Program-made: the position numbers and the translations under genes | In this document: one piece after another, positions 1 through 64,000 of the stretch | Layout of the letters: each line of letters opens with the position of its first letter | Position numbering within the stretch: the first letter of the stretch is position 1 | From: Candidatus Marinacidobacterales bacterium | GTDB lineage: Bacteria > Acidobacteriota > Vicinamibacteria > Marinacidobacterales > SMYC01 | DNA: 64,000 nucleotides | Direction of reading: 5' to 3' | NCBI GenBank assembly: GCA_965224085.1 | Contig: CBDCYI010000004.1 | Coordinates: forward strand, 512,001-576,000 | Notes under the pieces: model-generated | Database searches by the model: none | Seen by the model: only the letters and a program-made list of their open reading frames with translations | Told to the model about the DNA's origin: nothing

Positions 1-1
1 C

Positions 2-640
2 GGCGCCAACGGTCGCCACGTACTTACAGTCGGGATGACCGGCCGCCAACATCGCCGCCGTGTTCTTTTTCCAGCGCCGGTGCATGATGCGATGCAGCTT
101 GCCCGGCGGGCTGAAAGTGGAGTTCGCACCATACGGAGAGGACCCCGACACCTGGATGTCGGTGTTGGCGTACGACTCGTTGTCGTACATCAAGATCAGC
201 AAGTTGTAATGGGTGTGCTGGAGTGCGGCCGAAATGGCCGAGAGCCCCATGTCGGCGCCACCGCCATCGCCGCAAAAGGAGATGACGTTGATCGGCTCCT
301 GCTCCATCTTACCCTTGCGCATCATTGCCCTCAGACCGGCGACCGTGCCGGTGGCAGCGGAGCCCGCCGATCCGAGCTGTGTGTGCATCCAGGGCACCAC
401 CCACGGCGTGGAGTAATACGTGGTGTTGGCGACGTACATGCAGCCGGTGGCGCCGAGGATGATCGAGCGCGGGCCGGCCGCCTTGGCCATGAGCTTCATG
501 AGCAGCGCCGACTCGCACCCTTGACAGGTGCGGTGACCCGAGGTGAAATACTCCTCGCGGGCGACTTTCTTGATGCCCTTCCAAGGTTCAAGGACCTGCG
601 TTGAAACGAACTCGTCGAAAGCTACAGTATTTTCTGGCAT
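2..640 (-). CDS. 2-oxoacid:ferredoxin oxidoreductase beta (TPP-binding) subunit, oxalate-oxidoreductase-like; runs off the window start
   Basis: Manual translation from ATG 640: MPENTV...GHRTCQGC...GATGCMYVANT...CGDGGGADMG...YDNESYANT, i.e. Fe-S cysteines plus the GDG..N TPP motif; resembles Moorella OorB as recalled. Confidence 0.9.
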   Translation of the reverse strand, partial: MPENTVAFDEFVSTQVLEPWKGIKKVAREEYFTSGHRTCQGCESALLMKLMAKAAGPRSIILGATGCMYVANTTYYSTPWVVPWMHTQLGSAGSAATGTVAGLRAMMRKGKMEQEPINVISFCGDGGGADMGLSAISAALQHTHYNLLILMYDNESYANTDIQVSGSSPYGANSTFSPPGKLHRIMHRRWKKNTAAMLAAGHPDCKYVATVGA

Positions 641-645
641 GATGG

Positions 646-1902
646 CTACTCCCTCACTCCTATCCAGTGAGTATCTTGATCATCAATGTCACCGCCGCTG
701 GCGGCGTCGAACACGTTGCTGGCTATATCGATGACGTTGTCGGTGCTTACTTCACGTCCGCCCAGACCGGCGATGAATGAAATAATCCCGGGCCGGTTCG
801 CCGCTGGATAGAGGGCGGCGCGCAGCTCGTTGGCCAGCACGCCGCTGAAGAAGCTGGAGCCGAAACCGTAGTCGCGATCGATCACACCGACGGCTTGCAC
901 CCCCGACAGCGCGTCCTGCAGCTCGATGGTGGGGAACGGGCGGAACCATCGGACTCGGACAAAGCCGACCTTTTTGCCTTGCGCGCGCATCTTGCGGACA
1001 GCGACTTTCACCGGCATCGCCAGCGTCCCCATTCCGACAAGGGCGACCTCGGCGTCCTCCATCATGTAGCGCTCGATGAAGGGCTCGCCGCCGCGCCCGA
1101 ACTGGGCGTTGAAATCGTCGTACGCCTCGATAATGACGTCCCGGGCACGGCGCGCCGCCATGTCGTTTTGCCGGCGGACCTCCATCACCCAATCCTCGTT
1201 CGCCTGGGGGGCGATGGTGATCGGGTTGTCCGGATGCAACTGCTTTTCTGCCCGGTCATAGGGCGGCAGGAAACTGTTGACCATGTCCTGGCTGGGCACG
1301 TTGACGATCGCCTGCGAGTGGGTGAGAAACGCACCGTCGCAGCTGATCGCGCAGGGAAGGAAAACGCGCTTGTCTTCGGCCACACGGTAGGCGATCAGTG
1401 CCGTGTCCAACGCCTCCTGCGCCGTAGCCACCCAGCAGAGCATCCAGCCGAGGTCGCGCACCGTGAGCGCATCGTTGTGCTCGACCCCAAAGGCACCAGG
1501 ATCGTCGAGCGCTCGGTTGCCGACCATGGCAATCATCGGCAGGCGCAACCCGGCGGTGACTGCCAACGCCTCGTAGGCGTAGAGCCAACCGACGCCACTG
1601 GAGCCACAGAAAACCCGGGCCCCCACCGCCGAAGCGTGCTTGACGATCTCAAACTGCGAGTGCTCGCTCTCCGCAACGATGTATTCGCAGTCGAAGTCTC
1701 CGTTGGCGATCAGTTGCGATACGTATTGCATGACTGTGTCGTACGGCCGGATCGGGTAAGCCGTGATCACGTCGACGTCGGCGAGCCGGACCGCATGCGC
1801 GATCGCTTCGCTGCCACTGATCAGCTCCTCTGAACCACGCCCCGGAACGAGCGAGGCTGCGATATCTGCCTTCTTCGCGGTAGCTGCATTAGGTGGGCTC
1901 AT
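646..1902 (-). CDS. 2-oxoacid:ferredoxin oxidoreductase alpha subunit (YPIRP type, OOR-like)
   Basis: AHAVRLADVDVITAYPIRPY, AESEHS, NRALDDPGAFGVEH, RWFRPFP, GLGGRE. Confidence 0.92.
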   Translation of the reverse strand: MSPPNAATAKKADIAASLVPGRGSEELISGSEAIAHAVRLADVDVITAYPIRPYDTVMQYVSQLIANGDFDCEYIVAESEHSQFEIVKHASAVGARVFCGSSGVGWLYAYEALAVTAGLRLPMIAMVGNRALDDPGAFGVEHNDALTVRDLGWMLCWVATAQEALDTALIAYRVAEDKRVFLPCAISCDGAFLTHSQAIVNVPSQDMVNSFLPPYDRAEKQLHPDNPITIAPQANEDWVMEVRRQNDMAARRARDVIIEAYDDFNAQFGRGGEPFIERYMMEDAEVALVGMGTLAMPVKVAVRKMRAQGKKVGFVRVRWFRPFPTIELQDALSGVQAVGVIDRDYGFGSSFFSGVLANELRAALYPAANRPGIISFIAGLGGREVSTDNVIDIASNVFDAASGGDIDDQDTHWIGVRE

Positions 1903-3016
1903 CGGCTATCTCCTCGGCGTACTGGCCTACGTGGTGAAACCCGTGGCTACGGGGGGGCGGCTCCGAAATTTTTTTGGACAACCACCCAGAGTAGCTTTCC
2001 TTGTCCTTGGTCCACATTTCCCACTGGCTGTCGTTGTCTGTGAAGGCTTCCTCGTTGACCATGGTGATGCAATGGCTTACCGGGCAAACGTCCTCGCACA
2101 CGCCGCAACCACAGCAAGCTTCCATGTTGGCGTCGTAGAAGCCGTCGGGCGAGATGTCGAAGCAAGAGTCCGGACATTGCAGCCAACAGACTTTGCACTG
2201 GGTACAGGTTTCGAAGTTAACCACCGGCCGCATGGTGCGCGTCGAGAACTTCTTGAAGGTCGGGTTGCGGGTGGGAACGTAGCCGCCATCCCAGCCGGGG
2301 ACCTCTTGCTGCCCGGCGATGCCGCGAATCACCAGCCCCTCTTCCATCGTCTTCCAGCCTGGCATTTCGAACTCGTACGGGATCTCGTCGTTGCCCTGAT
2401 CGGCGCCAACCGACAGCGACTCGACCCGATCATAGGCCTTCTTCGCAGAAGCCGCCTTCAGGGGATCGCTGATCGTCGCCACGATGGAGTCCAGGCTCAC
2501 GAGGTGGGGGGCGACCTTGGCCAGCGCCCCAAGTAAGCGCATATCGGTGTGATCGTCCTTGTACACCCACAGCCCTGAGAAACTAGCGATGCCTTTGATG
2601 ATGGCGAGATTGTAAGGCTTGGTGCGGTGGATGTTGTTGATCAGCTTATTGTGTGAGTGGATCGAGGGGACCAAAACCGTGCCGCCCTCCCGGAGCAGCT
2701 TGTTGATCGGTTGCAGGCCATACCAGGCCCAGGACTCGACGCCCTTGCACAGGGTGTCGTCGCAGGCAATGGTCACGTCATTGTTGTTGGGCTCGTACCG
2801 CGAGAGGTGCTCTTCCATCTCCTCTTCGGTGTCAGCAACGACGGCGAACTGCTTGGCGGGGATCCCATTACGTTCCGGCGAGTCACTGTAGCGCCCGAAC
2901 GCGATACCGATCTTGCCTTCTTTTTTGGCGGCAAAGACAATGCTGCGGCAGATGTTTTTGGCTAAAGTCTTCTGAAAAATGCCGCGGTATACGACTTCCA
3001 CGGATCCGGTGCTCAT
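1889..3016 (-). CDS. OFOR gamma domain fused to 2x[4Fe-4S] ferredoxin (OorD-like delta subunit)
   Basis: ATG 3016 with GGAGG RBS; C-terminal CTQCKVCWLQCP and CCGCGVCEDVCP; overlaps the alpha gene start. Confidence 0.88.
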   Translation of the reverse strand: MSTGSVEVVYRGIFQKTLAKNICRSIVFAAKKEGKIGIAFGRYSDSPERNGIPAKQFAVVADTEEEMEEHLSRYEPNNNDVTIACDDTLCKGVESWAWYGLQPINKLLREGGTVLVPSIHSHNKLINNIHRTKPYNLAIIKGIASFSGLWVYKDDHTDMRLLGALAKVAPHLVSLDSIVATISDPLKAASAKKAYDRVESLSVGADQGNDEIPYEFEMPGWKTMEEGLVIRGIAGQQEVPGWDGGYVPTRNPTFKKFSTRTMRPVVNFETCTQCKVCWLQCPDSCFDISPDGFYDANMEACCGCGVCEDVCPVSHCITMVNEEAFTDNDSQWEMWTKDKESYSGWLSKKISEPPPRSHGFHHVGQYAEEIADEPT

Positions 3017-3190
3017 AGCTCGTACCTCCTCGCCGTCTAAGAAGAAGGCCAAACAGTATCAAATCCCAGCCGTTTCTGGCAACCTAGAAGCGCCCTGCGC
3101 ACACGAGCCCACAGAAAAGAAGGGCCTAACGCCTATTTCTGCGCAAAAGCTACCGAACATACCGTGACACAGTCGGTAAAACGGCAACGT

Positions 3191-3202
3191 CGACAATTGT
3201 CG
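3191..3202. promoter_or_regulatory. Perfect palindrome CGACAATTGTCG upstream of the OFOR operon; possible operator
   Basis: 12-bp perfect inverted repeat, nested within a GTGACAC...GTGTCAC inverted pair in the intergenic region. Confidence 0.4.
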
Positions 3203-3560
3203 GTTACGATGGTGTCACTTACCTCGGGCTTGCGTAAGGGGTAAAGAGCAAATTGTCACGACTGTCCAGGTCCGCTGAACAGCCGCGCCACGGTCGATAT
3301 TCTCTATTCACATGGCTCTCGTAAATGCCAACCGTAGTCCTACACCGCAATGCAGAAGTCTTGTCAACTTTCACACATGCCGACACCTTGCCAGCCAACG
3401 TCGAATCGCAACTCATAGCCGGCGCAAGTGCGCGCCCCGAGCCTACCCGGGATGACTTGTGGAAGGATAGATCGGATAGGTATATTAAGCGGGATTTAAA
3501 GATGGTCGTGGTGGCGTGCAGTTTCGGCAGGCGAACTGAACTCGCTACTAGGAGAAAACC

Positions 3561-3770
3561 ATGAGTGACGTAATTTCGTACCCTATCAACTTCGACACCA
3601 AAGGAATCACCGGCCGTGATGGTTACATCGTTGCCGAAGCCCTCTATTATGCCACCAAGTGGATTGACGAGATGCCAGACAACGTGCGGCCATCATCCGA
3701 CGAGCGCGACATCTTACGCATCTTGAATGCCGCCTTTCCGGATTGGGAAGATGTTTTCGGGCCCGCCTAG
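3561..3770 (+). CDS. Small hypothetical protein (69 aa)
   Basis: AGGAG RBS before ATG; globular-looking sequence MSDVISYPINFDTKG... Confidence 0.6.
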   Translation: MSDVISYPINFDTKGITGRDGYIVAEALYYATKWIDEMPDNVRPSSDERDILRILNAAFPDWEDVFGPA

Positions 3771-3837
3771 ACAACCTGCAAATTGTCCACAACATCGGTG
3801 CACCAAATTTGTGCCGCGGCACGATGTCTTGATTGAA

Positions 3838-3850
3838 AATCAACGACTTA
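3838..3850 (+). promoter_or_regulatory. IHF-binding consensus site
   Basis: AATCAACGACTTA matches WATCAANNNNTTR exactly. Confidence 0.5.
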
Positions 3851-4159
3851 CGCCACGCTTGCAGAACCCCATAAGCTCCACCTGCAGGGTATAGCTCCCT
3901 CCTTGGATCCCCAAGAGGGAGATTTGCGTGAGAACGGCTCCGTCACGCACCTGGCCTACGGCGGTCTCACGCTCGAGAAGCAACTCCTCATTCCGATTCG
4001 AAGGTGTCCAGCTTCACCCTACAGCGGAAGCGGTCTTTACCATCGGCGACAACGTCGAGGTTCTGACTCAGCTGGAGTGAGCGGACGGCGCCCATCGTCT
4101 CCGGATCGAGCTCCTTTCCGATGGAACGTTCCTGCTCGCTCGAACGTGTCACGGGTCGG

Positions 4160-4470
4160 ACGACGAGGGTCGTGGAGAGAACACGCGAGATCGGTATCCG
4201 CATGGCGATCGGCGGCGCGCCGCGGGACATCGCGCGCGGCGAAGTGTCGCGCAACATGCGGCCCGTTCTCGTCGGGCTCGCGAGCGGACTCGTCGCGTCG
4301 TTCTTCGTGACGCGTTTGGCCTCGAGCTTTCTCTTGGCGTGAGCCCGTGGGACGGCGTGAGCTTCTTGTCAGCGCTCGGGCTATTGCTCATCGCCGCGCT
4401 CGTCGCAAGCTACGTCCCTGCAACGCGGGCCGCCGCGCTGGACCCGGTGCAAGCGCTCCGCCGGGATTGA
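4160..4470 (+). pseudogene. C-terminal fragment of FtsX/MacB-type ABC permease, frameshifted
   Basis: RTREIGIRMAIGG...then frameshift near 4337 into VSPWDG...ASYVPATRAAALDPVQALRRD. Confidence 0.8.
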
Positions 4471-4658
4471 TGATGGATGCGCGGTCTACGGCGTAAAGTC
4501 GGTTGGATGAAAGACCGAGCCCGTCGCCAGCAATGCCTCGCCGGAAGGCGTTCAGAACCGACGCGTCGTCATCAAAACGAAAGCTGACGGCTCATGAAGT
4601 TGGGGAGCGCCGGACGGAAGGTTCGATAAAGTCCTCGTGCTCGTTTACACTTCCGTCC

Positions 4659-5762
4659 ATGATTACTGCCCGCGCCGATGTCATAGGCAGCTTGCTTCGC
4701 CCTCGTGAGCTTCTAAAAGCTCGGGAAGCCCGGGCCGCAGGCCAACTGTCTCAGATCGAGTTCAAAAAGATCGAAGATCGCGCTGTGGACGGGGCGGTAG
4801 CCCTTCAAGAGGGGCTCGGCCTCGAAGTCGTGACGGACGGTGAGATGCGCAGGAGCTCCTTCCAAAGCCAGATGACCGACGCCGTGTCGGGTTTCGCCGA
4901 GCATGGTCTGGACGCCTTTCTCTGGGGAAAGTGGCGGAGTAACGAGCTCGAAGAATGGAACGTCGAGAGGCCGGAGCTTGCCGTCATCAGAAAGCTCGAG
5001 CGTCGCCGTTCTCTCTCAGCGGAAGAGCTCGTCTATCTCAGCGCCCGTGCCAAGGCGACCCCGAAGATCACGCTGCCGAGCCCAACCCTCTTCATCAACT
5101 TCTGGTCGCCCGAAAGGTCGCGCCACGTCTACCCGACCCTTGACGCCTACTTGGCCGATGTCGTCGAAGTGTTACGCGAAGAAGTGGCGGAGCTCTCGCG
5201 CCTGGGCGCCACCTACATTCAACTGGACGCTCCGCACTACACCTCCCTGCTAAACGCCACGAACCGCGAATTCTACGAGGGCCACGGATGGACCATCGAG
5301 GGCTGGCTCGATCGTGGGATCGAGCTCGAGAATGCGGTGATGGAAGGCCTTCCGGAGTTGACCTTTGGCTTTCACCTCTGACGAGGCAACCAAAACAGCC
5401 GGTGGCTGTCCGAAGGAGACTACGAGCCGATCGCCCGAGCGTTGTTCTCGAGAATCCAGGCCGACCGACTTATTCTCGAATACGACGACGAGCGCTCGGG
5501 CTCTTTCGCACCTCTTGGCCACGTCAACGAGAAAGCCATCGTCGTTCTGGGATTGGTGGGGACCAAGACGCCTGCCACTCCTTCCACGGACGCGCTCGAA
5601 AGACGGATTCGAGAAGCCAGCAAAGTGTTACCCAAAGAGCGGCTCGCCGTTTCGACGCAATGCGGTTTCTCGACCTCGATCGTGGGAAATCGTATCTCCA
5701 TCGCTGACCAGGAAGCCAAGCTGCGCCGAGTCGTGGAAACGGCAAAAAGTATCTGGGGGTGA
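4659..5762 (+). CDS. Cobalamin-independent methionine synthase II family protein (single MetE C-terminal domain, YxjH-like) with in-frame UGA at codon 241; probable selenocysteine
   Basis: DVIGSLLRP, VTDGEMRR, KITLPSP, YIQLDAP, FHL-[TGA 5379-5381]-RGN, LEYDDERSG, LGLVGTK, STQCGF, all in one frame; 367 aa. Confidence 0.9.
5379..5433 (+). promoter_or_regulatory. Putative bacterial SECIS element
   Basis: UGA, then 19 nt to the apical loop; stem ACAGCC(5395-5400)/GGCTGT(5404-5409) with GGU loop; possible lower stem CGAGGC/GCCGATCG. Confidence 0.65.
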
Positions 5763-5781
5763 CGTCGTCCCCCGAAAACCC

Positions 5782-6291
5782 TCACTCGAGCTCGAGGGGC
5801 TCGCTTTGGGAGGCGGGCGCGGGCACGATGTCTGGATGGCCGTCGATGATGCGGGCGCAAGTGTTCCAGCGCAGCACTGCATCATCTTTGCCCTCGGGGC
5901 TGAGTTTCTGCGCTTTCTCGTAGTGATCCATCGCCTCACCGAGTCCCTCATAGGCGAGGTGCCCGCAGCCCGGAATCCCTTTGTCATACTGGGACTTCGC
6001 GCGGCGCTCCGCGATGAGACCAGCGTAATATTCTTTCTCGTAGTCGCTCGTAAGCGACTTGGCTAGCTCGCGCGATTCACGGACTCGCTGCCCGAGCCCG
6101 CGTGCAAATTGGTCGGTGAGCGCAAGAAGAAGCGTTGCTGTGGCTAGCTGGTGGCCCGGGTCTACTTCGAGCACGTCTCGGCAAATGCTCTCTGCTTCCA
6201 AAGGCTCGTTCAACGCGCGATACCAAACCGCTTTCTCGAGTGCCGAGTCGATGGCGTTTTCGGAAATCGACTTGAGCTCGAATTTCTTCAA
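5782..6291 (-). CDS. TPR-like hypothetical protein, last gene of the frd operon
   Basis: Helical repeats (AESICRDVLEVDPGHQLA, AMDHYEKAQKLSP); TTG start overlaps the frdD stop. Confidence 0.75.
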   Translation of the reverse strand: MKKFELKSISENAIDSALEKAVWYRALNEPLEAESICRDVLEVDPGHQLATATLLLALTDQFARGLGQRVRESRELAKSLTSDYEKEYYAGLIAERRAKSQYDKGIPGCGHLAYEGLGEAMDHYEKAQKLSPEGKDDAVLRWNTCARIIDGHPDIVPAPASQSEPLELE

Positions 6292-6638
6292 GAGAAATTC
6301 CAGAGAAAAAACGCTGCCGCGACGGTTCCGGTGAGAGCACTGCCGTAACAGACAAGGACGATCGGAACGTGCAAGTGCTTCAACTTCAATCCGTCATACA
6401 GAGTGTAGCGGAAGCGATGCGCCCCGTGGAACAAGGGGAGCGAGATCAGAACGAAGAGATATAGCCGCGCTAAAGGATGGCTTAACAAGCTCACTACAGA
6501 ATCGTAACCCGGAATGTCGATCCATCCCAACGGGATGAGGAGCCCGGTTACGAGCACGTGTAGAGGGAAAAGTAGCGCGGCAACCGTGCCTCCGGCACTG
6601 AAGAGTAACCAAAGAAGGGGTGTCATTTTCTTTAGCAT
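6288..6638 (-). CDS. frdD: Fumarate reductase membrane anchor subunit D
   Basis: WLLFSAGG, LPLFHGAHR; three TM helices; operon position. Confidence 0.88.
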   Translation of the reverse strand: MLKKMTPLLWLLFSAGGTVAALLFPLHVLVTGLLIPLGWIDIPGYDSVVSLLSHPLARLYLFVLISLPLFHGAHRFRYTLYDGLKLKHLHVPIVLVCYGSALTGTVAAAFFLWNFS

Positions 6639-6640
6639 GG

Positions 6641-7057
6641 CTACCTTACGAGCCAGAACCACGCCACGACGGCGGAGACAACGAGCCAACCGATATAGTT
6701 CGACACGATGATCAAGAGATCGGGAACGCGTTTCCCCGAGAGACGAACTTCCATCGCCTTGGGGGCCAGATGAAACCACGTCTGCGCGTGAAACAAGACG
6801 GCGACGAAGATCAGAACGTTGAGTGCTACGGCGAGAGGAGACGACATCCACGTCTCGAAACGGGCGTAAGCTTCGGGCCCGTTCGCGAGAGAGCGGACCT
6901 GCCACAAAGTCAAGAGAGAGAAAATCGCGACGGGCACGCTCGTCAGCTCGCGCAGAACGAACTTCATGTAGCGCCAGCGCGAAAGCCACCACCAGACAGA
7001 CACGGAACGCCGATACCATTTCGGGTGATACAGCGTGTAGCGCGCCTCACTCGTCAT
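6641..7057 (-). CDS. frdC: Fumarate reductase membrane anchor subunit C
   Basis: WWW...[26 protein letters not shown]. Confidence 0.9.
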
Positions 7058-7794
7058 TTCGAGGCCCAGGGGAGAATGGTCTTGAACCAATTCGCCGCTC
7101 CCGTCAGTTTGTAGCGCTGTATCGCGCCGGCGGGGTCGACATCCTTGGGGCAGACTTCCGAGCATTCGCCGACGAACGTACACTGCCACATGCCATCATC
7201 CTGCGATAGAATCGAAAGACGCTCCGAAGCGCCTTCGTCGCGCGAGTCCATGTTGTAGCGCTGGGCGAGGGCGGTAGCCGCCGGGCCGATGAAGCTCGGC
7301 TCGAGCCCGATCACCGGACAGGCGGAATAGCACAGAAGACAGTTGATACACATGCTGTAGCGCTTATAGGCGTCGAGCTCGTCTGGGCTCTGCCGGTACT
7401 CTCCTTCAGAGAGAGGTTTTTCCTCTTCGCGGACGATCCACGGTTTCACTTTCTTGAGCTTCGTCATGAACGACGTGATGTCCACCACGAGGTCGCGGAC
7501 CACCGGGAAGTAGCGCAGGGGCTCGATCCGAACCGGGCCGGGCGCGTACTGACTCAGAAACGCCGCGCACGTGAGCGTGGGCTCGCCGTTCACCATCATC
7601 CCGCAGCTGCCGCACACGCCCATCCGGCACGACCACCGGTGCGAGAGCGAGCCATCGAGCGTATCTTTGATGTAGTTGATCGCATCGAGGATGGCCCAAT
7701 CGTCGCGGAGCGGTACCTGGTAGTCCTGGACAGTGGGCTCCGATTCCTGCTCCGGCCGATAGCGGCTGACGCTTACGGTGATGGTATCGGCCAT
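7054..7794 (-). CDS. frdB: Fumarate reductase iron-sulfur subunit
   Basis: [35 protein letters not shown]. Confidence 0.95.
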
Positions 7795-7800
7795 GCTCAC

Positions 7801-9546
7801 CTACTTTCCATAGACCCGTTTGCCGGGCGGCCAGCGAGTTATACTGACCGGCGCGTATTCGATTCGGGGCGCGTTCGATTCTGTTCGGTACACGAGCGAG
7901 TGTTGCAGGAACTTGTCGTCGTCCCGCTCCGGGAAATCTGTTCTCTGGTGAGACCCCCGGGACTCGTGGCGCGCCTTGGCGGAATGGATGATGGCTTCGG
8001 CGGCATCCATCATGTAGCCGAGCTCGAGCGCAGCGGTGAGCTCGGTGTTGAACGTGCGGCTATCGTCATCGAGAGCGATGTTATCGAGTCTCTCGCGAAG
8101 CTTCGCTAACTGCTCCGCACCTCGCTCCAGCTCCTTCCCGTTGCGGTAGATGCCGACGCACTTCTCCATGGTCGTCTGCATTTCTTCGCGAACGGTAGCG
8201 ATGCGCTCCGTGCCACCAAGCTTTTCGAGAAAATCTTTCTCGAGGCGCCTCTGCTCGTCTCGGGCCTGAGCGGAAATAGCAGAGCTTCCATTGCCTTCTA
8301 CCTCGAGCGCGAACTTGGCGGCGGCATCACCCGCTCGTGCGCCGAACACGAGGAGCTCAGTAAGCGAGTTGGAGCCGAGGCGATTCGCGCCGTTGATGCT
8401 GACACATGCGGCCTCGCCCGCCGAGTAGAGTCCGGCAAGCGGCGTGGCGCCGTTTAAATCCGTATGAACGCCTCCCATGATGTAGTGCACCACGGGGCGC
8501 ACGGGGATCATTTCGTGAACGGGATCGATGTTCACGTATTTGCGACAAAGCTCACGGACAAAGGGGATGCTCTTGTCGATCTTCGCTTCGCCGAGATGAC
8601 GGATGTCTAGATGGACGAAGTTGCCATACGGGCCTTCGAAGGTTCGGCCTTTGTCCTGCTCCTTCACGAACGCTTGGGAGAGCCGGTCCCTCGGACCTAG
8701 CTCCATCGAGCGCAGAACCGGGTGGGGCTCAGGTTTGCCTAGATCATAGTCCTGCAGGTAACGGTAGCCGTCTTTATTCAAGAGCCAGCCGCCTTCGGCG
8801 CGCGAGGCTTCGGTTATCAAGATGCCGGTGAATGGGAGTCCGGTCGGGTGGTATTGCACGAACTCCATGTCTTTGAGAGGCGCGCCGGCGCGGTAGGCGA
8901 GCGACATACCATCGCCGTTCTTGATGTTGGCGTTGGTGGTGAACTGGAATACTTTCCCACAGCCGCCGGTGCACAGCAGCACCGACTTGGCCAAGATCGT
9001 GACGATCCTACCGGTAGCGAGCTCGATGGCGACCACGCCGCGACAGCGACCCTCGTCCACCAGTAGCCGGGTCACGAAATACTCGTCGTAGCGTTCTATC
9101 GGATCGTGTTTGAGGGTCGTTTGAAAAAGCGCGTGGAGCATATGGAAGCCGGTCTTGTCGGCGGCGAACCACGTGCGTTTGGTCTTCATCCCTCCGAACG
9201 GGCGGACGGCAACGGAGCCATCAGGAAGCCGACTCCACGGGCAACCCCAGTGCTCGAGCTGCAACATTTCACGGGGCGCCTCGTTAACGAAGAGTTCGAC
9301 GGCGTCTTGGTCGCAAAGCCAGTCCGCTCCCGAAATCGTGTCATAGGCGTGATCGTCGAGACTGTCGTCGTCTTTGATGACGGCGGCCGCGCCACCTTCC
9401 GCAGAAACGGTGTGACTGCGCATTGGGTAGACCTTGGAGGCCACGGCGAGACTGAGCTTGGGGTTGGTTTCCGCGACGGCGATGGCCGCGCGCAAACCAG
9501 CGCCGCCACCCCCGACGATGAGCACATCGTGGGAGAAAACGTCCAT
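7801..9546 (-). CDS. frdA: Fumarate reductase flavoprotein subunit
   Basis: [17 protein letters not shown] (covalent FAD His), [21 protein letters not shown]. Confidence 0.95.
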
Positions 9547-9556
9547 CAGGGTCGAA

Positions 9557-9586
9557 AGGGTATGACGCGAGGTCGAATGGTGTCAA
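9557..9586 (-). promoter_or_regulatory. sigma70-type promoter of frdA
   Basis: TTGACA-18 nt-TACCCT on the minus strand, 10 nt before the ATG. Confidence 0.5.
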
Positions 9587-9658
9587 CCTTTTATGTCGGA
9601 ACGGCTTGGAAGCGCCACACCTGAAAGGGTATGTACTATGGGCGATCGGAGCAACAGG

Positions 9659-9685
9659 TGAACCGATCGCAGGTGGGCGGCGTCT
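9659..9685 (+). promoter_or_regulatory. ECF-type (autoregulatory) promoter
   Basis: TGAACC-16 nt-CGTCT immediately upstream of the ECF sigma gene. Confidence 0.55.
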
Positions 9686-9703
9686 TGTGAGTAGAGAAGC
9701 CAG

Positions 9704-10264
9704 ATGGATGAATGGGCCTCGTGCTATGAAACCGGCGTGATGCTCGACGACGACCTGGAACAGGCGTTCGACGACGGGCTCGAAAACTCCTCCCATCTGG
9801 CCTTCCGGGTGGCTTACAGCGTGCTGCGGAATCGCGAGGATGCTGAGGAAGTAGCGCAGGAAGCCATGCTCAAGGCCCACCGCAAACTGCGATCACTCCG
9901 GCACCCGGATCGACTCCGTGCTTGGTTGGTGCGGATCGCCTGGCGCGTCGCCATCGATCGAAAGCGTTCGGACCGCCGCCGACAGCGACGCGAGCAAGCA
10001 GAGCCCGTCGCTGCCGAGGAGCCGAACCCGGAGGAGGTGGCCGCCCAGGTCGAGCTGCGCGCACACCTCTGGCAAGCCATCGACGAGCTGCCCGAGATCC
10101 ATCGAAAAACCTTGATTCTTGCGGCTATCGAAGGCCACGACTTGCAAACCGTCGCTCGGCTTCTGAACTTGCCACCGGGCACGGTGAAGTCACGACTTCA
10201 CAAGGCACGAAAGGGACTATTGGAGAAATTGAAATGGATTGCCGACGGATACAACCGGCGCTGA
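9704..10264 (+). CDS. ECF RNA polymerase sigma factor
   Basis: DAEEVAQEA, AWLVRIA, IDELPE, VARLLNLPPGTVKSRLHKAR. Confidence 0.93.
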   Translation: MDEWASCYETGVMLDDDLEQAFDDGLENSSHLAFRVAYSVLRNREDAEEVAQEAMLKAHRKLRSLRHPDRLRAWLVRIAWRVAIDRKRSDRRRQRREQAEPVAAEEPNPEEVAAQVELRAHLWQAIDELPEIHRKTLILAAIEGHDLQTVARLLNLPPGTVKSRLHKARKGLLEKLKWIADGYNRR

Positions 10265-10920
10265 TGGAAGCGGCGCTTCGCGACGGGCCGGATGCCAAGT
10301 TGGCCCGACATCTCGAGACTTGCGTGAGTTGCGCTGCGGAGCTCGACCGTGCTCGGACGAGCCTCTCGCTGCTCGAGCGGCAGCTCGAAGCGGAGCTCGC
10401 CGTCGAGGTCCCGCCTGAGCTTTCCGCTCGAGTCAGGCAAAAACTGGCCGAGGTCCCGCCGGGCCACGGAGTAAGCTTTGTTCGGGTGAGTGTCGCCGCA
10501 GGCTTGGCGCTCGCCATAGTTGTCGGCTTGGCCATGGTCGTGTCTCGATCCGGCGTACCCGTTCGGACCCCGGAAGTCACGTCGGCGCAAGTGGAGCGAC
10601 CGCCGGCGCCCGTCCCTCGCCCAGCAGAGAGAGAGCCTTCCGTCTCGCTACCGATTCCTCCCAGGGCGTCTTCACCGGCGCCGCCCGCCTCGACGAACGA
10701 GCCCAGGGTTCTCGTCCCGGAAGGACAGGAGGCTGCCATCCTCCTCTTTCACCAGAGATCCAAGGACGGGAAGCTGGTTCTCCCACTGAAGCGGAGTCCC
10801 GGGCCCCTCGCCGAGTTGCGCAGACTGCAAATTACGCCCCTTGAATCGACCCCACTCGAGGTGGAGCCGATCGAGATTTCCCCTCTTTCCGAGAACGTCG
10901 AACGTCTCGGCCACCGGTAA
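10234..10920 (+). CDS. Zinc-finger (HxxxCxxC) anti-sigma factor with one TM helix
   Basis: MDCRRI...HLETCVSC, TM segment, Pro-rich tail; overlaps the sigma gene. Confidence 0.85.
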   Translation: MDCRRIQPALMEAALRDGPDAKLARHLETCVSCAAELDRARTSLSLLERQLEAELAVEVPPELSARVRQKLAEVPPGHGVSFVRVSVAAGLALAIVVGLAMVVSRSGVPVRTPEVTSAQVERPPAPVPRPAEREPSVSLPIPPRASSPAPPASTNEPRVLVPEGQEAAILLFHQRSKDGKLVLPLKRSPGPLAELRRLQITPLESTPLEVEPIEISPLSENVERLGHR

Positions 10921-10931
10921 AGGAGATAGTA

Positions 10932-11435
10932 ATGCACACGTTAACGAAGGTACTGACCATCCTGTCGATTCTGTTAATGAGCCTTGCCGCCGCGTCGGGA
11001 TCTGCATGGACACCGTTGAGGGTGGAGCTGGTCTTCTCAAACTACGATGGTGAAAAGCTGACGTCGCGACTTCCCTACACCTTCGTGGTCAACGGCGCGA
11101 AAGAGCCGCGCTCGACGGAACTTCGTATGGGCATCGAAGTGCCCGTGACCGTGGCCGAAGGGGCCCAGCAATATCGCAATGTGGGAACGAATGTCGATTG
11201 TAGAGCTCACGACTTGGGCGATGGAAGTTTTCGGTTAGAGCTCTCCGTCGAGCAGTCCTCGATTTATCCGGCCGCCCCATCCGGAGGCGATGGCAACCCC
11301 CTCTTCCGCACTTTCAATTCCAACCTCATCGTCGTCCTCGCGGACGGCGAGTCGATGGAGGTCACCTCGGCCACCGATATGGTCAGCGGCGAGGTCTCGA
11401 AGGTAAGCGTCTCCTTGGAGGTCCTGAAAAACTAG
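10932..11435 (+). CDS. Secreted beta-rich hypothetical protein
   Basis: AAGGAG RBS, signal peptide, QYRNVGTNVDC. Confidence 0.75.
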   Translation: MHTLTKVLTILSILLMSLAAASGSAWTPLRVELVFSNYDGEKLTSRLPYTFVVNGAKEPRSTELRMGIEVPVTVAEGAQQYRNVGTNVDCRAHDLGDGSFRLELSVEQSSIYPAAPSGGDGNPLFRTFNSNLIVVLADGESMEVTSATDMVSGEVSKVSVSLEVLKN

Positions 11436-11449
11436 CTCTGTGCCTAGCG

Positions 11450-12110
11450 TTACTTGGCTAGGGGATCGGGGCGCACTTGGAAGTGAACGACGATGGGCTT
11501 GCTGCCTTTGCCGGTCTCTTTCAACCAAGGCGTGCGATCCCCTTCCGGTACCCAAATCCCGCGGCCTTTCCAGCCCGCGTCGGGATCATCGATGCGGCCT
11601 TCGAGTCCCTTGGTATAGAAGCCAAGCGGATAAGGGACTCGCAGCGTGACGAAATCGCCGTTCACTAGAGCGTGTACACCGTCGAACAAGTTGCCGGTGG
11701 CGATAGGAATATTTGTGCCCAGCCCCAGCGAGTCGTGCTGGTCCACCCAAGTGTAGTAGCTGGATTACTGAATCCAGGCTCTTCCGGAAAGGCCGGTCCT
11801 GGCAAGTCGTGGAGGGTCCAGCCTTCGGGACAGTGATCGCCCGTCGCTTCAGGACCGTTCAAGGGCCCTTTGCATTTGCTGCGATCGAACTCTCCCAGGT
11901 GGCCACTGCCGAGAGACGCCCAGACGACGACGCGCATATCAATATCAGCACCGCGTACACCGAAACCACGCAGCGGAGGATTGTAGGTCTCCGCCAACCC
12001 AGTCTCCGGATCGTACCGCGTGATGGAGCCGGGAAAAAGCGAATGAATTGGAGCCCCATACGGATCCGTCCACGGGATTCGGCATCACCGCATAGAACCC
12101 CTTGGAGACC
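11450..12110 (-). pseudogene. C-terminal remnant of a secreted beta-propeller / carboxypeptidase-regulatory-like domain protein, frameshifted
   Basis: VWASLGSGHLGEFDRSKC...; EGRIDDPDAGWKGRG...QVRPDPLAK; frameshift near 11760; no start. Confidence 0.7.
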
Positions 12111-12189
12111 ACTCCACTCTTCGATCAACCGACGAATATCGTTACCCGAATCTCTCACTCAATGGTCGGCATCTGACTATGACCATTCG

Positions 12190-12933
12190 TGGGGTTAGCG
12201 GCATGGACGTCTGGGTTTATGAGCTCGATCGTGGCACGCGTTCCCGCCTCCCGGCCGACGGAGACGCCCTATTCCCCGTATGGCACCCGGATGGCGAGCG
12301 CGTCACGTTCGCTACGACCGCTGGCACTATCTTCGTTACCGCCGCCGATGCGAGCGCGGGCTAGAGAGCGTTGATCTCGATGGCCGGGGGAATGCACCGA
12401 ACTGGTCTCCCGACGGCCACACCCTCGTTTTTTTCGCAAGAAATGCCATCGGAAACTGGGACATCAAGGCACGGCGCGATGGGATCGTAACACCGGTGGT
12501 GGCGGGACCGTTCAACGAGACCGCTCCGCGGTTCTCCCCCGACGGTCGTTGGCTGGCCTATATATCCGACGAGTCGGGACGACTCGAGATTTACGCCCAG
12601 GCTTTTCCCGGTCCCGGCGAAAAGCGGACGCTTTCGAGTGAGGGCGGCAAGCAGCCCGTCTGGTCACACGACGGGAGGGAGATTTTCTATCGAGATGGCG
12701 ATCGAATAATGGTCGTCCCGCTTCAGATCGAGCCGGCTTTTCGTCCGGGAACGCCGCGGATGCTTTTTGCAGCGCGCTCCTTCGCGTCCACTCCGGGCGG
12801 TTATCCCAATTACGACGTTTCGCTGGATGGCACTCGCTTCATCATGATCGAAACGGACGCGACCGAGCGAAACGAGATCCACGTCGTGCTGAATTGGTCT
12901 GAAGAGCTGAAACGGCTCGCTCCACCCGACTGA
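12190..12933 (+). pseudogene. C-terminal TolB/PD40 repeat region of a kinase-TolB protein; truncated and frameshifted
   Basis: WHPDG, WSPDG, FSPDGRWLAYISDESG, NYDVSLDG, VVLNWSEELK. Confidence 0.8.
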
Positions 12934-12954
12934 CTAGTCTCTGGGAGTCGCCGA

Positions 12955-14772
12955 CTAAACCGTCATTCGCCGGTGGTACGTCCACCACTCGATGAGGATG
13001 AGCACGAGTGCGATGAGGATCAAGACGAGCCAGAGCTCGCCGCCGCCAACCGAGCCTGTGAGGTAGTCGACGAGACCGGCGTCGGTGCTCTCGCCCGCGA
13101 ACGCGGATGCGTTTACAGCCGAGACTTTGGGGCTCAAGAGGTTCGCCGACACCACCAGCTCGCCATCCGCGGTACGCACGGAGTACAGCCCCGGCGCTTC
13201 GGGATTGAATGCGGTGATGTCTCCGAGCGAGCGCGTCGCAACTTCATTGCCGCGTCCGTCGGTCACCGACGCCACGCGCGCCGGCACGGTGAAACGCCCG
13301 AGCGCCGCGGGCACGACATCCGTGCTCGTCAGCCAAGTCACGGCGTTGGCGAGAAAAATGGGAAAGCTCGCTTGGAGCGGGAAGCTCGAATCGGCGATAT
13401 CGAACGTGAGCTCGGCCCAACGCAAAGGATTCTCGCCAACGATGAGTACCGGCTCGGCCGAAGTTCCGGCGACGACTTCGTGCTCTCCCGGGTCGACGCG
13501 GGCCGCGCGCTCCACCACGACGTCCGCTAGCGACACGTGGCTCAGAATGGGATGATCGCTCGTCACACCCATCAGCGAAAAATCGCTCAGGTCCTCGCCA
13601 GCGGAAGCTGGCAGCCAGCCGCGCGCGGTCGGTCGAAACAAGAGGACCGGCGCCACGGGGCGCTCCTCGGGCGCGAAGCGATCGAAAACGTAAAGCCCGG
13701 GTAGGTCGTCATCGCCTTCAGGAACAGAGTAATCGTTGGGAGCCACGATCTCGAGAGCCACCCGCGGGTCGAGGTCCAATAGCGTCTCCAAGTAAGCATT
13801 TCCGCGCGTCACGAGCACCGTGTCGACGCGACGGGGCGCGGCGAGATAGGTATACGCAACATTATCTAGAGCGAAAGCATCGTCCGGTGCGTCGATGAGC
13901 ACTCGAATCGGGCCCGAGAGGAAGTTATCCACGTCAACGGGCTCGCCGAGCACTTGCCCGGGGGCGAGGGTAACCGCGCGCTGCACCGAAGCGCCTCCGG
14001 CCCCGTCGATTTGCATGGCGACGCGCTTCGACTCCGTGCTGTGATTCGAAAGCTCGAGAAAACCTTCGTAGCGCGTTGGCTCGGCAGGAACGGGCCGGAG
14101 AGCGAATGCGGTAATGCCCACGTTGTCGGACGGTTCGAACACCGAAATGGTCTGGACCGAGTCGGGAATGTCTCGAACCAGAACGCCGTCACCGATGAAG
14201 TAAACCTCCGCTTCGGCGTCCTCCTGATCGGTTGAGCCTATTGAAAAAGCGAAACCCTCTGGAAACTGACCCCGGTCTTCGAGACACGGCTCGAGCCCAT
14301 CGAGAAGCTCCAGCGCGCGGTGGCGACTGGCGAAACCGGTCGCCGGCACTTGCCCGCAAGCGTCGGTCACCATGAATTCGCTCGACGGGCTCCCTTCGTT
14401 CAGGAGGTCGTGGGCATGCGCAAGCGCGAGCTCCCACCGCGTGTCACCGGAAGACGTCGTCGCCATCATCGTTGGCGAGTTGTCGAGAATGACCGCGATG
14501 CGTCGGGCGCGCCCCGAGAGCGCTTCGATGACAGGCTTGCCCAGCGCGGCCGCGACGGCGAGGCCGATGGCGAGAGCCACGAGGAGCGATACGAGCCACC
14601 GCCAGAAATCGGAGCGCCTCTTCCGCTCTTGCATCACGCGCACCCAAATAAAGGTGGACGGTACGCTCACGCGCTGCGGCGGCGGCTTCAGCCAGTAGAG
14701 AAAGATCACGACCCCGATCGTGGCCGCGGCCAACAGAAACATTTGAAAAAACGTCAGCGCGACGAAGCTCAT
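12955..14772 (-). CDS. BatA N-terminal + von Willebrand factor A domain membrane protein
   Basis: N-terminal YWLK...VPST motif, ILDNSPTM MIDAS-like motif, C-terminal TM IEWW. Confidence 0.85.
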   Translation of the reverse strand: MSFVALTFFQMFLLAAATIGVVIFLYWLKPPPQRVSVPSTFIWVRVMQERKRRSDFWRWLVSLLVALAIGLAVAAALGKPVIEALSGRARRIAVILDNSPTMMATTSSGDTRWELALAHAHDLLNEGSPSSEFMVTDACGQVPATGFASRHRALELLDGLEPCLEDRGQFPEGFAFSIGSTDQEDAEAEVYFIGDGVLVRDIPDSVQTISVFEPSDNVGITAFALRPVPAEPTRYEGFLELSNHSTESKRVAMQIDGAGGASVQRAVTLAPGQVLGEPVDVDNFLSGPIRVLIDAPDDAFALDNVAYTYLAAPRRVDTVLVTRGNAYLETLLDLDPRVALEIVAPNDYSVPEGDDDLPGLYVFDRFAPEERPVAPVLLFRPTARGWLPASAGEDLSDFSLMGVTSDHPILSHVSLADVVVERAARVDPGEHEVVAGTSAEPVLIVGENPLRWAELTFDIADSSFPLQASFPIFLANAVTWLTSTDVVPAALGRFTVPARVASVTDGRGNEVATRSLGDITAFNPEAPGLYSVRTADGELVVSANLLSPKVSAVNASAFAGESTDAGLVDYLTGSVGGGELWLVLILIALVLILIEWWTYHRRMTV

Positions 14773-14779
14773 GGGGACG

Positions 14780-15667
14780 TCAGCGTATGAAACGGTCCTG
14801 TTTGAAGATTTGCATGATCAAGTCTTCGAAGGGTATCGGTGTCTGTGTCTGCACGTAGCCCCAGCCGTAACGGGAGCAATAAGACTCGATGCCCGTCTTG
14901 AGCTTGTCCATCTCCGCTTCGTAGGCCGCGATGAGCGTCGGCGACATTCTGAGTCTCTGCGACGTTCCATTCTCGGAGTCGACGAGCATCGCTTCGTCCG
15001 GCAATTGCGGTTTGAGCTCCTCGGGCGTAAGGATGTGCACGTTGAAAACGTCGTGGCGGAACATGCGAAGGAAGTCGAAGGCGGGCTCGTAGCCTTCCGG
15101 ATCCATGAAGTCCGACGCGATCACGACGAGGCCGCGCCGTCGCTTCGTGCTAAAAAAAGTCTTGAAAGCGCGCTCGAGAGACGTCTCCCCCGTCATCTCC
15201 ATACGATCGAGAAATCGGAAAATGCGCCAGATTTGATTGCGACCGCGCTTTGCGGCGATCTGCTCGGAGACACCGTTTGAAAAACCAACAACGCTGACGC
15301 GGTCGAGGTTCAAAAGCCCGATATAGCCGAGCGCCGCTGCGACTTTGCGGGCATAGTCGAACTTGGTCGGGTCGCCGAAGGCCATGGAGTTGCTGGCATC
15401 GACGAAGAAGTAGATCGGCAAATCCGCCTCTTCGTCAAAGATGCGCAGAATGAGCTTGTCGAGCCGGAGATAAGCTTTCCAGTCGACATCTTTGGTGTCG
15501 TCGCCGCTGACATAAGGCCGGTAATCCGCGAACTCGACGCCCGTGCCCTTCTTTCGAACCCGGTGCTCGCCGCGCAAGTGTCCTGGAACCATACGATTGG
15601 CGACGAGCTTGAGGTATTCGAGCTTCCGCAGAAACTCCTCGTCAAAAAGCGTGCTGACTTCACTCAT
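14780..15667 (-). CDS. DUF58 family protein (MoxR-associated)
   Basis: GTGVEFADYRPYVSGDD.KDVDWK, FVDASNSM, ASDF. Confidence 0.92.
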   Translation of the reverse strand: MSEVSTLFDEEFLRKLEYLKLVANRMVPGHLRGEHRVRKKGTGVEFADYRPYVSGDDTKDVDWKAYLRLDKLILRIFDEEADLPIYFFVDASNSMAFGDPTKFDYARKVAAALGYIGLLNLDRVSVVGFSNGVSEQIAAKRGRNQIWRIFRFLDRMEMTGETSLERAFKTFFSTKRRRGLVVIASDFMDPEGYEPAFDFLRMFRHDVFNVHILTPEELKPQLPDEAMLVDSENGTSQRLRMSPTLIAAYEAEMDKLKTGIESYCSRYGWGYVQTQTPIPFEDLIMQIFKQDRFIR

Positions 15668-15957
15668 GTTGCGCAGCACGCATTATAGCTATAAATATTC
15701 TGCGGAACACCCGCGTCACAGCGTGGGATGACGGTTGTGGTGGTCGGTGGCGTCTTGGTAGGTTTTGGCTAGGCCAACATTTCGGCCTCGACATACAGCT
15801 TTCCTACGACATTTATCGCGGTGACCTCGTAAGCGACTCCGCCCGGACCCAAGTTGGACAGCCGCGCGCTTCCTTGTTCTCCCGCGACGGCGCGGACGAG
15901 TAGCTCGAATGGCTCAAACTTAATCTCATGATAACGGCATCGTGACGGCTCACGTTC

Positions 15958-15986
15958 TTGACGTTTTCCGATGTGCGTATTACAAT
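15958..15986 (+). promoter_or_regulatory. sigma70 promoter of the TA operon (leaderless)
   Basis: TTGACG-17 nt-TACAAT; GTG start 7 nt downstream. Confidence 0.75.
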
Positions 15987-15993
15987 GTCTTAC

Positions 15994-16212
15994 GTGAGTA
16001 CCACCATTACCATTCGCCTCCCCGACGACCTTCGCGCGGAGCTCGAGTCCATTTGTGACACTCAAGGTAGGCCGATGAGCGATCTCGTGCGCGAGTCGCT
16101 CCGACGCTACGTTGCCGTCCAACAATTTCGTCGGCTTCGTGGGAAAGCGCTTCCGATCGCAGAGTCACAAGGTTGGCTCACCGACGAGGATGTCTTCGAC
16201 GCATTGTCGTGA
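15994..16212 (+). CDS. CopG/RHH antitoxin
   Basis: TITIRLPDDL...MSDLVRESLRRY. Confidence 0.85.
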   Translation: MSTTITIRLPDDLRAELESICDTQGRPMSDLVRESLRRYVAVQQFRRLRGKALPIAESQGWLTDEDVFDALS

Positions 16213-16616
16213 AGTTGGTGGTGGACGCCAACGTCCTGATCGCCGCGTTCGCCGCGCACAGCCTCTGCGAGACGCTGTTGGAGTTCTGCCTCGAGAACCA
16301 CGAAATCGTAACCAGCTCAGAATTGTTGGATGAAGTTCGTGACAAGCTCGTCAGCAAGATCAAGCTGCCCGAAGAAACAGCAACCGCAATCCGCGACTTT
16401 CTCGCAACGCACTCGACGGTCGTAGAACCCGCCGAAGTTCCTCCGGACGCCTGCACGGACAAGAATGACTTGTTTGTGCTCGGGACCGCGGCCGCGGGAG
16501 CCGTCGCGCTTCTCATCACGGGAGATAAAGCTCTCCTATCCGTTGAGGAGTATGCGGAAATCCCGATCGTGAGCCCGCGCCGCTTTTGGGAAATCTCGAC
16601 GAGGACTCAATCGTAG
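16209..16616 (+). CDS. PIN-domain toxin
   Basis: VVDANVLIAA, DKNDLFVL, ITGDKALL; GTGA overlap with the antitoxin stop. Confidence 0.9.
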   Translation: MKLVVDANVLIAAFAAHSLCETLLEFCLENHEIVTSSELLDEVRDKLVSKIKLPEETATAIRDFLATHSTVVEPAEVPPDACTDKNDLFVLGTAAAGAVALLITGDKALLSVEEYAEIPIVSPRRFWEISTRTQS

Positions 16617-16841
16617 GTGTCTGAGCGTCACTGAACGCTCGGCTTCCTTTCTGGGTCGCGAGCAGCGCCATAGATGCTGGTCGTCTTGGTAGGAGCTTGT
16701 TATTCGGCCGCCTCGGGCTTGCGGATCACTCCGGTGACGCCGCGTCGAGTGGGATATGGATGGCGCCGTTCGAGACCTCGACCACTCAAGCCATGGCTGC
16801 GGCGTGCTCAGCCTGGCACGCCCGCGTGGCGGAGAGCAGCT

Positions 16842-16975
16842 TTAGAAAAAGGCCTGCATCGTCTCGTGAGGGCCCTCGCAGTTGATGAGATCGACACGCT
16901 TCATTTCGATTTTGTAGCTTCCGCCCGCCAGCTTCAGCTCGTGGATATAGAACCGCCGTAAAGTTGCTGTTCGCG
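16842..16975 (-). pseudogene. C-terminal remnant of an aromatic ring-hydroxylating dioxygenase beta subunit
   Basis: YKIEMKRVDLINCEGPHETMQAFF-stop. Confidence 0.55.
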
Positions 16976-17019
16976 ATATTGGAGCTCGAGCATTTGAACG
17001 GTCGAGTGCACCCAGCAGT

Positions 17020-17130
17020 CTCCACATGATCATCCTCGGCGAGCATCGCGTGAGGCGCATCCTGCGCGAATACGTGGACGACTATCACTCGTGCCGGACT
17101 CACTTGTCGCTCGAGAAGTACGCTCCGGAT
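17020..17130 (+). mobile_element. Integrase-core (rve) transposase remnant
   Basis: HMIILGEHRVRRILREYVDDYHSCRTHLSLEK. Confidence 0.7.
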
Positions 17131-17346
17131 ATATACTCTATGCGTCGTGTGCCCGTGAAGCCCTCGCAGCAAAGAAGAAACTACACGAGAGTGAATATCC
17201 AGATGCCCGACGAGTCGTGCATGCGCTTCGCACGAGGACGTCGCACGTCGGCCTCGAGAGATAAGCAGCCCCCTCTGTGCCAAAGATTCGTGTTCGTGTT
17301 GAGCGTCGAAGCTCCGCTCCGGGACTACCTGTAAGGAGGAATTGTT

Positions 17347-18213
17347 GTGATAAAAACTTCTTTGGGCCATTCGATGGCCGCGTTCGTACTCGTGGCGATC
17401 GCTGTCTCCTGTGAGCAAGCTCCGCCGCCCGAACCGTCGACTCCCGCGGCCACGCCGTCGGCTACTGCCCGTCCCGTCCCCCCTGGACCGGCCGAGCTTC
17501 ACTGGAGCTACGAAGGGGATTCAGGACCGAGTGCTTGGAGCGAGCTCAACCCGGCGTTCTCCACCTGTGGCGATGGACGCAGCCAGTCGCCGATCGACAT
17601 AACCGAGGCGGCGTCGGAGAGTCTCCCGGAGCTGAGCGCGAGTTTCCGCCCGGCATCGCTCCGCATCGCGCACCATGAGCACATAGCCGACGCGATCAAC
17701 AACGGGCACACGATTCAAGTCAACTATTCGGAGGGCGATACCCTCTCCGTCGGAGAGCAGAGCTACGAGCTCCTCCAGTATCACTTCCACAGCCCGAGCG
17801 AGCACACACTCGAGGGCAATCATTTCCCGATGGAGATGCACATGGTGCATAAAGATCCCGACGGGTCGCTAGCCGTGATAGGCGTCTTCATCGAAGAAGG
17901 CACGCACAACCCCGCCTTCGACCCAATCTGGGCGAACCTTCCCAGTGAAAAGGGCGTCGAGTCACACTTCGAATCCATCACGGTCGACATCGACGAACTG
18001 CTTCCCGAGAGCCGGACGACCTACCGCTACGACGGCTCACTGACCACACCTCCCTGTTCGGAAAGTGTGAAGTGGTTCATTGCGACGGAGCCGATAGAGC
18101 TTTCCTCGGAGCAGATCAAAGCATTCACGGCGCTCATCACAGGCAACAACCGTCCGGTGCAGCCGCTCAACGATCGGACGGTGGTTACCGATCGCGTCGG
18201 CGGTGAGTCGTGA
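17347..18213 (+). CDS. cah: Alpha-class carbonic anhydrase, lipoprotein
   Basis: AVSC lipobox, HWSYEG, QSPIDI, QYHFHSPSEH, EMHMVH, YDGSLTTPPC. Confidence 0.95.
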   Translation: MIKTSLGHSMAAFVLVAIAVSCEQAPPPEPSTPAATPSATARPVPPGPAELHWSYEGDSGPSAWSELNPAFSTCGDGRSQSPIDITEAASESLPELSASFRPASLRIAHHEHIADAINNGHTIQVNYSEGDTLSVGEQSYELLQYHFHSPSEHTLEGNHFPMEMHMVHKDPDGSLAVIGVFIEEGTHNPAFDPIWANLPSEKGVESHFESITVDIDELLPESRTTYRYDGSLTTPPCSESVKWFIATEPIELSSEQIKAFTALITGNNRPVQPLNDRTVVTDRVGGES

Positions 18214-18261
18214 GAGGTACGACACGACTCAAGGAATTGACCAAAACCCTCACAGGAAGAA

Positions 18262-19591
18262 ATGTCAGGGGCGAATGAGAAACGGAACGAAAGCGCGACG
18301 ATGAGAAGGCGCGCGGATTCGGTGATGCGCGAGACGTGGTTGTTGTTGGCACTCATGGTCGCTTCGCTGACCGCCAATCCGATGGAATTGGCGGCAGTGC
18401 AGGCAGCGGAGTCAGCCGAGCAGCAGGGTCAAAAGCCGCACCACGAGGCCGACTCCGAGCGGGATACGGGCAAGCAAGACGAAGAGAAGAGCTCGGAGCA
18501 GGGCGTGCTCAAGCTGATCCAGATCGGCAAAAGCGTCACGCTTCAGCTCGGTGGGTTCGCCAAGGTCGACTACATTCAGGACTTCGATCCCATCGGCAAC
18601 GCAGACCAGTTCAAGGCGAACTCGATTCCGGTGGAGGGAGACACCGATGCCGGCCTCGGAGGAAGCACCAACATCTCGGCCAAGCAGACCCGGTTGAGTT
18701 TCGACGTGCGCGCTGACGAATCGGCGGGCGGGCTTCGAGCCTACGTCGAGGGTGATTTCTTCGGAAGCGGGACCGCCTTTCGCCTCCGTCATGGCTACGG
18801 GGAATGGAAGGGGCTGCTCGGCGGACAGACTTGGACGACATTTCAGGATATCTCCGCTCGACCATTCACGTTGGACTACGAGGGTCCGGACTCCGAGATT
18901 TTCGTGCGCCAGCCGATGATCCGCTTCACCGGTACACCTTCGGACAGGCTCGAGTGGTCGGTGGCGGTGGAGGATCGGGACAGTCAGGTCACGGTGCCGA
19001 CAGACGTGTCCGGGAGCGGTCGCAGCGAGTTTCCCGATATCCCGGGACGCATCCGGTTCAAATCGAAACGCGGTCACCTTCAGGTCGCAGGAATGGTGCG
19101 GCAGCTGCGTTTCGTGAGTGATGGAGGGACGACGGAAGCGACCGTGACGGGTTGGGGTGTCAACTTGTCCGGCAAGACCTCGGTGCTGAAGCGCGACGCG
19201 ATCATGGGGCACGTCGGTTTCGGCTCGGGCGTCGGTCGCTATATCGAAGCGTTTGGCGGCGAGAACTCGGATGCCGTGTTGACGCCGGACGGGGAGCTCA
19301 TAGCTCTCGACGCGTGGTCTTTCGTGCTGGGCTACACCCGCCACTGGAGTGAACGGTTCAACTCCACGCTCAGCGGTGGAATGGCGAAGCTAGACAACGA
19401 CCCGAGCCAACCTGGCGGCGCCATCAGATTCATCCGGTCGGCGCACGCGAATCTCGTCTACGCTTCCAGCCGCCTCCTCACCATCTGCGGCGATCGGCGG
19501 CGAACTGATGTGGGGACTACGTGAGAACCAAGACGATGCTCGGGGAGACGCTCTCAGGTTGCAGTTTTCGATCCAGTACAAGTTCCGGTAG
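18262..19591 (+). pseudogene. DcaP-family trimeric outer-membrane porin, frameshifted near the C-terminus
   Basis: GFAKVD, KQTRL, YVEGDF, FRLRHGY, GQTWTTF; 10-nt duplication at 19483-19502 shifts the frame; the original end ...RLQFSIQYKFR-TAG is at 19591. Confidence 0.8.
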
Positions 19592-19613
19592 AGAGCAATG
19601 AAATTCTATTTCG

Positions 19614-19690
19614 CTAGTACCCGTCCTCGATCCGCGATCGCGGTACGCGCTCGAAGTGCCTGAGGTTGTGCGTTACGAGTGTGAGGCGGC
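19614..19690 (-). pseudogene. VapC/PIN toxin C-terminal remnant
   Basis: LTLVTHNLRHFERVP. Confidence 0.65.
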
Positions 19691-19905
19691 GCGGCCAGCC
19701 CCGCAAGCTTCCTCCCAGCTTCGCAGACGTCCGATGCAGTCGGGATCGGCCGCCGAAGCGCTTTGTTTCAACCTTCGCAAACTGAGGCTCGCGTGGGCGA
19801 GTCGAAACAGAAGCATCAGTGAAACGAAGAGCCATAGTGTGAGGACGTGGGACGACCATCCCGCCGGAAGCGTGAACTCTTTGGTGGGGAGCGGCGCGAC
19901 GTTCA
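19690..19905 (-). pseudogene. BlaR1/M56 peptidase-like fragment
   Basis: TLWLFVSLMLLFRLAHASLSLRRLKQSA...WEEAC. Confidence 0.45.
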
Positions 19906-19913
19906 TGGCCGAG

Positions 19914-20831
19914 CTAGTCGCGAGGGAAGACGGAGGACAAGTAGGAAAAAACGCCGGCGTCTTCAACGGACGTTTCCATGAGAATGCGATACCGCAACAA
20001 GCCGTGCCTCTCGTGGATCGCTACCGCCCCCACCCGACTGTGAAACGAAGCTGGATAGACGCCTCGAACGGATTCCAAAGTCTCGATCTTTGTCAACTGG
20101 AGCCCGAAATAGCGATCGCTTAGGCGAATGCGCCGGGTGTCTCCCCGCAGGACAACCTCATCGCTGCGGGCGACTGCGCGGACCAGCACTCCCATCGAAA
20201 GCAGGCCGGCGCAGAGAATGAAGAAGAACATCAGCCCTTGGATGTCCTCGCCAGTAGGAGAGCCTAGCATCCAATACAGAGGTACGAAAAAAATCACTCC
20301 GACAAAGAGAATCAGCAACGGGACCACAACGAACCGAAACAGCGGGGACGGCGGCGCCGTTTCGATCCGTACCTCGTTAGGCGCGATCGCGAGCGTCTTC
20401 CGCCCAAGCGCGACTCGGCCAGCGCTGTCGGCTGGAGGAGGCGGCGGAAGGTCGACGCGTACGTCCCAGCTGACGCCCTCGCGCACGAGATAGACCGGAA
20501 AGCCAAGATGATTTTTCGGATCGGGGCAAGCAATGCTGTCTCCGGATTCGCCCCTCCGGACCGCGTAGGCATCACCGCTGATAGGACAAGCAAGGGTCGC
20601 CGGATCCGTACCTTCGGCGATCTTGTAAAAGTTGCCGATACATCGGGCCGAGCGTGTTTGGCCAGCCCGGATCATATTTCGGGCTATCACTGGGACGAGC
20701 ACCGCCATCGCCACGCCCATCAGTAGCACGATGATGAGGCAATCCGCCTGGCTTCCAAATCCCGCCTCGCTCCGGTAACGATGGCTCAAGGGCTTGTGCT
20801 CGGTGCCCGCTAAACTCGAGGTCATTCCCAC
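19914..20831 (-). CDS. Hypothetical membrane protein
   Basis: 305-aa ORF with three hydrophobic segments and Cys-Pro motifs; overlaps the permease stop. Confidence 0.55.
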   Translation of the reverse strand: MGMTSSLAGTEHKPLSHRYRSEAGFGSQADCLIIVLLMGVAMAVLVPVIARNMIRAGQTRSARCIGNFYKIAEGTDPATLACPISGDAYAVRRGESGDSIACPDPKNHLGFPVYLVREGVSWDVRVDLPPPPPADSAGRVALGRKTLAIAPNEVRIETAPPSPLFRFVVVPLLILFVGVIFFVPLYWMLGSPTGEDIQGLMFFFILCAGLLSMGVLVRAVARSDEVVLRGDTRRIRLSDRYFGLQLTKIETLESVRGVYPASFHSRVGAVAIHERHGLLRYRILMETSVEDAGVFSYLSSVFPRD

Positions 20832-23503
20832 CGCAAGGTCGTTGTGGGGTCGATCTTGGTGGCGCGGCGCGCGGGTATTAGGCAGGCGATGGACGCGATT
20901 GTGAGAAACGTCGCGACGGTCGTTCCGATCGTCAAAGGATCCGCGGGGCGAACACCTACGAGAAAGCTTCGGAGCAAGGGCGCGGCCGCGAGGGACAACG
21001 TCGTGCCGAGCACCACGCCCCCGATCACGAGCTTCATCCCCGCATTCAACACCAAGCCAACCGCAGCCGTGGCGCTACTCCCCAGGGCCATCCGGATTCC
21101 GATCTCCTTCGTGCGGCGACTCACGGCATGGAGGACGATTCCGTAAACCCCGAGCGCGGCGAGCAGCAACCCGATGAGGCCGAGCGTTGCTGTCACCGAG
21201 GCGGCGACCCGCTGTGGTAAGAGCGACGCGTCGATCGTCTCCCGCGGCGTGACGAGATCGATAGGCGGCAAGTTTGGGTCGAGACCGTCGACCGCCTCCT
21301 GGATCTGGGACCGCAACGCCAAAGGATCGGCATCAGAGCGGACGAGCAGCTGCGCTCGCGGCGAATAGTTTTGCGCCAACGGAAGATAAAAGTGAGCCAT
21401 CGGCGCGTCGTCTTGAATCAAGTGCCGACTGTTGGCAGCGATGCCTATGACCTGTACAGCATCACCGTCCATGAAGAATTGCTGACCGACGGCGTTTCTA
21501 CCGCGCCAGAACCGTTCCGCCATCGTCCGGTTCACGATCGACACTGGTGGCCCTCGATCGTCAGAGCGCAAGAAGTCCCGGCCTCTGAGGATCGGGATGT
21601 CCACCGTGGCGAGATACGTCGTGTCGATCGCGTTGGCGTCGACCAAGAGCTCGGGTTGATCCGCTGGCGGTTCGAAGCCGGGAACGTCGATACGCCGTGG
21701 GTTCAGCGAAACGCCGATTGGCCGCCGCATCGCGAACGACGCGGAAGCTACTTCTGGAAGTAACGTCACGTCATCGAGGAGCTGCGCGAAAAGCAAACGG
21801 CCGCGCTCCTCCGTGTAATCCGTCTCGGGTAGGTTAATCGTGGTGCCGGCTACGAGATCGGCTTCGAAGCCCGGATCGATGCGCGCGCCCTCCCACAAGG
21901 ACCGTACGAACAATCCCGCTCCGGTCAAAAGCATCACCGCGCCCGCGATCTGGGCGACGACGAATGCGCTTCGCAAGCGACCTGGCTGCGTGTGTGTCTT
22001 GATTTCCGCCCACGCGCAGCGCGCGAATGGGATCTTGTCGAAGCGCCTCTCGCGCCGGAAAGAGCCCGGCGAGCAACGCGGCGCCGAGTGCTGTGATGGC
22101 CGTGAAACTGAGCACGCGCCAATCGAGGTCGAGGCTGAAGCCCAAAGGCCACTGGGTGGAGCTGAAGCGAAGCAGTGCCCGGACGGATCGCTCGGCGACG
22201 AGCGCGCCGCCGAGCCCGCCAAGGGTGAACAAGAGGAGCGCTTCGGTGAGCAGTTGACGTACGAGACGACCGCGTCTCGCACCCATCGCGACGCGAATGG
22301 CCATCTCTTTCTGCCGCGCGGTGGCGCGCGCGAGCAACATATTGCCGACGTTCAAGCAGGTGATCAGCAGAACGAGGCCTGTTACCGTCATCAAAATACC
22401 GAGGAATCCCATCACCCACCCCGCATCGAATGATCGATGCCCGTCGTGGGAACGATGCCGACCCGATGCCCTCTCTTCTCGGCGGGGTGCTCGGACTCGA
22501 GCTCTCTTGCGATGAGAGAGAAAGCCGCTTGTGCTTGGGATACGGAGACGTTCGGTTTGAGCCGCCCCATCAACTCGAAGCCTTGCGAGGCCCGATCGGA
22601 CAAATCGAAGTTAGGCAGGATCGACTCCGCGGTCGCGAGCGGCGCCCAGATCTCCATCGGGAATCCGATGAACGTTCCCTGAAATCCCTCCGCCGTTATG
22701 CCGATGACGGTGAACGGCGTTTCGTTCAAGAGAATCGTCGAACCGAGAAGCGATGGGTCGCCGCCCGCGCGACGTTGCCAGTAACCGTGACTCACGACCG
22801 CCACGGTAGATGCATTGCCCCGCATCCCCTCTTCCGGCCGAAACCCGCGACCCATAGCGGGCCGGATAGAAAGCAAATCGAAATAGTTGGCGGTTGCGAA
22901 TTGCACCCGGATCGCTTCGCCGCTACCGGCGGCGCCCAGCCGGACGAACCGACCGGTGAACACGACGAGCTCGGTCAACACGTCGTTGCGCTCGTCGTAG
23001 TCGATGTAGTCAGGATAGGAAAACCCGGAAAAGCTATTCCCACCCGGAACGTCGGCGAAGATGTCAACGACGGTGGACGGATTACCGATCGGCAAGGGGC
23101 GCAGGATAATCTCGTTGGCGAGCGTGAAGATAGCCGTATTGGCCCCGATGCCGAGCGACAGTGTCATCACAATCACGACCGTGAAACCGGGCCGCTTGAT
23201 GAGAGTCCGAAAAGCGTAGCGCACGTCTTGGCGCGAGCGATCGAGCCCCCCGCGCCATCCGCGTCGGTCCCTCGCCTCAGGCGGTGTCACGTTTCTACGC
23301 ATGAGCACAGACAGCCACGCGCGGCTGGCCGTCACGACGAAATCACGAAGGACCTTCCAGGTGAATCGAGCGCGGCCGAACCGCGTGTCGAGCTTCGCGT
23401 GCGAGCGAATCTCGTTGAATAGCTCGATCATGAGATCGCCGAACTCGTGTCGGAACGAAGACGGGTAGAGACGTAGGAGGCGCCGGAACCACTGCTCAGC
23501 CAT
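20822..23503 (-). pseudogene. ADOP (acidobacterial duplicated orphan permease, MacB-like) with two frameshifts
   Basis: LLRLYPSSFR, QDVRYAFRTL..PGF, GIGANTAIF, RQKEMAIRVAMGA, RTKEIGIRMALG, PARRATKIDP; frameshifts near 22415 and 22030. Confidence 0.88.
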
Positions 23504-23887
23504 TCAGACAACCTTGGCGCGCCGGATCAGTTTTTGGGATTCAGCGTAACCGACAATCGCCGCGAGAACCTCGACCTCTTGCTTCAACACCTCGCGGCCG
23601 AAAACGGTGAGAGCGTAGAATCGGCGGCGCTCATCTTGAGAATCGGCCGAATCAGCAGACGGAGCGGACACTTCCTTCAACAGGTCGGCATCGACGAGTC
23701 GCTTGATGGCCCAATAGAGAGAGCCCGGACCGAGCTTGACGGCGCCACCGGTGCGCTGCTGGACCGTCTGCATGATTGCGTAGCCATGACTGGCTTCATT
23801 GGCGACCGCGAGGAGGATATGAAAAAAAGCCGGCGTCAGACGAATGGGCGTCGCGACCTTTGGGCTCGAACGTGTTTTCTTAGTCAT
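23504..23887 (-). CDS. PadR family transcriptional regulator
   Basis: HILLAV...HGYAIM...LGPGSLY...RRRFYALT; typical partner of ADOP. Confidence 0.92.
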   Translation of the reverse strand: MTKKTRSSPKVATPIRLTPAFFHILLAVANEASHGYAIMQTVQQRTGGAVKLGPGSLYWAIKRLVDADLLKEVSAPSADSADSQDERRRFYALTVFGREVLKQEVEVLAAIVGYAESQKLIRRAKVV

Positions 23888-23939
23888 AGCATAGCCTTCG
23901 TTATATCGAAAACTATTATAGTACGCTACACGGACGCGA

Positions 23940-25442
23940 TCAAGCTTTTCCCGGCACGCCGACCGCGGCAAGAAACATCACGGCCTTTCCAGCGGCGTGC
24001 GGCGAGAAGAACTCCGTGACCGCGTCATCGAAGAACGTTAGCCCGGAGGCGCCAAGGCCGAGCGCGTAGCTCGCCAAGTAGACCCTGCCGCCAACGATCC
24101 CTCCTTCCAGCTGAGCGACGCGATAGCCGCGCTCGCCCAGTCGTTCCAACAGCGGCTCCAAAGCGACGAGCACGTAGATGTTCGCGCTTGCATCGCCCGC
24201 GAGGTCTTGCTCGAGGTCGAGATAGCGAGCTTCGCTCCGAAACGAACCCTTCTTCAGAAGAGTCAGCGCCCCCTCCGCGGGATCGTAGAAGTAGGTTCCT
24301 GGCGCAAGGTCGTCGACGTCGTTCGCGATGACATAGAGATCCGTCAAAATCGATCCCGAGTCGAATACGTCTCCGTCGACACCGCGGCTCGCGGTCGTGA
24401 GAATCGTCGAGAGAGCGTCGTAAGAGATGGACGCTCGCTCGAAACGTCGCGACGAGCCTCTCCGGCGAATCACCGTTTCGACGGGTGCCGTTTCGTCGTC
24501 CGTCGGCCAGGCGGCCTCCGCGCGCGGTCGGGAAAAAACCACGCCTTGCTCCCGCCAAGCACGCGCCCGGTCCCCGTCTCGCAGGATCGAGGCACCATGG
24601 GTCTCACGAATGAGCGGGTAATCGACCTCCGCGCGCGAAAGTGGGACCGTCTCGTGACCCATTGGCTCGACGGCGCCTGGCGCTTGTGGGATCTCTAGAG
24701 CACCGCCTCCGAGCGAAACGATCGCCACCGCCGCTTCTTTGTTGCTATCGACATCGAGCAGGCGGTTGACGTCCTCGTCCGCGAAACCGAGCACGAGATG
24801 GGCCGGCACCTCGAGCGCAGACGTCATCGCGAGCAGGTTGGCCAGCATCGTGCCGCTATCCCAAAACGTATGGCGATAGGCCCGTGCCCGGTACTTCCAC
24901 GCGTTTCTCCAATAGGTGCTCGTAAGAACGATCGCTGCTTGGGCTTCCCGGAGGCCCGGCCCTCCGCCTGACGCTTCGACGAGGCTTCCCCGCCAGTCTC
25001 CGTCGCGGAGTACTTCGAGCACCCCGCGCTTCGGCCCGTAATGGTACACGCCCGCATCCAGACCAACGACCGAGCCCGAAACCAAATAGAGCTCGACGTG
25101 GTACAGCGCTCCCGTGCATGCGGCGGCGCGGAAAAGCATCTGACCGCCTGGATAGTCGCGTTTCTTGGTGATGCCGGCGGTGTAAAAGAGGATTCGAGCG
25201 AGCGCCTGGAGGTCGAGCCCTTTTTTTGAGATGCGCGGGCTCGCATTCATGACGGTGAGGGCCGACACTTTGCCGGTTTCGCTCACGTCCGGCAATGGGA
25301 TTTCGCGCAGATGTCGATAGAGCTTGAACGGACGAGGCTGGTTGTCCCAATCCAGAAAATGCGGAACGTGTCGCACGCTCTGATAGCTGTGCTTCGTTGC
25401 GTCGTGGAATCGGCGGGCAGCTTCTCCGCGGTCGCCCTCCAT
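23940..25442 (-). CDS. SagB/ThcOx-family dehydrogenase (tandem nitroreductase domains)
   Basis: FHDATKHS, LDWDNQP, RAAACTGALY, WKYRARAYR, IRRRGSSR, GASGLTFFDD. Confidence 0.88.
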   Translation of the reverse strand: MEGDRGEAARRFHDATKHSYQSVRHVPHFLDWDNQPRPFKLYRHLREIPLPDVSETGKVSALTVMNASPRISKKGLDLQALARILFYTAGITKKRDYPGGQMLFRAAACTGALYHVELYLVSGSVVGLDAGVYHYGPKRGVLEVLRDGDWRGSLVEASGGGPGLREAQAAIVLTSTYWRNAWKYRARAYRHTFWDSGTMLANLLAMTSALEVPAHLVLGFADEDVNRLLDVDSNKEAAVAIVSLGGGALEIPQAPGAVEPMGHETVPLSRAEVDYPLIRETHGASILRDGDRARAWREQGVVFSRPRAEAAWPTDDETAPVETVIRRRGSSRRFERASISYDALSTILTTASRGVDGDVFDSGSILTDLYVIANDVDDLAPGTYFYDPAEGALTLLKKGSFRSEARYLDLEQDLAGDASANIYVLVALEPLLERLGERGYRVAQLEGGIVGGRVYLASYALGLGASGLTFFDDAVTEFFSPHAAGKAVMFLAAVGVPGKA

Positions 25443-25521
25443 GGCGGAGGATGGTACCACCTTGTCCCCTGCATCGCTGGGCTTTTGCGGCGATTTCACC
25501 GATGCAAGTACAATCGACCAC

Positions 25522-26232
25522 ATGGGCCTGTCATCGGTACATGATGTGATGAAGCGCTTCCAGCAGTTGGCGACGCCTCTAGTTGCGGATGCCGTGATCC
25601 GATTGGGGTTGCCTGCGACGATCGCGGCGAGCGGCATACGGCCCGTCGTCGCGGGCTCGAAGTTCGCCGGGCCGGCCTCTCCTGTCGTCCTCAACGGCTT
25701 CGCCGACCGCATACTCGAGTGCATCTACAGGAGCGACGCGGGAGACGTCCTGGTGTTGGACAACAAAGGTCGTTCCGACGAGGCCTGCTTCGGAGACCTC
25801 GCGGCCTATGAGGCGCGTTCGCAAGGTCTGGTTGGCATCGTCATCTGGGGCCGGTATCGTGATAGCGCGGAGGTCGAGGAGATCGGTGTTCCCCTATTTT
25901 CGTACGGAACGTACCCGTTGGGTATGCAGCGCGCGTTCGCCCCCGTCGAAGAACCCCTCGCCCGCTGCCAGTTCGACGAAGCGAACGTCGAGCGAGGCGA
26001 CTACGTGTTCGCAGACGACGACGGCGTCTTGTTCGTCCCAAAAGACCATATCGAGAGCGTTGTGGACACGGCCGAGGAGATCCGGGGCGCGGAGCAAGCA
26101 CAAGTAGAGAAGATTCGCGCGGGCACGACGCTGAGAGAGCAACTCCAATTCGATCTTTATCTACGCGAGAAGAAGAACAACCCATCGCTGACGCTCGGCG
26201 AGCACATGAAGAAGATCGGCCGGCATTTTTGA
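25522..26232 (+). CDS. RraA / HMG aldolase family protein
   Basis: TPLVADA, GDVLVLDN, ACFGDL, GRYRD, GDYVFADDDGV. Confidence 0.9.
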   Translation: MGLSSVHDVMKRFQQLATPLVADAVIRLGLPATIAASGIRPVVAGSKFAGPASPVVLNGFADRILECIYRSDAGDVLVLDNKGRSDEACFGDLAAYEARSQGLVGIVIWGRYRDSAEVEEIGVPLFSYGTYPLGMQRAFAPVEEPLARCQFDEANVERGDYVFADDDGVLFVPKDHIESVVDTAEEIRGAEQAQVEKIRAGTTLREQLQFDLYLREKKNNPSLTLGEHMKKIGRHF

Positions 26233-26315
26233 TAGACGGAGAATTGCTGAGGGCTGCTTGGTCCAGACCAAGGACGTGAGAAACAATTGACGAACACGCT
26301 AGTGGGGTGCAACGC

Positions 26316-26560
26316 AAAAAGTTCTCATTTTTTCTTGACAACTTCTGTGGGGCACGTTGCACGAAGTTGCAAGGCGATCGAGGATGCCCATGTGACACGT
26401 TGTAATCGCGTATAGAGACCAGAACTCTGACAGAAGATTTTCAACGTCGTCTCGGCGCGCGTTCCGTCGATTGCGCGCGACCCCATGAGGCGCAAAAAGT
26501 CCGTGCTATAAAGAAAGCATGGCAGATAAATTCAAGCTCGATTCGATTTCAGATGAACGT
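26316..26560 (+). repeat. Conserved non-coding leader plus gene start of the DUF222/HNH-type element, copy A
   Basis: Homologous by eye to the reverse complement of 30624-30860 (CTTGACAA, GCGATCGAGG, TCGCGTA..GAGAC, GTGCTATAAAGAA, ATGGC...AAATTCAA.CTCGATTCGATTTCAGATGA). Confidence 0.85.
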
Positions 26561-27110
26561 CTAATTCGACGTCGGAGATACTGAATGAGTCGCGGCGCGT
26601 CGAGGTCGAGCTCGTCGCACACATTGGCGAAGTGGACCGCCGGCGGTTATTTGCAAACCTGGCGGCGCGATCGATGTTTGTCTATTGCACCGAGAGGTTG
26701 CATTTATCGGAGGCAGAGGCTTACCTGCGTATCCGCGTCGCACGCGCCTCTCGGAAGCATCCAACGCTCCTTCCGATGCTCGAGGACGGACGCCTTCACT
26801 TGAGCGGTATCGCCAAGCTCGCGCCGGTTCCTACCGAAGCTAATTGCGATGAGCTCTTGGCGCGGGCGGCGCACAAGAGCAAGTGGAAGATCGAAGAGTT
26901 GGTTGCCGAGATTGCGCCCAAGCCGGACGTCGCTTCGAGGATGCGCAAGCTTCCGGCAAAACGTGAACCTTCCAAGCCGGCGCCAGGCGTAGCGCTGCGC
27001 CCGGACGCAGTCGAAAACCCGGCGCCTGTCGTCGAGCTGCGCCCGGACGCAGTTGAAGCTCCGGCTCCAGTCGAGCCGCGTCCGGCTCCGGTAAAGCCGG
27101 CGGTAGTACG
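26519..27110 (+). pseudogene. DUF222/HNH endonuclease-type gene, frameshifted and missing the HNH domain
   Basis: MADKFKLDSISDE..., ELVAHIGEVDRRRLF, SMFVYCTERLHLSEAEAYLRIRVARASRKHP, DGRLHLSGI. Confidence 0.8.
26995..27052 (+). repeat. Two 16-bp near-palindromic direct repeats CTGCGCCCGGACGCAG, 42-nt period
   Basis: Copies at 26995 and 27037; each encodes LRPDA; spacer between them is unique. Confidence 0.85.
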
Positions 27111-27470
27111 AGCCACGTATCATCGGCGTCTTGGATTGGGAGCTCTCGACGCTCGGACATCCTCTCGCCGACCTTGCTTACTACTGCCAGACCTATCACA
27201 TCGACACCCACCACGCGCGACTCGCTTCTTTAGCGGGAACTGCGACCGGTATCCCAACCGAAGCGGAGACTATCCAGAGTTATTGCCGGCACACCGAACG
27301 CACCAAGATACCGGACTGGCCGTACTACATGGCGTTTTCGATGTTCCGGCTCGCTGGGATCGCACAAGGCGTCTACAAGCGCGGCTTGGACGGTAATGCG
27401 AGCTCGCCGCGCGCTCGAGATGGGAAAGAAGGTCGAAGCGCTCAGCAATACCGCGTGGGTGCTCATCGAA
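27110..27470 (+). pseudogene. C-terminal fragment of an APH / ACAD10-like phosphotransferase
   Basis: IIGVLDWELSTLGHPLADLAY, FRLAGIAQGVYKRGLDGNASS. Confidence 0.85.
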
Positions 27471-27511
27471 TAACGGACTTCAGTGCTAACATCCTGCGCG
27501 AGCGGAGGAAG

Positions 27512-30511
27512 ATGTCCATGCGTTTTCGAGTTTGCTTTCTAATCGCTGGCCTAAGCGTCGTCGCGGCCTTCGCCTCGACCCAAGAGCTCACGACCGAGAT
27601 GCTTTCGGGGCTCGAGCTGCGCAACATCGGCCCGGCCAACATGAGCGGCCGATTCGTCGACCTCGCTGTCGTGGAATCGGACCCGTACATCTATTACGCG
27701 GCCTCGGCCACGGGCGGGGTGTTCAAGACCACGAATAACGGCGTCACCTTCGAGCCCGTCTTCGAGAAAGAAGCAACGCATTCTGTCGGCGATATCGCCG
27801 TCCATCAGAAAAACCCCGACATCGTATGGGTCGGAACAGGAGAGCGCGCCAACCGGCAGAGCTCGTCTTGGGGCGACGGTGTCTATAAATCCACGGATGC
27901 GGGCGAGACGTGGACGAACATGGGCCTTCGTGAATCGCGCCACGTCGGGCGCATCGTGCTCCATCCCGAGAGCACCGACATCGTCTACGTCGCCGCGATG
28001 GGGCATCTCTTTGGCGACAACGAAGAGCGCGGCCTCTACAAATCCACCGATGGCGGCGCCACTTGGCAGAAGATGTTGCACATCGACGAGATGACCGGCG
28101 TCGTCGATGTGGCCATGGATCCGAGCGCCCCGAATATCCTTTACGCAGCGACCTATCAACGCCAGCGCAAGTCTTTCGGCTTCCACGGCGGCGGGCCTGG
28201 CAGCGGCTTGTATAAATCCACCGATGCAGGCGAGAGCTGGACGGAGCTTTCGCGCGGACTTCCCGAAGGGGATTACGGGCGCATCGGGATTTCGATCTAT
28301 CGCAAAGACCCGAACATCGTTTATGTCTGTATCGAGCAAGGGCTGCGCTACACCGCCTCCACCTCTTACGAGGAGCGCCTCGCAGGCATCTACCGCTCGG
28401 AAGACAAAGGCGAAAGCTGGACGTTCATGAGCGATTGGAATCCGCGGCCGATGTATGCGAGTCAGATTCTCGTCGACCCAAACGACGACCAGCGTATCTA
28501 TATGGAGAACGCTTTCAGCTGGTCCGACGACGGCGGCAAGACCTTCAAGGTTCCTCGCCAATCGATTCACTCCGACGATCGCCATCTATGGGTCAACCCG
28601 GACGACTCGCGCCATCTCATCAAAGCTAGCGACGGCGCGCTCGCGACTTCCTACGATCGCGGCGAGACGTGGCTCTTCGTCCCCTCGCTTCCCATCAGCC
28701 AGTACTACCACGTGCGCATCGACATGGAGAACCCGTACAACGTGTATGGCGGACTTCAAGACAACGGCAGCTGGAAAGGACCGAGCGCGACTTACCGATC
28801 CGAAGGCATTTTGAACGAAGACTGGACACGACTCGGGGGCGGCGACGGCTTTCTGAGCGAAGTCGACCCGGCAGAACCGCATATGGTCTATGCCGAATCG
28901 CAATATCTCGGTCTCACACGCGTCGACACCCGCACGAACGAAAAGCGCCAGATCCGTCCGGGCACGACAATGGGCTGGATCGAATCCCGGCGAAACTGGG
29001 ATGTGTGGGGTACGGGCAAAGCCGATCCGTTTCTCGGAAACGCCATCCCTCCCGCCAACTGGGACGGACCGTTTTTGATCTCGCCCCACAATCCGTCGAC
29101 CGTTTATGCGGGGACCAACGAGCTTTGGAGAACGACGGACCGCGGACAGTCGTGGGAGTCTCTCGGCGATTTGACGACCGGCGTCGAACGCAGCGAGCTA
29201 TCGATCATGGGGCAAGAACCGACGTCGACGACGACGTCTCTCGACGACGGTATCCCGTTTTATCCGACGATGACGGCGATCGCGGAGTCCCCTCTCGTCG
29301 AAGGGCTTCTCTACGCAGGGACCGATGATGGCAACGTCGCCGTTTCGCATGATGCCGGCGCGAGTTGGACGCAAGTCGGCGACCGCTTACCGGGCGTTCC
29401 CAGCTCGGCATGGGTAAATGCCATCGCGCCCTCGCACTTCGACGAGAACACGGTCTATGTCGTCGTCAATAACTACCGTAACGACGACTACAGAAACTAT
29501 CTCTATTTCTCGCGAGACGCGGGCACTTCGTGGGCCTCCATCGCCTCGAACATCCCGCACGGGCGCGTGCTGCGTACCGTTCGCGAAGATACGCGCAACG
29601 CGAATCTTCTCTATGTCGGCGCCGAGATTGGACTCTTCGTTAGCATCGACGCTGGAGAAAGATGGGTAGAACACAAGAGCAACATGCCGACGCTTGCTAT
29701 CAACGACCTCGTCATTCATCCGCGCGACAACGATCTCGTTCTCGCCACACACGGCCGCGGCATCTGGATTCTCGACAACGTGAACGCGCTTCAAGAGATG
29801 ACCGACGAAGTGCTCGCGAGCTACGCGCACCTATTCACCATCGAGCCCGCCGAGATGCTCCGTTTGATTCGCGTGAAGGCGCAGCCGGGCGACATGGTCT
29901 TCAGCGGGAAGAATCCACCTGCGGGCGCCATCATCGACTACTACATGAAGGACGATGCCGACGAAGACAGTATCTCGCTGCGCGTGCTCGATGGCGCAGG
30001 GAGCGAAGTGCAGTCACTCGAGGCGAAACACGCACGCGGTGTCCATCGCGTCGTATGGAACTTGCGCCATGAGAAACTCCCCGACCCCGCAGGTGAGGAG
30101 CCCGATCAATTCGGCGAGCCGCGCGAGGGCGCGGCAGGGCCGCGCGTCGTTCCCGGAGATTACACGGTGAGGCTCGAACTGTCTGGAACGGCTTACGAGC
30201 AGGCCGTCCGCGTCGACGAGGACGCGCGCATCCAAGTCACGCCGGCGGCACGGCGTTCGTGGACCAAAACGCTCCTCGAGCTCGCGTCTATGTACCGCGA
30301 GACGAATGGATGGGTCGAGACATTTTTTACCGGTCGCTCCGAAGACGATGAGCCGGAAGACGACGAGAAGCTCGTACGCGAGCTGCGCCGCCGCATCGGA
30401 ATTCTTTACGGACAGCTCTCGGGCTGGACAGGAAGCCCGACGGCAGACCAAAAGACCCAAGTGCAGTTTCTCGCGGACGCGATGGACAGGTTGTCGCCGG
30501 AGGCCCCCTGA
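27512..30511 (+). CDS. Secreted BNR/Asp-box (VPS10/sortilin-like) beta-propeller glycosyl hydrolase-like protein
   Basis: GGAGG RBS, signal peptide, RNIGPANMSGR, repeated YKSTD.GE.W Asp boxes, GGLQDNG, ATHGRG. Confidence 0.92.
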   Translation: MSMRFRVCFLIAGLSVVAAFASTQELTTEMLSGLELRNIGPANMSGRFVDLAVVESDPYIYYAASATGGVFKTTNNGVTFEPVFEKEATHSVGDIAVHQKNPDIVWVGTGERANRQSSSWGDGVYKSTDAGETWTNMGLRESRHVGRIVLHPESTDIVYVAAMGHLFGDNEERGLYKSTDGGATWQKMLHIDEMTGVVDVAMDPSAPNILYAATYQRQRKSFGFHGGGPGSGLYKSTDAGESWTELSRGLPEGDYGRIGISIYRKDPNIVYVCIEQGLRYTASTSYEERLAGIYRSEDKGESWTFMSDWNPRPMYASQILVDPNDDQRIYMENAFSWSDDGGKTFKVPRQSIHSDDRHLWVNPDDSRHLIKASDGALATSYDRGETWLFVPSLPISQYYHVRIDMENPYNVYGGLQDNGSWKGPSATYRSEGILNEDWTRLGGGDGFLSEVDPAEPHMVYAESQYLGLTRVDTRTNEKRQIRPGTTMGWIESRRNWDVWGTGKADPFLGNAIPPANWDGPFLISPHNPSTVYAGTNELWRTTDRGQSWESLGDLTTGVERSELSIMGQEPTSTTTSLDDGIPFYPTMTAIAESPLVEGLLYAGTDDGNVAVSHDAGASWTQVGDRLPGVPSSAWVNAIAPSHFDENTVYVVVNNYRNDDYRNYLYFSRDAGTSWASIASNIPHGRVLRTVREDTRNANLLYVGAEIGLFVSIDAGERWVEHKSNMPTLAINDLVIHPRDNDLVLATHGRGIWILDNVNALQEMTDEVLASYAHLFTIEPAEMLRLIRVKAQPGDMVFSGKNPPAGAIIDYYMKDDADEDSISLRVLDGAGSEVQSLEAKHARGVHRVVWNLRHEKLPDPAGEEPDQFGEPREGAAGPRVVPGDYTVRLELSGTAYEQAVRVDEDARIQVTPAARRSWTKTLLELASMYRETNGWVETFFTGRSEDDEPEDDEKLVRELRRRIGILYGQLSGWTGSPTADQKTQVQFLADAMDRLSPEAP

Positions 30512-30623
30512 GAATCACCTTGGTCTCGGGCCTCACTTTGCCGTGGTCCGACACTGCTCGGTCACTTGGCCTCGGGGTCGTCCAAACCGAAAACGATCGC
30601 GGCGACTATGGTTGTCGGAATCT

Positions 30624-30860
30624 CATCTGAAATCGAATCGAGATTGAATTTGTTGGCCATGCTTCTTTATAGCACGCGTTTTTTCGACGTCGGGAGCTCC
30701 CGCCCAATGGACGATCGCGAGTCGTGATCACGTTCGAAACTCTTTTTGCGAGATTGCGTCTCGGTACGCGACACGCACGCGTCACACGCGCACCCTCGAT
30801 CGCACTTCCAAGTTGCACAAATAGCTTGCAAAAACTTGTCAAGCACATTCGATCTTTTTC
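30624..30860 (-). repeat. Conserved leader plus truncated gene start of the DUF222/HNH-type element, copy B
   Basis: ATG at 30660 encodes MANKFNLDSISDE before homology ends; upstream ~200 bp is homologous to 26316-26518. Confidence 0.85.
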
Positions 30861-31101
30861 TTAGGCGAAAGTGCTCGCAGTACTTGGTCCGGACAAAATT
30901 GTCAGCCGACGACGTTCAGAGCAGGGACTCCTGATCCATCGCTTCCTTGCCGTAACCGCGCTCGGCCCTGACACCGTTGTGATGGACGCCATCGCGTACC
31001 GTATCCGGTACTTGGGACAGGGTTGTTTACTCCGAGTGTCCCGCTGACCTGATTCCAGGACACCGACGGGGCCGTTGGCCTGGTTCCGCCGGAACCCTGA
31101 C

Positions 31102-31117
31102 TGGCACGGCGATTGCA
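31102..31117 (+). promoter_or_regulatory. sigma54 (-24/-12) promoter
   Basis: TGGCAC-GGCGA-TTGCA matches TGGCAC-N5-TTGCW. Confidence 0.7.
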
Positions 31118-31150
31118 AATTCTTCCACTGTTCAAGAGAGGAGGTGTCTA

Positions 31151-31170
31151 ACGTTAGGTTATACTAACGT
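31151..31170. promoter_or_regulatory. Putative ArsR operator
   Basis: Perfect 7-6-7 inverted repeat ACGTTAG-GTTATA-CTAACGT overlapping a TATACT -10 box just before the ArsR gene. Confidence 0.7.
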
Positions 31171-31176
31171 AACAGA

Positions 31177-31503
31177 ATGGAAACTATGTTTCAAGTGCTC
31201 GCCCAGCCACGGCGCGTGGAGATTCTCCGGCTGGTCAAGGACGACGAGCTCGCCGCGGGCGAGATCGCACAACGATTTGATGTCACTCGCCCGGCCATAT
31301 CGCAACACCTTCGAGTGCTACTGGATGCCGGGTTGATTTCTGTGCGCCGTGAAGGAACGAAGCGTTTGTATCGACTTCGCCCGGATGGTCTTGAACAGCT
31401 AGGCGACTTCCTGCGCGAATTCTGGTCTGGTCGTCTCGCCAAATTGAAGCGCGAAGCAGAAAGAGCCCATCGCCATGCCCGAAAACGACGCCGACAGCGT
31501 TGA
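31177..31503 (+). CDS. ArsR/SmtB family regulator
   Basis: LAQPRRVEIL, AGEIAQRFDVTRPAISQHLRVL. Confidence 0.92.
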   Translation: METMFQVLAQPRRVEILRLVKDDELAAGEIAQRFDVTRPAISQHLRVLLDAGLISVRREGTKRLYRLRPDGLEQLGDFLREFWSGRLAKLKREAERAHRHARKRRRQR

Positions 31504-31891
31504 GATCTCCGTTCACGTCGAGGCGCCGCGCGACATCGTGTTTAGCTTCCTCACTGATAGCGAAAAGCTAGTTCGCTGGTTGGCGGACAGTGTCCATGCG
31601 ACGGCTCAACCCGGGGGCACGCTTCGCATAGAGGCATCGGGCGGCGAAGTCATCTCGGGCGAGTTCGTCGAGATCGTTCCCATGGAAAAGGTCGTCTTTA
31701 CGTGGGGCTGGCAGTCCTCCTTCCCCAAAATCCCGCCCGGATCCACGACGGTGGAAATCACGCTGGAGCCAGACGGCGACGGGACTGTCATGCACCTGCG
31801 CCACTTTGGTCTCCCGACGGATACGACCGACAAACACAAGCAGGGTTGGATCAAGGCGTTCGAGCGACTGTCGGGGTGCTTTTCCGACTAA
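31475..31891 (+). CDS. SRPBCC/AHSA1 domain protein
   Basis: EAPRDIVFSFLTD..WL, VVFTWGW, HKQGW. Confidence 0.9.
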   Translation: MPENDADSVEISVHVEAPRDIVFSFLTDSEKLVRWLADSVHATAQPGGTLRIEASGGEVISGEFVEIVPMEKVVFTWGWQSSFPKIPPGSTTVEITLEPDGDGTVMHLRHFGLPTDTTDKHKQGWIKAFERLSGCFSD

Positions 31892-31951
31892 GCGGTACGC
31901 CTTGCCGGGCCTCCCGGCTTTCTGCAAGACTCTGGTAGACTGTCGCGGTTC

Positions 31952-32065
31952 CACATCGACACACACGCTGCGGAATTTCTGTTTCGGGAGAAAGTCTTTC
32001 GACTTCTACAAGAACACGACCTTCTCTCGGACGAACGCATCAAAATTCTTCGTTCATGGCGCCCT
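31952..32065 (+). mobile_element. IS91-family transposase remnant
   Basis: EFLFREKVFRLLQEHDLLSDERIKILRSWR. Confidence 0.55.
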
Positions 32066-32363
32066 TTAGGCATCGGCTTGCTGCGTCAAACCGCTTCCCG
32101 CGGAGCTGATCGCGGCGTCCGCGCGCCCTTCGATGAGCGTTTGCACACCGTCGCGTGCCTGTCCGTCCAAAGACGTTCTATTTGCAAGCGCCCGCCACGA
32201 ACTGTGTTAACCTGCCTGCGGCGAGCAATGCGTGCGTCCTTCGGATTACCTACTGCTACTCGCAGGTTTGTGCGCGCCTCATCGCGAGTTTGGCGGGCGA
32301 AAGCACCGGGGACGAGCCGGATGCCCAAGTTCTCGTAGAAATCCAGTCACTCGATTCCATTCC

Positions 32364-34153
32364 GTGAGGCGCCGCTCCGCTGCGTTCGCCATACTGGCAG
32401 TGATAGGGGGCTGCGTCGGGCCCGAAAGGATCTCTCTGCTCGAGCGCAGCGACGCCGAGGACGTCGAGCTTCTCGGGGATCTCAGAAAGTCGCTGGCTCC
32501 CGCCTTCCCGGCCGAGCTCGATTTCGCGGTCGACGTTCCACCCAACCCAAAGCTCACCTTTTCCGTCGCCGTCGCGACGCAAAAGCGCGTCGAGCGAGGT
32601 CGTGTCGACTTCCGCGTCCGTGTCGTCTCTGAAGGCTTTCCCGTCACCGTGTTTCGAAAATCTCTTCGCGTGGAGCAGCACAACCGCTGGTACGACGCGA
32701 CGTTGGACCTCGCCGCCTGGGCGGGCAAGCGCGCTACGCTCCGATTCGAAACGTTTCCGACGCGAGGGAACCGTTCGGCGCCGTGGGCCGATCGCATCCG
32801 CACGCTTTGGGGCTCGCCCGAGCTCGCGAGCGCCGAGCCCGTGGACCCCCCGAAAACCTCTCCGCCATCTTGATCGTTGCGGACACGCTTCGCTACGACT
32901 ACCTTGGTATCCACGGATTCGAAGGGAACATCTCGACGAACCTGGACTGGCTGGCACTCGAGTCGGTGCGCTTCGACCTAGCTTTCGCAGCCGCGCCGTG
33001 GACCAAGCCCTCGGTCGCTACTCTTCTTACCGGGCTCCACCCATCCACGCATGGCGTTCGCAATCATGGTGGCAGGATCGAGCTCGAGGCTACGGATACG
33101 CTCTCCGAACAGGCGCTCACCCTGGCAGAAGTGTTCCAGGAACATGGCTACGAGACGGCCGCCTTCGTGGGCAATTCGTGGCTGGCCCCTCCGTACGGGT
33201 TCGAACAGGGCTTCGACAGCTACGTCGTGGACGATCACGATGACCGGCTCGTCGCGAGCGCGGGGGAATGGCTCGCCTCGCGCGACACCCCTGCTCCCTA
33301 CTTCCTGTACCTTCACCTCATCGACGTGCACGGTCCCTACCGCGCGCCCGAGCGCGATTACCTCATCTTGCAGGACAGCTTGACGCTCGGAGCCGAAAGG
33401 CTCATCTCCCGCGACGACCCCAGCCGGCCTGGGCACCTCGAGGCGACCCCATGGGCGCACGCCGAAGAGAAGGATCGGCTGCGCCCGTGGAAAGCCAAGT
33501 ATGCTGCGACGGTGCGCCAGCTCGACCGCCGCCTCGGCGCATTGCTGGCAGAGCTTCGTGGGTCGGGAGAGCTCGACCGCGCGATCGTCGTGTTCACGTC
33601 GGATCACGGCGAGGAGTTCCTCGAGCACGAGAGCTGGGAGCACGGCTACCGGCTCTGCGATCACCAGCTCCACGTCCCGCTGTGGTTTCGCGTGCCCGGA
33701 GCTCGGTCCGCGGGTCGGCGCGTGTCAGAAATCACGAGCCTCCTCGACGTGATGCCGACGCTTTTGGGTGCGAGCTCCCTGCCGGTACACGAGCTCGTAC
33801 AAGGCGAGGACCGATCGCGGTGGCTGGCATCCTCGCTGCTCGATGCCGCGGAAAGGAAGATCGCACTCGCGTCGGGCATGAAGCACCGCCCAGAGGTCCA
33901 CTCTCTCAGGACGGACCGTTACCACCTCCTGTGGGATGAGGCGTCGGATGAAGTCGAGCTCTTCGACACGCGAGACGACCCCGCAGAGCTTCGCAACATC
34001 GCCGGGACCCACGCCGCGCTCACGTCACGTCTCACAACGCTCCTGCAATCGGAATTGGAGCAGATCGAAGACGCCGGTACTCTGGACACCGAAGTCGTGC
34101 CGATTCCAGAAGAGCTCCGCGGGCGCTTGCGCGCCCTCGGCTACGTTCCGTGA
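32364..34153 (+). pseudogene. Sulfatase-like hydrolase with N-terminal beta-sandwich domain; frameshift near 32860
   Basis: LIVADTLRYD, APWTKPSVATLLTG, HLIDVHGPY, TSDHGEEF, LRALGY. Confidence 0.85.
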
Positions 34154-34429
34154 AAGACCCGTCCTTCGTTCTGGCACTCGAACGTCAACGTCGTCGCCGT
34201 CCCCGTCGAGCCGTATGCGAACCGTGGAGCCGTGCTTGCAATCATGCTGTGAAACATCAGACGGTCCTGTCCACCGTATCTTTCACCGTGCGATTGCGAA
34301 GCTTTGAGTTTTGTCCGTCTACCTAGTACAGATATCGACCGCGAAAGCCCTCTTCGAGGCGGTGGCGGCCGGTGGCGCGTCGCGTCGGGTCTGCCACCAC
34401 GGTCAGTCCGCACGAAAACGGAGGTTTGG

Positions 34430-35060
34430 ATGATATGTCGAAAACGGGTGGCCTATTCGCTTCTCACTCTTTTTCTTGCGTCGGTCTCGGCGCTTCCTGC
34501 CCAGGAGGTCCCGCCCCGCGTTTGCGTCTTGGACAGCAAACCAACCGCGGTCAGCGCGGTTTCGCTCGAAACCGGCCAAGTTCTCGCTACGGTGCCGGTC
34601 GAGGGCAAGCCTTGGGGCATGATCATAAGCCCCGACGGGCGTCGGGTCATCGTGCTAGACAAAGAAAAAGGTAAACAAACGGTCCGCTTCGGCTATCACC
34701 CCAAGGCCAAGTCCATCTCTACTATTATTGATACGGCGACGATGAAGGTTGTCGCGAGCACCGAGTTGGGATGGTCGGTGAGCACGGGCACCGTCTGGGA
34801 CCGCCAAGGGTTCGGCGGCAGCTGGATTTTCAGCCAAGATGCTCGCTATCTGACGATTGCTTGCTTCGGATATCGGTCTCAGAAGCCAAAGGAGACGCTT
34901 CCGGCCGAGCTCGTGAAGTTGGATCTCCAGACCGGCGATGTGGTGAGTCGCTTTCGGGCGGAGAGGCCAATCGAAGCGATGATCACGACCCGCGACGCTT
35001 CATTGGCCGTCGTCTATGCGGCGCGAAGAGAAGGAAAGAAAAACCAGCCGACACTGTCCG
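34430..35060 (+). pseudogene. Secreted YncE-like beta-propeller protein, 3' truncated
   Basis: GGAGG RBS, signal peptide, SPDGRRV; the frame runs into the antisense of the next gene. Confidence 0.6.
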
Positions 35061-35109
35061 AGTCGCCGACGTTCACTACGGGAGCGCAAGCCCGCTTTCA
35101 CAATCGGCG

Positions 35110-35631
35110 TCAGAACGCGTACCCGAAGTTCACGAAACGCACCCGAGGAAATATGGCTGAGCCACTGACGCCGCCAAAGAGGCGAGTGACTCCGGCGCCC
35201 ATTCCCAGGTACCAGTTCTTGTTGGCGCCCATCAACCATGTGTAGCCGAGCTCGACCCCAACCCCGAAGAACGTTCCGTTGTCGTCGTGATCGTTCAGGT
35301 AGTAGACGCCTGTCCGCCCACCGATATAGAACCCTTTGAAGGCGATGCCTTGTGGGTACAGGCGAAAGATCGCATTACCCGTGGCAAGGCTTCCACCGTC
35401 GGGAGTCGCGTAGCTCGTGGTGAAACCGAGCGTGGCGTTTGCACGAAACTTGCGTTCGTACTCGACGTTGAACCACTCAAAAACAAAGCCGAACGGGTTG
35501 GCGGTGATCAGGTTTTCGTGCGATGCCGCGGCATCGGTTTCGGATTCCTGAGGTTGGTGGGCACTAGTCCCGGCGGGAATAAGGATCGCGACAGCAAGGA
35601 GCCATGCAAGGAAATTCCAGTTTCTTTTCAT
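35110..35631 (-). CDS. Small outer-membrane beta-barrel (DUF3575-like)
   Basis: Signal peptide, ANPF, NVEYER, GVELGYTW, terminal NFGYAF. Confidence 0.75.
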   Translation of the reverse strand: MKRNWNFLAWLLAVAILIPAGTSAHQPQESETDAAASHENLITANPFGFVFEWFNVEYERKFRANATLGFTTSYATPDGGSLATGNAIFRLYPQGIAFKGFYIGGRTGVYYLNDHDDNGTFFGVGVELGYTWLMGANKNWYLGMGAGVTRLFGGVSGSAIFPRVRFVNFGYAF

Positions 35632-35913
35632 CGGTCGTCTCCTCTTGGGATTCTTCTTTCCATTGCCTCCCTTCCGAAAGGGAGGGAAGACCCCCGGGCA
35701 ATTCTAAACATCGCAATTCACGTGCCAGCGACGACGACTGAGCGAGCCGCGTCCCGAAGGGACTAGCGGATTAAGCGGCGGGCTGCAGAGTGGCTTTTAG
35801 GTGGTGTGTGTACCCAAAACGGGACAGCCGACCCGCCGCACCCGATCTAATCCCTCGTCATGTGCCGACGTGGTCGGCTGCTCCACCAAAGCCGCGCAGA
35901 GCGTGGCGCGAGG

Positions 35914-36160
35914 TCAACGCGCGTTTACGACCCCGCTCATGATCAGGCGAGCGGTACGTCCGACGCGCGCGCTCACGACATGCGCACCATCCATCTTAAC
36001 GTTGACATCCATGACACCGTAGGGATGCGCGATGCGAACGTCCCCGCTCGCCGCGCTCGGTACTATCGTCCCAGGGAGGCTCGCCGCTGCCGCGGTACAC
36101 ACTGCGACCATCACCGCGTATGAGCGGTGCGCCGTGCGCATCGACATCATGCGCGCTTAT
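35914..36160 (-). pseudogene. PrpF/FldA family isomerase C-terminal remnant
   Basis: MSMRTAHRSYA, LPGTI, IAHPYG, RTARLIMSG. Confidence 0.75.
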
Positions 36161-36238
36161 ACCGCGTGGCCTCGAGCCCCCTCCTTCCCGCCGCGGCTCG
36201 TGCCCCCACGATAGAGCCGGCATAAAACCTCCATAGGC

Positions 36239-37429
36239 CTAATGCCGGCGGATCGGAAATTTCTGCATCGTAGCGATCTCGGCGAGGCTTTGCCGGATCA
36301 ACGTCTCGAGCTCGCGCGGCGGATCGTGGTCGAGAGCGTCTACGAAATGTTGGTAGGCCGCCGTCGGCTCGCCCAACTCATGGAGTTGAACGAGCCCAGC
36401 GCCCGCATGTGCTTCCGCGAGACCGGGGCCGCGCGGATAGTCTCGCAAATGGCGTTGATGCACAGTGAGGGCCCCGCGCGCATGTCCATTCTTCGACATC
36501 CAGTTCGCCAGCGAGAGCGAAACTTTCGGCGCAAGAATCCTGCGGGTCCGGATCGACGGTAGATCGAAGTAAAGCTCTGCGGCACTCTCGAACTTCCCTT
36601 GCCCAACGGCCGCGGTAATCGCCTCGCCCATGGAGCGCGGCCTGTTGCTCGACGAAGGATGCTCCTCACGGTACTCTCGCGGTCGCGCCGTCATCTCGCG
36701 CCGATTCAGAAACAAGGCCACGACCACACCCACGAGAAATCCGCCAATATGCGCGCCGTGCGCTACGCCCGAGCCCTGCCCCACCGTCGCAAGGAACGGA
36801 AGAATATTGCTTACGACGATGTAAAAGCCCAGCACCCAGCGTGCCGGAAGCATGACCACGCGAATGAAGTAGAACAGAAAGATGAGCACGCGCACCTGAT
36901 TGTGCGGAAACCACACGAAGTAGATGCCGAGAATGCCCGAGATCGCCCCGGATGCCCCGACGAGCGGGATGGGCGAATCACTCGCGAAGGCCGCGTGGAA
37001 CAAAGTCGCCGCCGCTCCCGAGACCAAATACCACACGACATAGCCGACCGCTCCGAGCCGGTGCTCGACGTTGTCTCCGTAGATCCAGAGAAAGAGCATA
37101 TTCCCGAACAGATGCATGAACCCACCATGCATGAACATCGACGTGAAAAGGGTCACGATCGACGGGTCGGAGGGCCGGTAGCCATATTCGAATACCAACA
37201 GATCGTAAGCGGTCAACTGCGGCGCGACCTGCTCCATGGGCACGTTGGGCGGGAGATTCTGGCGAATGGCGCTCAGATATTCTTGAACCCTCGGATCCGC
37301 TGGATCCGCAAGCTGATCGGTCAACGGCAGAAACGTAAGCGCGAAGACGGCGACGTTCAAACCGATGAACACGTAGGTCAGAAACGGTGTGCCACGCGGA
37401 TTCGGCTGGTCTCCGATGGGAAGGAACAT
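36239..37429 (-). CDS. Rhomboid family intramembrane serine protease with C-terminal TPR-like region
   Basis: TSMFMHGGFMHLFGNM, VGASGAI, AHGAHIGGF. Confidence 0.93.
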   Translation of the reverse strand: MFLPIGDQPNPRGTPFLTYVFIGLNVAVFALTFLPLTDQLADPADPRVQEYLSAIRQNLPPNVPMEQVAPQLTAYDLLVFEYGYRPSDPSIVTLFTSMFMHGGFMHLFGNMLFLWIYGDNVEHRLGAVGYVVWYLVSGAAATLFHAAFASDSPIPLVGASGAISGILGIYFVWFPHNQVRVLIFLFYFIRVVMLPARWVLGFYIVVSNILPFLATVGQGSGVAHGAHIGGFLVGVVVALFLNRREMTARPREYREEHPSSSNRPRSMGEAITAAVGQGKFESAAELYFDLPSIRTRRILAPKVSLSLANWMSKNGHARGALTVHQRHLRDYPRGPGLAEAHAGAGLVQLHELGEPTAAYQHFVDALDHDPPRELETLIRQSLAEIATMQKFPIRRH

Positions 37430-37474
37430 GGAAGGGCAATATACCGCATCGGTAGGTGGCGCGGAGTCTTGGAG

Positions 37475-37513
37475 AAGAAAAAAGAGGGGCCGGCGAGGGC
37501 ACCGCCGCCCTCT
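37475..37513 (-). terminator. Rho-independent terminator
   Basis: AGAGGG..CGGCG/CGCCG..CCCTCT stem followed by a T-tract on the minus strand. Confidence 0.55.
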
Positions 37514-37941
37514 GCTAGAGCCTCTCTCCAATCGAGAACCCGCAACTCTAATCGATCGGAGTCCGAGGCCCGCCGCTCGCCACGCGTTTCCTTCGGGGGC
37601 ACCGACGCGCAGCACACGTAGAAGGGCGCCGGGCTGCACCTGGAAGGCTAAGCATCGATTCCTGGACGACGACCGTCGATACGATGCCGGCAACGGCTAA
37701 CGCGTTGGAAGCTCCAAAGGCAAGACTGCGTTAGTGTTCCGTTGCGGTTACCGCCAATAATGGCGAGTGATCATCTCGACAGAGGCCGCCCATGGGCACG
37801 CCCGGCAACCTTCAACGGCCCTATTAATACCTCTATTCGGCGCATGTGTAAACCCGAAAATTTCCCGGGTTTGAGAACAGGTTGCCGGCTTGGCGCGTGA
37901 ACACGTATACAATAACAGCACTCGTTTGGGAGGCATTTTTG

Positions 37942-39561
37942 ATGAATACACGGGTATTTTCCTTTTTTTTCGCAGTGGCTTTGGTCTTCGCCCTCGTGGC
38001 TCCGTCTATTTCGCAGGAGCGCGAGCCGGTCCTTCCGGCGCCCGACCGGAACGGCCAGGGCGATGGACCGCACGAGCGCCTCATCCTTCGCGGCGGCATC
38101 GTCATCGACGGCACGGGCGCGCCGCCCGCGGGCCCGCAGGATATCGTCATCGAAGGCAACCGCATCGTAGAGATCAAGAGCGTCGGAACGCCTTTCATCG
38201 AGATCGACGAGTCGAAGCGACCTACGGATGCGACGAAGGAGATCGACGTCTCGGGAATGTATGTCATGCCCGGTTTCGTGGACCTCCATACGCACACGGG
38301 CGGTGTCCCCAAAGCTCCGGAGGCGGAGTACGTTTACAAGCTCTGGATGGCCCACGGCGTCACGACGACGCGAGACGCCGGCGCCGGCGCACGGAGCTTC
38401 GTCCTTAGCGAGAAAGAGCGGAGCGCCAAGAACGAAATCGTAGCCCCTCGCATTTTCGCTTACGCACGTCCCGGCACGGGCACCGGTTGGGAGGGCGGGT
38501 CCATCCAAACCGCTGAAAAAGCCCGTGAGTGGGTGCGCTGGGGCGCAGCCCAAGGGATCGACGGCCTCAAGCTCGGCGCCTACGACCCCCACATCATGGA
38601 AGCGCTCATCGACGAGGCAAAAAAAAAAGGTCTCGGCACCATGGCTCATCTCGGACAAAACGGCGTTGCCCGTATGAATCTTCTCGACGCGGCGCGCCTC
38701 GGCCTCGGGACCCAGACGCACTTTTACGGGCTTTTCGAAGCCCTCCTCAAAGATCACTACGTCCAGGATTGGCCCGTCGACCAGAATCAGAACGACGAGC
38801 AGCACCGCTTCGGTCAAGTCGCCCGCCTCTGGGATCAAATCCATCCGCGCGGGAGCGAGCGCTGGACGGGACTCATCGACGAGCTCGTCGAGCTCGGCCT
38901 TACGATCGATCCGACGATGACGATTTATGCCGCCGGCCGGAACGTCATGGCCGCGCGCAACGCCGACTGGCACGAGAAATATACACTTCCGTCACAGTGG
39001 GAATTCTTCCAGCCGAACCGCCGCAGCCACGGCGCCTATTGGTTCTATTGGACGAGCCATGACGAGATCGCGTGGCGCAACTTCTATCAGGTGTGGATGC
39101 AGTTTCTAAACGACTACAAAAATGCGGGCGGTCGCGTGACCACGGGCTCCGATTCTGGCTTCATCTACAAGCTCTACGGATTCGCCTATATCGAGGAGTT
39201 CGAGCTTTTGCAGGAAGCCGGCTTCCATCCTCTCGAGGTCGTGCGCTCCGCCACACTCAACGGCGCTCTGACCTTGCACGAGCCCAAAGGCACTCCGATC
39301 GAGTTCGGGATCCTCCGACCCGGCCTTCTCGCAGACCTCGTCGTCGTGGAGGAGAATCCGATCGAGAACTTCAAAGTCCTGTACGGGACCGGAGCGGTAC
39401 GCCTAAACGACGATACCGGCGAGGTCGAGCGTGTCGGCGGCATCAAGTACACGATCAAAGACGGCATCGTCTATGACGCCAAGGAGCTCCTCGCAGACGT
39501 CGTCCGCATGGTCGAACAGGCCAAACGAGCGCGGATGGGTCCAACTACCAACGAGAACTAG
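37942..39561 (+). CDS. Secreted amidohydrolase family protein
   Basis: GGAGG RBS, signal peptide, MPGFVDLHTH, GVTTTRD, TGSDSG, GLLADLVVV. Confidence 0.92.
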   Translation: MNTRVFSFFFAVALVFALVAPSISQEREPVLPAPDRNGQGDGPHERLILRGGIVIDGTGAPPAGPQDIVIEGNRIVEIKSVGTPFIEIDESKRPTDATKEIDVSGMYVMPGFVDLHTHTGGVPKAPEAEYVYKLWMAHGVTTTRDAGAGARSFVLSEKERSAKNEIVAPRIFAYARPGTGTGWEGGSIQTAEKAREWVRWGAAQGIDGLKLGAYDPHIMEALIDEAKKKGLGTMAHLGQNGVARMNLLDAARLGLGTQTHFYGLFEALLKDHYVQDWPVDQNQNDEQHRFGQVARLWDQIHPRGSERWTGLIDELVELGLTIDPTMTIYAAGRNVMAARNADWHEKYTLPSQWEFFQPNRRSHGAYWFYWTSHDEIAWRNFYQVWMQFLNDYKNAGGRVTTGSDSGFIYKLYGFAYIEEFELLQEAGFHPLEVVRSATLNGALTLHEPKGTPIEFGILRPGLLADLVVVEENPIENFKVLYGTGAVRLNDDTGEVERVGGIKYTIKDGIVYDAKELLADVVRMVEQAKRARMGPTTNEN

Positions 39562-39716
39562 GCCTAGACAACGTCGGGCGGTTGAATTGAAAGCCTTGGT
39601 TGGGATATAAAGGGTTCAACATTCCCCGGAAGGTGAACAGGAGTTTATAGCGTCTTCGAGCTAGTACGTTCGAGCCGAATCGAGACCCGTGCCGGGGGTA
39701 TGCCGAGGAGGCACTC

Positions 39717-40151
39717 ATGGACCTACTCAGGATTGCGCGCGTTCCGCCTGTCACGATCGGGTCGCGCGCGACCGTCCTCGACGCCGTCAAGCGGATGTCT
39801 GACGCGGGTGCGGGCGCGGTGGTCATCGTCGACGACGACCGAGCCATAGGCATTTTCACCGCGAGCGATTTACTGCGCCGTGTGGTGGCGAAAGGCCGCA
39901 AGCTCGAGAAAACCCGCCTGTCGGAAGTCGCGACGTTCCCGCTGACGGTCGCGCAGGCCGATACCGACTGCGAAGATGCACTACAGTTGATGGTCGAAAA
40001 CCACATCCGGCACTTGCCGATCGTCGACCAGAATGCCCGGGTACGGGGTATGCTCTCGACCCGCCATCTGCTGCGAAATATGGTCGACGACATGTCGCAG
40101 GAGCTCACGTCGCTCAGCGCCTACTTCACCGCCGATGGGATCGGAGGCTAA
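39717..40151 (+). CDS. CBS domain protein
   Basis: GAVVIVD..GIFT.SD, MVENHIRHLPIVD. Confidence 0.9.
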   Translation: MDLLRIARVPPVTIGSRATVLDAVKRMSDAGAGAVVIVDDDRAIGIFTASDLLRRVVAKGRKLEKTRLSEVATFPLTVAQADTDCEDALQLMVENHIRHLPIVDQNARVRGMLSTRHLLRNMVDDMSQELTSLSAYFTADGIGG

Positions 40152-40168
40152 GGCCGCCGATGGGATGC

Positions 40169-40622
40169 TCACGCGAGCGCGGCCGCTACAGCAGGCGGCA
40201 AGAGTTCCACTACATCGCCTTCGATCCTCAGCGTGAGCGCGCTGTGTCCGTCGTGGTCGGTGACGCCGCGGTTGATCACCACATAGGGCGTACCGCGCGC
40301 CGCGGCCGCGAGCGGGAATCCCGCGGCCGGATAGACCGATAGCGTCGAGCCGAGTGCTACGACGAGGTCCGCCCCCCCAGCGCTCTCTGTCGCCCGATGT
40401 AGATCTTCCTGCCGTAGGTTCTGGCCAAAGCTAATCGTCGCGGGCTTCAAGTAGCCTCCACAACCACAATCTGGAGCCACCCGAGTCTCGGCGAACGTCT
40501 TCATGTGTGCATCGGGATCGGTAAGCTCGTGACAGCTCATGCACTCGATCGCCCCGTTCGTCCCGTGGATCTCGACGAGCGTTTCGGCGGACGTGCCCGC
40601 GCGCGTGTGCAGGCCGTCGACG
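40169..40622 (-). pseudogene. Sir2/CobB NAD-dependent deacylase, 5' deleted
   Basis: VDGLH, EIHGT, CMSC...CGC, LKPATISFGQ, GSTLSVYPAA, INRG. Confidence 0.88.
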
Positions 40623-41082
40623 TCGGTTCTCTCTTGCGCCCAGAGGCTCTTCACAACGCTCGGGCCAAATATGCGGCGGGCGAGATTTCACACGACGATC
40701 TTCGCGCGGTGGAAGACGAGAGCATCCGCGGCGCGGTCGCGATGTAGGAAGAGCTCGGATTCCAGGGCGTCACGGATGGCGAGCACCGCCGCACGATGTT
40801 CCATACCGATTTCTTGAAGCGCTTCGAAGGGGTAGCCGTGCGCGGCGGTTTGCCCGTGAAGTTCAAGAGCAAGACCAAAGTCATGGAGTTCTCGCCGCCC
40901 CGGCTCGAGGTCACCGGAAAACTGAAGCGCGCCAAGGGCGTCGCGACGGAGGAGTTCGCGTTCCTGAGCTCCGTGACCCGCCGAACAGCAAAGCTCTCTA
41001 TCCCGTCGCCGACGATGCTGCACTTTCGTGGTGGCCGCAAAGGCGTCGACGAAAACGCCTATCCGGAGATGGAACCGTTTTT
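40620..41082 (+). pseudogene. Second MetE-family (YxjH-like) gene remnant with TAG at 40745 and 3' truncation
   Basis: VGSLLRP...AM*EELG..VTDGEHRR...KLSIPSPTMLHFRGGR. Confidence 0.85.
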
Positions 41083-41328
41083 TATGAGAGACGATCAGCA
41101 GCACGTCCTTCGTCGGATTCACGTTCGTGATCGGCACGGCCGACGGTGAGCTCTTTCGGATCACGACAACGATCGATTCCGGGAGCGTGGCATCACGCTG
41201 ATGCTTCTCCAGGGATTTCTTCTGCTCGCCGACGGCCCGCTCGAGTGGAAAGGCGCCTGGGAGAGCTCGAAGCGCTACCGGCAACATATTCCCGACTTCG
41301 GAACCTGTGTTAGCATCGTGCGAGTGAC

Positions 41329-42764
41329 ATGAGGATCTTGCTCTCGCCCGCCTACCAGTTGGAGCTCGATCCCAAGCAAGCTAAGAACCTAGAGCCCTAC
41401 CCGCCTCTCGGAACCCTCTACGCGGCAGCACGGCTTCGCCTCGACGGGCACGACGTCGAGCTCTCGGACTCCATGTTGGCTCAAGGGCTCGAGGAGTACC
41501 GGCGCGATCTCGATCGCTTCGCGCCGGATGTCGTCGCGATTTACGAGGACGACTTCAACTATCTCTCGAAGATGTGCCTCACCAATATGCGTGACCGAGC
41601 GTTCGAGAAAGCCCGCCTTGCCAAAGAGCGGCACGCGTTCGTCGCCGTCCATGGCTCCGATGTCGTGGACCATGTCGAGGACTATCTCGAAGGACCCGCC
41701 GATGCCGCGATCCTCGGCGAGGGCGAGGAGACCCTCGCCGAGCTCGTGCGAGAGCTTGCCGGTTCTAGCTCGAAAGAGCTCTTAAGCGTCGCAGGGCTGG
41801 CCTTCGTCGCCGATGGCGAGCTCGTGCGCACGACGCCGAGAGGGTTTGTCCGCGATCTCGACGAGGTCCCGTTCCCTGCCTGGGATCTCGTGGATATTCC
41901 GCGATACCGGGACGCCTGGCACGACGGCTTCTCCGTCAACATGGTCACGACCCGAGGATGTCCGTACCACTGCAACTGGTGCGCGAAGCCCATCTACGGA
42001 CAACGTTACGCCGTGCAACACCCGCGAACGTCGCGAAGGAGATCGATTGGCTCCGGAAGCTCGCGCGCCCGGATCACATCTGGTTCGCCGACGACATTTT
42101 CGGCCTCAAGCCAGGATGGATCGAGGAACTCGCCGCCGAAGTCGAATCACGCAACTCGATCACACCTTTCAAGGTCCAGGCTCGCGCGGATCTGATCGAC
42201 GATCGCGTCGCAGCGGCACTTCGAAGAGCCGGCTGTGAGAACGTCTGGCTCGGCGCGGAGAGCGGCTCCCAGAAAGTCCTCGACGCGATGGAAAAGGGGA
42301 TTCGCGTCGATCAGATTCTTCAAGCCGCGGCGCAGCTCAAGGCTCATGGGATTCGAGTCTCGTTCTTCTTGCAATTCGGTTATCCCGGTGAGGAATGGAG
42401 CGATATCGAAGAGACGATGGAGATGGTCAAAAAGGCCCGGCCAGACGATATCGGTATCTCGGTGAGCTACCCGCTGCCGGGAACACCTTTCTACGCCCGG
42501 GTGCAGCAGGACCTCGCACAAAAGTCCAACTGGGCCCACAGCGACGATCTCGACATGATGTTTCGCGGAACCTTCACCCCCGATTTTTATCGCGCTCTCT
42601 ATAAGCTGGTTCACAGTGAGTTCCGGTTGCTGCGTGCCCTTCGAACACTTCCCCGTCCCACGAGTGTCTTGAGGGTCGTTCGAAATCTAGCACGCTTCAT
42701 CCCAGCCCGTGCCGCGGTTCACACGCTGTCGAGGCGGCGGAATCCCGCGCTCCATGCGAGCTGA
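41329..42764 (+). pseudogene. B12-binding radical SAM protein; single frameshift near 42020
   Basis: YPPLGTLYAAA, GEGE, TRGCPYHCNWC, WFADDIF, GAESGS, GYPGE, YPLPGT. Confidence 0.88.
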
Positions 42765-43545
42765 GCTTTCCGTTTTCGTAAGATCGATTACGCTCGCAGT
42801 AACCAAACGCCCGGCTCTTCGAGAAACGCCGCACAGTTCCCTTCGCGCACGGGGCACGAGATTTGCTTACCTGTTCCGCATGACCGTTGTCGGAGCGAGC
42901 TCGCTCCTGGCAGCCTTTGCTGCGGGAACGGGCAAAACGGTCTGGGATGTCGCCTCCCGGGGGTTGAGCTTCGCCATGTCGGTTCTCGTGGCGCGGGAGC
43001 TGGGGGCCTCGGGATACGGGACCTTCGCCGTTTACTGGTATGCGGCGTGGATGCTGTCGCAAACGACGGATCTCGGGCTCCACCTGGTGAGCCTGCGCTC
43101 GCTCGCGATGGGCCAGAACCCGTCGGTCTTTTGGAGCGCGGTCGCCGCAAAAGGGCTCCTCACGACGGGAGTCATCGTCGCCGTCGCCGCCGCCGTCGCC
43201 GCCGGTTCGTTTTCTCCGAATCTGTTGCTCGTTTTCGTTCTGCTGGGCGCGCACCTGATGGCCTCTTGGGTCGAATTTTTTGGAGTCGTTCTTCGAAGCA
43301 AGGGCTTCATGGCGAGAGAAGGCCTCCTTCTGATGGCTCTTCGTCTCGGCTGGCTTGTGGCCGCTTTCTGGGTCCTGACTCGAAACGCGAGCCTTGCGGC
43401 TCTCGCCGGAGCACTCGTCCTCGCGAGTGTTCCGGCACTCGGCGCCGCGACGGTGCTCGTTCGACGAACGGTTCCCGTTCGGGGCAGCTCGGCCGCTCAG
43501 AGCGAAACCGTGCGTCTATTCAAAGAATCGTTTCCGTTGGCTTGT
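42754..43545 (+). pseudogene. Polysaccharide flippase (Wzx/MATE-like), 3' truncated
   Basis: ARELGASGYG.F, TDLGL, multiple TM helices, KESFPLA then abrupt end. Confidence 0.75.
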
Positions 43546-43556
43546 CCAGTGCAGCA

Positions 43557-44261
43557 CTATGTAGCCGACGGGCCCAGCCGAAAGAGCTGAAGGGGATGAT
43601 GGGCTCTTGCCAGTTGTACCAGATCGTGATCGGGATGCCTGCTTTGCGGTTCACGGCTAGGGCGCGCACGAACTTTGTGAAACCCGGTGCCAAAATAGAC
43701 GAGCATCATTTGGAGTCCGATGAGCCGCGCTGGCCAGAAAGGGATCGTCTCTGCGAGCGGGAGCCCTTTTCGCCGACGCCAAAGCGCGCGGAGCGAGAAG
43801 ATTTCGTCGCAACGGCTGACACATATCAAGAGCGCGGTCTGCAGGAAGAGCCGGTCATAGGACGCATCGAGACGGTAGAGCTGCAGGTGGTAGAAGTAGA
43901 CGTAGAGCAGGAAATACGCGATGGCAGCAAAGCGCGTCCACCATCCCACGGTGAACAGCACGAGCGAGACGATGAGGGTAGTGTAGAGCGTCCACGTTGC
44001 CCAGAGGGGGATCGGCGTAAGCAGCCAGCCGAGGAGGTCGCGCGCACTGCCGACCTCGGAAAAAGCGGCTGGAGGATCAAAGAACGGGAAGTATACGCCG
44101 TCGGTCGAGAAGAGAAACGACACGTGCGGCGCTCGCAGCAGCCAGTAGACGAGGAAGAAGAGCCCGAGAAGGATTCGGAAGATCGCGAGACTCTCGGGAG
44201 GGCGCAGCTCGAACCAATAATCGTCCCACAGCTGCCACCAACGTTCCTCGAAATGCTTCAT
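43557..44261 (-). pseudogene. HTTM domain membrane protein, 3' truncated
   Basis: SLAIFRILLG, VGWWTR, WPARLIGLQMMLVYFGTGFHK. Confidence 0.8.
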
Positions 44262-44755
44262 GCTTCGCAAAGGAAGCTCATTTGACGCAAGTCGTAGAGG
44301 GTGAAGTAGCCATTAGGGCTCGCTGGCCAGCTCGCTCGGTACAGGCGCAACCGCGCAATCCTCAGTTCAGGGTCTCTACGCTGATAGATAGCCAGCAGCT
44401 TCCGTGCAACGTCATCACAGTCCCGCAGCAGCGGGGTCGTCAGCTCTCTTAATGATGCGCCACGAGGCATCGGGAAGAGTGCGTGGACGTCGAGCTCTCG
44501 CCACTCGGTTCGCGCGCTCGGATTCGCTCCGGGACGGACCTCGATCTCGGCAACGTAGCCAAACACGTAAAGAGACCATCCCGAGAATACTCGGAACATG
44601 CCGTTGTAAGTCCTTGCCAGTCGGGCGTTGGGCACTCGTACTCCCAGATCCGACAAGTTGACGATCGTGGCGAGGTCTACATAAATCACGGCGACGAAGA
44701 CGGCGGAGAGGACGGCGCGCCGTCCGGCACGGAAGTTTGATTCGGGTTTCGACAT
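44258..44755 (-). CDS. Hypothetical membrane-anchored protein coupled to the HTTM gene
   Basis: N-terminal TM helix; stop overlaps the HTTM ATG. Confidence 0.6.
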   Translation of the reverse strand: MSKPESNFRAGRRAVLSAVFVAVIYVDLATIVNLSDLGVRVPNARLARTYNGMFRVFSGWSLYVFGYVAEIEVRPGANPSARTEWRELDVHALFPMPRGASLRELTTPLLRDCDDVARKLLAIYQRRDPELRIARLRLYRASWPASPNGYFTLYDLRQMSFLCEA

Positions 44756-44969
44756 AGAGTCCGGCCTCGAGACGGATCGCCCCCGCTGCATCCGATCCGT
44801 CGAAACTCAATGGTCGGCTAGACGGGCGGTCGGCGCCATACGAGGATGCGCATGACTCCAATAGTTTGCTTTCCTTCGTTGAGTGTGTTCGTGCGAAGAG
44901 GGCACCGGGCGCGGTCAAGCGAAGGATTGCTCGAATTGGCTCGGGCCACCGGCCATGAAGAGATAAATC

Positions 44970-45195
44970 TCATCGTTTACGAAAACGTCCATTTCGCCCG
45001 GTGTCGGCCCCATCCCTATCAGGTCGAGACTGACGCGTCGGATGAGCGTGCGGGGGTCTGCCTGAGGAGACGGTGTCAGCCCTCACCCTCGAGACTCGCC
45101 AAGACGAAGCGGTCGATCGGATTTCGGACTCGATCCTCGTCGAAAACGGCCGGCGGCGTAACCTCGTGAAACGGCCGGTACGCCCAGTGCGGCTG
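44970..45195 (-). pseudogene. DUF1549/PSD1 domain remnant
   Basis: HWAYRP...VRNPIDRFVLA...[20 protein letters not shown] with frameshifts. Confidence 0.65.
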
Positions 45196-45257
45196 CCTCG
45201 GAAAAGAGACGGCGTCATGTCCGTCCAATGCTATTCTCACGAAAGCGTCGTGACGTC

Positions 45258-47363
45258 ATGAAAGTCGTCCTTGCCGAAAAACCTTCCGTCGCTCGGGACA
45301 TCGCCCGCGTACTCGGCTGCCGCACAAGGGCCGACGGCCATTTGACCGGAAACGGCTATGCTATCACCTGGGCCTTCGGCCACCTCGTGGAGATCGCCGA
45401 GCCTGCCGCGATGAATCCAGCATGGGCGAAGCCCTGGAGAAAAGAACAGCTCCCGATGGTGCCTCCGCGGTGGAGGTACGAGGTCACGAAAGATGGAAAA
45501 CAGCAATTCGCCGTCATCAAGAAACTGCTGAACGCTCCAGATACCGCCGAGATCATCGCCGCGACCGACGCCGGACGAGAAGGTGAGCACATCTTCCGGC
45601 TCATCTATCAACGCTCGGGATCAAAAAAGCCCGTGAAGAGACTCTGGATTCGCTCCCTCACAGATGAAGCCATCCGCGAAGGCTTTCGTTCCCTCGAGCC
45701 GTCGGAAGCGTTCGACGCGCTGGCCGCAGCGGCCAGGTCCCGTGCGCATGCGGACTGGCTCATGGGCTTGAACTTCACCCGGGCCTACACCGTTCACAAC
45801 CGGCAGCTTTGCACCGTCGGACGTGTTCAGACACCGACTCTCGCGCTTCTCGTCAACCGCCATCACGAGATCCGAAACTTCGTACCCGAGACGTACTACG
45901 AAGTCCACGCCGTCCTCAAGCCCGGCTTCACCGCGAAATATGTCGGGAAGAACAAGAAGACCCGAATCGATGACAAGACGCTTGCGGTGCGGGTCTACGA
46001 GGACATCGCCGGCGTGCCGCTCGCCGAGGTCACGCGCGTCGAAACGAAGGACACCAGGACCCCCGCGCCGGCGCTCTTCGACCTTCTCACACTCCAGAAA
46101 GAAGCCAACAAGCGCTTCGGCACCACCGCCACCGAGACGCTTCAGATCGCTCAGTCACTCTACGAGAGGCACAAGCTCCTCTCCTATCCGAGGACGGAAT
46201 CCAGGCACCTCTCCCGCGACATCGTTCCCGGCCTGCCTGCCGTCATCGACGCCGCTCGGCACTCCTTCCCCGAGGCCTCCGCTCTTGCCGAAGCGCGTTT
46301 CCCGACGCCCAAGCTTCCGAAGAGCTACGTCGATGACACCAAGCTCACGGACCATCACGCCATCATCCCCACGCCGCGCGATCCACGAGGACTCCATCTC
46401 TCAGATAAGGAGCACAAAATTTACCGCTTGGTCGTCGCCCGTTTTCTCGCCATCTTTCTGCCGCCGCTCGTGAAGGCCGAGACCACGGCTCTGTTCGCCA
46501 TCGGCCCGCACACGTTTCGAGCGAAAGGCTCCGTCGTGAAGGAGCCCGGGTGGACGACCGTTCATTCTGCGAAGCCCGAAAGCAAAAAACGCAGCAAATC
46601 CACGGACGATTCCGACGACGAGAAAGCTCAGAGACTTCCGCCCCTCGAGAAGGGCGAGCGTTGTAAGAAACGCGCGCAGTCTCTCGAAACCCGGGTGACG
46701 AAGCCACCCAAACCCCACACCGACGCTTCGCTTCTCGACTCGATGAAAAAAGCGGGCGCTTCCATCGATGACGAAGACCTCGCAGCGACCATGAAGCGCT
46801 GCGGGCTTGGCACTGCCGCTACCCGGGCCGCCATCATCGAGCGGCTCCTCAAAACCAGCTATATCGAACGAAGCAAGAAGGTACTCCTACCGACCACCAA
46901 AGGCATGGACCTCGTCGCCCAGGTCGAAGAGGAGCTGCGTGACCCAGCCCTCACAGCCCAGTGGGAGCAGCGCTTGAAGGACATCGAGGATGGGGAGCTC
47001 GCCGCCGAGGCGTTCGAGGCCGATATCGTCACTCACCTGAAGTCTCTTCTGCCGAAAGTGTTTGCGGCCGCGCCCCTTGCCGGGGCGCGAGCGGTCGGAC
47101 TGGGCACGTGCCCGCTGTGCCAAAAAGGGATCGTTCGCGAAACGTCAAAGGCTTACGGCTGCAGCCGATGGAGAGAAGGATGCCCTTTCACCATCTGGAA
47201 GAGGATCGCCGGCAAGACGATCACATCGACGCAAGCCAAGCAGCTTCTCGACGGGAACAAGACGAGGAAGCTCAAGGGGTTCAAGAGCAAGAAGACCGGG
47301 AAGAAGTTCGACGCAGCTCTCACCCTCGACGAGAGCTCGAAGGTGCGATTCGTTTTTGAGTAG
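45258..47363 (+). CDS. topB: DNA topoisomerase III
   Basis: AEKPSVA, ATDAGREGE, GRVQTPT, SYPRT catalytic Tyr, GLGTAATRA, C-terminal zinc ribbon and repeat. Confidence 0.95.
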   Translation: MKVVLAEKPSVARDIARVLGCRTRADGHLTGNGYAITWAFGHLVEIAEPAAMNPAWAKPWRKEQLPMVPPRWRYEVTKDGKQQFAVIKKLLNAPDTAEIIAATDAGREGEHIFRLIYQRSGSKKPVKRLWIRSLTDEAIREGFRSLEPSEAFDALAAAARSRAHADWLMGLNFTRAYTVHNRQLCTVGRVQTPTLALLVNRHHEIRNFVPETYYEVHAVLKPGFTAKYVGKNKKTRIDDKTLAVRVYEDIAGVPLAEVTRVETKDTRTPAPALFDLLTLQKEANKRFGTTATETLQIAQSLYERHKLLSYPRTESRHLSRDIVPGLPAVIDAARHSFPEASALAEARFPTPKLPKSYVDDTKLTDHHAIIPTPRDPRGLHLSDKEHKIYRLVVARFLAIFLPPLVKAETTALFAIGPHTFRAKGSVVKEPGWTTVHSAKPESKKRSKSTDDSDDEKAQRLPPLEKGERCKKRAQSLETRVTKPPKPHTDASLLDSMKKAGASIDDEDLAATMKRCGLGTAATRAAIIERLLKTSYIERSKKVLLPTTKGMDLVAQVEEELRDPALTAQWEQRLKDIEDGELAAEAFEADIVTHLKSLLPKVFAAAPLAGARAVGLGTCPLCQKGIVRETSKAYGCSRWREGCPFTIWKRIAGKTITSTQAKQLLDGNKTRKLKGFKSKKTGKKFDAALTLDESSKVRFVFE

Positions 47364-47522
47364 CCATACAAATCTGGACTTAGGTCATTGACGCACCGGC
47401 GTCGAGATCCGTAACACGGCTTACACCCAGCACGTCCGTCTCACTGGAAACCGGCGCCGTTTCCGTTTACACTCCCGGGCAGACGATCCTGATTGATTTT
47501 GTCCCCGGGATCCTCGCGAACG

Positions 47523-50519
47523 ATGCGCCTGTCTACTGGCCACCAGCTGGGGCCGTACCGGATTGTCTCACCGCTCGGTGCGGGAGGCATGGGGGAAGTC
47601 TATAGGGCGAAGGATGAGAAGCTCGACCGGGACGTGGCGATCAAAGTCCTCCCCGATCGCCTTGCTGAGGATTCGGAAGCTGGCGAACGCTTCGCGCGCG
47701 AGGCGAAGGCCCTCGCCGCACTCTCCCATCCGAACATACTGACCGTCTTCGCCTTCGCCTCGGAGGGTGGCATTGCCTATGCGGTCACCGAGCTGCTGGA
47801 AGGAGAAACGCTGGGCGAGCAATGGATGCGCGAGGGGGCCGGCGCCTGGCGCACGGTGCTGGACATCGGTCTCGCCGTGGCCGATGGTCTTGCCGTGGCA
47901 CATTCCAGGGGAATCACCCACCGCGACATCAAACCGGCGAATCTATTCTTGACCTCTGAGGGCATCATCAAAATCCTCGACTTCGGTCTTGCCAAGTCCA
48001 CGCATGCGCCACCGGTCTCGGATTCCCACGAGCGCGACACGCTGCCAACCGCTATACGTCCGGGGGAGCAGACCGCTGCCGGCGTCATTCTCGGAACCCC
48101 GGCTTTCATGTCACCCGAGCAGGCCAAGGGCAACCCAGCCTCCGCGGCGAGCGACGTGTTCTCGCTCGGTTGTGTGCTCTACCAGATGCTCACCGGTGTC
48201 TCTGCGTTCACGAGGGCGACGCCAACCGAGACACTCGCGGCAATCCTGCACGAGGAACCGGCCCGTTTCGAGGCAACGATGGCTGACATCCCGCGCGAGC
48301 TCCAGCGGATCGTGCGCAAGGCACTCGAGAAAGAGCCCGCGGACCGCTTCCCCAGCGCGGTCGAGCTCCGGGAGGAGCTCTCCGCTTTTCGCCAAAGAGT
48401 CGTCGACGCGGAGTCCGGCTCGGTGTGGCGCGTGCTTCGAAGACCTCGCGTCGCGGTTCCGGCGCTCGTCGCGCTCCTCCTTATTGCCGGCTTCCTCCTT
48501 CTCTTCGCCCGGCGCACCGCACGCGAGAATTGGGCCCGCCAAGAGGCTCTTGCTGAAGTCATGCGCTTTATCGAAGAGAAAGAGTACGGCCGGGCCTTCG
48601 GGCTGGCGCGCGAAGTCGAGGGCGTCATCCCTGACGATCCCCTGCTCCTTGGTTTGTGGAACCAGATGAGCAGCACCGTCACCTTCAAGACCGTGCCCAC
48701 GGGCGCGGACGTCTTCTACCGAGAGAATGCTCCAGAGTCCGAGTGGCGCCTCCTGGGACCCTCTCCCATCGATGATCGCCGCCTGCCTCTCGGAGGCTTT
48801 CGTCTTCGGATCGAGAAGGAGGGTTTCGAGCCGCGCGAGATCCTTTCGGCCTTGTCGTATGCGCACGAGGACAAGAGCTTCGAGCCGCTGCCTTCGTTCT
48901 CGACGCCAGCGGCGCGCAACCGGATGATCGTTCGTCTCGACACGAAGGGAAGCGTGCCCCCCGGGATGGTCGCCGTCGACGGTGGGCGCTACCTGGTGCC
49001 TTTGACCGGTTACCCGATAGATGACGTCACGCTCGAGCCGTATTTCATCGATCGTACCGAAGTCACCAACGCCGCGTTCAAGGAGTTCGTCGACGCGGGA
49101 AGCTACCAGCAACAGGAGTACTGGCGGCACGCGTTTCGACGAGGTGGCCGGACCTTGACGTGGGAAGAGGCGATGATCCAGCTCGTCGACGCCACCGGCC
49201 GCCCCGGGCCTGCGACGTGGGAAGTAGGCGACTACCCCGCCGGCCAGGATGACTATCCGGTAGGCGGCGTGAGCTGGTACGAGGCGGCCGCCTACGCTGC
49301 CTTCCGAGGCAAGAGTCTGCCCACGCTGTATCACTGGGTCCGCGCCGCACTCCCTAGCAGCGAGCATGTGATGTCCCTGAGCCCGGAGATCGTTCCGCTG
49401 AGCAACTTCGGGAGCGACAGCGCCGCTCCGGTGGGATCCTATCCAGGCATCGGCGCCTCCGGTGCCGTCGATCTCGCGGGGAACCTGCGCGCGTGGGGCT
49501 TCAACGCTTCGGGGGAGAACCGTTTCTCTCTCGGCGGCGCATGGAACGAACCCGTCTATACCTTCACTCGGCCGGCCCGCATGGATCCGTTCGACCGCGC
49601 CGCCATCAATGGTTTTCGATGCATGAAAGAGCGCGACGGGGAGACGCCGGAAGAGCAGAGAGCATCTATCGATTTCTATGCGTTGGGAGGCCTGTCTGAC
49701 GAGATCTTCGCCGTTTACAAGGGACTCTTCTCGTATGGCGCAACGCCTCTGAATCCGGCTCTCGAATCGGCCGACGACACTCCAGCTGATTGGAAACGAG
49801 AGAGCGTGTCCATCGATGCCGCTTACGGTGGCGAGCGATTCACGGTACATCTCGACTTGCCGAAACGAGCCTCGCCCCCTTACCAGGCGGTCGTCTATTT
49901 GCCCGGCAGCAACGCCCTCGAACAATCGACGTTCGCTGACATGTATTGGGAGCGGTTCGACTACATTCCGAGGAGCGGCCGCGTGCTCGTTCGGCCCGTT
50001 CTGGCCGACATGTACGAGCGTTCCAAGAGCATCGGACCAGAAACGAGGCAGGCGGTCGTGGCGCGCGACGCCAAATGGGTACAGGATCTGGGACGGACGC
50101 TGGACTATCTCGAAACGCGCGGTGACATCGATATCGCCAAAGTCGCGTATATGGGCCTGAGCCGCGGCGCAGCTCTGGCTCCAGTCATGCTCGTCTACGA
50201 AGAACGATTCAAAGTCGCCGTGCTCCTCGCTGGCGGCATGAGAAGCGGCGAACTCCCTCCCCGCCTGGTACCGCGGATCACCGTACCCTTGCTACTGCTC
50301 GCCGGCCGGTATGACTACATCTTCCCGGTCGAGACCCGACAAACGCCGCTCATGGATCTCCTGGCAACGCCCGACGAGGACAAGCGCCACGTTATCTTCG
50401 AAGCTGGCCACCTGCCCCTTCCCAGAGCCGAGATGATCCGTGAGACCCTTGAGTGGCTCGACCGCTACCAAAATCCTGTCGTGCCGCTCACTCGGCCATC
50501 CAGTTGTTCAGAACAGTAA
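47523..50519 (+). CDS. Ser/Thr kinase - TM - FGE-sulfatase (CLec) - alpha/beta hydrolase fusion
   Basis: LGAGGMGEVY, HRDIKPAN, DFG; EVTN, PVGGVSWYEA, DLAGN, GFRC; GLSRG, GRYD, EAGH. Confidence 0.92.
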   Translation: MRLSTGHQLGPYRIVSPLGAGGMGEVYRAKDEKLDRDVAIKVLPDRLAEDSEAGERFAREAKALAALSHPNILTVFAFASEGGIAYAVTELLEGETLGEQWMREGAGAWRTVLDIGLAVADGLAVAHSRGITHRDIKPANLFLTSEGIIKILDFGLAKSTHAPPVSDSHERDTLPTAIRPGEQTAAGVILGTPAFMSPEQAKGNPASAASDVFSLGCVLYQMLTGVSAFTRATPTETLAAILHEEPARFEATMADIPRELQRIVRKALEKEPADRFPSAVELREELSAFRQRVVDAESGSVWRVLRRPRVAVPALVALLLIAGFLLLFARRTARENWARQEALAEVMRFIEEKEYGRAFGLAREVEGVIPDDPLLLGLWNQMSSTVTFKTVPTGADVFYRENAPESEWRLLGPSPIDDRRLPLGGFRLRIEKEGFEPREILSALSYAHEDKSFEPLPSFSTPAARNRMIVRLDTKGSVPPGMVAVDGGRYLVPLTGYPIDDVTLEPYFIDRTEVTNAAFKEFVDAGSYQQQEYWRHAFRRGGRTLTWEEAMIQLVDATGRPGPATWEVGDYPAGQDDYPVGGVSWYEAAAYAAFRGKSLPTLYHWVRAALPSSEHVMSLSPEIVPLSNFGSDSAAPVGSYPGIGASGAVDLAGNLRAWGFNASGENRFSLGGAWNEPVYTFTRPARMDPFDRAAINGFRCMKERDGETPEEQRASIDFYALGGLSDEIFAVYKGLFSYGATPLNPALESADDTPADWKRESVSIDAAYGGERFTVHLDLPKRASPPYQAVVYLPGSNALEQSTFADMYWERFDYIPRSGRVLVRPVLADMYERSKSIGPETRQAVVARDAKWVQDLGRTLDYLETRGDIDIAKVAYMGLSRGAALAPVMLVYEERFKVAVLLAGGMRSGELPPRLVPRITVPLLLLAGRYDYIFPVETRQTPLMDLLATPDEDKRHVIFEAGHLPLPRAEMIRETLEWLDRYQNPVVPLTRPSSCSEQ

Positions 50520-50552
50520 GGCGTTCCCCTGAATCAAAGAAAGGACCTCGCA

Positions 50553-52190
50553 ATGGATCGTAGACGTTTCCTAGGCTATTCGGCGCTTGGCGGTGCAACG
50601 CTTCTAAGCGGACCGATCGGATGCGCCCCGGCTCATGCCCCGGAGGACTCTTCTATGACCCGGCAGACCGGCAACGAACCGTTCGAGCTTCATGAAGCTA
50701 CCGTTGCCGAGCTTCAAGAAGGCATGGAGTCTGGACAGCTGACGGCTCGCGCTATCACTGAAATGTATCTCGCTCGTATCGAGGCGCTCGATCGCCAAGG
50801 ACCGGAATTGCGGTCCATCATCGAGACCAATCCCGAGGCCTTTTCAATCGCAGATCAATTGGATGCGGAACGCCAGTCCAGCGGACCGCGCGGTCCCCTT
50901 CACGGAGTCCCAGTCGCCATCAAAGACAACATCGATACGCACGATCAGATGACCACCACCGCGGGCTCTCTGGCGCTCGAGGGCTCGATCCCGCCACAAG
51001 ACTCTTTCGTAGCGCAGAAACTCCGGGAAGCGGGCGCGATCATCCTGGCCAAGGCCAACATGAGCGAATGGGCTTACTGGCGAGGATTCAAAGCTTCCAG
51101 TGGCTGGAGCGGACGCGGCGGGCAATGCCGGAACGCCTACGCGCTCGATAGGAATCCGTGCGGATCCAGCTCTGGCTCGGGCGTGGCGGCCTCCGCCAAT
51201 CTTGTCGCGCTAACTATCGGAACGGAGACCGGAGGGTCCATCATGTGTCCTTCCTCGATCAACGGCCTCGTCGGCATCAAGCCCACCGTCGGTCTTTGGA
51301 GCCGTTCCGGCATCATCCCCATCTCGCATTCCCAGGACACCGCGGGACCGATGACGCGAACTTTGAGGGACGGAGCCGTTCTCCTCGGTGCTATCACCGG
51401 TGTCGACCCGCGAGACGAGGCCACCGCAGCGAGCGAGGGCAACGCCCACACCGATTACACCCAGTTTCTGGACTCGGACGGATTGAGAGGCGCACGCATC
51501 GGCGTCGCACGCAACTTTCCCGGTTTCGACGAGCGCGTCCTCGCCGTGTTCGACCAGGCCGTCGAAGACTTGAAAGCCGCCGGGGCCGAAGTGGTCGACC
51601 CGGCCAACATTCCCAGCATGGACAACGCCCACTGGTACTCGGAGCTCCCAACGCGGGTGCTCAACTATGAGTTCAAAGCGAACATAAATAAATACTTCGA
51701 AAGTCTCGGCCCGAATGCGCCCGTGAAAAGCCTGACCGAGCTCATCGCCTTCAACAACGAGAACCGGGATCGTGAGATGCCATTTTTCGGCCAGGAGCGC
51801 CTCATCGCCTCCGAAGAAGCGGGGCCACTCACCGACCCGGCATACCTCGAGGCCCTCAGCACCGTCCAGCGACAGGCCCGCACCGAAGGTATCGATTCCC
51901 TGGTGAACGAGCACAACCTCGATGCGATCGTCGCACCGACGAGGGATCCAGCCTGGCTGACGGACCACATCATGGGTGACCGTCTACAAGGCGGTTCGAG
52001 CGCTGGAGTGGCCGCCATCGCCGGCTACCCGGACATCTCTATCCCCATGGGATTCGTGTCCGGTCTGCCCGTCGGCATTTCCTTCTTCGGGGCCCGGTGG
52101 AGCGAACCGACGTTGCTGAAAGTTGCGTACGGCTACGAGCAGGCGACGAACCGCCGACAGGCACCGACGTTTGTAGAGACGCTAGGATAG
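50553..52190 (+). CDS. Tat-exported amidase (amidase signature family)
   Basis: MDRRRFL Tat motif, IKDNIDT, GSSSGSG, GTETGGSI. Confidence 0.95.
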   Translation: MDRRRFLGYSALGGATLLSGPIGCAPAHAPEDSSMTRQTGNEPFELHEATVAELQEGMESGQLTARAITEMYLARIEALDRQGPELRSIIETNPEAFSIADQLDAERQSSGPRGPLHGVPVAIKDNIDTHDQMTTTAGSLALEGSIPPQDSFVAQKLREAGAIILAKANMSEWAYWRGFKASSGWSGRGGQCRNAYALDRNPCGSSSGSGVAASANLVALTIGTETGGSIMCPSSINGLVGIKPTVGLWSRSGIIPISHSQDTAGPMTRTLRDGAVLLGAITGVDPRDEATAASEGNAHTDYTQFLDSDGLRGARIGVARNFPGFDERVLAVFDQAVEDLKAAGAEVVDPANIPSMDNAHWYSELPTRVLNYEFKANINKYFESLGPNAPVKSLTELIAFNNENRDREMPFFGQERLIASEEAGPLTDPAYLEALSTVQRQARTEGIDSLVNEHNLDAIVAPTRDPAWLTDHIMGDRLQGGSSAGVAAIAGYPDISIPMGFVSGLPVGISFFGARWSEPTLLKVAYGYEQATNRRQAPTFVETLG

Positions 52191-52218
52191 GACAAGAGCG
52201 ACCAAAACCCTCCCCGAC

Positions 52219-52713
52219 TCAGTTCAAGACATCGAATTGGTGCGTGTACTTCACGATGAAGCTTCGGCTCTGGGGGCCGACGCGAAAATCACCCAAGCCT
52301 TCCGTGTCGTTGTACACGACGAAGAGCCCCGAAGGACGAAGGGCGTAAAGCTGTAAAGACCGTTTGAAACGAGTCCATATCGTTTAGGCCGGCATCACGC
52401 CGGCTATCGGTGACAACGATGCCGGACGGGTCGCGGTCGTAGCAGATCACACCAACGTAGATGAAGGCCTCATCGTAGAGAATGCGGACTTCGGTTTTAT
52501 CAGACGCAGGCTCCCCTTCGAGGGGCTCGGCCTGAACGAAATCTGTGAGCACCGGAGCGATAGATCAAGCGCCTTCGTCGACGACGCCGTCAATGACCGG
52601 CGTTTCCTCATGGACTTTGGCCGCAAACGCCTCGCGGCGCTCCACTTCCTGTGCCGAAGCAAAAGAGGCAGCCGACAGCAAAGCTGCAGGCCGAGGCCCC
52701 TGGCGCGGGGCAT
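52219..52713 (-). pseudogene. DUF5916 / carbohydrate-binding family 9-like outer membrane protein with large internal deletion
   Basis: N-terminal DFVQAEP.EGEPAS.KTEVRILYD joined near 52350 to C-terminal GLFVVYND...FIVKYTHQFDVLN. Confidence 0.75.
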
Positions 52714-52784
52714 GGTGTCGGTCATTCTAGCGAAAACGTCGTGCAAAAGTGGTTATCGCACCCAATCCCCGCTAAACTGCTCCC

Positions 52785-53240
52785 ATGGCCAAGAAAAAAG
52801 ACGACCCTTTGGACGCACTAAAGACCTCCGCGAACAAGGTTTGGCTCGCCGGCCTCGCACTGGCGCAGGCGGGAAAACAGGGCGACAAGCTTTTCAAAAC
52901 GCTCGTAAAAAAAGGCAAGAAATACGAAGACCTGATTCCGACGTCGTCGGGTGATGTCAAAGATACCGTCGACGCTGCCAAAAAGCAGGCTTCCGAGACC
53001 TACAACAGCATGGAAGCCGCCTTCGATCGCCAAGTCGCAAAAGCTCTGAAGCGAGCGGGCGTGGCTCGGCAGAAAGAAGTCAACGCTTTGAAGAAAGAGG
53101 TCGCGAAGCTGAAGCGCGGGGCGAAGGGCAAAGCCGCCAAGGCGAAAAAAGCAGGCAACAAGAAGAAAAAGACGGCCGCCAAAAAGAAGGCCACCAGCCA
53201 GAAGAAAGCCACCGCGCGCCCGAGTACGAAAAAAGCTTGA
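52785..53240 (+). CDS. Phasin (PhaF/PhaI-like) with Lys/Ala-rich tail
   Basis: SANKVWLAGL, KLFKTLVKKG, FDRQVAKALKR.G, KKKKTAAKKKA tail. Confidence 0.8.
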   Translation: MAKKKDDPLDALKTSANKVWLAGLALAQAGKQGDKLFKTLVKKGKKYEDLIPTSSGDVKDTVDAAKKQASETYNSMEAAFDRQVAKALKRAGVARQKEVNALKKEVAKLKRGAKGKAAKAKKAGNKKKKTAAKKKATSQKKATARPSTKKA

Positions 53241-53247
53241 CGTTTAG

Positions 53248-53787
53248 TGTCTCTTCCGGGGATGGTCGAAACCCCTCGCCTTTAGGCGAAGAGAAGATCG
53301 TGGTATTGTGGTCGCGTGCGTCACTACAGGCACGGAGCGCACACGAAAACGGACCTAAAAGCGCACATCGTTTGGATACCGAAATATCGTAAAAAGGTTT
53401 TGATCGGTCCAGTAGCGGTTCGTGTGCGCGATCTGATTCGTCAGATCGCGATGGAACATGAGCTGCACATAATCTCGGGTAAGGTTGCACGCGACCACGT
53501 CCACGTGTTCGTATCCTACCGACCACACCAGGACCTGAGTACGATCGTGCAGTGGCTAAAAGGAATAAGCTCCCGAGTACTCCTTCAGGAGTTTGCTCAC
53601 CTGAGGAAGAAGTTTTGGGGCCGGCACTTCTGGGCCCGAGGATATCTGGCGGTGAGTTCAGGAAGCATAACGGACGAGATGGTAAAGGAGTACATAGACT
53701 CCCAGGATGGCGAGCCTCTTCACGACGACAGTCAATTTCCAATTGACAGCCCTTGAAGCCACCGCCTTCTAGGCGGTGGTTGTTCAC
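53248..53787 (+). mobile_element. IS200-like element (tnpA only)
   Basis: Subterminal hairpins TCGCC-TTTA-GGCGA and GCCACCGCC-TTCTA-GGCGGTGGT; right end TCAC; ends inferred from guide-pairing rules. Confidence 0.85.
53316..53756 (+). CDS. tnpA: IS200/IS605 Y1 transposase
   Basis: HIVWIPKYRK, DHVH (HUH), LKGISS, FWARGY, KEYI. Confidence 0.95.
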   Translation: MRHYRHGAHTKTDLKAHIVWIPKYRKKVLIGPVAVRVRDLIRQIAMEHELHIISGKVARDHVHVFVSYRPHQDLSTIVQWLKGISSRVLLQEFAHLRKKFWGRHFWARGYLAVSSGSITDEMVKEYIDSQDGEPLHDDSQFPIDSP

Positions 53788-53789
53788 TT

Positions 53790-53940
53790 TTCTCTGATCC
53801 ACGTCGGCGACCCTGATATCCCGGATGTCCACCATCCAGGTGAAGTAGATGTAGCGTCCGTCGGTGGCGAACGCCAAGGGCCCTAACCCACCGGTGCGTC
53901 CTTCGAAATTTGTGACCGCGCGTGCCACTTTTGAATCTCG
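53790..53940 (-). pseudogene. C-terminal remnant of a TolB-like / kinase protein
   Basis: VTNFEGRTGGLG..FATDGRYIYFTW. Confidence 0.55.
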
Positions 53941-54053
53941 AAATGGCCGAGCTTGGTGCCGGGAGACAGGAGCATAGGTTAGGCAGCATCTTAACGACAG
54001 TCAGGATTGCCTGTCGAACGCCTGCGTGTTCATACACGGCGGCGTCGTCCCGA

Positions 54054-54368
54054 CTATTTCAGCTTCACCGCCGTACCGACCGCCACGATCTCAGCCGCGA
54101 GCTGCATGACCATGGACGTGCCGATACGCACACCGACGACAGCATCGGCGCCGAGCTCGCGCGCATGCGCCATCATCCGGTCGATGGCCTGCTCACGACT
54201 CTCCGCCATCAATTTCGTGTAGTGCTGGATCTCGCCACCGAGCAGGCCTTTGGTCCCCGCCGTGATGTCTCGGCCAATGTGGCGGGCGCGGATCGTGTTG
54301 CCACGTGCGAGGCCGAGCACAGATGCGATCTCGCGGCCAGGGACGGTCTCGTAGGTCGAGACAATCAT
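54054..54368 (-). CDS. YbjQ/UPF0145 family protein
   Basis: GGEIQHYT...SREQAIDRM..A..LGADAVVG...GTAVKL; AAGGAGG RBS. Confidence 0.93.
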   Translation of the reverse strand: MIVSTYETVPGREIASVLGLARGNTIRARHIGRDITAGTKGLLGGEIQHYTKLMAESREQAIDRMMAHARELGADAVVGVRIGTSMVMQLAAEIVAVGTAVKLK

Positions 54369-54458
54369 CGTTTCACCTCCTTATAGGGATGGTGGCGCCA
54401 TGTGCTGTAATACGCAACAAGGAAGCCAGATATTCAGGATTCGGAGTAAAAATTCTTT

Positions 54459-55766
54459 GTGAAGCCGTTGTGTATTTTAGCGTGCCTGATGGTCGCAGGG
54501 AGCGTTCTCGGTGAGAACTGGCCCCAGTGGCGCGGCCCGTATAGTGACGGGAGCTCGCCCGAGACGAACTTGCCCGAAGTTTGGGGACCGAAGCAAAACA
54601 TCCGCTGGCGCGCGCCCCTCGCAGGGCTCGGAACTTCAACGCCGGTCATCTGGGACGACCTCGTGTTCTTGACTTCGCAGCTCGGCATGGGGCCCATCGA
54701 TCGCCGCGGTGCCGAGTTCGACGAAGCGGTCACCGCAAGAGACTACACGCGAGAGGACACCCGGATCACATTCACGCTGCAAGCTTTCGCGCACGAAGAT
54801 GGGCGACAGGTGTGGGAGCACCGCTTCGACGCCGTCGAGAGCGACGGCTTGCCTTCCGTGCATCCCAAACACAACTTCGCGAGCCCGAGCACGACTACGG
54901 ATGGCGAGCTCGTCTACGCGTGGGTGGGGACGGGCCAACTCATAGCACTGACTTTGAAGGGTGAGCTGGTCTGGTCCCGCCACATCGGCCGCGACTACGC
55001 ACCCTTCCACGTGTTGTGGGGTCACGGCAGCTCACCGATGTTATATCGCGACACGCTCTTCTTGCTTTGCGACCACCTGCCGGGCGCCTATCTGATTGCG
55101 CTCGACAAGAGGAATGGCAAAGAGCTCTGGAAAGTCGACCGCGGTGAAGGCATCCGATCTTACTCAACGCCTTTTGTCGTCCCCGGCCCCGAAAGCGATG
55201 AGCTCGTCGTCAACTCGAGCCACCGTATCGAGGCTTATGACCCGAATACGGGGGAGCTCTTGTGGCATGCCGGTGAGCCCACAACGCTCGCCATCGGCGT
55301 CCCGGTCTACGCGGACGGCATCCTCTACGCGAGCCGAGGTTATTCGAGCGGTCCGTACTCAGCCATCCGGCTCGGAGGACGCGGTGATGTGAACGCGAGC
55401 CACGTCGAGTGGCACGTCCCGACACGCGCACCCTATATCTCGTCGCTTTATTACGACGAAAAGATCTTCATGGCGACCGAAGGCGGGATCGCAAGCGTTG
55501 TCGACGCCAAAAATGGAGAAACGCTCTGGCGCGAACGGCTCGGTGGAGCGTTTACAGCATCGCCGGTGGCGGGAGACGGAAAAGTTTATCTTCTCAATGA
55601 GTCCGGCGAAACCTTCGTCTTCGAGGCCGGCGCACCGCCCAAGCTCATCTCACGAAACCGGCTCGATGAGCGCACACTCGCCTCACCCGCCATTTCCGGC
55701 GGCACCTTGTTCATCCGAACGGACGCTCACCTCGTCGCGATAGACGGCGACGCTACTCGCCCGTAG
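54459..55766 (+). CDS. PQQ-binding-like beta-propeller protein
   Basis: NWPQWRGP, GTSTPVIW, GSSP, SYSTP, ASPAIS. Confidence 0.9.
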   Translation: MKPLCILACLMVAGSVLGENWPQWRGPYSDGSSPETNLPEVWGPKQNIRWRAPLAGLGTSTPVIWDDLVFLTSQLGMGPIDRRGAEFDEAVTARDYTREDTRITFTLQAFAHEDGRQVWEHRFDAVESDGLPSVHPKHNFASPSTTTDGELVYAWVGTGQLIALTLKGELVWSRHIGRDYAPFHVLWGHGSSPMLYRDTLFLLCDHLPGAYLIALDKRNGKELWKVDRGEGIRSYSTPFVVPGPESDELVVNSSHRIEAYDPNTGELLWHAGEPTTLAIGVPVYADGILYASRGYSSGPYSAIRLGGRGDVNASHVEWHVPTRAPYISSLYYDEKIFMATEGGIASVVDAKNGETLWRERLGGAFTASPVAGDGKVYLLNESGETFVFEAGAPPKLISRNRLDERTLASPAISGGTLFIRTDAHLVAIDGDATRP

Positions 55767-55869
55767 CGTTCGAATAAGCGAGCATTAGCCCCTGGCTAGC
55801 AAGGCCTATTTTATAGGCTATAATGGACGTAATTCTTGGTTCGGTCTGTCTTGGAAACCCAACGTTCGT

Positions 55870-56106
55870 GTGCAAGGCTGGTTCGTCGTATTCCTGTCTC
55901 GATCCTGCAACGTGCTACCCGTGACCGCCGAGATTGCCCAAGGGGCCGGCCGTCTGCGGGGCGAGTTCCAGTCGAAGGGTGAGACGCGCACCCAGGCGGA
56001 TATGTTGATCGCTTCGACGGCCCGTCACCACCAGCTCACACTCGTCACCCGCAATGCTCAAGACTTTGAAGGATGTGGCATGGCTCTCCTGAACCCCATC
56101 GCCTGA
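55870..56106 (+). pseudogene. VapC/PIN toxin C-terminal remnant
   Basis: VLPVT, ADMLIASTA, LVTRNAQDF, NP. Confidence 0.75.
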
Positions 56107-56140
56107 GCGCCATGCGCGATAGGCCCAATACAAAAGGGGG

Positions 56141-56518
56141 CTACACGCCCGTCGCGATCGAATAAGCCCAGTTCAAAAAGATCGCCGAGGCGACGGCAAT
56201 GCGGCCCGACACGCTCAGCCGTGTCGGGATCGCGGGAAGCGTTTGGCCGACGAGTGTCAGCGTCGCGGCCGCGAGCCCACCACCGAGAAACAGCATCCAC
56301 CCGATGGTCGGCAAAGGATAGAGCGAGAGCGCGGTCGCGAAGTCGAGGTCGGCCAACAACAAGGCCGCCCGCGTCGTGCCACAGGTCGGGCATGCGTAGC
56401 CGGTCCAGCTCTTGAACGTACAGGCCCAGAGCCCTCCGGTGAAACCGGACGCCCAAGGCGAGGCGATGAGGAGCGCGGTAGCGACACTGCCCCAAAGAAG
56501 TGCTACTTGACGGCTCAC
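56141..56518 (-). CDS. DUF2752 domain membrane protein
   Basis: CTFKSWTGYACPTCGTTRA. Confidence 0.88.
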   Translation of the reverse strand: MSRQVALLWGSVATALLIASPWASGFTGGLWACTFKSWTGYACPTCGTTRAALLLADLDFATALSLYPLPTIGWMLFLGGGLAAATLTLVGQTLPAIPTRLSVSGRIAVASAIFLNWAYSIATGV

Positions 56519-57270
56519 GGCATGTCTCCGAACTGCCGTATGAACTGGTAGAGCACTGCCCCGAAGACTATCGAAAGAATCAACCCGCACAAGCAGCACA
56601 AGATGAGCGGGATCAGCACGGCTACGAGCGCGCGTCCTTGCGATGTTCGGTGCACGGCGGCAAAGCCGACCACCTCGAGCACCAAGTTCCAAATCGACGC
56701 CACCAGGCTCCCGACAAACGGTAGCACGACCGCAAGCCAAGCGATGGTGGAATAGGCGTAGACCTTGAGAGTGCCCTCGAAGCCGGTCTCGGATTTTTCG
56801 GTCGCGCCCACGAGAAGCAGACAAACATGCATCACCGCCGATCCGATGAAAATGATGATCACATAGAAGATCGGCCAAAAAACGAGCGTTACGATGAGCT
56901 CCACCACCGACGGTGCCGCAAAAGCTTGTCCGAAGCCTTCGAAGCCTTCGATTTGTTCCAAGCCTTCGAAGAAACCGCGCATCGTGTTTGCGAGGAGCAT
57001 GTTCCAAAGCTGCCCAAGCAGAAAAGCAATCCAAGACACGATGATCCCGAAGAGCATCGGGCTCGTGAGGTCGCCGTCTTTCCGAAGGCGCGCGAAGCCA
57101 TCCGATGGATCGCTGACGAGCAGCTTGATCGTGTCGACCAATGCCTGGGCGATGCCGAGCCGGTCGCGCTCTTCCCACGGCAGACGCGGGCCCGCAGAGG
57201 GCGGAGGCGAGCCACCGGAGGACGGAGGCCTATACGGAGACGGAGCGGGCGGAAGAGGGGGCGAACTCAT
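56515..57270 (-). CDS. Yip1 family membrane protein
   Basis: LPWE motif, GFEGTLKVYAYS, several TM helices. Confidence 0.85.
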   Translation of the reverse strand: MSSPPLPPAPSPYRPPSSGGSPPPSAGPRLPWEERDRLGIAQALVDTIKLLVSDPSDGFARLRKDGDLTSPMLFGIIVSWIAFLLGQLWNMLLANTMRGFFEGLEQIEGFEGFGQAFAAPSVVELIVTLVFWPIFYVIIIFIGSAVMHVCLLLVGATEKSETGFEGTLKVYAYSTIAWLAVVLPFVGSLVASIWNLVLEVVGFAAVHRTSQGRALVAVLIPLILCCLCGLILSIVFGAVLYQFIRQFGDMP

Positions 57271-57282
57271 GAGGTTTATTGT

Positions 57283-57312
57283 AACCTGGCGGGCCGTTGA
57301 GCCCGCCAGGTT
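57283..57312. terminator. Perfect 12-bp GC-rich hairpin (terminator- or REP-like)
   Basis: AACCTGGCGGGC-CGTTGA-GCCCGCCAGGTT. Confidence 0.5.
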
Positions 57313-57672
57313 CTAGTGGTGTTTTCGGCTATCTGCTTTTGGCTACCCAGACGGAGGCTAGGTCGACGGATGCCAGAAGCGGGGAGCCGGTAGTAAAATT
57401 GAATCTTAAGTAGTTTGCGGTGCGGCGCTCCTTTTTCGGACTGCCAGTGTGATGCCGCCCAGGATCATGCCGACGACGGTGGCGAAGATGGTCCAGATCA
57501 CCAGATTGCGGAACGGGATCAGCAGATAGCCTTCGAGCGATGTCACGCCGTCGCCGACGACACCGCCATTGTTTAGCGCGAAACGGGTGGCGCCCCAGTT
57601 CATCGCATAGGCGAGCCAATAGGTCGGCGCGATGAAAAGACGTTCGCGATAAGATGCGCGACGAGACAACCC

Positions 57673-57861
57673 ATGCGAACCCTCGACGAGCAGAACACTC
57701 AGTCCTTCTCGCTTTTAGCACGCGCGTTGCGGAACCTCAAGCTGCTATGGCGTATCGCCACGATGGCTGCCGACTACTTCAGGACTGGCGGAGCGATCCG
57801 CCGCAGCTATCGCGAGAAAGAGCGCCGGGGCGAGATCTACTACGTCGACGAAATTGACTAG
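57673..57861 (+). CDS. Small hypothetical protein (62 aa)
   Basis: ATG ORF with typical codon usage; amphipathic helix then EIYYVDE. Confidence 0.5.
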   Translation: MRTLDEQNTQSFSLLARALRNLKLLWRIATMAADYFRTGGAIRRSYREKERRGEIYYVDEID

Positions 57862-57880
57862 GGAAGCACGCGTGGCAGCA

Positions 57881-58765
57881 TCAATTATCGATGGGAAGCT
57901 TCATCGCCCCGGCGAGCTCTCGAAGTTTGTTTTGTACCTTTCGCGCGTTTTGGGGGCCCATCCGGAGGAGCTGCTTTTGGGCGGGTGCTAGAGCTTCGAG
58001 ACGGCGGTCGACATAGGTGTAGTTCACGCTGTCGGCGTTGAGCGCTACCCGGCCTTCCACAACCGGTGTGCGTAGCAGCACGTTGATGGCTTTGGTGAAG
58101 GTGGCCTCGAAAGGCTGACCGAGATATCCGAGCTCCCTATAAGCCTCGAGCGCCAACGGTTTCGTCATCTGATAGAGCTCCGCGACGCCCGCTGCGTCCA
58201 AAGATTCGAGCCCGGCAACGAGCACATCGTAGCGGTGGTAGCTATTGGGGTCGCCGAAAACCTGCGGCGGGCGCCGTACGACCTCGTAGGGCTCGTCGGG
58301 CGCGAGGTACGGAAAGTGCCGCGCGGGATGGTCGCCCTCGGCAACGTTGACGATCGCGGTGACGATTTTCCGCACGAGCTCATCACTCAGTAATATTGAT
58401 GTCATCGCCGGGTGCCGCGAGAGCCCCGCCACAAGCTCCCGGACGAAAGCATCGCTTTGGGATAACGGGGGGAGGTCGACCTCGGGCTGGATTTCCGAAG
58501 GCTGAGCTTCGGGCGCCACTTCGGCGAGCGCCTCTTCAGTGGGCGCGGAGTTGCGCGGCGGCGGCACACTCACCCCCCGTGCGGAGAACAGCCAGTAAAG
58601 GCCAAGCCCGGCGACGAGCGCCAGGCCGGCGGCGGCAAAAAGCGTCCACGAAGCTGGGAAGCTCGTAGAGCTCGAGTTTTCATCGGACGGTGGGTCTGTC
58701 TCGCGCAGCTCGGGCCCGCCGTTCTCGTCCGCACTCCGGAAGTCTCGATCGTCCCAGTCGACCAT
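57881..58765 (-). CDS. DUF3014 domain protein
   Basis: LPPLSQSDAFVR, SYHRYD, YRELGY, LEALAPAQKQLLRMGPQN. Confidence 0.9.
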   Translation of the reverse strand: MVDWDDRDFRSADENGGPELRETDPPSDENSSSTSFPASWTLFAAAGLALVAGLGLYWLFSARGVSVPPPRNSAPTEEALAEVAPEAQPSEIQPEVDLPPLSQSDAFVRELVAGLSRHPAMTSILLSDELVRKIVTAIVNVAEGDHPARHFPYLAPDEPYEVVRRPPQVFGDPNSYHRYDVLVAGLESLDAAGVAELYQMTKPLALEAYRELGYLGQPFEATFTKAINVLLRTPVVEGRVALNADSVNYTYVDRRLEALAPAQKQLLRMGPQNARKVQNKLRELAGAMKLPIDN

Positions 58766-58839
58766 GACGCAACTCCACTTGAACTCATTCCATGCTAGAC
58801 CGCTCCTGGCGCGAACGCAATTCCAGCGCGTGGTTTCCA

Positions 58840-58955
58840 GAAAAACGCGCCGCTCTCAGAAAAAATTTGGCGCAGCTCATCAAAAGGTCTTTCTTACCGA
58901 TCCCTTGAAATGTGAGTACGGGGCGCCTTTCTCGTCATTCCTTCATCACCCCATC
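58840..58955 (+). mobile_element. Degenerate IS91-family transposase C-terminal remnant
   Basis: RAALRK..AQLIK..F.TDPLKC across frameshifts. Confidence 0.45.
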
Positions 58956-58984
58956 GATGCTTATATTGAGGATGTGCGCTCCGA

Positions 58985-59251
58985 GTGGAAAGTCACCGGA
59001 CTCGTGAGGTCGACGGCCGGCGCATCCACATGTTGCATGACCTAAAGGAGCTCCGCGTGGATCCGGTAAAGCGTGGGCTCGACGTCATCGTGAGCGGCCA
59101 TTCGCACCGTCCGAAGCTCGAACGAAAAGACGGGATCCTGTACCTCAATCCTGGAAGCGCGGGTCCCCGCCGGTTCAAGCTCCCGGTGGCCCTCGCACAT
59201 TTGAGACTTCACGACAACGGCGTCCGAGCGCGCCTTCTGGAGCTCGCCTGA
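58985..59251 (+). pseudogene. YfcE-type metallophosphoesterase, 5' deleted
   Basis: IHMLHD, VSGHSH, LNPGSAGPRRF. Confidence 0.85.
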
Positions 59252-59273
59252 CGGCGACGGACGTTCTCTCCCT

Positions 59274-60886
59274 GTGCGCGTCTTCATGCTCTTGCTCCTG
59301 CTGCTGACGTGGGCAGGCTTCACGAGCGGCCAAGAGGAGGAAGAAGGCGAACAAGAAGAGAAGTCCGAGCCTTGGGCCACGATCTATTGGGACGAGGGCC
59401 TTCATATCCACGGCCTGTACAAGAACTTCACGATCAATATCGGGGGGATGGCGCAAAACGACACGGCGGCTTTCAGTTCTCAAAACGCGGACGAAGCGGG
59501 TCGCGGACCGTTCCAAAACGGCGTCGAGTGGCGGCGGGCCCGGATCTATGCCGAAGGTGTCTTCGCGCGGTTGTTCGAGTACAAGTTCATGTACGACTTC
59601 GCCTCCAACAACCCTCCGCGGTTGAAGGATTCTTTCGTGACCTTTTCGATGCCCTTGGCTCCTGTCAGGATCCAGGGCGGGCGCTTCCGAACGCGCTTGA
59701 GTCTAGCCGGAAGTTCCCGGCTTAGGCCAGACGTAATGTATTGAACGCGTGGAGTTTTTCATCAGGGAAGGTTTCCCGGCACTGGGAACAAACCGAGCAG
59801 TTGCATTGCGCGTTGTTGTGTTGAGTTGGCTTCGGTCACCATCTGGAATGGTGGAGCGGTCGGGTCGGCTTTGAGTTGGCAAAGGTTGAGACTGCGGGTA
59901 GCAAGCTCGGCAAGAAGCGTGGGGAAACTGTGAATAGGTAATCCGTCAGATGTGCGACGGACGCTCTTTTTGTTTTTGGCCGAAGTCGAGGGCAGAGCTG
60001 GCAAGACGGGGTCTCGGGTCTCGCGGTCGGCGTCAAGTTGCTCGTCGACGAAAAGTAGTGGAGCAAGGGCCTTTTTCATGTGCCATTGCACATAGTAGGC
60101 GAGCAAGCACAAGAAGATGTGTGCCCGCACGCGTTGGGCATCGCGATGGCGGATGGGTCGTACTAACAGGTCGATGCCCTTCAAACAACGAAAGGCTTGT
60201 TCAACCTGAGAGAGCCGCTTGTAGCTGCGCACGGTGTCCTCGGCCGAGAGATGCTCAAGCGGCTCGCTGGTGCGGATTACGTAGATGCCGTCGCGTTCCG
60301 ATTCTCGGCGAATGCTTTCCTCGCGTCTGCTGTAGCTAAAAAGGCTATCTTCGATCTTCAGTGTGAAGTGCTTCGATCCGCTTTCTCGAGCGCCCCGAAT
60401 CTCACATCGCTGGGATTGCCGTGGATACGGGAGACATTCCTTCGTCCGCGACCAACACGTATATCGCCGAAGCCGCCGCCGTGCGAGGCGCGTTCTCGCT
60501 GCAGTCGGAATATGCGTTCACGGGCGTGCGCGCGACGGATGCCCAGAACCCGGCGTTCCACGCCTTTTACGTGTTCGGTAGCTACTTCTTGACCGGGGAA
60601 AGTCGACGTTACCGATCGCGGAACGCTTCGTTCGGAGAGATCCGGCCCAAGGTGCCCTTCGCCGGTATCCACGAGCTAGGTGGAGCCCTCGAGATCGCGT
60701 TTCGCTATTCGCGCCTCGATCTGGAAGACAAGAGTTGTCGACGGTGGTGTCTTGAACGATTTGACCGCTGCCTTCAATTGGTATGCGAGCCACAACGCGA
60801 AACTGCAGCTCAACGGGATCCGAGCCAAGCGGCAAGGGCTGGACCCGTTCTGGATTTGGCAGATACGAATGCAGTTCGACTATTGA
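59274..60886 (+). pseudogene. OprO/OprP phosphate-selective porin interrupted by IS1634 and deletion
   Basis: N-part RRARI...YKFMYDFA...LKD; C-part RPESH..VDTG, LQSEY, SYFLTGE, FNWY...IRMQFDY. Confidence 0.85.
59703..60373 (-). mobile_element. IS1634-family remnant (3' transposase and terminal sequence)
   Basis: DGIYVIRTS, YKRLSQVEQAFRCLK, RPIRH, RVRAHIFLCLLAYYV; end GGGAACTTCCGGCTAG. Confidence 0.88.
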
Positions 60887-60978
60887 CGCTCGGGTGAACT
60901 CGCGGTGGAGCAAGCCTAGAGCTTCCAAGAAGTCCCACGCACATCGCTCACGAGCACTACCTTCAAGAGAACGAGCGA

Positions 60979-62034
60979 TCAGTCCTGATTGATGAAAAAA
61001 TCGACGCCGAGCTCGGACGCGAGCGGGCGCAGATTCTCGACGGTGGCGAGGTCCACGGGGATCCCGGTTTCTAGCCTCTCGCGTCGGCGCTGCTGCTCTC
61101 GCTCGCCAGGGAGCATCACCGGTGCGTCGGCGTCGATCGGCGGCGCAGACTTTACGTGCGCCACGAGCTCTTCGAGGCGCTGGTCGAAATCTTCACGACT
61201 CTGGAAGGCCTCGGGCGCTACCGCGACGAGCTGATGACCGACGTCGAAATGCTTATCGTCTTGGAACACGTCCGTCCCGAACAAAGCGCCCGTCATGACG
61301 CCGGCGAGCACGTCGGTCCACAAGCTCAAGCCGTAGCCTTTGTACTCCCCTATTGGTAGGAGTGCTCCCAGCATCGCTTCACCGGGCGTCGTTGTCCGAC
61401 GCCCGTCCGGCGTCAGCGCCCAGGTTTCCGGCATCTCGCGCCCCTCGCGGTCGAGCCAGCGCATCATGCCTTTGCCGCTCATTGTGAGAGCCATGTCGAG
61501 AACGATGGGAGGATGATCGCGCCTCGGAATGGCGATACCCCATGGGTTCGTCCCGAGGACAGCCTTCGCCGAGCCCGTCGGCGCCATCTCGGCTCCAGCA
61601 TTCGTCATCGCCCAGCCAATCAAACCTGTCCGAGTGGCGGAAAACGCGTGATAGCCGGCGATGCCAAAATGGTTGCTGTTGTGCACGCCGACCATCGCGA
61701 GCCCCGTCTCGGACGCTTTTTCGACAGCACGGTCCATCGCGCGATGCGCCGCAACGTAGCCGAAGCCTTTCCCCGCATCGAGAAGTGCTGTGCTCGTCCC
61801 ATCGCGCACCCACTCCATCGTCGCCGCCGGGACGATGCCACCGTTGTTCACGCGACGGTGATAACGCACGAGCTTCTCGAGCCCCTGACCTTGCCCAGGA
61901 TGCCACCAGAGGCAGGCTGTCATGAGCCCATCGGCGATGATGCGAGCCTCTTCGGACGACGCGCCCAAGGCAAGCAGGAAATCGGTCGTGAAGCGGCGGA
62001 GAAGCGGCTCCGGATAAGTCGCGACGTTTCGCAT
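60979..62034 (-). CDS. Ldh_2 (malate/L-lactate dehydrogenase-like) family oxidoreductase
   Basis: NSNHFG, GTNP, VLDMA, YKGYGL, LPGE. Confidence 0.9.
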   Translation of the reverse strand: MRNVATYPEPLLRRFTTDFLLALGASSEEARIIADGLMTACLWWHPGQGQGLEKLVRYHRRVNNGGIVPAATMEWVRDGTSTALLDAGKGFGYVAAHRAMDRAVEKASETGLAMVGVHNSNHFGIAGYHAFSATRTGLIGWAMTNAGAEMAPTGSAKAVLGTNPWGIAIPRRDHPPIVLDMALTMSGKGMMRWLDREGREMPETWALTPDGRRTTTPGEAMLGALLPIGEYKGYGLSLWTDVLAGVMTGALFGTDVFQDDKHFDVGHQLVAVAPEAFQSREDFDQRLEELVAHVKSAPPIDADAPVMLPGEREQQRRRERLETGIPVDLATVENLRPLASELGVDFFINQD

Positions 62035-62095
62035 CTCCAGGGATTCCTCGAGCTCGAAAGCCAATTGCCAAAGGAAGAAAGGCTATCATAGGCGC

Positions 62096-63190
62096 ATGAG
62101 CCTCAAGCCAGCCGACCTCTATAGCTTCATGCACAGGAGTGTGGTCGGGCAGGACGACGCGCTCCGCTATGTCTCGGTCGCCCTATTCAAGCATCTCTGC
62201 GGGGAAGCGGTCGGGAATTTGCTGATGATCGGTAATTCTGGCACGGGCAAAACGACCGTGATGCGCGCGGTCGAGCAGCTCTATCTCGCCAACCCATCCT
62301 TTCAGAAGCATCGTGTCGTGGCGCGGTTGAACGCCAATACTCTCGCGAACGAAGAAGGGGCGGTCATCACCGGCAAGCAGCTCTTCCAGACTCTCCAGGA
62401 TCGGGCGGTTCAGATTCTCGGCGACCAAGCCACGCCGGACAACGTCAAGCTTCTCATCGAGCACGCCACGGTCTGCATCGACGAAGTCGACAAAGTCTCG
62501 ACGGTCGTTGGCGGCAAAGCCAACCCGACTGGCATCAACGTCCAGCAATCGCTTCTCACACTAATGGAGGACGAGAAAGTGACGTTCGATACCCAACTTC
62601 TAGTGGACGGGGATTTCAAGCCCGTGCAAATGGAGATCGACACGAAGAAGCTCCTGTTCATATGCGGCGGCGCATTCGAAGAGCTCTATGACCAGGTCTA
62701 TGCCCGGGTGTACGAAGAGAAAGGCCAGGAAGAGCTCACAGAGATGGTCTCGGCCTTAGACGGTGGCGTCGAGTTCGAGCAAGTCTTCTCGTTGTCCGAG
62801 TACTTGAGGCAGGAAGACTTGTTCAAGTTCGGGATGCTCCCCCAGTTCCTGTCCCGCTTCGACACGACTCTCGTCCTGGCCGAGCTCACCCCGGAAGTTC
62901 TAGAGGTGATCTTCACCGGCACGAAAGACTCTCTCTTCGAATCCTCGAAGCGCTTCTTCAAGAGATTCAAGATCGACCTACAGATGACGGACGGGGCGAA
63001 AAAACTCATCACCCAACGCGCCGCCCGCCAAGCGCGCGTCGGCGCCCGCGCCCTGAAAGAAGTCTACGGCCGCGTGATCAAGCCGTTCGAGTTCGCACCG
63101 TTCCAACAGGACCACGTGTCCAAGAACGAAGCCGACGAAGGGTACACCCTGACCCTGACGAAAGAGTTAGTAGAAAGCAGCTTGCGGTAG
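62096..63190 (+). CDS. ClpX/HslU-clade AAA+ ATPase, atypical
   Basis: VVGQ, GNSGTGKT, IDEVDK, VQQSLL, FICGGAF, FLSRF, GARAL. Confidence 0.88.
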   Translation: MSLKPADLYSFMHRSVVGQDDALRYVSVALFKHLCGEAVGNLLMIGNSGTGKTTVMRAVEQLYLANPSFQKHRVVARLNANTLANEEGAVITGKQLFQTLQDRAVQILGDQATPDNVKLLIEHATVCIDEVDKVSTVVGGKANPTGINVQQSLLTLMEDEKVTFDTQLLVDGDFKPVQMEIDTKKLLFICGGAFEELYDQVYARVYEEKGQEELTEMVSALDGGVEFEQVFSLSEYLRQEDLFKFGMLPQFLSRFDTTLVLAELTPEVLEVIFTGTKDSLFESSKRFFKRFKIDLQMTDGAKKLITQRAARQARVGARALKEVYGRVIKPFEFAPFQQDHVSKNEADEGYTLTLTKELVESSLR

Positions 63191-63232
63191 TAGGCCGCGG
63201 GCGACAATAGCAACAATAGCAAATGGGGCCGT

Positions 63233-63735
63233 TCAATGTCCAAAAACACGCCCCCCTTTAACCACAATCTCAACCTGTGCAAGCGCCATGATGTTGAAGA
63301 GCGGGTCGCCATTTACAACGATGATATCGGCGAGCTTCCCCGCCTCGAGCGGCGCGCCGAGGTCGACCGCGGTGGTGATGCCGCGTCGAGAAGCTGCTTC
63401 GCCGAGATCTCCATGATGTCTTCGAGCGACAAATCCGATTCTTCTTCGAGCCACTTAAAGTAGCGGCTGTAGTCGCCGTGGCCCAAGATCGTCAAATGTG
63501 CATGCAGGTCGATGAGGCCGGGGAGCATCGTGCGACCACGTGTGTCGATCACCTCGTAGCCTGAAGGTATCGGGATGTCAGAAGCCCGTCCCACTTTGAC
63601 GATGCGGTCTCCTTCCACCAGCACCACCGCGTGGTGGATAGGAGGAACTTCATAGCCGTCGAGAAGCATGCCACCCACGAGCGCGAGCTTCGTCGAAGTC
63701 TGAAAGAGTGCAAAAAGCGACGCCATCATCGTCAT
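63233..63735 (-). pseudogene. Amidohydrolase with internal deletion and frameshift
   Basis: LPGLIDLHAH...GITTAVDLGAP joined directly to LEAGKLADIIVV.GDP. Confidence 0.85.
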
Positions 63736-63776
63736 ATCCCGACGTTCTATGTCAGGACGATGTTAGGATGGCGCCG

Positions 63777-64000
63777 ATGAAGCTCTACGACACGCCGAGC
63801 ACGGAATACGCGTTCGGCTATCACGAAGCGCCCCGCTCCGGCAACGGTATCAACGGCCATGGCGAGAAAACCAAGAGGCGCGCGAGCCACGTCTTTCACA
63901 ATGCGACTGGCGAAAAACTCGCCTGGAGAGCGCTCGACGATTTCTTCAGCTATATCAACGATTGGCGCATCGTGCGCTACATCCTCGCCAACACGTGGCA
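63777..64000 (+). CDS. N-terminus of a hypothetical protein, possibly reductive-dehalogenase/QueG-like Fe-S protein; runs off the window end
   Basis: Open frame MKLYDTP...SGNGINGHGE...HVFH...; extended -10 TGtTAGGAT 7 nt upstream; family guess from recalled motif only. Confidence 0.45.
   Translation, partial: MKLYDTPSTEYAFGYHEAPRSGNGINGHGEKTKRRASHVFHNATGEKLAWRALDDFFSYINDWRIVRYILANTW

Follow-up and report, generated by a model that had tools for sequence, protein, structure and literature searches.

MetE-type enzymes are slow and oxidation-sensitive, and in Escherichia coli MetE the zinc ligands are H641, C643, E665, and C726. According to the part of PMC7857596 that was available, homocysteine is bound in the same enzyme by S433, E484, and D599, and the core methionine synthases MesA to MesD, likewise single-barrel MetE relatives, do not exceed about 386 aa and conserve the residues for zinc and homocysteine; no selenocysteine (Sec) is described for MesA-MesD in that part of the paper. 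The "cobalamin-independent methionine synthase II family," represented by the structure 1YPX, also consists of proteins with a single (beta/alpha)8-type PF01717 domain, and its Cys forms carry the motifs H-x-C-R-G-N, L-E-Y-D, and Q-C-G-F. The title of 1YPX says only "putative," and no established biochemical function for the subfamily was met in the literature consulted. Sec in place of a Cys ligand of a catalytic metal is found in FdhA (Mo/W-Se) and the [NiFeSe] hydrogenases (Ni-Se), for which Cys-form homologues coexist, going by the available part of a 2026 catalogue of prokaryotic selenoproteins (PMC13188914). A further system that bears on the present locus is the selenoneine (sen) cluster, which is defined by senA, senB, and senC in the available portion of a preprint (10.1101/2022.04.13.486033).

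The window analyzed here, a stretch of 64,000 nucleotides from Candidatus Marinacidobacterales bacterium, contains a MetE-like gene that a plain open reading frame list cuts into 4503..5381 and 5442..5762. The first-pass annotation had claimed that both pieces belong to one frame split by a single TGA, with no other lesion, and this was confirmed: the coding sequence (CDS) given in Table 1 is a single frame without further stop or frameshift, and its orthologues start at the same M-I-T and stop after the same W-G. The split falls at codon 241, in the context F-H-L-U-R-G-N. TGA also terminates the gene (5760-5762), and the standard genetic code therefore applies. We consider it highly probable that this CDS encodes an intact selenoprotein of the MetE superfamily, in which a GGU hairpin causes UGA-241 to be read as Sec and the Sec lies in the zinc site.

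Table 1. Positions of the Sec-MetE-like gene and its features within the window
Feature	Position	Strand	Description
Sec-MetE-like CDS	4659..5762	+	367 codons + TGA stop; single-barrel MetE-family (PF01717), predicted Sec at codon 241
Recoded TGA, U241	5379..5381	+	Homologous to Cys of the H-x-C zinc-ligand motif
SECIS-like hairpin	5395..5409	+	6 bp here; apical loop GGU 5401-5403
Conserved 5-bp hairpin core	5396-5400 paired with 5404-5408	+	Conservation across Sec forms
His239 codon	5373..5375	+	First residue of H-x-U, predicted Zn ligand
Glu274 codon	5478..5480	+	L-E-Y-D motif, predicted third Zn ligand
Cys335 codon	5661..5663	+	Q-C-G-F, predicted fourth Zn ligand

In profile searches, residues 8-341 matched PF01717 (Meth_synt_2) with 75.1 bits (cut-off 21), and the cut-offs of TIGR01371 for two-barrel MetE (49.2 versus 929.95 bits) and of the NCBIfam models NF005085 (231.2 versus 313) and NF004875 (217 versus 576) were not met. 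The match to 1YPX had an E value of 2.7e-64 and that to the MesD structure 3RPD one of only 6.4e-14; judged by sequence similarity, the closest group appears to be the 1YPX type of cobalamin-independent methionine synthase II. A MesD/MesX reading is unsupported. MesX (PF08908) was not found in the 95%-complete genome, a weak negative given that the search control matched nowhere. The protein has the same length and domain as the 1YPX type and shares its three motifs, with U for C in the first; unlike that type, it has Sec where the first Cys ligand would be, and its CDS contains a SECIS-like hairpin. With MetE it shares the catalytic-domain family, the zinc-ligand pattern, and the Ser/Glu/Asp homocysteine-binding positions, but it lacks the N-terminal folate-binding barrel, so that the methyl donor is probably not methyl-tetrahydrofolate-Glu3. 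MesA-MesD are only distantly related to it, judging from the E value of the MesD structure 3RPD. The genome carries a full MetH, and a role as methionine synthase would therefore be redundant.

The remaining zinc ligands H239, E274, and C335, which the first-pass annotation had called intact, are present and are invariant in a 12-sequence clade alignment. In the alignments, the His of the HxC motif in 1YPX and MetE is the counterpart of H239, the Cys of that motif in 1YPX and fungal MetE is the counterpart of U241, and C335 falls on the C-G of MetE and 1YPX. E274 is conserved as LEYD in 1YPX; HMMER gave no clean alignment of this stretch to MetE, and its putative equivalence to MetE Glu665 is an inference. 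G10-S11, D60-G61-E62, and Q188-x-D190 are invariant in the clade and align to the IGS, HGE, and IQxD of MetE. The Sec is thus predicted to substitute for the first Cys of a His-x-Cys...Glu...Cys zinc site, and the active site would be Zn(His)(Sec)(Glu)(Cys). The positions that in MetE hold homocysteine by its amino and carboxyl groups are conserved, and the reaction would therefore most likely be a zinc-activated methyl transfer to a homocysteine-like amino acid, which accepts the methyl group on its thiol or selenol; the donor is not yet known. Zinc binding by the Sec and the thiol-alkylation chemistry are inferred from alignment alone, and the substrate and the methyl donor are inferred as well. 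In contrast to FdhA and the [NiFeSe] hydrogenases, the metal bound by Sec would here be zinc, at a site for alkyl transfer and not for redox chemistry. We know of no natural enzyme with a catalytic Zn-selenocysteinate.

The first-pass annotation had held that a TGA unique to this sequence, with TGY in all relatives, or reads with TGC would refute the selenoprotein reading, and had proposed a search for independent homologues with the same TGA and purifying selection on both sides. Such homologues were found, and neither refutation was borne out. TGA occupies the position of codon 241 in 37 distinct genome loci, which span at least seven phyla; Sec-form members come from Acidobacteriota, Poribacteria, Methylomirabilota, Latescibacterota, Binatota, Myxococcota-labelled, and other metagenome-assembled genomes. 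Among 61 related genomes, 10 orthologues of 62-100% identity, spanning four genera and three family codes (f1, f2, and f8), all have TGA at this codon, and all 14 TGA-free full-length homologues have Cys there. Across 401 genomes of the phylum, TGA was seen in 3 of 11 matches. A scan of one genome per species confirmed 573 relatives, the best 80 of which have TGA (30), TGC (43), or TGT (7) at the Sec position; removal of duplicates left a comparison set of 37 loci with Sec and 52 close ones with Cys. Cys was also present at this position in 120/120 best database proteins, and the highest database identity of Cys forms was 67%. We further scanned metagenomes with the pattern of UGA, 19 nt, and GGU hairpin. 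At least 119 contigs matched, and the 80 that were examined were all true family members with the codon-241 TGA in frame in a MetE-like gene.

In 16/16 pairs, dN/dS was 0.06-0.29 on the 3′ side of the UGA compared to 0.05-0.15 on the 5′ side, and residues 242-255 are nearly invariant in the 12-sequence clade alignment. Contigs from three studies showed no alternative letter at the TGA (run X10 spans 4665-5040 only). Since no more than two switches between Sec and Cys are forced by well-supported branches of the tree, many of the 37 Sec loci are not independent.

Bacterial SECIS elements have a G/U apical loop roughly 16-37 nt downstream of the UGA. The hairpin ACAGCC-GGT-GGCTGT that had been pointed out earlier is present, with 19 nt between the UGA and its loop, and decoding would be directed by this short element. 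It had also been suggested that covariation of the hairpin be tested in TGA versus TGC homologues. All five pairs together with a GGU loop are present in 34/37 Sec forms versus 4/52 Cys forms, the Arg codon of the loop is CGG in 34/37 versus 6/52, and the pair 18-30 is formed in 37/37 (34 C-G and 3 G-C) versus 34/52. In the hairpin alignment, 174 of 175 cells pair, and the covariation score exceeded all 500 shuffles and every slid control. Because four of the five pairs are largely dictated by the conserved residues S-R-W-L, the stem alone is also formed by 33/52 Cys forms. A GGU loop is retained by the closest Cys sisters (L103 and L064), and GUU stands in its place in two Sec forms. When the association of TGA with the GGU loop was tested under control for the tree, only two independent pairs on well-supported branches remained (p about 1), and the test had no power. 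By folding energy the hairpin is unremarkable (−7.9 kcal/mol, z = +0.43, with 125 of 200 shuffles folding at least as well); its support comes from conservation, not stability. A codon-invariance scan along the gene showed only a mild rise over the SECIS (0.29-0.40 versus 0.12 overall) and is given little weight, and an Rfam scan of 5200-5600 with E up to 1 gave no match. The loop lies at nt 23-25, which is also where the FdhA SECIS of the same genome has its GUU loop, and a second Mo-oxidoreductase has GGUCU at nt 22-26.

All four genes for Sec incorporation that the first-pass annotation had named, selA, selB, selC, and selD, were found in the same genome. Profile searches placed SelA (550 bits), SelB (365 bits), and the SelD domain (277-280 bits) over their curated cut-offs, with SelD fused to a TIGR03169 oxidoreductase domain, and a tRNA-Sec was detected with 74 bits and called SeC(tca) by ARAGORN. 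UGA-241 would accordingly be decoded by SelB and tRNA-Sec, although the insertion of selenium itself is inferred. We found selB in every Sec-form genome tested, 15/15 counting that of the window (9/9 further genomes), but also in 4/5 Cys-form genomes and in the genome of the Cys form L103. The presence of selB is thus necessary but does not discriminate between Sec and Cys forms.

A chance TGC-to-TGA mutation in a decaying gene could be considered, as other genes in the window have decayed, among them a paralogue left as a frameshifted remnant at ~40505-41149, and one orthologue (in G002) has an additional TAG. This pseudogene reading is refuted by the comparative data, namely, the same TGA in all 37 loci and all 80 contigs examined together with a downstream dN/dS well below 1, and the frame bears no further lesion; we give it next to no credence. 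It is also very improbable, in our estimate, that the UGA is read as Cys or Trp by a near-cognate tRNA or that two separate polypeptides are made. Protein-level data are absent and the hairpin is weak by energy, which leaves room for these readings, but TGA works as a stop in the same gene, selB accompanies the Sec form wherever tested, and the hairpin agrees with the genome's own FdhA SECIS in its G-U signature and in where the loop lies. Also against these readings, the (nearly) invariant R-G-N-Q-x-S-R-W-L directly follows the UGA and precedes the first possible restart codon at 5442. If the UGA is decoded as Sec, the residue might still not be a zinc ligand and could act as a catalytic nucleophile or redox residue, for example via a transient Se-methyl or Se-Se intermediate, with the metal lost or changed. 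Most catalogued prokaryotic selenoproteins use Sec in this manner, going by the available part of PMC13188914, and zinc binding is without direct data. However, neither the Sec clade nor the Cys forms vary at H239, E274, and C335, and around the site the two forms differ in nothing but U/C (H-L-U/C-R-G-N-Q), which argues for the same metal site and makes a non-ligand Sec improbable.

A different question is whether the Sec-MetE-like protein serves selenium metabolism specifically, as an accessory of the selenoneine pathway and not as a general methionine synthase. It may then methylate selenohomocysteine, convert selenoneine to Se-methylselenoneine, or process selenium compounds that feed SenC. 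We regard this as possible but rather unlikely. In its favor, senA, senB, or selD/senC lies within 3 kb at 16/37 Sec-form loci versus 1/52 Cys-form loci, and at 13/24 versus 1/42 when the count is restricted to loci whose downstream flank is 1.5 kb or longer. The products at the linked loci scored over the NCBIfam equivalog cut-offs (SenA, 518-540 bits, cut-off 420; SenB, 396 bits, cut-off 300; SelD, 360 bits, cut-off 125), two gene orders were seen (MetE-like gene-senA and MetE-like gene-senC-senB), and one such operon also holds an OpuAC-type betaine ABC transporter. In the 61-genome sample, SenA and SenB were over cut-off in 10/10 Sec-form genomes, and among the other 51 SenA was found in 24 and SenB in 25. 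One genome (G055) has a frameshifted remnant of the MetE-like gene 2 kb from senB. However, the linked loci amount to essentially two clades, Poribacteria and an eight-row clade composed of the Cys form L103 and seven Sec forms, the latter all with senA directly downstream. Linkage is absent across the window's own clade, and in its own genome the MetE-like gene is far from senA and senB. In one genus, 16 genomes with senA, 15 of them with senB, lack the MetE-like gene. Linkage as a general rule was ruled out by the metagenome sample, in which senA was adjacent in only 2/80 contigs examined (2/38 with enough flank); the usual neighbors were a TauE/SafE exporter in 31/80, an isochorismatase-like protein in 12/80, and threonine synthase in 8/80. 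Moreover, the betaine selenoneine is a poorer fit to the conserved homocysteine-type residues than an alpha-amino acid would be. At the linked loci the MetE-like gene adjoins the sen cluster, but it is not among its three defining genes as given in the available portion of the preprint (10.1101/2022.04.13.486033), and many sen clusters lack it. The adjacency could come from a methyl-cycle contribution to hercynine synthesis, from co-regulation by selenium supply, or from a substrate specific to selenium.

The Sec-MetE-like protein belongs to a widespread family that is new relative to the 2026 catalogue: it is absent from the 119 prokaryotic families there as far as Table 1 and term searches of PMC13188914 extend, which agrees with the earlier suggestion that the MetE fold lies outside the classic selenoprotein families. 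A term search of the main text of the deep-Sep paper (PMC12013277) returned no such family, no dedicated NCBIfam model for it was found, and literature searches, which did not cover supplementary tables, found no prior report.

The prokaryotic selenoproteome thereby gains a widespread family, with at least 119 metagenome contigs. Gene callers currently split the Sec-form genes, and methionine synthase is the annotation given to the Cys forms; the pattern of UGA, 19 nt, and GGU hairpin can be used for annotation repair. If the proposed site is correct, Sec would be the ligand of a non-redox catalytic zinc, and the Sec/Cys enzyme pairs would allow the tuning of zinc-thiolate alkylation by selenolate to be tested directly. 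Only tentatively can it be suggested that this is the first natural catalytic zinc-selenocysteinate family and, in at least part of its range, a dedicated component of selenium small-molecule metabolism, a selenol methyltransferase working with the selenoneine pathway and not a back-up methionine synthase; if that is true, its products could be, for example, Se-methylselenoneine or selenomethionine. The repeated placement beside senA, senB, and senC connects the selenoprotein and small-molecule branches of selenium use and makes the family a candidate, open to testing, for a step or supporting role in selenium metabolism that has yet to be assigned.

The first-pass annotation had proposed a MetE-like gene in one frame, split by a single TGA in FHL-TGA-RGN, and a hairpin whose loop lies 19 nt past the UGA. 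Translation confirmed one frame of 367 codons, which the mechanical ORF list splits into 4503..5381 and 5442..5762, and the hairpin was seen as described. We conclude that this is a genuine selenoprotein gene representing a new family, with selenium incorporation inferred in the absence of protein-level data. Its flanks, apparent permease-gene remnants and opposite-strand fumarate-reductase C/D genes, gave no functional hint. The two short ORFs just 5′ of the gene may be a frameshifted permease remnant, and the second MetE-like stretch in the window, judged from its sequence, looks like a decayed paralogue. The genome encodes a full MetH (1649 bits) and no PF01717 gene besides the MetE-like gene.

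Features of the MetE-like locus and related stretches of the window
Feature	Position	Strand	Basis or remark
Two short ORFs in different frames, resembling an ABC-transporter permease C-terminus	4121-4470	+	By eye, from translations
MetE-like gene, one 367-codon frame	4659-5762	+	Translation
Sole internal TGA (codon 241), context F-H-L-U-R-G-N	5379-5381	+	Translation
Hairpin ACAGCC-GGT-GGCTGT	5395-5409	+	19 nt from UGA to loop
Terminator of the MetE-like gene, also TGA	5760-5762	+	Translation
169-aa ORF	5785-6291	-	No Pfam family
Fumarate reductase D (PF02313) and C (PF02300)	6291-7189	-	Pfam; downstream
Second MetE-like stretch	40505-41149	+	36% identity to selenoprotein residues 6-165; frameshift and TAG, C-terminal half missing

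A chance nonsense mutation at codon 241 is excluded. In 61 related genomes we found 10 TGA-bearing orthologues (62-100% identity, four genera, three family codes), each with one TGA, at the same codon by translation; all 14 TGA-free full-length homologues in these genomes have Cys there. A phylum sample of 401 genomes gave 11 matches at E <= 1e-60, 3 of them with TGA. Scanning one genome per species confirmed 573 relatives, and among the best 80 of these, codon 241 was TGA in 30, TGC in 43, and TGT in 7. After duplicate removal, 37 distinct loci with TGA (Sec forms) and 52 close loci with a Cys codon (Cys forms) were available. By their record labels, Sec forms occur in Acidobacteriota, including ‘Candidatus Marinacidobacterales’ (the orthologue in the same-genus genome G002 is 93% identical), Candidatus Poribacteria, Methylomirabilota, Latescibacterota, Binatota, and others, and also in Myxococcota-labelled ‘Deltaproteobacteria’ MAGs and one Bacteroidota-labelled MAG. 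When metagenomes were queried with a DNA pattern combining the UGA with the conserved hairpin, at least 119 contigs matched, and in 80/80 of those examined the pattern lay in frame within MetE-like genes of 52-70% identity. The TGA thus recurs in independent homologues, as the first-pass annotation had proposed to check, and purifying selection acts on both sides of it: dN/dS (NG86) was 0.05-0.15 5′ of the UGA and 0.06-0.29 3′ of it in 16/16 pairs. The residues immediately 3′ of the UGA, located before any restart codon, are nearly invariant. Reads showing TGC would have counted against the proposal; run contigs from three studies, one possibly the assembly's own source, reproduced the stretch and had no alternative letter at the codon.

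In two sequencing runs (X2 and X3), short contigs of much higher depth (160-480) matched only the conserved UGA-flanking stretch, window 5350-5389, with 2-3 differences; these probably derive from homologous genes of other organisms that are more abundant in those samples. In the G002 orthologue (L025/L059) a conserved Trp position reads TAG as an additional stop, and one Poribacteria orthologue (L069) contains a second stop; these could reflect local decay or assembly errors.

With the U of the UGA as position 1, the Sec-form consensus hairpin pairs 18-22 with 26-30 in a 5-bp stem, leaving 23-25 as the loop. Comparison of TGA with Cys-codon homologues, along lines proposed at the outset, found all five pairs plus a GGU loop in 34/37 Sec forms versus 4/52 Cys forms. 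The loop is GGU in 35/37 and GUU in 2/37 Sec forms, whereas in Cys forms it is GCU (39/52), GGU (6/52), GUU (5/52), or GAU (2/52); the Arg codon that supplies it is CGG in 34/37 Sec forms, compared with 6/52 Cys forms, in which CGC prevails (39/52). The outermost pair, 18-30, formed by two third-codon positions, is paired in every Sec form (34 C-G, 3 G-C) but in only 34/52 Cys forms. Over 35 distinct rows, 174/175 cells were paired, and the covariation score was 0.134 versus 0.076 in shuffles, with 0/500 shuffles reaching 0.134 and each slid control at <= 0.020. Loop position and G-U signature agree with hairpins elsewhere in the same genome: the FdhA SECIS has an 8-bp stem and a GUU loop, also at 23-25, and in a second molybdopterin oxidoreductase the loop, GGUCU, spans 22-26. 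Counting against the SECIS, the stem is short and of ordinary folding energy (z = +0.43), and Rfam gave no match to the hairpin region. The stem also forms in 33/52 Cys forms, because the conserved S-R-W-L codons impose four pairs. The tree requires at least seven Sec/Cys changes, just two of them forced by well-supported branches, and a tree-controlled independent-pairs test of TGA against the GGU loop had merely two usable pairs (p about 1). Two Cys forms that are sisters of Sec forms (L103 and L064) retain the full stem and GGU loop and may be recent Sec-to-Cys conversions with fossil SECIS elements.

All four Sec machinery genes, whose absence would have weakened the proposal, were found in the window's genome: tRNA-Sec (selC; 74 bits, cut-off 47; SeC with anticodon tca by ARAGORN), selA (550 bits), selB (365 bits), and a SelD domain (277-280 bits) joined to a TIGR03169 oxidoreductase domain. 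The genome also encodes a canonical FdhA that contains Sec (1339 bits, one TGA). selB was found in 9/9 other Sec-form genomes tested, and also in 4/5 Cys-form genomes and the genome of Cys-form L103; selB is therefore necessary but not discriminating. In the SelD fusion (L018:1402-3627, minus strand, on G000:C5 of the window's genome), the N-terminal pyridine nucleotide-disulfide oxidoreductase domain scores 382 bits with TIGR03169 and the SelD domain 277. The second molybdopterin-oxidoreductase-like gene (L164, G000:C4:1100993-1101556), which has the GGUCU-loop hairpin and reads C-N-R-T-U-H-A-P across an in-frame TGA, is probably a further selenoprotein.

MetE-fold proteins are not known among the classic prokaryotic selenoprotein families. 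In agreement, the catalogue of 119 prokaryotic selenoprotein families and subfamilies (Zhang et al. 2026, PMC13188914) lists neither PF01717 nor MetE nor any methionine synthase in its Table 1, and text search found none of them. The main text of the deep-Sep paper (PMC12013277) has no MetE-type selenoprotein, and we found no literature report of one, although a prior entry in supplementary tables is not excluded. NCBIfam release 20 lacks a dedicated model. The best 120 near-length relatives in a 5.8-billion-protein collection all have Cys and none U (top identity 67%); same-genus orthologues (89-93% identical) are missing from those 120.

Clustering of gene neighbours at 89 loci placed selenoneine biosynthesis (sen) genes beside Sec forms. 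senA lies directly 3′ in 8 loci (NF041186, cut-off 420; the four loci that were scanned scored 518-540 bits); in Poribacteria, selD/senC (TIGR00476, 360 bits) and senB (TIGR04348, 396 bits, cut-off 300) follow the gene, and upstream in one such operon is a betaine ABC transporter of the OpuAC type. A sen gene lies within 3 kb of 16/37 Sec loci versus 1/52 Cys loci (13/24 versus 1/42 among loci with at least 1.5 kb downstream). SenA and SenB exceeded the cut-off in 10/10 Sec-form genomes of the 61-genome sample; the remaining 51 had SenA in 24 and SenB in 25. In the window's own genome both are present, away from the gene. The linkage is not a general rule: sen-linked loci fall in essentially two clades, senA was adjacent in 2/80 metagenome contigs examined (2/38 with enough flank), and one genus (16 genomes) has sen genes without the MetE-like gene. 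The usual neighbours in those 80 contigs, of at least 119, were a TauE/SafE exporter (31), an isochorismatase-like protein (12), and threonine synthase (8). Three possible explanations of the partial linkage could not be separated: methionine/SAM recycling for hercynine, with three methyl groups per molecule, which is an inference; a reliance of both on the supply of selenium; or a substrate specific to selenium. A same-class genome carries a frameshifted MetE-like remnant (L043, G055:C1:224065-224355) about 2 kb from senB (G055:C1:221151-222083). One SenA match (G016:C2:1214434-1215657) and one partial SenB match (G006:C16:126065-126667) each contain one in-frame TGA and could be pseudogenes or additional Sec candidates.

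PF01717, the MetE catalytic domain, covers residues 8-341 (75.1 bits, Pfam cut-off 21). The single-domain ‘methionine synthase’ NCBIfam models stayed below cut-off (NF005085, 231 bits versus 313; NF004875, 217 versus 576), and the true MetE model TIGR01371 matched very weakly (49 versus 930). Of the solved structures, 1YPX comes closest, a Listeria protein described as ‘putative vitamin-B12 independent methionine synthase family protein’ (E = 6.5e-47 from the single sequence, 2.7e-64 from a profile); the two-barrel MetE enzymes, like MesD (3RPD), are much farther (E about 1e-14). The text of Price et al. (2021, PMC7857596) gives H641, C643, E665, and C726 as zinc ligands of E. coli MetE and S433, E484, and D599 as binding homocysteine. 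In alignments to 1YPX and MetE structures, U241 matches the Cys of H-x-C and C335 the C-terminal C-G, while G-S (10-11), D-G-E (60-62), and Q-x-D (188-190) match MetE IGS, HGE, and IQxD. E274 is the putative counterpart of Glu665, which rests on an L-E-Y-D motif in common with 1YPX; HMMER gave no clean alignment of this stretch to MetE. The remaining predicted zinc-ligand residues, H239, E274, and C335, had been called intact and are, together with U/C241 and the three binding motifs, invariant in a 12-sequence clade alignment. Sec is thus predicted to take the place of a zinc ligand in an alkyl-transfer site of the MetE type, zinc binding by Sec being inferred. The activity, also inferred, would most likely be methyl transfer from an unidentified donor to the thiol or selenol of a homocysteine-like molecule, a reaction favored because the homocysteine-type binding residues are conserved.
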